From the NCBI GenBank assembly GCA_002104905.1, contig MCFE01000707.1, positions 1-43,290 of the forward strand: a stretch of 43,290 bases of DNA, in the 5' to 3' direction. Below are positions 1-43,290 of the stretch, piece after piece. The notes under the pieces were generated by a model. That model saw only the letters and a list, made by a program, of their open reading frames with translations, was not told the origin of the DNA and did no database searches. This stretch comes from Basidiobolus meristosporus CBS 931.73 (lineage: Eukaryota > Fungi > Basidiobolomycota). Position 1 is the stretch's first letter; every line of letters starts with the position of its first letter. The translations under genes were made by a program, and so were the position numbers.

Positions 1-3000
1 ATTGTGGAATTTGCATTGCGTAAAAATATTGCTGGACAATGCATTAGCAAATGAGAGTGTCTTGATCTCCAAATTGCGCTCCTTAGATTCCAAATACAGC
101 TTCTTGATGGTATCTGATAGAAGTTTCTCGGTATTCTCATTTACGAGAACAAGTACGTGGCCGTGAAAAGGCAGCTCTGAGGCTCGGGGCGCTTCAATAG
201 CCTCTGACATCATGACACTGTACATGTATTTGCTCTCATCTTCGAAATCCCTTACCGAAAATTCCAAGCCTGAGAATCCAGTATTCTTGAGCAAAATCTC
301 CCATTCCGGCTCAGTAATTGTTGGCGTCCATTTCCGTCCGTCATTTTCCCCTAGCCACCAGCCCGGCAATGTTCCCATAACTACGCTGATGCGAAGTAAA
401 CATCTAGTTATCTCCATCAATACTAGACGGCCTCCTGGCTTCAAGAGCTTTCTAACATGCTTCAATGTAAGCTCTAGATCGGCTGTTGCGTGTAGTACAT
501 TGGATGCTACTATAAGGTCATAGCTTGCCACCTCAAATCCTTGCATTGAAGGGTCTTTCTCAATGTCAAGTACTCTGTATGACATCCACAACTCCCAATC
601 AGCAAACGTCTCTCTTGCCTTTTCAAAGAACCCGCTGGAAATATCCGTAAATGTATAGGAGGTGAAACGACGAGTTTTTCCATTGCCTCCAAGTGCTTCT
701 AGTATAGCCTTTGTGGCACCTCCAGTGCCCGCACCAATCTCCAGAATGTTTGAGCAAGGGTACTTGTAGGCAAAACTATCAGTGAACTTTGATAGTGTTT
801 CATACATCTGTTCACATCCAAGAGCATCTCGGTAAAAACGGTATAGCAGATCGTCCTCCAACATTAGTTGTAAAGGCTCCACCTCTCCTCGAAGGACGTA
901 TTCAAGCTTCGAACCAATTTGCTTCAGTATCACGGCATCTACGCACTCCTCCAGGGTACTTTGCCATAGCACCTCTAGACTTTCGCATGATTCAGGAATC
1001 CAAGTTAAATCCAAGTAATCAATATTACCAGCATCCACCAGTTTCATCCATTGATACAAAGCTTGTCGGTGCTTTGCAAATGAGGTTACTTCTTCAGGCT
1101 TTATGATCGAAAGTGCACGCCGGATATAGTATAATGCGAGTTTCTCCATCAGTGGTACCAAACCGGTCTCCCTAGATACATCACGGCTTGATTTGTATTG
1201 ATTTCTTGCTTGCTCCAGAGATAAAAACTCAAAGTCGGGAGCCCATATCAACCGGTACAGACTCGGATCCATTTGCTGAATATCATCTATATTAGATATC
1301 GCGATTGTGCTGCATTGCACACCAGATATCCTAAATAGAGGCCTCTCTAAATTCTCAGCAGCGTATGCGCTAACTTCAGCCTGGGTATCAGCAAATCCAA
1401 TCGACTCTGAGGATGCAAGTAACTTGAGCTCTCTAAACCTCGTGCGTACAAACTCCCCTGACATAGTACACTTTTCTATAAACGTAGGGATGAACAGCCT
1501 CGCTGAATTGTTGTTAATAGAGTGTATTAGCTGCAAGCAACAATCTAGCATTGTCGGGTGGACGATATAGTCACTCTGGTAGTAAGATGCCAGAATCTCC
1601 GGAACTTGAAGGGTAGCTCGCGCGAGAGATGGAGTTACCTTTATCTCATGAAGCCCTCTGTAAGAAGATCCGTAGCTAAGTCCAACTTTTTCGAAAGACC
1701 CGTAGATACCCTCCCTATCGATGCTGATCCCTCGCTCCTCTTGGATGTGGCGCGGAGGCAAGCTAGGGGAAATACTCTCACCAAGTAAAATGGCTATCTT
1801 TCCGCGGCAATTCTCATCCCAAATCTTATTCTCGCCATATGAATATACTGTGAACTCCTTCCAAACGGAGGATGATGACTTGTCACTACACGGAGAGCTA
1901 CGCATGACAAAGGCACTTTCTACACCATCTTCTGACTCGTCAAGAAACAGAATCTTTGTGAAGCTCACATCCTTGATAACAAGCTCCACAATCTCATTAG
2001 GCTGATGCACACTTTGCCTTGCAGCTTCCAAAGCCATACTCAAGAATCCTACAGCTGGGAAAACGATACGGCCCTGGATCATATAGTCCATTAGCCAAGG
2101 AAGTTCCTTTACTCTTAAGTGGTTGCGCCAGCGCGGCTCGTTTGTGATAGAATCCGAGCATAAGATGCCAAGGATATCGTGCCGTGGGTAGGTGCGAAAA
2201 CGATAGTTGTTACTAATCCTGGATTCATGCCAATACTTGGTGTTGTGGTTCCAATAATATGTTGGGAGGTTGGCCAGGCATTTTCCATGCAAATAGGTAA
2301 CTTTTGGACTGCTATCGTGGTTCTGAATCGTTTCCATTGCATTAACATGCATCAGATTGATTGGATATCCTTTCTCCCAGAGCTTTCCGGCCGCTGCCAT
2401 GATGGAATGAACAGAATTTTCATTTCGAGTTAGACTTGTCAAGTACGCCACTTCGTTTGTTGATGACTTGACAATTTCTTTTATCGGGCCTGCCAGAACA
2501 GAATGGGGGCCAAGTTCAAGGAAAATATCGACGTATGCGTTGGATCTAGAAGGGCCATCATTGAAAGCTAAGATCACTTCAACAGCCTTAGAGAATTGAA
2601 CTGGAGAAACCATGTTGTCAACCCAATAAGACGCGCCCATTTCCTCCCCTTTCACTACTTCCTCCCCAGTGACTGATGAGATCATAGGGATCCGGGGATT
2701 TTTGGGTTTGAGTTTGTAGAGGTCCAAAGCATGTTGATAGCCCGATGCGAGTGGGATCATATGATGCGAGTGAAAAGCGGAATCCACCTTGAGTATTCTG
2801 GCAAACACCTTTTCGGCATCCAGTTTATCTTTAATTTCCTGGATATACTTTAAATCACCGGATAGCGTAACATTCTTTGGACTATTGATGCAAGCAATAA
2901 CCACTCGACCATCGTAAATGGAGCTCAGGAACTCGCGAGCCTCTGCTTCTGACAGGGCCACAGCGATCATTCCACCTTTTTCATTCATATGGCCGGCCTT

Positions 3001-5574
3001 GGACATGTAGACGCCGCGGTAATAGGCCACGGCAATGGCCTCTTCCATTGTTAAGATCCCTGCGGCATACGAAGCAGCTACTTCTCCGGAAGAATGACCA
3101 ACCACCCACCTTGCTTCTACCCCCCACGATTTCCAAAGGTTGAATAGGGCGATTTGAAGAGCAGTGCACAGTGGTTGAGAAATCTCGGACTGTCTTACAC
3201 GAGATTCTGACTCCGATTTCAACAGCTCATCTATTTTCGATAGTAATGTGATCAGTTTCATCTGAAATTATTATTCGTACACACTTTGTCCTACTATCCT
3301 GATGTTACTAACCTACAAGAGACCACGTCGGACCATCCTGGAGCGATTTCAAGTGGGAATCGCATCTTTCCAACGCCAACCGAAAGAGAGAAGAATGAGT
3401 AACCAACTCTCGTCCCATAGCCCACCTGCAAACCCGGTTATTCTACGCAATAGCCAAGAAATTCACAATTCCTGATACTATACCATTGTCCACCCTGTCC
3501 TGTAAATACGAAGGCAATTTGAGGCACCACATTACATTGTTGCTTAAAACTGATGCTGGCCTGAAGGCAAGTACGCAGGTTGCTTGAGGATGATGCGACA
3601 AAGGCAGCTCTCCAAGGGAGCATAGACCGACGGCAACTCAATGTATAAGCTAAATCGAGCAATTCAGCCTCCTCATTTTCAAGATAGGATATGTATTTAT
3701 CGATCATTCCCTTCCCCGAGGCTGGGTCGTTGCTGCTGAAGGGGATGAGATAGAGTCTATCATCCACTATTTGAGATGGCTCGTGTGATTTCAGCGGATC
3801 GTAATTCTCCATGATCACATGAGCACTAGTCCCACCATATCCAAATGAATTAACGCTGGCTCTGCGTGGAGTCTGTCCATCAATGTTTGGCCAAGGCAAC
3901 AGTGAAGTCGGTACCTTTTACGAGAGTTAGAGCACTGATATTGTGTGTTACTTTACGGGAAGCCAAAATTACCTTAATCTTCCAGGTGTCGAAATCAATA
4001 TTACCGTTGCCCTTGTTAAAATGAAGGTTTGGAGTAATTTGGGCTTTTTGCAGACAAAGCATGGCTTTGATCAGACCTGCAAGCCCACTCGCACCTTCCA
4101 AATGACCCACTGTGGTTTTAACAGAACCCACAATCATTGGGTTGTTTTTCGAACGGCCTTCTGCAAATACTCGAGCGATGGCGTTGACTTCCAATGGGTC
4201 ACCAGCCGGGGTGCCGGTACCCTAAGATAAAGAAGCATCAGTTCACTTAGTATTCGAATAATGCTCTTTATCTTATTACGTGTGCTTCAAAATATTGTGT
4301 AGAATTGAAGGGCAGACCAGCTTTGCTGTATGCCAATCTTATCATGGCCTCCTGAGCCTCAGATGAAGGCATTGATATGCCAGGAGTGCGGCCGTCTTGA
4401 AATGTAGCAGTTTCTCGAATCACCGCATGAATCGGGTCACCATCACGAATGGCGTCCTTCAGAGGCTTGAGGACGATACTGCACAAGCCTTCACCCCGAG
4501 CGTAGCCATCAGCATCCTGGTCGAAAGTGTGGCATCGACCGGTGGGGCTTAGGAAACTTAATTTGCTCATAATGCTAGATGAATGCATGTTATTGGTCAG
4601 CTGAAATGGATGGACCTCTCACAAGCAACTACCCACATATAGTAATCAGGGCCAAACATGAGATTCACTCCGGCTACAATTGACTGGTTACAATACACTG
4701 AGTTAGATCCAGCACATTAGCATCATAGCTTAATACATTACCATCTTGGATTCACCGGCCCGCAAACTTTGGCATGCCAGATGGACGGCCACCAAGCTAG
4801 AAGAGCATCCTGTATCGAGTGTGATACTGTCAAAAATAAGAGACCAATCACCAAATAATAATACCAAAAACCCATCTAACCTCGGTCCCTTCAAGTCAAA
4901 AAAGTACGAGATGCGATTAGAAGCAATTGCATGGCCTGTACCCGTAGCCAGGTACGACGGAATGGTTTCCATATCGCGAAGTTGTATCTCATGGTAATCA
5001 TTCGTAAACATTCCTATTTACTCGTTCGAATTAAAAGATCCCATTGAGGTTTGTTACTTGAAGACTCACCAACAAATACGCTAGTGTCAGAGCCGGCAAT
5101 ACCCTCCTTGGACATTCCGCCTAGCAGTAGAAGAGACGATTAGCCTACCATGGTCATAGATATTACTAAAAAGTTATCTCCAAGAGACCGTTTTCCAGCG
5201 CCTCGTACACGACCTCCATAAGAAGCCTTTGCTGTGGATCAATAGCTTTCGCTTCATATGGAGAGACAGAAAAGAAGTTGGCATCAAAGGTAGTGGGATC
5301 TTCTTCCAAAAAATACCCGGTACGGACATTGAACTAATGCAAGGTAATTTTAGCATCAACATGTGAACTTGAAGGCATCTTGCACCTTTACCGTTCCGTG
5401 ATGAGCTCTATCTGGGTGATAGAATGCCTCGGCATTGAAGCGGTCCTTGGGAATTTCAGACTGGATGTCCTTGCCTTGGCTTAGTACATCCCACAGCTTA
5501 CTCGGATCAGTAGCTCCGCCAGGCATTCGGCATCCGACCCCAATCACAGCAATAGGCGTGGTCTGGAAAGGCAT
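1..5574 (-). CDS. Highly reducing-type iterative type I polyketide synthase (KS-AT-DH-cMT visible; 3' end off the window); about 10 short introns between ~3230 and 5391, then one exon open to base 1
   Basis: ATG at 5574 ([20 protein letters not shown]). KS triad: DTGCSSSL (~4810), EAH|GTGT across an intron (~4280/4220), [12 protein letters not shown] (~4110). AT: GHSSGE (~3090) and SAFHSHHM (~2770). DH: [14 protein letters not shown] (~2085) and [10 protein letters not shown] (~1545). cMT: [10 protein letters not shown] (~735) and ASNVLHAT (~500). All spot-checked motifs from 3120 down to base 1 lie in one frame, which is stop-free at the window edge. Confidence 0.96.
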
Positions 5575-6008
5575 AATTTCAATATCAGTGTGGATAGCTA
5601 TTTTCGTGAGCTAAGCGTTGTCTTTTATATTCTCTTTCTGCAGAGAGCCACCTTCGACCTTGACTTATTAACTCATTGACGTCACACTTCCATGCTGTTA
5701 TCACGTACAACCTGCTATTGATACCCCAGTCTTTCGTTTGAGGCAGCGATCTGCCTCTCAATTGTTTATTGACTAACTTATGGGTGAGATACAACCTATC
5801 GCTCATTACAATGGCAATCACTGACCGTTATTAGAATCAAAAACCAGTAAATCCTGGCCATCATGTGGTTGTACAACCACACTCCCAGAGTACACTCGAG
5901 CCAGTATTACTAGCACACCTTGAACATGTCCCTCATCTAATCCCTATATAAACTGTTGCCAAGAGGATAACATTCAGAATCCTCATTACAAGAGACACTG
6001 ATACTATC
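5575..6008. promoter_or_regulatory. Shared bidirectional promoter between the PKS and the methyltransferase
   Basis: 434 bp between divergent ATGs. Contains TGACGTCA (5677-5684), palindrome TGTGGTTGTACAACCACA (5864-5881) and TATATAAA (5945-5952) upstream of the methyltransferase ATG. Confidence 0.7.
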
Positions 6009-7034
6009 ATGGAGCATATGGACTTGGACTACAACCTCTACTCAAAGGCACAGGCAACCGCTGGACGCCAAGCTTGTCAGCTCATTGGTGAGCATTTTAC
6101 GGATGTTACTGAGGCCCGTGGTGATCTTTCCATTGCCGATTATGGCTGCTCTGGTGGGGCAAACTCCATTCCCATTCTCAATGCAGTACTCTCCAAAGTT
6201 AGATGTTCCGGAGACATCACCCTCTGTATGGTGGATTTGCCTGACAATGACTTTACTATTACCACCAAGACGATCCAAACGGCGATAGAGAAGGGTGAGC
6301 TGGTTCATCGTGTTGGGGACGGAAACCTTAAGGTCGTGACCGTAGGAAAAAGCTTCTATCACCAGGTTTTGCCCACCATGAGTGTCGATTTTGGATACTC
6401 ATTGGTGTCTGTCAACTGCATGGAGGTGATTCCTTGCCCTATCCCTGGATCCCTTTGTCATACCGACTTGCCTGAAGGACCCGACAGAAAAAGCTGGGAG
6501 ACCATTGCCGAAAATAGCTGGAACACCTTCCTCCGTCATAGACAAAATGAGCTTAAGATCGGAGGCCAGATGCATGTGAGCGGCAATGCATATCTTGAAA
6601 AGGATGAGTTTACTTGGTGCAACATCATGCGCAACGCATACACTGTCTTTGAGGCCATGTTCAATGAAGGGAAGATCACCCGTGAAGAACTTGACAAGCT
6701 TATTGTTCCCACCACGTTCCGCAGTAGGGAAGAAATCCTGAAACCTTTCAAGGAGAATAGCGACATCCACCTCAAGGTTGAATCTCTTTCCTTCAACAAG
6801 CCCCCATGCTTGTACTACGAAGAGTACCTCAGGACCAAAGATAGCGAAAAATATGCAACCAATGTGAGCAACTCCTTCAAGAATGTGTTCAACAACTCCT
6901 TCATCAAGCTGTTGGCAAGCAACAGTGGAAGAATTCTCGACGAATTCTGGTTGAGATTCCATGCATTTGTTGCTGAACAACCCGAGAAAATCGATATGGG
7001 GCTTTTGCAATTCCATCTGATCCTGCGAAAGTAA
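6009..7034 (+). CDS. SABATH-family (SAM-dependent carboxyl) methyltransferase, 341 aa, single exon
   Basis: Motifs YNLYSKAQ, IADYGCSGGANS, DLPDNDF, GKSFYHQVLP, FLRHRQNELKIGG and FRSREE match the SABATH/Methyltransf_7 pattern. Uninterrupted ORF. Confidence 0.9.
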   Translation: MEHMDLDYNLYSKAQATAGRQACQLIGEHFTDVTEARGDLSIADYGCSGGANSIPILNAVLSKVRCSGDITLCMVDLPDNDFTITTKTIQTAIEKGELVHRVGDGNLKVVTVGKSFYHQVLPTMSVDFGYSLVSVNCMEVIPCPIPGSLCHTDLPEGPDRKSWETIAENSWNTFLRHRQNELKIGGQMHVSGNAYLEKDEFTWCNIMRNAYTVFEAMFNEGKITREELDKLIVPTTFRSREEILKPFKENSDIHLKVESLSFNKPPCLYYEEYLRTKDSEKYATNVSNSFKNVFNNSFIKLLASNSGRILDEFWLRFHAFVAEQPEKIDMGLLQFHLILRK

Positions 7035-9105
7035 TCCTTCTGTTGCAATGATCACTAACCATCGATTAGTAAGATTGACATGATCTGTTTGGAACCACCA
7101 ATCATTACCAAAATTAAAATTCTATCAGTGTAACTGATTTTCAAAACCACAACCTGGAATTGGTCATGGAAGGCCGTTTTACTTAACAAACACTTACCTT
7201 TTATGTTACTCCAAATCGACCCACTAACGCTGGCTGTTTGGGTTGTCGATCATTATCGTTTCTCATGTGTGAATGACGTATACTGTTACATGATTGTCAA
7301 TGGAGATGCGCCGTTGGTAGTACTAAGCGTTGTATCAAACCTAGTGCATGTATGTAAGAGTCATGTTTGCTAACTCTAAACTCTATTGTGCAATGAACAG
7401 CAGACTAGCACCAATTTTGTGAGCTTCTGTCGACTCGGCACCTTCAAATCAGGCTCGAAGGCTGGGCTCAACTGCCTTGGATAATAGCCCCGTGCCTGTT
7501 GGATCAATTGTAAGGTTTCGTGCTTAATATGGTCGCCCGGAACTATAGTTGGTCTATGTATTTAGAAACCTTTCAGAGTTGTCAGCTCGAAATCCGTTCG
7601 AAAAATCGAGCATCCTGTATTAAATTGAAGCACAAAATTAGTGGTTGCTATGAGCTTCGTAAAACAATTGGAAGAACTAGTATGCTCTAGCAACAAAATC
7701 TTAAGCAGGACTAATCATGCCTTTTCACTAGCCCCGGAGGTACCTTATCACCTCAATGGTAAGTCTGTTATAGCCAATGAAAGATCTTGGTGTCCACTAG
7801 GTTAGCGTGAAGGATGGGGATCTAGACCAAGCCTAAGCCTGTATAGTTCATGTATCCATCATCAACCCCTCTTGTTCATTACCTTCATCGCCACTACTAC
7901 TGGTTGGTCTGACCAACACTGTTTCAACTAATTTCTCGGCCCCTAGGCTTTGGAGACTATCCCGATCCCCTCTGTTAAGGGGATCCACCAGTGAGCACCA
8001 GTCCGAATGATCCTGTCTTCATTCGTAGGAAAGGCGCACCCTCTACCAGCACCACCGTATTAGTTCTCGTATCAAGTGAAACACATTGCTCTTATTTGTC
8101 AGCTTACCCCAGGTATTGTAGCCATCAACTAACTCTCTAATCCCTTGACACCGAACACCTACACAGATCCTTACATAGCAGCGCGCCCATCAAAGAGTGA
8201 TTGGTCCCGGTTCTGGGTAAACCACATCATGTAGACATTTCTGGAAAATCATTATTTCTACAACCCACTGCCGCCAAGCAGGAACCATTCTTGATGAACC
8301 GTGAGCACTTGAATCCAGATTAGCGAACTACAGCATAGTATCGAATGCTCTACGATTGGGGGAGATCCGTATCTTGTGGCACAGTATTACTTGATCGCAT
8401 GGATCATCCCTAAGGTGTGCCAGAAGTGCACATACTTTTGCAGATCCAGAAATTCAGGTATTGCAACCATGTGTTACAGAATCCCATTATCGCCACTAGC
8501 AGTTTAAAAATGAAGCAAAACCCAAGGCACCAACCTCACCTGCATGTCAAAAATTCCCTAAATTGATTCGCCTAAACTTCTGCTGACCTCGTACAATACA
8601 TATTAAATCATTGTTTGGAATGTGCTGGCCAGATGTATTATCGCCTATTTGCTAAAATTCGCTTTGTCAAATGGATTTGGTCTGTACAGGTAGGCTAATC
8701 ACACTATTTCAACGGAATCACCATCTGGGGCCTTGAGTTCTACGGTATAAAATAAGCTTAGCGCCTACAAGGCTTGGGCATTTCAATGAACCATGTTGGG
8801 TGCTGCAAGGAAACTATTCTCTGTGGTCCTTAAAAATTCATCACAGTCTAATCAACAACTCTGCACAATGTACATATTTGTACAAAAGCTACTTTCAAGT
8901 GGGATGGAATAGGTCTGTTTCTCTCGTTGAGCTCTAATAAAGATTTGCGCTTTTTGGTGAGTTTCCTCTTACTGATAATAAGAATGTCCAAAGAAAGCTG
9001 TGTACCAAGATTGAGGTCAAATGGGTGAGGTTCAGAATTCCAGTAGCTTCCTGAACATCACATAAACAAGATTTAGATTGAAACTTGAACACTAAATCTC
9101 CATTA

Positions 9106-9450
9106 TGCTTTAAATTCTGTATAGCACCTAAATATTCACCTAACTTAGTCACTGAGATCATAATCTATAGATCTTAAAGAATTATGCCCAAATTCCTTGA
9201 TGGGATTTACTTAGAATATTTCACCAAAATTTCTAGCATACAGAACATAAAAGATCTTAAAGTTGTCCAGATAACCCAAAACTGCGCACACATGCACTTG
9301 AGATCTTTCTAAATATACTATACATGCTTGTCACACCAGTACCATGTAATAGTGTAAGTACTGCTTTTACATTTAATCAGTAATTCAGTGAAAGCCACAT
9401 AATATACTTGTTTTTCTAACCACTTACAATATATCCAAAGCTCCTACTTC
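9106..9450 (+). mobile_element. Degenerate LTR of the copia family found at 31.9-43.3 kb
   Basis: CACCTAAATATTCACCTAACTTAGTCACT, CAAATTCCTTG and GGATTTACTTAGAATATTTTCACCAAAA align with the LTR consensus; termini are eroded. Confidence 0.8.
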
Positions 9451-9481
9451 GAGATTTCTGATGTATAGGGTACCTGATACG

Positions 9482-9590
9482 TTGGTAAATATTTCTAGTA
9501 AATCCCCAATAAGGAATCTGGTCAGAGTTCTCTCAGTTTTGTAGGCAGTGACCTAAGTGAGTAAGTTGGGTGAATACTTAGTTCATTACC
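9482..9590 (-). mobile_element. Partial, opposite-orientation LTR fragment of the same family
   Basis: TAGTAAATCCC..AAGGAATCTGGTCAG..TAAGTTGGGTGAATA resembles the LTR segment TAAGTAAATCCC..AAGGAATTTGGTCAG..TAAGTTAGGTGAATA. Confidence 0.65.
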
Positions 9591-9734
9591 ATTCAGGTTG
9601 TAACTTTTGTAATTGCACCTAAGCAGAGACTTGAAAGGTTTATACAATTTATAGGCTAATCAAAGTAATATTCGCAGTAAAAGCTTGTGGAAAGGGTTTC
9701 TTAGAGAAGATATTGACCTGTGTATACTTGATTG

Positions 9735-10066
9735 TGTTGTAAAAATTCGTAATTCCACCTAAATATTCACCTAACTTAGTCACTTAGATCATTACCCTCA
9801 AATCCTAGAGAATACTGACCAAATTCCTTGTCGGGATTTACTTAGAATATTTACCCAGAACATGAAAATTTGATAAGTTGTCCAAACAGCCCCAAACTTT
9901 GCACACATGTTCTTGGGACCTTCCTTAACCTATTCTATGTGTTTGTTATGCCAAGACCAGGTAAAAGTATAAATACTACTTTTACATTCAATAAATCATT
10001 TAGTGAAAACCACATAATCTACTTGTTCTCCCAATCACTTCCAATATCTCCAAGACTCTTACAACA
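9735..10066 (+). mobile_element. Solo LTR (332 bp) with perfect 5-bp target-site duplication GATTG
   Basis: Begins TGTTGTAA and ends TTACAACA; GATTG at 9730-9734 and 10067-10071; near-identical to the LTR at 33696-34027. Confidence 0.95.
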
Positions 10067-10913
10067 GATTGAAGATATTCAGGTGTATCTGTGGAAGCTA
10101 GTCTTGCAGAATAGTCCAATTTTCATTGGTCAATTTAATGCCATTGGTAGTAGCACTACAGTTTGTAATAGTATATAGTGGGATATGTTGTAAAAGATTG
10201 TGCAAAACTAAGCAAAGCTTCAAAAACTTTCAACTTTCTAGTTGTTCCATCTTTAGACTGAGTTAACCTGAAATTGATTCTGTGTAAACTTCTAGCTAAT
10301 TCTTAACAGATTGATCAAGTGTGAAATCATCATATTGGCTACTAGGTGAGATACCAACTATTTCCAAATAATTGAGATCACTGTTGTTGCATAAGTGTCA
10401 GATAAAACATTTACAAGAACTCTTCGAACTCTCAAGGGGATGGAATTGAATAAATTTGTTATAGAATGGGTTAGAAATTGATTTCTGGATGCAAACTAAA
10501 TAGAATCCGATGCAAACGTCATAAGTGATTTGGAATCACTTTTTCCCTTCAAGAACGGATGCATTACACAATTTCCTCTTGAAAACCTTGTCTGGCAGTA
10601 AATGTAAATGATAATCAGTATTTGTGAATATTGTCACGTGAAGTACTCTGCATAGGCATACAGTGGAATGGCTAAATTGTTGTTCAAATACACTCCCACG
10701 TTATGGAGCAATAGAACCTGGGAGTCCAAGAAACTATCAGGTGTCACTTTCCATACACATCAACTACAAATAGAATCGAGCAAGCGATTTGGGCAAGAAT
10801 ACAAATAAAAATCATATAGCTCTTCTGTCGCGGATGAGAGTTCACCAAGTAATAAGAGGTGCAACTTATAAAACGGGGGTTAATATACTTTTATTTTTGG
10901 AAGATTGTCAAAC

Positions 10914-11678
10914 CTAGGCGGTCTGCTTAAGATGCTTCAAATCCTTTCGCATGGCGTAGGCATCTTCACCATCGGCGTAATAGCCCTTCTCTATATCATG
11001 AATCTGGAACTTGAGACTCTCCTTGTAAAGGTTCAAGGCTGCGCGATTGGTTTTACGGACATGAAGGGAGACGTAGTGGGCGCCATAAACTTCAACCATG
11101 GATTTTTCTAGGAAATTTTGCAGTAGGTTAGTTTAGCAATAGACGCCATCAATACATGAGAAGCGACGCTTACGAGATTGAGTCATAAGCTTTTCAGCAA
11201 GTCCTAAGCGGCGGAAGTTTCTCATCACAGAGAGTGAGGTGATGTGTCCGTGTGGAGCATCTCCGGGTTCTTCATCCCTAGAATAAGTAGTGTGATGAGA
11301 ACCAGGTGGAAATAACGTCAAGTTTCGCCAGAACCATACATTTTGGCGAGTACGTAACCAACGATCCGGCCTTTATGATCCTCAGCAACGTATGAAAGTT
11401 GGGGCCAAGATAAAGCGTGATAGAAATCTGGACAGATTGAGTGACGGGTAAATAAAGCTACGAAGAAGGAAACTGCAACAAATAGTATCAAGCCCTACAA
11501 TATTTCATTTGATAGTTCTCGGGAAGATTCATCAAGTTGCAATTTTGCATTGCAAGTAGATCGTCAACCTTTCATTTTGGCGGAGAAAAGAGAAACCAAA
11601 TGCACCATGTGAGTGAAATGGAGAAACGCAGTGCTATGAATAAAAGTGCTAATATACCGTAGCTTGTCTAACGTTCAT
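10914..11678 (-). CDS. NAA10: N-terminal acetyltransferase A catalytic subunit, multi-exon
   Basis: Spliced translation MNVRQAT|[51 protein letters not shown]|[46 protein letters not shown]; TAG at 10914-10916. Confidence 0.95.
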
Positions 11679-12453
11679 TTTGTTGCGAGGCTCAGGTTTA
11701 GAGTAGCAAGGTTGGTAAGAAAACAATTCTAGGACTAAGTACTAGTCGCAAGAAAAAAATATCTGAGAATTAATCAAATGATTTATGGATTAATCGATAG
11801 AACAAAGATTTGATGGTTCAGAAACCCATCTCTCGTTACCACGAACACCCCACATGCAATCCATTGTTGACTAGAAAATAAGCTTCGTAGATCTTTTCGT
11901 CGTGGATCTGCCTGAGCTTTGCGTATTGAATGCAGTTGCTCACCTGCCAACACATTTATCTTGCCCTGGCCAAACGGTGAGTGCATCCTCAGGTGTCTCT
12001 GCAGTCCGCCAGCAACCATCAAATCAATCACATGACAAATCACTTCGGAGGAGATTCATTGGTCTGGGGGAGTTGTCATGATCACTGGGAAATACTGATG
12101 AGCAACATGAAAATTTGATTTTGCCTTGCAGGTTGAACTGGTCAATTATAACAGTGCCGTTTAATAATCCTATACAATCCGCATCCACCGGGCCAGGGTT
12201 GGGCTATTCAAATAGCCTACTCCCGGGGCTACATTAGGTGACTGGTGGCTTTTCGTGATTTTGTTGGCCATCTAGGATGCATTGCCAGTGGAGGTGATCA
12301 TGATCAGGTTGGAACTAACGCGCATTTAATTGATTACTTCGACTCTAATACATATATATAGCAATAACAGCAGAGTCGGGGAAAGGATTGTAGGCGAATA
12401 TGGAATGGGTTAGAACATAAGATAGCGTAGGGATCGAAGCCGCTGGATGCTGA

Positions 12454-15442
12454 TCAACCGTCATGCGACTTTGTCCGAAGGATCTCCCGTAAAGCGGTCG
12501 GCACCGGATCACGTGTTCCTGGGCTATCCGATGATTGTGAAATTCGATCTGCTGCTTCTACTCGTTGGCAGAAGCGATGGTACAGTATTTCAGCCCGGCA
12601 AAGAGTTTCTTCAAGATCGATGTGCATAGACTGCTCATTAGCCCACTATATAGTTCGGGGATAATCAGATTCGATGGCAGGGAGGGTTGTCTACTTATGG
12701 GCATACCTTTAGGATTTCATCAAATGCTGTGCATTCCTCAAGAATGATTCTGCGGTTCTGGCTGATGATGGCAAACGCAATAAACAGATGAAAATCTCTG
12801 GAGATGTGATCTGTCCAGAGAACCTCCCATAGTCGCATTACGTCTTCATATTCAAACTCTCGTTTGAAGTATATCAGCAGCCATCTGAAGCAAAAGAATA
12901 AATTCAAGGAGTCGGACTTCTCCAGGTGCCGATACATTGGAGGGTCCATGAATCGGATTAAGCTTTCAAGCTTCCGGAGTTGCTTGTTCATTCCACTTTG
13001 GTCAGTATAGAAGTTGGCCTTCTAAATCGAATGAGGAGAGGAGGTGATTAGCTTGTCAATAGATACCTCATGCCGCATAGTGTAGCTGTATACCATTCTT
13101 TCCATGAAGTGAGCGAAACACCAAAATGTTTCAACCTCATTTTGCATTACAACAAAGAGAGGGGCAAGCAAATCACTCATCCCTTGAACATATCCTAGGT
13201 GGTAATCCGTTAGAGAGATGAAAACAGCGCAGAAACGAAGCCACCAACCTAAATCCGTATTGTAGTAGTTATAGGTGATTAAGATATGCTTCAATATTTC
13301 CAAGTTGGAGTTGGTGCCCGGAAGTCCTGTCGCTGACAAAGAGTCAAGTCCCCCATCGCTTAAGCTCTCTTCTTCCAAGAATAATGGGTTTGCCCTATCC
13401 GTGCGCAAAACATCCTTCTCTATATTCGTGATAAGGAGGAGAGGTTTATGTAAATGAGAGGATTATAAATCCTAAACTATCAAATTCGTACCAATACGAT
13501 GCTTCTGGTCTTGGAATTCAGTGTTGCTCTCCAACTCGGTATTATCGAACCACATGTTTTTCAGCCGTTTATATTCTGCTCTTGATGGTTGTAAGGAAGG
13601 TTAAAAAGTAGCCATCTAAAGAGCTTGAGAATCAAAAATACTTGTTCTCCTCGCTTATCTGTTTACGCTGAGCCTTTGTAGAATTCCAGGGATAGATCCC
13701 CAAGAGGTACTTCCATACCACAGGGCGTATCTTGTCTTCAACACCCTAACATAAGAGGTATTTTAAGCATGAAGTAACATTAGAATTGAACGTGGCTAAA
13801 TACCCCAGAGAAAATGGCACTTTTGATATCATCTTCACTCATAAGTAGGCGGCCATCATCCTTCTCTTTGGCTGGACCTTCGAAATACTTGTACCAAAGC
13901 TGAGAAGTTATAGGTGATGTTCTTAACGACTCCTTTGACACGTAGGAGAAATCCTGTCATATAAATGGCCAGGTTAAGACAGAAACTAGCAAAGCGCAAG
14001 AATTCCAGCTCATACACTGAGTACTTCAAACGTTCCAAGATCAGTCTGCTCCAAAAAATCCTCATCAACATGATATTCTGGATCATTGTCATATCTCCTA
14101 TTCCCTTTGGCTTTCTGAACAACTCCATTAGCCCACCTGGAGAGGTAGAGCTTAGCTCCCTCGTATTCCTGCATTACATCCTGTGCAGCGGGGGACGCCT
14201 CTACAATTTCAACAAAACCAGGTGGTAAAAGAGGTACCAAGGGACGTCCAAGTGGATGCTCGAGAATTTGCGCTACGAGGAGTATTAGTGGTGAAGACTA
14301 AACAAGATGCCACAGTGGATTCAAACCTGCTGAGTGTTTAGTAAATTGAGTGACCTTCGAGAATTTCTCTAGAACAGACCAAGTAAAATCATGTGCCGCC
14401 TTCAGACGTATAATATGAGTTAGAGTGGCAAAGTGTAGCATAGATGATGGAACCAAACTAACATTCTTTAGTGATTCTTTGTTCTGAAGGTCAAAAAAGC
14501 TTAGTCCTTGATTAAATAGCTGACTAGCGGTCTGCATTGGGCTATCAGATTTCCGTTGTTGTCCAGCATTGTTGCTCCCCCCTTTGTTTAGATAAAATAG
14601 ATTATGATTTGTTTTGGATCTAACAAAATGGATGGTAGTTAGTCGTGCTGTTGTTGGCTTGAGGTGAAAATAGATTGACTTACTCAGTTAAGTTTCCCAA
14701 TTGGCAGAGCCACGCCAAGACTTCATCACCACCCCACAACTTAGCATCCGCTTGTTCATTATGAAACCAAAGAGGAGGCAGGGATTCATCATTCAGGGAT
14801 ATAACGAGTGACCCGTATTGAACAGCGCTAGTGGGTGGTTGAATCAAGACAGACTCGATTTGCCGAATATCCACCCAACAGGAAAAATCCGAGGTCGAAG
14901 TTGATTCTGGAGTTGTGTACCGCTTAGGAGATGGAATATAAACTTCAGCTACGGCGTTGATAAGGATATTTAGTGAGACAAAGCCTTGAGGATATGGCTG
15001 GTCAAGTTTGACTTACGTTTTAGTATTGTTTTACTGGCCACTTCAACGATCTGGACCTTGGGCATTTTTTCCACCGCCTGGTAGCTCTCACGGCGTTCCT
15101 TGGGGATTAGGTGTTCGGGAGCCCAACTTAATGCATATTCCCCAGTACCCTTAGCAGGATATCAGCATGCCGTTGAAACAGCAAAGTAAAAATGGTGTGA
15201 CTGACCTCTTCTACAAGGCTCAAATATCCCCTTATCTTGTCTTTGGGAGATCCCGAGTTGTATATGTAGACATTTGTCTTGCAGAAGAGAAGCCCAATCT
15301 TCGGAACGCCCTTCGTAACCTCCTGGTAAGAAATAGACATAAGCAGCTGTGAAGGATGAGGCTAACAGAATAGTTTACTGACTGAGACTTCAGATAGCTG
15401 TAGGACATCCCAATCATTTTCATTGGGATCTAGTTTTGACAT
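12454..15442 (-). CDS. GYP7: TBC-domain Rab GTPase-activating protein, Gyp7/TBC1D15-like, multi-exon
   Basis: TBC motifs RTDR, YNYYNTDLG|YVQGMSDLLAPLFVVM, FWCFAHFM and LFFCFRWLLIYFKREF. N-terminal LLFCKTNVYI and PPLWFH blocks. ATG 15442 and final exon WANEQSMHIDL..SHDG* (TGA 12454-12456) are inferred. Confidence 0.88.
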
Positions 15443-16427
15443 CTTCAGAAGATACAAGAAGCTGTGGCTCTAAAAATTCGAAGTTGTTGCTTTCTTGCGT
15501 ATTTTGTAGTTGAAAACAACGTACTAGGCTTCATATGTGACGTGCAGATAGGCCTTAGGGACATTTGTAGTGTTTGATGTCATCCATTGTAGCTCATCCT
15601 CACGTGAAACATCATCAATTCTTGACATATCACATTCGACATTGTGCAACTTCTGAATGTCATTTCTGCATAGTTAGTAGCACAAGGAAATCCTATTTTT
15701 GAAATAGGATTGTCAATTTAGATGTACGAGAGCCACTAGAAATTAGGGTTTTGTTCCAGAATGTATTTAATGAGTGAATTAGTTCATTGGTGTTGTCCTT
15801 GGTAATAAGATGATGGGATTGCCTCAAGGCTGAATCATACAGAATGGTTTGATTTGCTGGTATATTCGAGAGGATATGGTGCCAGAACACGATCCACCAG
15901 GCGCTGAAGGAATTGGACTTGGTGTTGTTCAGATGAATGCGGCTATTCCATTCTTGCACCATGTATGATGAGTATAATAGTGCACATCCAATCGATTGGA
16001 CTCATAACTTGGGGCATGGGTCCACGTATCTGAATTTAGGGGAGTCAAAGAATAATGCTGCTCTTGGATTATTGGGTCGTGGAGTCATATACCTATTACC
16101 ATCGACCACTCGTTGTGGTTACTCAAAGTTCTACTGTATAAAGGGAGCGGGACATTGCCGATAGCTCCAGTATCTGGGATATCAAAGGTAGTTACACAGA
16201 CAAGCTCAAATGACCAGGGTTGTTTAAAATGGCTAAGCATCCAGGTATGAATGCAATTAGTTCAAGTATAAACATAGCTCTCACATCCAGCCACTCAAAA
16301 GACTGTTGATTCAGGGTCAATCAAAATAATTGGGTAATCTGTGAAGTGATATGAAGCGTGTAATGAGCATTCATTTAAAAGACTGGATGGACGGCTTCGT
16401 CGTCAATCAAGAGCATCTTAATACGAA

Positions 16428-17351
16428 ATGAACGAAACTGACTCCATTGTTGCCCAAATATCAACGAGCTTTGTCAATTCCCCAGATGTGGAATGGGGTC
16501 CTTACCTCCCGATTTCCATTGTTACGACCTTACACGCTGCTCGAATCGCATTTGACCTGAGGAAAGCGCTCCCAAAGAATGAGCAGACTCCCTTGCTCCA
16601 AGGCTTGTTTGCCTTCTATACATTGTCTTTTGGAGGGACAACCACCTCTGGTAAGCAAAAATAACCCAGTTTGAAGATAAATTTTAACGCCTCTCTGCGC
16701 AGCTTTACTATTGGCAAATCCTCCTGGTTGGTTGGCTTCGAACGCCCTTCTTCCCATATACACGTAAGATTACGGTGTTGAGATTTCGATGCACTATCCA
16801 ATACTCACGAATGTATCAACTTCAGCCTGATTTATCTTGCCATATTCAAGAGTCCATTTGATGTTGTCTTCCAGCTGCTGAATTTTCTTGGTCCGCTTAC
16901 TGAGCTTGTTCTCAGTATCGGGGATTGTATATCATGCACCTTTGCCATCACCAGTATGGGTGTCGAGGCAACTCGGCTTAGTAGTAACAAGTATATCGCG
17001 AGTTCGTATGTGGGTATGCTAATTTGTGGTACTTTATCTGGCTGTGGCGGAGGCATCTTTACCGATGCCTTCCAGCTGACCCGGCGTGTCTGGGCTTTTC
17101 GAACTCCTGCAGTTTACTCAGCACTAGGCTCGGACATGAAAGTATGCTTTAGTATCACATCACTCTACGTGTTTACTACATCGCCTTTCGCTTTTGCTAA
17201 ATATTTGGGTCTTGACGCGGCATGGTTTCCACTACTCTCGGCACACGAGGCCAAAACTGTGTGCTGCTCTGTTCTGCTTGGGACCATGCTCTATCGAAAA
17301 TGCTTCTCACCTTCAACCGACCTGAAAACCCAAAAGATGAAAGCCCATTGA
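16428..17351 (+). CDS. TRIC/TMEM38-like (UPF0126 repeat) integral membrane protein; two introns
   Basis: Spliced product with repeated glycine motifs SFGGTTTS-ALLLANPPGWL and GTLSGCGGGIF plus hydrophobic helices. Introns GTAAGC..CGCAG and GTAAGA..TTCAG. Confidence 0.65.
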
Positions 17352-17744
17352 GCATACTAGCCAGTCCCTCGGCCCCCCTCTTTAGCGGAAGACTTATATC
17401 CAGTGACCTATTCTGTTAAGAGTTCCTACCCAATGAGAGACTTGGTTAACTCACCATTATACCTATCATTACGGCAAAATGGTTATGTAATGTCAGTAAT
17501 TTGTGACCAGTTTGACATACGCGTCTACTGAAAGATCACGTGAGTCGTCCATGAAAGATACCATATAAAGAAAACTGTCCAATTGCTCTGTCAAAATTCC
17601 TGGATGTATCTGATTGATACTTATTATGAAGTAGTTTCCATGTCTCAGTAAGATCAGATCAGCATAATTTTACGGCATTGAAAGCGTGTATTTTAATCGT
17701 CAAATCTCCAAATACTCCCAACACTATTCTTGACTCTTGTTAAT

Positions 17745-20060
<2,316 letters not shown>

Positions 20061-20625
20061 GCAGTGGATATGTTAGGAGTGAAAGACAATTTCCAATGTA
20101 CCATTGGAGATGGAATCACATATACATCTTGGGAATGTACAACTTGGAATAGAATTTTATGTCAGACCTTATTTATGTGCAGATGCACATCAGCGGGGAA
20201 GGCCAATGCCACAAACTCCCTCCTTCCTATCATTCCCTGTTGCAGTGCCTGCTTTGGCCGATATTCTTCGTTTCTCATCCCATTCCTTGTGCCGTGAATT
20301 TTATGTTGAATTGTGTGCGTAATAAAATGCCTTCCTTTCAAATAATGCTGCTTTACCATGATATATATGCCCGCTACCCTTGAGCCTCCCGCGTAGATAA
20401 GGCCAGCATGGCCCGGTGTTACTTTAATAAGCGATGAGATGAGCGAAAGAATGAGGAAAATCGATATTTCATCAAAATAGAATTTGAATCAACAAAAAAT
20501 ACAAAATCCTATATATATATACATGTTGGATGCGATGGTTCCGCAATGGAGATCAAATAAGATGACGGGTAGATAGGTATGGCATCGTGCGTCGTAGGTG
20601 GCATCAAACTGGCTCACAGGAATAC

Positions 20626-22809
20626 CTAAAGACAATAGCGCTCTGCACTGTCGATCAAATTCTCGAACTCCTTGAGGAACTGCAAAAGGCAAACTAGGTT
20701 ACGGACGATCAAGAGGTTGTGTGACCAAACCGTCTTATCTCTTACCATTGTCGTTAAATTCCTCTTTTCTAAATGCTTGATGATCTCGGAGCTAGAAGCA
20801 GCGCGCAAATTTCTTCCCAGGCCTTTGATGTTCTGAAGGATTCTCTGGAAAGCTTGGAATTTGAAGTGATGAAGTTGGTGGAATATGCGAGATCGCTGAT
20901 GACAATTTCTGCCTAGAAGATACACTGGAACGTCCGCTTCAAATTGGATACTTTCTGGTTCGAATGAAGTGTAGCAAAGGTCAAGCTCGGGATCACCAAA
21001 CTCGCTATCATTCTCTAGTAACTAGATTCCGGTTAGTATTGGTCAGCATGAAGTGATAATTTGACCAAGTAATCATCACATACTGCAAGCGTTCTGCGGT
21101 CATATTCAGGCCCAAGCAAGTTAACACGAACAGATATGGTTCTCATTCTCATGCAACCGGTACAACGAGTGTGCTCGCTTGGGATGTGTTGCGAAACATA
21201 AACGGGGCATCGTTTGAGGTCATCCTGTGTTGGTAGATGTTAGGTCAGTCAGTGTTAAATAAAATCTCTAGCTTTATCACGGCTATACCGTAAACTCTTG
21301 GGACCATCCTTGGCTGATTGCCAAGCTATTGCCATACATGTCCAACCGCTTCTCAACCTGTACAACCGAATCTTTCAGAAGACTCTCTACACAATTGAAA
21401 TGTCAATATAGATTCAGATTCGAGGGATTTAGCCTCAATTACCTTGATCGTGGGGTAAGCTCTCTAGATTTAGCCCTTGATATATTAGATAATGGACGAA
21501 TTGCTGGAACGCTGTGTTGAAGTCCTGGCATTTTGACAAGCTAAACTCATCTGCGAGCAATCACTGGTTACTAAAATATACATATATCCATTGTAAGAAT
21601 GCTGCTTACCTGGTAGTTGGATCATTTCTTCTACCGATTCGTCATCAGCAATGAAATCGTCTAACTCGGATGTTGTTTCTTCAAAAGATTCTATATCGGA
21701 TTCGAGTAAAGCTTCTTCCATATCATACCCTGGGTCATGAACATTCTCTGTAATCGTACGCACGTTAGTAGAGAAATGTTAAGCGATGTTGTCGCGTACT
21801 TGTTACCTTTGGCTTTTTCGAATAGGGTTCTGTATTTCGAAACCGCGGTGTTCTTCTCTCTAGTCCTACTAGGCAAAATCACTTTGGAAAAGGTCTTTAG
21901 TCAATGGCCATTCACCTGTGATTCACTCGCCAACATCAAGTACACCTACCGTTTCTTTTCAAATGAGCCATCTCTTCCTGCTCGATCACATCCTCCTCCA
22001 GTTTCTTTTTCTGCAACAGACGTTTTCGACGCGGGGTATCAGGGTTTCGCGTCTCCTCTTCTTCCGATGATGTATCGATCCTTCTTAGGTTTCTTTTCCT
22101 AGGTGTTGTGACTTGTCGCACTTCGGAATCGGAATTTTCACTGTCATGTTCGAATATGAAACTTTTCTTTCGATGCTTTCGTGGCGTGTGTATTATCTCG
22201 TCCCTTTCGGAGTCCTCAGCTTCGACTGCCCATTTATGATCTTTAATATCGTGATTGTCGTGCGCATTTTGATCACTTGATATTGATGTCGGATATTCCT
22301 TTTGGGTGCCCGGAGATTCTTGAAGATTGATTTTGGCTTTATTAGGAGGGATTTTTTCCAAATACCTCACCGAGTTATATATTCCAATGTCCGATTCCCC
22401 GCTACTAACATCGTGAATGACAAGCGTTTTTGGATAGGAACGACGTTCCGGAAGTTTGTCATGTTCTGGCGAATGGTCTTTGGGATTCAATGGCCTCAGA
22501 CTATTGACAGTGTCGGTCGGCTCTACATGGCAAGAGCTATATTCGCCATCACTTAGTTGCTCCTGGTATTCCGCAAGCTCACTAAAATCCAACACCGGAA
22601 AACTTGTACCGTGTAAGTGGGATGAGTAACTGTTTAGTAGGGGGCGTGTATGCACTACGAGAAAGGGAAGGGGAAACTAACGTTGGAGAATCCGCATTTC
22701 GATACGTCTTTTGCACCTCCTCATACAGCTCGGCCGGAGTTGAAGCCACAGAGCTCGGCACGCATTCCGGGTCGTAAAAGCTTGCTCTGTGTTGAATAAG
22801 GTTGGCCAT
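20626..22809 (-). CDS. DUF4211/CCDC82-like protein with long acidic/basic disordered N-terminus, multi-exon
   Basis: Low-complexity exons (TPRKR repeats, DDFIADDE), then PDEFSL..FQQFVHYLI, RCTGC and LLGRNCHQRSRIFHQLHHFKF. Family assignment is from recalled motif pattern only. Confidence 0.6.
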
Positions 22810-23567
22810 GGGTATCAGGAATCGAAAAACCAACTGAGCATTCCAATATCGATAAGGCCTTACCTTGAAATAGGAGACTGTAAGATTTCAACCACCGGGA
22901 TTAGCCGGCGTGTTTTGGGAAGCCAGGTAGTCTCCTTAGTCAAACTGGAGGAGCTATTCTTACGCGCACTTTTCATTTTACCCATGTTCTGTTTATATGG
23001 ATACCAGAATGCACACCAAATAAACGAAAAAGATACAAGGCTAGTTGCACAGGACCTTCAATGTGCAGTGGTGGCGGTGGTGGTGTGTTCTTCGGGCAAC
23101 AATCTGAAGTATCAGTGCCTTACTACCCTTACCGCTGTATTTATTTATTTATTTGTTTCAATCAATGAATCCAAACTAGTGTCATGCATGAATCACGAAG
23201 TATAAACAGTATAAGTGACGTATTCGAGTTGCCGCAGCAGGGATCAAAATAAAATAGCGATCAGCCAAGGATGTTGGTAGCTCGCGCTTTATTGAGGGTA
23301 TACTGACGAATTAAAGGTTGCGAAGTGGAAGGAGACATTAGTTTCAACAGAAGGTGGGTATTTGAACGAGTTTACGATGACAGGGAATCAGGTAAGTGAT
23401 ATGAGCTCTAAGATAAAATCAAAATCATGAGGGATGGAATGCTGAGGGATGAGTTCTGTTCAGTCAGTCAATATACATACGAATTAGAATACATTGGATA
23501 ATCACCAGAACGGCTTGAATATCTGAAGGCAGCCTCACTCTTGAGGAGCAAGGAGGTCGGCTGCGAT

Positions 23568-25140
23568 TTAAGCAAACTTCAGCTCTAATAGGGCGAGAAG
23601 CATGTCTTGTAACACATGTATGATCACCAAGATCATGACCACAACGATCTCCGGATACCGTAGGAAATCCTGGGCTGCTTCCCGTGTAATGCTATGCTTG
23701 TAGAAGTGCTTAAAACTCAGTCTAGTGAAGTAGGATGAGATGATTTCACATCCCCAGACGAAAGTGCTGGCCCACAGCGTCTTTTCCAGGGTGTAAGTAG
23801 CATCCTCGCTCTTTTTGAATTGTAGATACGGATATAACTTGGCGTTCGGTCCAAAGTTCAGGATGATCACCCAGCCAAGGAATGCCAACATGGTGACATT
23901 TTCCGCGATGTTTCGAATAAAAAACGCTCTACCAACATTCTTGATGTACTCCTCGTAGCTACGCTCCATCCCGAAGTAACGCACCAGGATTCGGTGGAAA
24001 AATTTGGACATTCGAAACGGATAATTGACCACAACCCATATTGAAGAGGACAATTGGATCAAGACAACTTGGTCGATAGATCGAAGGCGAGCAAACAAGT
24101 TGCGGTAAAATATGAAGTATATCATATAGAAGTAGAGTCGAAATATATAGCACAGTGCCCAAGAACGAATTCTAGTCTCCACTATGTATTCGGTGATCCA
24201 ATCAAGCGTATACACAGTAATAACCCAGGTGTATATGTAGATTACGTTGGCAATTGAAGAGCGCGAGTGTGTATCGATAAACCAGTGGGCATAGGCCTCA
24301 CCAAGTATGAATCCAAGTAATGTCATGATTAGAGTGACGCAAAACCACAAGTATCGACGATAAGAAGAGGGCATCCGCGAGTCCACCTCATGCAAGAAGG
24401 TTCTTTGAGCGACAGTCAGTGATTTTCGGAACCGGTCTCTCTGTTGCGAACGTAGTAGTATCAAAGCGGCCACCATCGGCAAGGCCATGGTCAAGAAGGT
24501 GAGCAACACCCACGTCATACGGTATTGCTCCAATCCGGTAAAATAATAAATTATAGTCCCAATCCCGGTTGAAAATAGCCAGGAGACTATATAGGATAGA
24601 ACACCGCCCACAGAACGAGGCCACCAATTGAGGGAGTATAATATGAATACTTGTGTTATGAAGATCAAAGCAATCGCATTGTAAAAGCCATAATAATAGA
24701 ATAAGAAGAACCAAAAGTTCATCTCTGTTCCATCATCAACCCTGATAGCCTCTCCTTCGACTTTAAGTACAGGAAGGGGGACCGCACACCACAGAAGTGT
24801 CTACAAGAACAGCAATAAGTAAGTGTGAGACTACATAGTGTACTGCTAGGAGTAGGCGCAAAACAAAACTTACAACGACCACTGGAAAGATAACCAATAT
24901 AAGAAATCTCCTCCACATGGAGTTTGTCCAGCCAGCCAACCGGCGATAGAAGGTAAGCTTACCGTCGGTGGTAGTTATGGCCAATAAAGGATTGGTTTCG
25001 CCGAAGCCTCCGTCAGAAGTAATGGATATAGAACGGTTCCTGGTGGTTGGGACCCGGGTCTGTCGAAAAGTGAGCATGTCGTCCCATCTTGGCATATAGT
25101 CATTTTCTAGGTCGTCAATGGAGTTCTGAGTGTAGTGCAT
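23568..25140 (-). CDS. Conserved fungal multi-pass membrane protein of unknown function; one intron (24801-24873)
   Basis: Splicing GTAAGT..TTGTAG joins ..IFPVVV|TLLWCAVPLP.. in frame to the 384-aa ORF (NFWFFLFYYYGFYNAIAL..RNIAENVTMLAFLGW), which has many TM segments. Confidence 0.85.
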
Positions 25141-27987
25141 TTATTCCAGATTAAACGATTTTACATCACAAACTTAGGCACCGAAGCATAAGAGGCTGTT
25201 CCCCGAATAGTTAAGAACGGGTTCGAGAGAGATGTAAAACAGCAAAAGTGTAATAAAGGACTTTTTTAAGAAGGCGAGAGAGAAATGGACTGGCTTCAAA
25301 GTTGTCAACAATACACAACTTATTTCAGGAATGTTGCTCGCTCTTCATATAGGCAAATTTATAGACTCCAATAGCCATAATTTGCCACTTAATAGATTTG
25401 AATGAATTTCTATAACATTAGCCGACCTAATATATGCCGGAAAACAATAATACTCGATATTTAAGGATGGCAAAGCTCCACGATGGTCGTATCTAATGGG
25501 GGAGATATATTGGCTATCTTCCGATGAGCATCACAGAATTCCAACACGGGAATGAAGATACAAGATCCACATTGGAAACGCTGGAATGCAGCACTCATGT
25601 CAGACAGAACTCCTAATCGGGAAAGTAATGACGAAGTAGACCAGTAATAACATCTGTTGGTAGCCCAAAATGATATCTGAGGACTGATGAAGTGAATTCA
25701 GACTGGCTCATGTAACGTCCTCATCATTGAGTATCGGTTAAGGATTTGCACCCAATCGCTAACACATAACCTTACATCGCTGTCCCTGCCAGCCTTATGA
25801 ATCAACCCAGCCGCTAATTGGTAGGCAGATGCAACTACCGGAATTTGGAAGAACGATTAGGAAGCTCCAGGGCCATCACGCTATCGAGCGTGCAAGTCAC
25901 AGGCGTATTGCCCCTGTGGTTGTCAACATGCTGGAATGGAGCCACCTCCTAGGTTTACCAACGTTGTTTAAGTTTATCACATGACGCAACCCAGGCAATC
26001 AAGGCGAGAATGACTTTGCTCCCTTCAATACAATCAACTCCGGAACCTGAGCCCCGTCAATGAAATCAAAGGCACATGCAACGCTCCCACCTGGGCCTAA
26101 GATGGTTTATCATCCAGGGAACCTGCGTCCGGGATGTGGATCTCCAGCTTATTTTTTCGGTGCAAGCTATCTTCAGTATCATATCACATACATGGCTGTA
26201 TGGATGTTCATTAAACTGTAATGTGTGTAGTCCAGGTTGAGCTGTACGTTTTCATTGGATGTAACACTCCAAAATGCAGTTCAATTTTCCACTATCAGGA
26301 AATGTGTCTCAAACGGATTGAACAACTGTAGGGAGCCATGGGTTGATAGCCCATGCTTTGTATGTTTATATCAGGCCCCTTCAATTGATCACATGAGCAT
26401 TTTGCCGTGGTACACATGACTGGTCGAAGGCTTCCAAATCATCAATCAGCTACCATTGTCCCAATACCAACTCTGAGGACTGACATGTCCACCAACATTA
26501 CCGTCCAACTCTGCGAGGAGCACCTAGAAAAGTCATTCTGTAGGCTGCACTAGAGCCAAGTCCTGGAAAATGGGATGTCTATTATTATCATACTTATGTG
26601 GATCGGGTCTCGCGCTTGAACATAAATTGGGATCGTGCATTGATATCCATCGTCGCTGCAATATAAGTAGTTTTCTAGATCCCAGCTAAATATTGGCTGG
26701 CAGGATTTCACACTTGAATGATACAAGTTTGATCGAAGGTGAGAAATGATTTGATTTACTTGCATGTGGTACAAGAAGTGCTGAGACGTGCAAGTGTCGA
26801 AATGTATGAGTCCAAGGGGTTCCTGAGTAGAAAACAGCTGGGTGTACCTTTATTGACACTTGAGACCAGTTTGGCGAGCTTGGGCTGATATTTTGCTACC
26901 CCAGCACTTAATCGCTTCAGCATATCAAAAGCGATACTATTTAACCTGATTCACAACGTCCATTTGTGACTCGTTTGGACAAGCTTAGCGTGAAAATACA
27001 GGCATACTTACCATTTACTATGGTATTCATAAGCTCAATAAACAAGTCAAGAATGTTACACGACAATGGTAAACCTGAGGAGAGCATGCACAAATGTTTA
27101 ATTAATCTATTCTGCCAACGATGTGATGTAAGAATATCTCCCCGATTTACCAAGGCATATAACGAAATAATTGCCTACTGACAATACGATGTGTATTCTC
27201 TGCCAAATACAATGAGGCTGCAAATATCCTCTCATACGCTGCCTAGATGCACTCTAGAGCTCCAAATGAACTCACCAAACCATTAACATCAATTGATTGT
27301 TTGATCTTACAAAAGGTTCCTTGAATAATCTTCATCGGAGCAACCTTTTTGCAGTGTAAGGGTAAAGACTTATTATTGCTTCTGATCAGGGATAGTGATG
27401 ATCTGCTTTTTTTGGGCAGCAACACAGTTTGACAAGACGTACTGCATTGATTATGCCTTACCTTGAGCAGCACTAGGCGATAAGAAAGATATGATCAATA
27501 AGTAGCGAGCTAGTGAGATAGATACCATAAGAACAACCTGATCCAACAAGTAAGCCGAGTTACATTGTAGAGATGACATTCATCATACCAGCATAGTTAG
27601 AAGTTGTTACCCGAGACAACCTACCATAAGCAGAATATACTCATGTTTATAACTAGTTCTCATGGAGTATGTTGGTAAATAAAAACCAACAAGGCCATCG
27701 TATTTCTATTTGCGACATTGACCGGGCTTTAATCAAAGCAGCTTTGACAGATGGGTGAATCAAGTTGATTTTGACATTGATTGAACAGTTACATGGTTAA
27801 AAATACATGGCACACGTGTCGGTGACAAGAGTTAAGAATGGCATAGGGGTGGAATTGCATGGAGTAGAAGATTAGGGCTAACGGACACATGTATAAAATA
27901 GGAGATTATCAGTAGAACTGATAGAGAATTTACAATGGTGGTATCAAACCACCATTGAGCGGTAACAAGCATGTTGCTATCATCACT

Positions 27988-29319
27988 TTACATAGAGTTG
28001 CGACGGCTTCGATGGTAACAGTGGTTTACTCCCTTTTTAGAGGGGGCAGAAGAGGGGTGGATCTTTGGAGGGGGATTATCCTCTGGCTCAACGTTTGAGT
28101 ACTCTAAAGACTCGTCTTGAGTTTCTGGCTCAATTTCTTCCATAGCATGAGTCACCTGTTTACTGGCCAGCTCTAGCAAATGTCTATCCAGAAGTAAAAC
28201 ACCCAGAGCAAAGAGTAGAGTCCAATACACCATGGCAACAATTGTTTTACTATGCCTGTACAAGCCGACAACTCCTCCAGACTCGAGGACTTTATGGTCG
28301 ATGGATGCATCACAGAACGGAACGACTTTCTTCTTGCCCCGGGATATATTGGGTAGTACAAGCTTGCGATGGATGTGGTAAGGCGCCTGGCTTTGGCCAT
28401 TCGTCACCACCTGACACCAAAGTCTAACTTCAGTGGTGTTGTTGCTAGCTGACTCTGCCTTCGGGATACATGCTTCTAGTCGAGTAAATTCAGATTCGTA
28501 GTCTATTTTCTCTTCTACAATTTCATCGGCTAGCCTCTGTCTCAGAGGAATGATCAGAGATGCTGAAGAGGCTAGCTCTTCATCTTGTTCTACTGAATAG
28601 TTGACTTCTGATGGAGGCCGTGTATCGATGGCTGCTTGAGCATCATTCAGTAGATGGTCAAGCATATTACATACACGACCATACCCTACATCTTCGTCCG
28701 AATCTTCTGACATTCCTTCATCAGCAGAGTCCAACTGTGAGTTGAGTAAATCCTAGAGAAAACAAGAGTTTCTGGGTTTAGCAATGCAATTCATTCTTGA
28801 GGGAGCGTCATAAATATGGTACCTGCTTGTTTAGTTTTTGGATGTCTTTAGATACTGGCTTAGGGCCCTGCAAGTTGTTAACTGAGTTCCCGATCCTGTA
28901 GAACGAAAAGACATGTAAATCTTGGATCCTATGCTAGATAATGATTGGCAGGAACAAAACTTACTCGGTCAGTTGGGCTTTAATATCCTTGTAGGCAAAT
29001 GTCTGAAACTCCAGCATGTTCTGCATGGAAGTGCATAGACTTTCAAGGTGAACCATCTATTGAAAAAGTGAATCTCGATTTAGCGTCGAAGGCCTGGAAG
29101 GTGAGGATCTTAATAGGGGTCAGTTCTGCCTACTTTTCCCAACATTGTCTCTTCTACTGGTACCTCGAGGTCGAGCTTCGTCGAGGTATCCATCTTTAAT
29201 GTACTTGGCTCTGGCTTTGAGTCTAGTTGGTGGTCCCTGGCCACAGTCGAATATGGCGGCGGCAGCTCCACAATCGATTTGTGGTCTTTGAAGAGTGTGT
29301 TTACGTTACTCACACTCAT
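27988..29319 (-). CDS. Hypothetical protein with a C-terminal TM segment, multi-exon
   Basis: ORFs 29110-29319 and 27988-28734 linked by small inferred exons with canonical GT..AG introns; TM segment IVAMVYWTLLFALGVLLL. Confidence 0.65.
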
Positions 29320-29636
29320 ATCTTCTCGTGTGCGTTGGAAAGGTTAGCTGCAATATACAAAGGTCGAGGGGGCGTGACTGTTATAAATATGAATAAGGTT
29401 TAGATGAACCAACAAGTGTGAGGGTGCCGTTCTTATAAACTCGAAAATTCAATATAAAAAATTTCACTTGTATCTCCATGGAGATGGCAAGGATCACTCC
29501 TCTTAAATAGAGGTGCCAGAATGACGATAATGTAAGTGGTCCCAAGCTTCGTTGAAATGGTTGGTGCAAAAACCGGATCTATCCCTCATGACAATGAGCA
29601 GAATTCATGTGAGATTCTCCATTGTTATATTATCTA

Positions 29637-30330
29637 CTAGATTAGTGTGTGCAGTTGTGCTACCATATTGTGACTCCTTAATAAGTAGACATTAGGGTTC
29701 CGTCTTATGCAAGGCCATGAAAACCATCGAAGAAAAGCGGGTGAGTCAAACCTCTCATCGAAATTCTCCATAACGTCGTTGGCATTACCAGAAATGGCCT
29801 TGGACACTAGTGATTTACAACCTCCAAGGGCCACCCTCTGAAACAACAATGCGCCCAGAGTTAGTAGTTCAATCATCCAGATCATGATCATTCGTTGACA
29901 CTCGCTGTATCTTACCATGCATATTCCCATCGATTATCCATTGCAATTACGTTCGAATTCCCGATAAGCTTGGCGGTTTCCCTGAGATTACCAAGATCCA
30001 GTGGAATTTGCTTACACTCTTGCAGGTTCTCTCGAACGCAAGCCAGTTTGCCTCTCGTTTGGGACGTTAGCACCTAGTATGGTTCGGTGAATGCGGTAGA
30101 GTGGGCCGGGTGAGGCTCGCTGCTTCGGAATGGACAGCCAATCAGTCTCCTTGGCCCCTGCTTTCCTTGGCTCCACTATGTCACAGTCGCGCTCCATGAC
30201 AAGAATCGAAGAGGCACTTACCATGCATTGACGTAGAGATGCCGTAACATCTAGGCTCCTCGGATCAGTCACATTCTTTGGTAGAATACTGCGCCAAGAT
30301 TCGTGATGTGCTATCATCCTCCTTACCAAT
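29637..30330 (-). pseudogene. Possible decayed intron-containing gene of unknown family
   Basis: Convincing splice signals (GTAAGT; GTAAGA..CTAAC..TTTCAG) and exon-like stretches (KLACVRENLQECKQIPLDLGN.., RVALGGCKSLVSK..), but splicing them creates an in-frame TGA or needs a frameshift. Confidence 0.25.
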
Positions 30331-31865
30331 TGAGTGAGAATTACTGATCATCCAAACCAATCAAGGCCAGTCTGAATCATACTAAAGCAAAAAAGGCAAC
30401 TCTACCTGATAGCATATCATTCAATGGTCATCAATCCAAGTACAGCTGCCAAATTTGGCATTCGCAGGATAAGTGATTGAAGTCTGGTAAGCCATTAAGT
30501 GTCTTCATGCTTTGCTTGGGCCTGTGCATTGCCTTAGCATAAATGGCAGTGTAGCTTTTATGAGCGGATATTGTTACAATGAGTCAATACCTTCCAGACC
30601 AACGTAGGAGGATTGAGAAGTATACCATTGTTGTACTGTGCAGGATGCGACTCTAATTGTTGCATTGAGATTCATGAAACCATGCAAATCGTGTAGGGGT
30701 CCATAGAATTGTATTGTGCCGTAGAAGCACATGTATCGCATATTCGATAAGCCATCAGTCATTATTTCTCTGGGATAGGGTAACTACTGCTTGACAAAAT
30801 TCAGCTGCTCCTCGTTATTAACTTTCCCACGAGCCTGTATGATTCTTAAGTGAGTAAAACTATAGTGTCCATTTACTTTGTGACAATATAAGCGTATAAA
30901 CACTCAATATCCGCCAAGCGCTCTTAAGAAACCGCTTCCGCAAAGGCTTCACATTTTTCAAATCTTAGATGGATTGCTATCATCCACTAACCATTGCATG
31001 TCATAAGCCTTTACTTCAACTCTCGCATATTTGGGTAGTTAAACCAGTTTGTGGCACACCTGATGCAGAGCAGCCTTGATTTATCTATCACATGATTACT
31101 GTTGTTATCCCCTATAGAATATAAGGTGTTGAAGAAGCTAACATGAGTTTGATTGTGCAGACATGGCTCTAGACTGATGTAGAAGATTATTGGTAAATTT
31201 TGAAAGATCAGTTAGATGTCAATTGATAACATTTGATACAGTATATCAATAATTAGGCGCTGACCATTTGTTGTACTGAGTAACCATAATGGCTTCCGAT
31301 TTCCTATTTACTTGAAAAGTACCAGTGCCACAATCAAGATGTGCGCGATGTGCTTTAAACAAGCATACTGCATCAAGATTTGGTTATGCTCCTCAACATT
31401 CCAAAATTTAACCGTGGATCACTACAGAGTGCAATATTATGAAAGTACGCCATAAAAATCTCGAACTTGGAATTCATCCGATTTTTGCTGGTATCCTGCC
31501 GGTATTTTAACGGTATTTTGCTGGCGTTCAGCTGGTGTTTTTGCTTCAAATTTTTAGTTGCAATTTTTGTTGAAAGTAGCAAGTAAGTGAGTACCGAATC
31601 TTGTACCAGTGCTAGTTGGCCTAGTCTCCACCTTGAAAATATGTCTGCCTGTGTGCCAAATAGCTTGTACCAGAGATATTGAGAGCTGTAAGTTTTGAGA
31701 AACTTGAAATTTAACTGATATTATGATGGTATTCTACAGGGCTTTTAATGATTTTTTTCCTGAGGGGTAATAAGCCCCAAACTCAGTCCTGCTAAGCATG
31801 TATACAGCCACTTGAAGCACAATACAATATACTTGGACAAATATCTTGCATAGAAGCATTGGGAG

Positions 31866-34117
31866 TGTTAAAAATTATGGAGGTTTTCCAAATAGGAAGG
31901 CTAATATGGCTGACTTTGTTGTAAGGGATTTGGAGATATTGAAAGGGATGTAGAAAGCATGAAACTTTCCTAAGCATATTCTGTTTTTTTTGCCAATACC
32001 ATGTAAAAGTACATATACAACTTTTACACTAGGTCAATCTTTAAGTGAAAGTCACATAATCTACTTGTGCTCCCAATTACTCTCAACATCTTGAAAACTC
32101 TTACAACAGGCTTTGAGCCCCAAGCTATTATTCTCTGTAATATCTAAAACTGCTATTGAAGGGATTTTTCCCTATGCTGAGAAGTTGAATGGCCCTAAGT
32201 GCCAAGTATGATAGGCAAAGATGAAGATGCTGATACAGGAAAGTGGCCTTTGGGATACTGTTATGAGAGAAGGATGCCCTCCTAAAAATGCAAGAGAAGT
32301 AGCCTTAAAGTACTGGAAGAAACAACAAAGTGCCTTTAACTGCATTTGCCTCAATGCCAAAGACAAATTGCTAAATCAATGCTTAAGAGCAAAAACACCA
32401 AAGAATGCCTGGAAGGCATTGGAGGACACCTACCAGTCATGTTCAGCTGCAAAGAAAATGTATCTCAGACAAAAATTCTATAATACGTAGATGCTGCCAG
32501 AAGAAGAAATGAAAATCAAATAAACTCATAAATCTGTTGGTTGATGAGAGGGTATCAGTGGGCATGCCAAATATTGATGAAGTTGTGATAGTTGCCCCCC
32601 TGAATAGTCTGACAGACAGGTTTCAGGGCCTTGTATCAGCCCTCAAGTCCAGAACTGAAGATTTGACCTTAAACTATGTATATGGAAGGCTCCTGGATGA
32701 AGAATCAAGAAAATCAAGCACTAAAAAGAAGGAAGAAGAAAACACTCTAATAAGCAGTTATAACCTATAAAGGAAGCACCCAAGACCCTTCAAAGGCAGA
32801 AGTAACCTCTTCAACAGCTACTGCAACAGGAAATGACACACATCAGGTTAGTGCTTCAAACAGGGAGAAAATCAGCAGAAAAAGCTTGAAAATTGATATG
32901 CTGCATCAACCAATGATAGACTATTAGTATCTGCTCTAAATATAACAACAAACAAAAACTCTCAAACATGGTATACTGACTCTGGAGCATCTCAGCACTT
33001 TACACACCAAAAAGAACCTTTCACCCAATAAAAAGTAATTCCAAATTTTCATGGGTGACATTGGAACACATGCAGCAGCTGGAGAAGGAACCATTGAAGT
33101 AAGCCTCAGAAGTGGCAAAGTAAGTTAAACGCTTACCTTCAAAGAAGTACTCTAAGTAGCAGTTACAGCAAAGAACATTCTATCTGTAAGCAAGGCAACA
33201 GCAAAAAGACTTGGCTTTAGTTTTGACCATTCTAAATGCAGGAAGACTGAACATACTGGTAAAAGCTAGACATCCACTCAAGAGCTCTGGGTTAGTCAAA
33301 ACTAAGAAAAAATTAAATCTAAATCACTCAGATCTGTGTGGACCTATGCAAATTATCCTTAGGCCAAATAAAGTATACATCAAATTTATCAATGATTATA
33401 CAGAATACATGTGGGTCTACTTCATGCAAAGAAGGGAATAAGCTATGTCTTGGCTCAGGAAGTTTAGAGCCAGGGTGGAGAGAGAAACTGGTGAAAAAAT
33501 TACAAAAATATGCTCTGACAATGGTGGAGAATACACCTCAAAACTCTTCATCCACTTATGCTAAATTCATGGGACTGAGAAAGAAACTACTGTACCATAC
33601 TCCTACTGCAAAATATAGTATACAAACATGCAGACAGATCAAAAATTGATATGGCAAGATATATGATCCATGATCAAATACTATCCTGTGATTTTTGTTG
33701 TAAAAATTTGTATTTCCACCTAAATATTCACCTAACTTAGTCACTTAGATCATTACCCTCAAATCCTAGAGAATACTGACCAAATTCCTTGTCGGGATTT
33801 ACTTAGAATATTTACCCAGAGCATGAAAATTCTCAAAGTTGTCCAAATAGCCCCAAACTTTGCACACATGTTCTTGGGACCTTCCTTAGCCTATTCTATG
33901 TGTTTGTAATGCTAAGACCATGTAAAAGTATAAATACTACTTTTATATTCAATAAATCATTAAGTGAAACCCACATGATCTACATGTTCTCCCAATCACT
34001 TCCAATATCTCCAAGACTCTTACAACAATTCTTGGGTGGAATCTGTTGCTACAGCTGTATATCTCAAAGATAGGAGTTATAGCAGAATATGCATAGATTC
34101 TATTCCATTTGAAGCAT
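31866..34117 (+). mobile_element. Copy E: heavily decayed copia element (partial 5' LTR to 32108, PBS, gag, protease, part of integrase), interrupted by a solo LTR
   Basis: CTCTTACAACA|GGCTTTGAGCCCCAAG at 32108/32109. MKMLIQESGLWD.., LTLNYVYGRLLDEE, WYTDSGASQH, SDLCGPMQ and WVESVATAVYLK fragments with many stops and frameshifts. Confidence 0.9.
33696..34027 (+). mobile_element. Solo LTR (332 bp) inserted into the integrase of copy E
   Basis: TGTTGTAA..TTACAACA flanked by ATTTT and ATTCT (TSD with one mismatch); the flanks rejoin as ..TCCTGTGATTTT-TGGGTGGAATC. Confidence 0.92.
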
Positions 34118-34811
34118 CCTCACTTGGTAGTAAGTTGCAACTAACTTTTCAGCAGAGGGAAAAATTCCAGTAATAGCAGTAGTTGTCACTTCCAAGTGTG
34201 ACAGCTTGGGCCTCATAGTCTGTTGTAAGAGTCTTGGAGATATTGGAAGTGACTGGGAGAACAAGTAGATTATGTGATTTTCACTTAATGATTTATTGAA
34301 TATAAAAGTAGTATTTATACTTTTACATGGTCTTAGCATTACAAACACATAGAATAGATCAAGAAAGAACCCAAGAACATATGTGCAAAGTTTGGGGCTG
34401 TTTGGACAACTTTGAGAATTTTCATGTTGTGGGTACCTGGTATTTTGGTGAAAATATCCCAAGTCCCAACAAGGAATTTGGTCAGTATTCCCTGGGATTT
34501 GAAGGTAATGATCTATGTGATTAAGTTGGGTGAATATCTAGGTGGAATTACAAACTTTTACAACACTTCCACTCAGCTAAATGTTCACACTGACTAGTCC
34601 TAATTTCGACCTCAGAGATTCAAACTTGTTTCTAACTCATGGCTTGGTAAATATGTCTGCAATCATTTCATCTGCAGGACAGTAAACTAAGCTAACTAAG
34701 TTATTCTCTATAGCTTCTCATATGAAATGATGTCTAATATCTATGTGCTTACTTCTAGCATGAAAAGTTGGATTTCTACCTAATTGTATACATCCTTGAT
34801 TATCTTGAAAT
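34118..34811 (-). mobile_element. Copy C 3' tail (RNase H end, PPT), LTR 34221-34565, and copy D gag stub
   Basis: FQDNQGCIQLGRNPTFHARSKHIDIRHHFI at 34718-34811. The LTR has a PPT-like sequence on one side and degenerate PBS GACTATGAGGCCCAAG plus gag start (TTAITGIFPSAEKL) on the other. Confidence 0.88.
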
Positions 34812-37800
34812 TGTTGTAAGAGTCTTGGAGATATTGGAAGTGATTGGGAGAACAAGTAGATTATGTGGTTTTCACTTAATGATTTATTGAATGTAAAAGT
34901 GGTATTTATACTTTTACCTGGTCTTGGCATTACAAACACATAGAATAGGCTAAGGAAGGTCCCAAGAACATGTGTGCAAAGTTTGGGGCTGTTTGGACAA
35001 CTTTGAGAATTTTCATGTTTGGGTACCTGGTATTTTGGTGAAAATATTCTAAGTAAATCCCAACAAGGAATTTGGTCAGTATTCTCTAGGATTTGAAGGT
35101 AATGATCTAAGTGACTAAGTTAGGTGAATATTTAGGTGGAAATACGAATTTTTACAACACTCCCACTCAGCTAAATGTTCATACTGACTAGTCCTAATTT
35201 TGACTTAAGATATTCAAACTTATCTCTAGCTAATGGTTTGGTAAATATGTCTGCAATCATTTCATCTGTAGGACAGTAAACTAAGCTAACTAAGTTATTC
35301 TCTATAGCTTCTCATATGAAATGATGTCTAATATCTATGTGCTTGGTTCTAGCATGAAAAGTTGGATTTCTACCTAATTGTATACATCCTTGATTATCTT
35401 GAAATAAAGTAATAGGCGTTTTTTGACATAGGCCTAAATCTGTAAAGAGCTTTCTTAACCACATTGCTTCTTTTGTAGCTTCACAGGCTGCCATATACTC
35501 TGCCTCTGTAGTAGAAAGTGCTACGGTTGGTTGCTTTCTTGAATTCCATGAAATTGCTCCTTTACAGTAAAGAAAGGTGTATCCTGTGGTGGATCTTCTG
35601 TCTTCCAAATTTTGTCCCCAATCAGCATCAGAGTATCCCACAAGATCCTGTTCTGAATCCTTATAAGTGTATCTTAAGCAGATATCAGCAGTTCCTTTTA
35701 GGTATCTAAAAATCCGCTTAACTGCTGCAATATGATCAGATCCATAATTCTGATTATGTTGGCTGACAACTCCCACTGAATATGAGATGTCTGGACGTGT
35801 TCCAAGCATGATATACATCAGACTGCCAACCACAGATTGATAAGGAAAGTCAGGGCTTTCAGATGACGCCAAGCTCTCTTGATTTGGTTGAGTTTTGACC
35901 AAGTTAAGGTTTGTCTCCATTGGGGTAGCTGCCGGTTTACAGTCTTCCATTTTGTACTTCTTTAGTATATCTTGAATATACTTGGATTGGCTTAGGGTAA
36001 TAGTCTGGGTACTTCTGTCTATGGAGAACTTAATCCCTAAGTAGTAACTAAGTTCTCCTAGATCGGACATCTTGAACTCCTTAGATAGGCTGGATTTAGT
36101 CTCTTCCAATGTTTCTAGGTTATTGGCGGCTATAATAAGATCATCCACATATAGAGCTAATAGAACTGGATTTGCTCTATCTGGCTTATAGTATATACTA
36201 TAGTCAGCATTACTCCTTTTGAAACTCAAAGATTCCAAATAAGAATCTATCTTGCACTTCCAGGCTCTTGGTGATTGTTTGAGACCATATAGTGACTTTT
36301 TAAGCTTGCAGACCAAATGGGGGTTATTTTGGTCAACAAACCCATCAGGCTGGTCCATATACACGTCCTCATCAAGTTCTCCATTCAAAAATGCAGTTTT
36401 TACATCCATTTGATGAATAAAAAACTTATATTTGGCTGCAATAGCCAATATTAATCTGATGGAATTAAACTTGGCTACCGGTGCAAAGGTCTCAGTATAG
36501 TCAAGTCCTTTTGTTTGAGAGTATCCTTTGGCTACAAGTCTTGCTTTGTATCTTTCAATTGTGCCATTAGCCTTGTATTTTGTCTTGAAGACCCATCTGC
36601 ATCCAATTGATTTTTGGTTGATTGGTAATTTGACTAAGTCCCAAGTTTGATTTTCCATCAGGGCCTGATATTCCTCAGTCATTGCAGATCTCCAAATCTT
36701 TGTCTGAGGGCTATTTAGGGCCTCTTTTACAGTCTGGGGTTCATCAATATGGACTGAATAGGCATAGGCTAAGTTTGTACCCTCATTGATATAGTAATTT
36801 GGGCTATTTCTTGTCCGATTGGATCTCCGGGCATTTAATACTGGAATGATCACCTCTGGGATATTCCTGGGCACTGATTCTGGCTGAACCACGGTTGTAG
36901 AGTCCTCTGGAGGGAAAAAATTTTCATTGTTTTGCTCTGATTCAATCCTGACAATTGGTGGACTTGAGATCAAATTTTTGTCATCATCTGATGTGATTTT
37001 TTGTGAAAATTTTGAATTTTCATCAAACAACACATCCCTGGACTTGATCAGCTTCTTTGCTTTGGTATTGTAGAGTCTGTATGCCTTACTCTCATTGCAG
37101 TAGCCCAAAAATAAGTATTTTACACTTTTTGGCTCAAATTTTGACTGATTTCCGGCCAGTTTTTTGGCATATGCTGTACACCCAAATATTCTTAGATGTT
37201 CTGCACTTGGTCTGTATCCATACCATGCTTCAAGTGGAGTAGAATCACGAAGTATTCTGTTATAACTCCTATTTTTAAGATATACAGCAGTGGCAACTGA
37301 TTTCGCCCAAAAATCATAGGATAATTTTTGATCATGGATCATAGATCTTGCCATATCAATTATTGATCTGTTAGCTTGTTCTGCTACTCCATTTTGCTGT
37401 GGGGAGTATGGTACAGTAGTCTCTTGCTTTATCCCATGAATTTTGCAGAAGTGGATGAAGAGTTTGGAGGTATATTCTCCACCATTGTCAGAGCGTATTT
37501 TCTTGATTTTTTCACCAGTTTCTCTCTCCACCATGGCTTTAAACTCCCTGAACTTAGACAGAGCTTCTTCCTTTCTCTCCATGAAGTAGACCCATGTGTA
37601 TCTTGTATAATCATCAATAAAAGTGATTAAATACTTCATCCCGCCTAAGGATAAATTTTGCATAGGTCCACACAGATCTGAGTGAATTAGATCTAATTTT
37701 TTCTTAGTTTTGATTAACCCAGAGCTCTTGAACGGTTGTCTGGCTTGTTTCCCATATATGCAGGCTTCACAGTGCTCCAAAATAGCTGGGGGATCAATTT

Positions 37801-38582
37801 TCACTCCAGAAATTAGCTGATCTTTGATCATTTCACGCAAATAATCAAAATTGATGTGTCCAAATCTCCTGTGCCAAAGCATTGGTGTTTCTTCATTTAA
37901 GTTACTTATATTGGCTTCCAGATATGATGGAATATAAGTCAACTTGTATAGATTCTGATCTCTGATGCCCAAAGCAATATGAGCACCATTTTGATCAGTG
38001 ATCCTGCATCCAGAATTGTCAAAACTGAAACTGAGTCCTTCTGCTGTGGCCTTGCTTACAGAGAGTAGGTTCTTGGCTATTTCTGGTACATAGAGTACTT
38101 CTTTAAAGGTCAGTGTATGGCTTCCTTCACTGCTTCTAAGGTTTACTTGGATAGTTCCTTCTCCCACTGCATCAAGTGTTCTATTGTCACCCATGAAAAC
38201 CTTCTTAATTGGAATTTCTTGATATTGGGTAAAAAGTTCTTTTTGGTGTGTAAAGTGTTGAGAAGCTCCAGAGTCAATATACCACGTCTGAGAATCCTTG
38301 TTTGTGGTCATATTTAGTGCAGATATGAATAGTCTATCTTCAGTTGTTGCAGCATTTCCATATTCAGGCTTCTTTTGCTGATTATCTTTCTTTTTGAGAC
38401 ACCGGTCTGATGTGTGTCCTTTCCTTTTGCAGTAGTTACAAAACAGGTTGCTGTTGCCTTTGTAGGGTCTTGGGTACCTCCTTTGTTGGTTATCATTGCT
38501 TATTAAAGCATTTTCTTCTTCCTTCTTATTAGCGCTTGATTTTCTTAATTCTTCATCCAGGAGCCTTCCATATACGTAATTT
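34812..38582 (-). mobile_element. Copy B: 5'-interrupted copia element (gag from NYVYGR through pol, PPT, 3' LTR 34812-35159)
   Basis: Open frame 35312-38582 with CCHC knuckle, DSGAS protease, integrase, RT (YVDD) and RNase H, ending at a premature TGA after HHFI. Confidence 0.95.
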
Positions 38583-41500
38583 TGTTGTAAGAGTCTTGGA
38601 GATATTGGAAGTGACTTGGAGAACAAGTAGATTATGTGGTTTTCACTTAATGATTTATTGAATGTAAAAGTAGTATTTATACTTTTACCATGGTCTTGGC
38701 ATTAACAAACACGTAGAATAGGTTAAGGAAGGTCCCAAGAACATGTGTGCAAAGTTTGGGGCTGTTTGGACAACTTTGAGAATTTTCATGTTCTGGGTAC
38801 CTGGTATTTTGGTGAAAATATTCTAAGTAAATCCCGACAAGGAATTTGGTCAGTATTCTCTAGGATTTGAAGGTGATGATCTAAGTGACTAAGTTAGGTG
38901 AATATTTAGGTGGAAATACAAATTTTTACAACACTCCCACTCAGCTAAATGTTCATACTGACTAGTCCTAATTTTGACCTAAGATATTCAAACTTGTCTC
39001 TAGCTAATGGTTTGGTAAATATGTCTGCAATCATTTCATCTGTAGGACAGTAAACTAAGCTAACTAAGTTATTCTCTATAGCTTCACGTATGAAATGATG
39101 TCTAATATCTATGTGCTTGGTTCTAGCATGAAAAGTTGGATTTCTACCTAATTGTATACATCCTTGATTATCTTGAAATAAAGTAATAGGCGTTTTTTGA
39201 CATAGGCCTAAATCTGTAAAGAGCTTTCTTAACCACATTGCTTCTTTTGTAGCTTCACAGGCTGCCATATACTCTGCCTCTGTAGGTAGAAAGTGCTACG
39301 GTTGGTTGCTTTCTTGAATTCCATGAAATTGCTCCTTTACAGTAAAGAAAGGTGTATCCTGTGGTGGATCTTCTGTCTTCTAAATTTTCGTCCCCAATCT
39401 GCATCAGAGTATCCCACAAGATCCTGTTCTGAAGTCCTTATAAGTGTATCTTAAGCAGATATCAGCAGTTCCTTTTAGGTATCTAAAAATCCGCTTAACT
39501 GCTGCAATATGATCAGATCCATAGTTCTGATTATGTTGGCTGACAACTCCCACTGAATATGAGATATCTGGACGTGTTCCAAGCATGATATACATCAGAC
39601 TGCCGACCATAGATTGATAAGGAAAGTCAGGGCTTTCAGATGGCACCAAGCTCTCTTGATTTGGTTGAGTTTTGACCAAGTTAAGGTTTGTCTCCATTGG
39701 GGTAGCTGCCGGTTTACAGTCTTCCATTTTGTACTTCTTTAGTATATCTTGAATATACTTGGATTGGCTTAGGGTAATAGTCTGGGTACTTCTGTCTATG
39801 GAGAACTTAATCCCTAAGTAGTAACTAAGTTCTCCTAGATCGGACATCTTGAACTCCTTAGATAGGCTGGATTTAGTCTCTTCCAATGTTTCTAGGTTAT
39901 TGGCGGCTATAATAAGATCATCCACATATAGAGCTAATAGAACTGGATTTGCTCTATCTGGCTTATAGTATATACTATAGTCAGCATTACTTCTTTTGAA
40001 ACTCAAAGATTCCAAATAAGAATCTATCTTGCAATTCCAGGCTCTTGGTGATTGTTTGAGACCATATAGTGACTTTTTAAGCTTGCAGACCAAATGGGGG
40101 TTATCTTGGTCAACAAACCCATCAGGCTGGTCCATATACACGTCCTCATCAAGTTCTCCATTCAAAAATGCAGTTTTTACATCCATTTGATGAATAAAAA
40201 ACTTATATTTGGCTGCAATAGCCAATATTAATCTGATGGAATTAAACTTGGCTACCGGTGCAAAGGTCTCAGTATAGTCAAGTCCTTTTGTTTGAGAGTA
40301 TCCTTTGGCTACAAGTCTTGCTTTGTATCTTTCAATTGTACCATCAGCCTTGTATTTTGTCTTGAAGACCCATCTGCATCCAATTGATTTTCGGTTGATT
40401 GGTAATTTGACTAAGTCCCAAGTTTGATTTTCCATCAGTGCCTGATATTCCTCAGTCATTGCAGATCTCCAAAACTTTGTCTGAGGGCTATTTAGGGCCT
40501 CTTTTACAGTCTGGGGTTCATCAATATGGACTGAATAGGCATAGGCTAAGTTTGTACCCTCATTGATATAGTAATTTGGGCTATTTCTTGTCCGATTGGA
40601 TCTCCGGGCATTTGATACTGGAATGATCACTTCTGGGATATTCCTGGGCACTGATTCTGGCTGAACCACGGTTGTAGAGTCCTCTGGAGTGAAAAAATTT
40701 TCATTGTTTTGCTCTGATTCAATCCTGACAATTGGTGGACTTGAGATCAAATTTTCGTCATCATCTGATGTCATTTTTTGTGAAAATTTTGAATTTTCAT
40801 CAAACAACACATCCCTGGACTTGATCAGCTTCTTTGCTTTGGTATTGTAGAGTCTGTATGCCTTACTCTCATTGCAGTAGCCCAAAAATATGCATTTTAC
40901 ACTTTTTGGCTCAAATTTTGACTGATTTCCGGCCAGTTTTTTGGCATATGCTGTACACCCAAATATTCTTAGATGTTCTGCACTTGGTCTGTATCCATAC
41001 CATGCTTCAAATGGAGTAGAATCACAAAGTATTCTGTTATAACTCCTATTTTTAAGATATACAGCAGTGGCAACTGATTCCGCCCAAAAATCATAGGATA
41101 ATTTTTGATCATGGATCATAGATCTTGCCATATCAATTATTGATCTGTTAGCTTGTTCTGCTACTCCATTTTGCTGTGGGGAGTATGGTACAGTAGTCTC
41201 TTGCTTTATCCCATGAATTTTGCAGAAGTGGATGAAGAGTTTTGAGGTATATTCTCCACCATTGTCAGAGCGTATTTTCTTGATTTTTTCACCAGTTTCT
41301 CTCTCCACCATGGCTTTAAACTCCCTGAGCTTAGACAGAGCTTCTTCCTTTCTCTCCATGAAGTAGACCCATGTGTATCTTGTATAATCATCAATAAAAG
41401 TGATTAAATACTTCATCCCGCCTAAGGATAAATTTTGCATAGGTCCACACAGATCTGAGTGAATTAGATCTAATTTTTTCTTAGTTTTGATTAACCCAGA

Positions 41501-43272
41501 GCTCTTGAACGGTTGTCTGGCTTGTTTCCCATATATGCAGGCTTCACAGTGCTCCAAATTAGCTGGGGGATCAATTTTCACTCCAGAAATTAGCTGATCT
41601 TTGATCATTTTGCGCAAATAATCAAAATTGATGTGTCCAAATCTCCTGTGCCAAAGCATTGGTGTTTCTTCATTTAAGTTACTTATATTGGCTTCCAGAT
41701 ATGATGGAATATAAGTCAACTTGTATAGATTCTGATCTCTGATGCCCAAAGCAATATGGGCACCATTTTGATCAGTGATCCTGCATCCAGAATTGTCAAA
41801 ACTGAAACTGAGTCCTTCTGCTGTGGCCTTGCTTACAGAGAGTAGGTTCTTGGCTATTTCTGGTACATAGAGTACTTCTTTAAAGGTCAGTGTATGGCTT
41901 CCTTCACTGCTTCTAAGGTTTACTTGGATAGTTCCTTCTCCCACTGCATCAAGTGTTCTATTGTCACCCATGAAAACCTTCTTAATTGGAATTTCTTGAT
42001 ATTGGGTAAAAAGTTCTTTTTGGTGTGTAAAGTGTTGAGAAGCTCCAGAGTCAATATACCACGTCTGAGAATCCTTGTTTGTGGTCATATTTAGTGCAGA
42101 TATGAATAGTCTATCTTCAGTTGTTGCAGCATTTCCATATTCAGGCTTCTTTTGCTGATAATCTCTCTTTTTGAAACACCGGTCTGATGTGTGTCCTTTC
42201 CTTTTGCAGTAGTTGCAAAATAGGTTGCTGTTGCCTTTGTAGGGTCTTGGGTACCTCCTTTGTTGGTTATCATTGCTTATTAAAGCATTTTCTTCTTCCT
42301 TCTTATTGGCGCTTGATTTTCTTAATTCTTCATCCAGGAGCCTTCCATATACGTAATTTAAGGTCAAATCTTCAGTTCTGGACTCTAGGGCTGATACAAG
42401 GCCCTGAAACTTGTCTGTCAGGCTATTCAGGATGGTAACTATCACATCCTCATCAGTAGTTGGTACGCCCACAGATTCCATCTCATCTACCAGCAGGGTA
42501 ATTCTGTTAATTAGATTTTTCATTTCTTCTCCTGGCAGCATCTTTGTAGTAAAGAATTTTCTTCTCAGATACATTTTCTTGGCAGCTGAACATGACTGGT
42601 AGGTGTCTTCTAATGCTTTCCAGGCATTCTTTGCCGTTTTTGCTCTTGAGCATTGAATTAGCAATTTGTCCTTGACATTAAGGCAAATGCAGTTAAAGGC
42701 ACTTTGTTCTTTCTTCTGGTACTTTAAGGCTTCCTCTCCCACGTTTTTAGGAGGGCATTCTTCTCCCATGACAATATCCCAAAGGCCTCTTTCTTGTAGC
42801 AGCATCTTCATCTTCACCTTCCACACTTGGTAGTTAGATCCATCCAACTTTTCAGCAGAGGGAAAAATTCCAGTAATAGCAGTAGTAGACATTGCAGAGA
42901 GTGACAGCTTGGGGCTCATAACCTGTTGTAAGAGTCTTGGAGATATTGGAAGTGATTGGGAGAACAAGTAGATTATGTGGTTTTCACTTAATGATTTATT
43001 GAATGTAAAAGTAGTATTTATACTTTTACCTGGTCTTGGCATTACAAACACGTAGAATAGGTTAAGGAAGGTCCCAAGAACATGTGTGCAAAGTTTGGGG
43101 CTGTTTGGACAACTTTGAGAATTTTCATGTTCTGGGTACCTGGTATTTTGGTGAAAATATTCTAAGTAAATCCCGACAAGGAATTTGGTCAGTATTCTCT
43201 AGGATTTGAAGGTGATGATCTAAGTGACTAAGTTAGGTGAATATTTAGGTGGAAATACAAATTTTTACAACA
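38583..43272 (-). mobile_element. Copy A: full-length Ty1/copia LTR retrotransposon (4690 bp; LTRs 38583-38933 and 42924-43272)
   Basis: LTRs end in TGTTGTAA/TTACAACA and differ at about 4 positions. PBS GGTTATGAGCCCC at 42911-42923; PPT GAGTGGGAG at 38934-38942. Confidence 0.97.
38945..42919 (-). CDS. Gag-Pol polyprotein of copy A (single ORF, with three 1-bp insertions near 39285-39435)
   Basis: CNYCKRKGHTSDRC, WYIDSGASQH, LWHRRFGH..CEAC, HSDLCGP, RSDNGGEY, MDVKTAFLNG, LYGLKQ, YVDDL and ADIFTK. The real start is probably ATG 42919 or 42892, not the GTG inside the LTR used by the ORF track. Confidence 0.9.
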
Positions 43273-43290
43273 CTATATATTTAAGGTCAA

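Follow-up and report, generated by a model that had tools for sequence, protein, structure and literature searches.

A reducing polyketide synthase gene and a SABATH-like methyltransferase gene, head-to-head at a contig end of Basidiobolus meristosporus CBS 931.73

Mycobacterial fatty acid O-methyltransferase (FAMT; PDB 5f2k, 5f2n, 5f2o) was crystallised with octanoate and 3-hydroxydecanoate and acts on aliphatic and 3-hydroxy acids; it is the best solved relative, by sequence (5f2k, E 2e-19) and by fold, of the fungal methyltransferase described here (P0001). The two proteins have the SAM motifs and the carboxylate-clamp Gln in common and are about 22% identical over the structural alignment; P0001 differs in carrying Cys137 and Asn136 in place of the Trp155 and Gln154 of FAMT, in being eukaryotic and in adjoining a polyketide synthase (PKS) gene. 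Plant SABATH enzymes (SAMT, 1m6e; IAMT, 3b5i) share with P0001 the family, the fold and the equivalent of Gln25, but are more distant from it than FAMT (E 4e-6, single sequence), and their Trp151 is not kept in P0001. One SABATH enzyme, EcMPOBMT of coca, esterifies a polyketide-derived beta-keto acid (PMC9894180).

Fungal PKSs of the LovB/LovF/AzaB type have the same KS-AT-DH-cMT order as the PKS studied here, the best solved relative of which is LovB (7cpx, E 1e-135). Compared with this type over the N-terminal half alone (the contig ends there), the present enzyme differs in a Tyr in its dehydratase (DH), in the interruption of its gene by ten short introns across the KS and the start of the AT, and in its zoopagomycete host. 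Of the strain's two reducing PKS models, one was reported to be transcribed, and the PKS of this study is JGI model 292783 or 237744 (PMC7466969). No described cluster with a PKS and Methyltransf_7 pairing was found; the original prediction had recognised none either. NcmP of the nocamycin cluster was considered as a bacterial precedent and set aside: it has 287 aa, bears no SABATH label in its paper and was taken, by its size and named relatives, to belong to another family.

The window, i.e., the whole stretch of DNA analysed, was the complete NCBI contig MCFE01000707.1 of B. meristosporus CBS 931.73 (43,290 nt). The locus consists of a PKS gene truncated by the contig end and a SABATH-like methyltransferase gene, placed back-to-back; coordinates are collected in Table 1. 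The domain order KS-AT-DH-cMT, the 434-bp head-to-head spacing and the following stretch of ca. 3.9 kb devoid of any recognisable gene, all predicted from the DNA letters, were borne out, the domains with Pfam E-values far beyond chance and the spacing by the coordinates.

Table 1. Coordinates of the features in the window (strand: +, −; a dot for features with no strand).
Feature	Position	Strand	Description
Methyltransferase P0001	6009..7034	+	intronless, 341 aa; Methyltransf_7 (SABATH/FAMT fold)
Iterative type I reducing PKS, 5' part (KS-AT-DH-cMT)	5574..1	−	Pfam; exon reconstruction against P0228
KS domain and KS-AT linker	3484..5574	−	nine short exons; ketoacyl-synt, Ketoacyl-synt_C, KAsynt_C_assoc
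Acyltransferase	2392..3237	−	Pfam Acyl_transf_1, E 7e-47
Dehydratase	1309..2181	−	Pfam PKS_DH_N / PS-DH, E 6e-15 and 4e-17
C-methyltransferase	271..807	−	Pfam Methyltransf_12, E 8.5e-22
Divergent intergenic region	5575..6008	.	434 bp, start codon to start codon (head-to-head)
Gene-poor spacer	7035..10913	.	3879 bp; no gene model

The PKS gene was reconstructed from its start codon (ATG, 5574) as 11 exons, the last of which (3230..1) leaves the contig; these exons, with 10 GT-AG introns of 54–82 bp, reproduced the NCBI model P0228 (1508 aa, labelled partial). The model ends at 439; the reading frame is open onward to base 1, and the 146 unannotated codons (438..1) match the paralogue P0360 (54% identity, E 4e-50). 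In all, 1654 spliced codons run to the contig end free of stop or frameshift. The database model P0228 served as the spliced query, and the remaining PKS searches were done exon by exon. In the exons from 5574 to 3438, Pfam located the KS-AT linker together with KS and KS-C; the AT, DH and cMT domains were located in the long last exon. A motif alignment with 10 relatives showed that the KS retains its active-site Cys and its two His motifs; the AT has the active site GHSSGE at 3099–3082 and a malonyl-specificity motif of the AFH type; in the cMT both the SAM motif (744–718) and the NVLHAT motif (501–484) are intact. The catalytic motifs of KS, AT and cMT were all intact in the motif alignment, and the KS-AT-DH-(cMT) order, the KS Cys-His-His set and the AT GHSxG motif by which fungal highly reducing PKSs are recognised were found.

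The dehydratase departs from this picture. In its HxxxGxxxxP motif the catalytic His is replaced by Tyr (codon TAT at 2085–2083, one base from the canonical CAT); the partner Asp is retained (codon at 1545–1543). His stands at this site in 52 of 53 relatives, the Tyr occurring in the PKS of the window alone. To judge from this motif, the dehydratase is probably inactive, and since this DH lacks its catalytic His, the products likely keep beta-hydroxy (or beta-keto) groups. By analogy with the paralogue, ER, KR and ACP domains would continue the PKS beyond the contig end. The type and domain order fit the predicted designation as a highly reducing PKS; the designation is uncertain, because the DH His is Tyr and ER, KR and ACP lie beyond the contig.

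The closest relative of the PKS is the second B. meristosporus enzyme, P0360 (MCFE01000562.1, locus L014), which is 62% identical; the prediction's description of the PKS as divergent was overstated, given this paralogue in the same genome. Ascomycete highly reducing PKSs of KS-AT-DH-cMT-ER-KR-ACP organisation come after it (41–43% identity), and some of these are annotated as LovF- or AzaB-like. P0360 has the same domain order as the PKS of the window; unlike the latter, it retains the DH catalytic His and is followed on its contig by ER-KR-ACP. It also lies in a fuller cluster, flanked by a BAHD transferase, a P450, two hydrolases and an FMO, and no Methyltransf_7 neighbour was found at that locus.

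The methyltransferase matched Pfam Methyltransf_7 (PF03492) with E 1.1e-26 and 94.3 bits (gathering cut-off 29.8 bits) over profile positions 13–334 of 335; its 341 codons contain neither stop nor frameshift, and NCBIfam gave it no name. The AF2 model (pLDDT 91, pTM 0.90) has a Rossmann-type core and a helical cap as in the solved members; Foldseek, TM: 0.87 to FAMT 5f2n, 0.75 to SAMT 1m6e, 0.8–0.85 to N-methyltransferases among the fold neighbours, and 0.4–0.5 for the next folds after the Methyltransf_7 members. The SAM motifs DxGCxxGxNS, DLPxNDF and SFY are all present (residues 43–53, 76–82 and 113–117). Gln15 (codon at 6051), in a nearly invariant column, corresponds to the carboxylate-clamp Gln25 of SAMT. 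The other clamp position, Trp151 in SAMT and Trp155 in FAMT, is occupied by Cys137 (TGC, 6417; profile alignment with 5f2k and 1m6e), the codon being one base from the canonical TGG; Asn136 aligns with Gln154 of FAMT, the residue that is mutated in 5f2o, the complex with 3-hydroxydecanoate. Within P0001's own clade the clamp-Trp position reads Trp, Phe, Phe, Trp and Cys (the last being P0001), and because it varies there, Cys137 may be tolerated. P0001 is accordingly a Methyltransf_7 protein by sequence and fold, as predicted, of a microbial branch and with Cys137 rather than of the plant SABATH pattern in detail. Going by its kinship to FAMT, it is predicted to methylate a carboxylate.

In a quick maximum-likelihood tree (rooting arbitrary), P0001 grouped with transcript-like sequences and a Euglena protein in a distinct clade of 9 members (SH-aLRT 96), outside the bacterial FAMT clade; the bacterial proteins formed another group. 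A word search with P0001 returned bacterial relatives only, and the full HMMER search gave closer, transcript-like matches. The four closest relatives are on contigs of about 1.1–1.25 kb, three of the four with ~34% GC, and owing to this short length they have no genomic context. A metagenome scan with a 5-sequence clade alignment gave 44 loci, all GC-rich (48–69%) and bacterial-looking. The composition and codon use of P0001 look native. A recent bacterial origin was disfavoured by the closer non-bacterial-looking matches, the tree position and these native features.

The intergenic region presumably serves as a promoter common to both genes; no similarity to it was found upstream of the paralogous PKS. 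On the other side of the methyltransferase gene, the spacer contained no noteworthy ORF and no above-threshold Pfam match (for 7035–9164 the ORF fragments were also searched, with nothing above threshold). Two diverged copia LTR relics were located in it by blastn (9112–9447 and 9731–10081), 74–95% identical to the LTRs of a copia nest at 33.7–43.3 kb of the same contig. The first genes past the spacer encode a GNAT acetyltransferase, a RabGAP and a TRIC channel, and any cluster probably ends, on the right, at the spacer. The window shows no transporter, no regulator and no enzyme that would release the product.

Conservation of the pair was looked for from both genes. No Methyltransf_7 neighbour was found beside the related B. 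ranarum PKS; the nearest PKS loci outside Basidiobolus had none either and carry UDPGT, FSH1 and ABC transporter genes. In 48 loci (458 kb) with P0001 relatives, no KS or AT was found within 10 kb; the bacterial relatives sit in unrelated contexts, e.g., with genes for carotenoids or for sugar transport. The window was free of relics of the tailoring genes that flank the paralogue, and no relic of P0001 was found near the paralogue.

As the best explanation, though one held tentatively and put somewhat short of an even chance, the locus is regarded as a small, incompletely assembled secondary-metabolite locus in which the PKS acid is methyl-esterified by P0001. The iterative LovB/LovF-type PKS would load malonyl units and C-methylate the chain by its own cMT domain; the product would likely be a methyl-branched hydroxy acid of short or medium length with beta-hydroxy (or beta-keto) groups left in place; an enzyme encoded outside the visible region would release the free acid; and the FAMT-like, divergently transcribed P0001 would use SAM to methyl-esterify the carboxylate of this acid. 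This explanation is favoured by the head-to-head arrangement of the two genes at 434 bp, a layout usual for co-regulated fungal cluster genes, and by the FAMT kinship, the kept SAM motifs and Gln15 and the intact PKS motifs; the aliphatic acids bound by FAMT are, moreover, of the kind made by a reducing PKS. The plant precedent of EcMPOBMT and the reported transcription of one of the strain's two PKS models also speak for it. Against it stand the unconserved pairing, Cys137, the flank with retroelement relics and the want of a visible releasing enzyme, transporter or regulator. The predicted methyl-ester capping is plausible and fits a carboxyl-methylating FAMT; its pathway part has adjacency as its link, in a pairing that is not conserved. 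The pair is real and, with only adjacency connecting its two genes, a modest lead.

The unconserved pairing, seen in no relative of either gene, also fits a reading in which PKS and P0001 are neighbours and not partners, the PKS working with off-contig genes, as its paralogue does with a transferase, a P450 and hydrolases, and P0001 esterifying ordinary fatty or other small acids as FAMT does. The unrelated contexts of the bacterial relatives and the absence of half of the PKS neighbourhood from the contig point the same way; on the other hand, divergent placement 434 bp from a core biosynthetic gene is what members of a cluster typically show, and the right side is otherwise free of candidates for 3.9 kb. 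This reading is doubtful, yet a serious possibility. It is decidedly unlikely that the locus is a decaying duplicate, i.e., a PKS copy that lost its DH His after duplication and may make nothing, beside a P0001 that may be drifting too because its clamp Trp is Cys. The His-to-Tyr exchange indeed occurs just once among the 53 relatives and not in the paralogue, both odd residues are one base from the canonical codon (TAT vs CAT, TGC vs TGG), and the LTR relics and the copia nest are on the same contig; decay is opposed by the uninterrupted 1654 and 341 codons, by the GT-AG borders kept in 10 of 10 introns, by the integrity of every other catalytic motif and by the variability of the clamp-Trp position, at which Cys may be tolerated.

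The replacement of Trp151 by Cys137, together with the N-methyltransferases that share the fold, bears as well on the target group: P0001 might belong to the pathway and methylate an enol, a hydroxyl, a thiol or a nitrogen, like the caffeine-type N-methyltransferases. With the clamp Gln and the whole FAMT-like architecture kept, and with the nearest relatives that have Trp or Phe at the site otherwise very similar, such a non-carboxylate target appears improbable, the least likely of the alternatives to the methyl-ester reading. That preferred reading may be extended, speculatively and with little expectation that every part holds, to P0001 as a member of an uncharacterised eukaryotic-microbe SABATH/FAMT branch with a relaxed clamp and as a tailoring enzyme recruited to a fungal PKS pathway, the first of SABATH type; the beta-hydroxy/beta-keto methyl-branched acids of a PKS with its DH switched off would be esterified by P0001 and thereby stabilised or made volatile, in parallel with the MPOB methyltransferase of coca, though here in an early-diverging fungus.

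To our knowledge, the secondary metabolism of early-diverging fungi is almost uncharacterised, Basidiobolus being its richest known source. If the two genes are unlinked, what remains is an ordinary orphan PKS locus, assembled in part and already catalogued in genome surveys. If the pair works together, a SABATH/FAMT-fold enzyme would be added to the fungal tailoring toolkit; the locus would offer a natural test case for a reducing PKS whose dehydratase is catalytically altered, beside a canonical paralogue of 62% identity, and a natural route to branched hydroxy-acid methyl esters, which attract interest as volatiles, as signals and as targets for biocatalysis.

The polyketide synthase (PKS) and the SABATH-type methyltransferase noticed in the original prediction were both confirmed by their Pfam domains, and the start codons of the two genes lie 434 bp apart on opposite strands, forming a divergent, head-to-head pair. 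The contig MCFE01000707.1 of Basidiobolus meristosporus CBS 931.73 (assembly GCA_002104905.1) is complete within the window (43,290 bp), and the PKS meets its left end. The domain order of this type I iterative synthase is KS, KS-C, KS-AT linker, AT, DH and C-methyltransferase (Pfam). An 11-exon structure with 10 GT-AG introns of 54–82 bp reproduces the NCBI protein model of the gene (P0228, 1508 aa, 'partial') exactly; the KS and KS-AT linker are divided among nine short exons, another holds the beginning of the AT, and everything downstream lies in a single long exon. The model ends at position 439; the reading frame continues unbroken to base 1 (window 1–438, minus strand), and the 146 additional codons align with residues 1548–1688 of P0360, a paralogous PKS of the same strain (54% identity, E 4e-50). 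The public model thus under-calls the gene, and the truncation is due to the assembly, not to biology; the ER, KR and ACP lie outside the visible sequence.

Features of the PKS–methyltransferase locus and sources of the closest methyltransferase relatives
Feature	Position or source	Strand	Remarks
PKS, type I iterative, N-terminal part	5574–1	minus	Pfam, exon reconstruction
Methyltransferase P0001, 341 aa, intronless	6009–7034	plus	Pfam Methyltransf_7, E 1.1e-26
Diverged copia LTR, two copies	9112–9447, 9731–10081		within the gene-free stretch after the methyltransferase
GNAT acetyltransferase, 158 aa	10914–11678	minus	first gene beyond the spacer
P0001 relatives L006 and L007	run SRR30854884		among the closest relatives
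P0001 relative L005	JGI 3300030738		among the closest relatives
P0001 relative L008	ERR4181781		among the closest relatives

The closest solved structure to the PKS is LovB (7cpx, E 1e-135). With the spliced model P0228 as BLASTP query, the top match was P0360 (60% identical; 62% in a MAFFT alignment), followed by ascomycete KS-AT-DH-cMT-ER-KR-ACP synthases at 41–43% identity, some of which carry LovF- or AzaB-like annotations. By motif alignment the Cys and both His motifs of the KS are canonical, as are GHSSGE and AFH in the AT and the SAM and NVLHAT motifs of the cMT. In the DH motif HxxxGxxxxP the His is replaced by Tyr (assembly sequence; codon TAT at 2085–2083, minus strand), and the partner Asp is kept; His is present in 52 of the 53 relatives with a locatable motif, P0360 included, and Tyr occurs in the window gene alone. 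On these motifs the DH looks inactive.

P0360 continues into ER-KR-ACP and lies in a conventional cluster with genes for a BAHD-type transferase, a P450, an alpha/beta hydrolase, an FSH1 hydrolase and a flavin monooxygenase. At this locus (MCFE01000562.1, 37879–57783), which is fuller than that of the window, the monooxygenase, FSH1 hydrolase, alpha/beta hydrolase, P450 and transferase genes are followed by the PKS, for which the annotation gives two genes (1942 aa, then 625 aa with ER-KR-ACP), apparently a single gene that has been split. The window PKS is already catalogued: the catalogue of Tabima et al. 2020 (PMC7466969) lists two reducing-clade KS domains in the strain, JGI 292783, reported there to be transcribed, and 237744, and the window gene is one or the other. 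Both reducing PKS models are given there as candidates for horizontal transfer with a best NCBI match in bacteria. The nearest relatives of P0228 and P0360 outside Basidiobolus are the ascomycete highly reducing synthases, and the window gene carries 10 spliceosomal introns; a bacterial origin appears doubtful.

For the methyltransferase P0001, the best sequence match among solved structures was the mycobacterial fatty acid O-methyltransferase FAMT (5f2k, E 2e-19), ahead of the plant SABATH enzyme SAMT (1m6e, E 4e-6). An AlphaFold model (38 homologues in the alignment; pLDDT 91) gave FAMT complexes with 3-hydroxydecanoate and octanoate as top Foldseek matches (TM 0.87), then plant SABATH O- and N-methyltransferases (TM 0.73–0.85), with generic class I methyltransferases far below. 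In the profile alignment (SAMT numbering) every SAM motif was found; Gln15 corresponds to SAMT Gln25, Asn136 to FAMT Gln154, and Cys137 occupies the column of SAMT Trp151 and FAMT Trp155. This Trp is the second residue of the SABATH carboxylate clamp (PMC10193983, where it is numbered 115). The four closest relatives read Trp, Phe, Phe and Trp at this column, so the position is relaxed in the branch and not uniquely broken in P0001.

A word search with P0001 returned bacterial proteins only, at no more than 33% identity, among them Mycolicibacterium proteins encoded beside carotenoid genes, and a protein whose gene adjoins sugar-transport genes. Exhaustive HMMER searching recovered the four closer relatives (29–35% identity, E 1e-30 to 1e-47) on transcript-like contigs of 1.1–1.25 kb, three of which have about 34% G+C; L006 and L007 are paralogues from a single run. 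No protein more than 35% identical was found in a collection of 15 billion, and P0001 is effectively an orphan inside its family. A quick ML tree places it in a group (SH-aLRT 96) that also holds these four, three further proteins and one from Euglena gracilis, separate from the large group with the bacterial proteins; in the wider set, the other named eukaryotic members are from a chytrid and from Symbiodinium. In composition and codon use the gene resembles its neighbours. P0001 may tentatively be assigned to a branch of the family that belongs to microbial eukaryotes and is poorly sampled; its recent import from bacteria is, equally tentatively, disfavoured by the tree placement and the native-like composition and codon use.

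Beyond the methyltransferase, the predicted gene-free stretch of about 3.9 kb was borne out (7035–10913). Its two LTR copies share 75% identity with each other and 74–95% with the nest LTRs at 33.7–43.3 kb, and belong to the copia family that makes up the nest (31.9–43.3 kb); G+C is 42–47% in the left 30 kb and 36–39% in this right-end nest. Since the spacer holds no gene and is followed by GNAT acetyltransferase, RabGAP and TRIC channel genes, any cluster consists of the pair plus whatever is encoded past the left contig end, or there is none.

The only positive evidence linking the two genes is the divergent 434-bp layout and the chemical fit of a reducing PKS to an aliphatic-acid methyltransferase; at the sequence level all comparative tests of the pairing were negative. 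The P0360 locus has no Methyltransf_7 neighbour, and no relics of its tailoring genes were found in the window; a B. ranarum PKS with 37% identity lacks such a methyltransferase in the 9.5 kb upstream of it; in the nearest PKS loci from other genera the neighbours are instead genes for a glycosyltransferase, an FSH1 hydrolase and an ABC transporter; and no KS or AT was found at 48 loci with P0001 relatives (458 kb; 22 loci of at least 8 kb). In the literature search no fungal PKS cluster turned up that includes a SABATH or Methyltransf_7 enzyme, in agreement with the original prediction, and both the pairing and the P0001 branch are, as far as found, undescribed. The nearest functional precedent is the plant SABATH enzyme EcMPOBMT, which esterifies a polyketide-derived beta-keto acid (PMC9894180).

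Capping of the polyketide as a methyl ester, as originally proposed, is accordingly plausible but unsupported beyond adjacency. The best reading, which we hold tentatively, is that the PKS acid is released by a hydrolase and carboxyl-methylated by the FAMT-like enzyme: the PKS would build a methyl-branched acid that is probably beta-oxygenated, given an apparently inactive DH; a hydrolase encoded outside the visible sequence would free it; and the FAMT-like enzyme would methylate the carboxylate. It is quite possible that the genes are chance neighbours and that the methyltransferase acts on fatty acids or other acids. A decaying duplicate locus seems unlikely: both odd residues lie one base from the canonical codon (DH Tyr, one transition from CAT; Cys137, TGC against TGG) and transposon relics are nearby, but neither stops nor frameshifts nor damaged splice sites were found. 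That the methyltransferase acts on something besides a carboxylate is more improbable still. As a candidate for heterologous expression the pair is sensible but not surprising.
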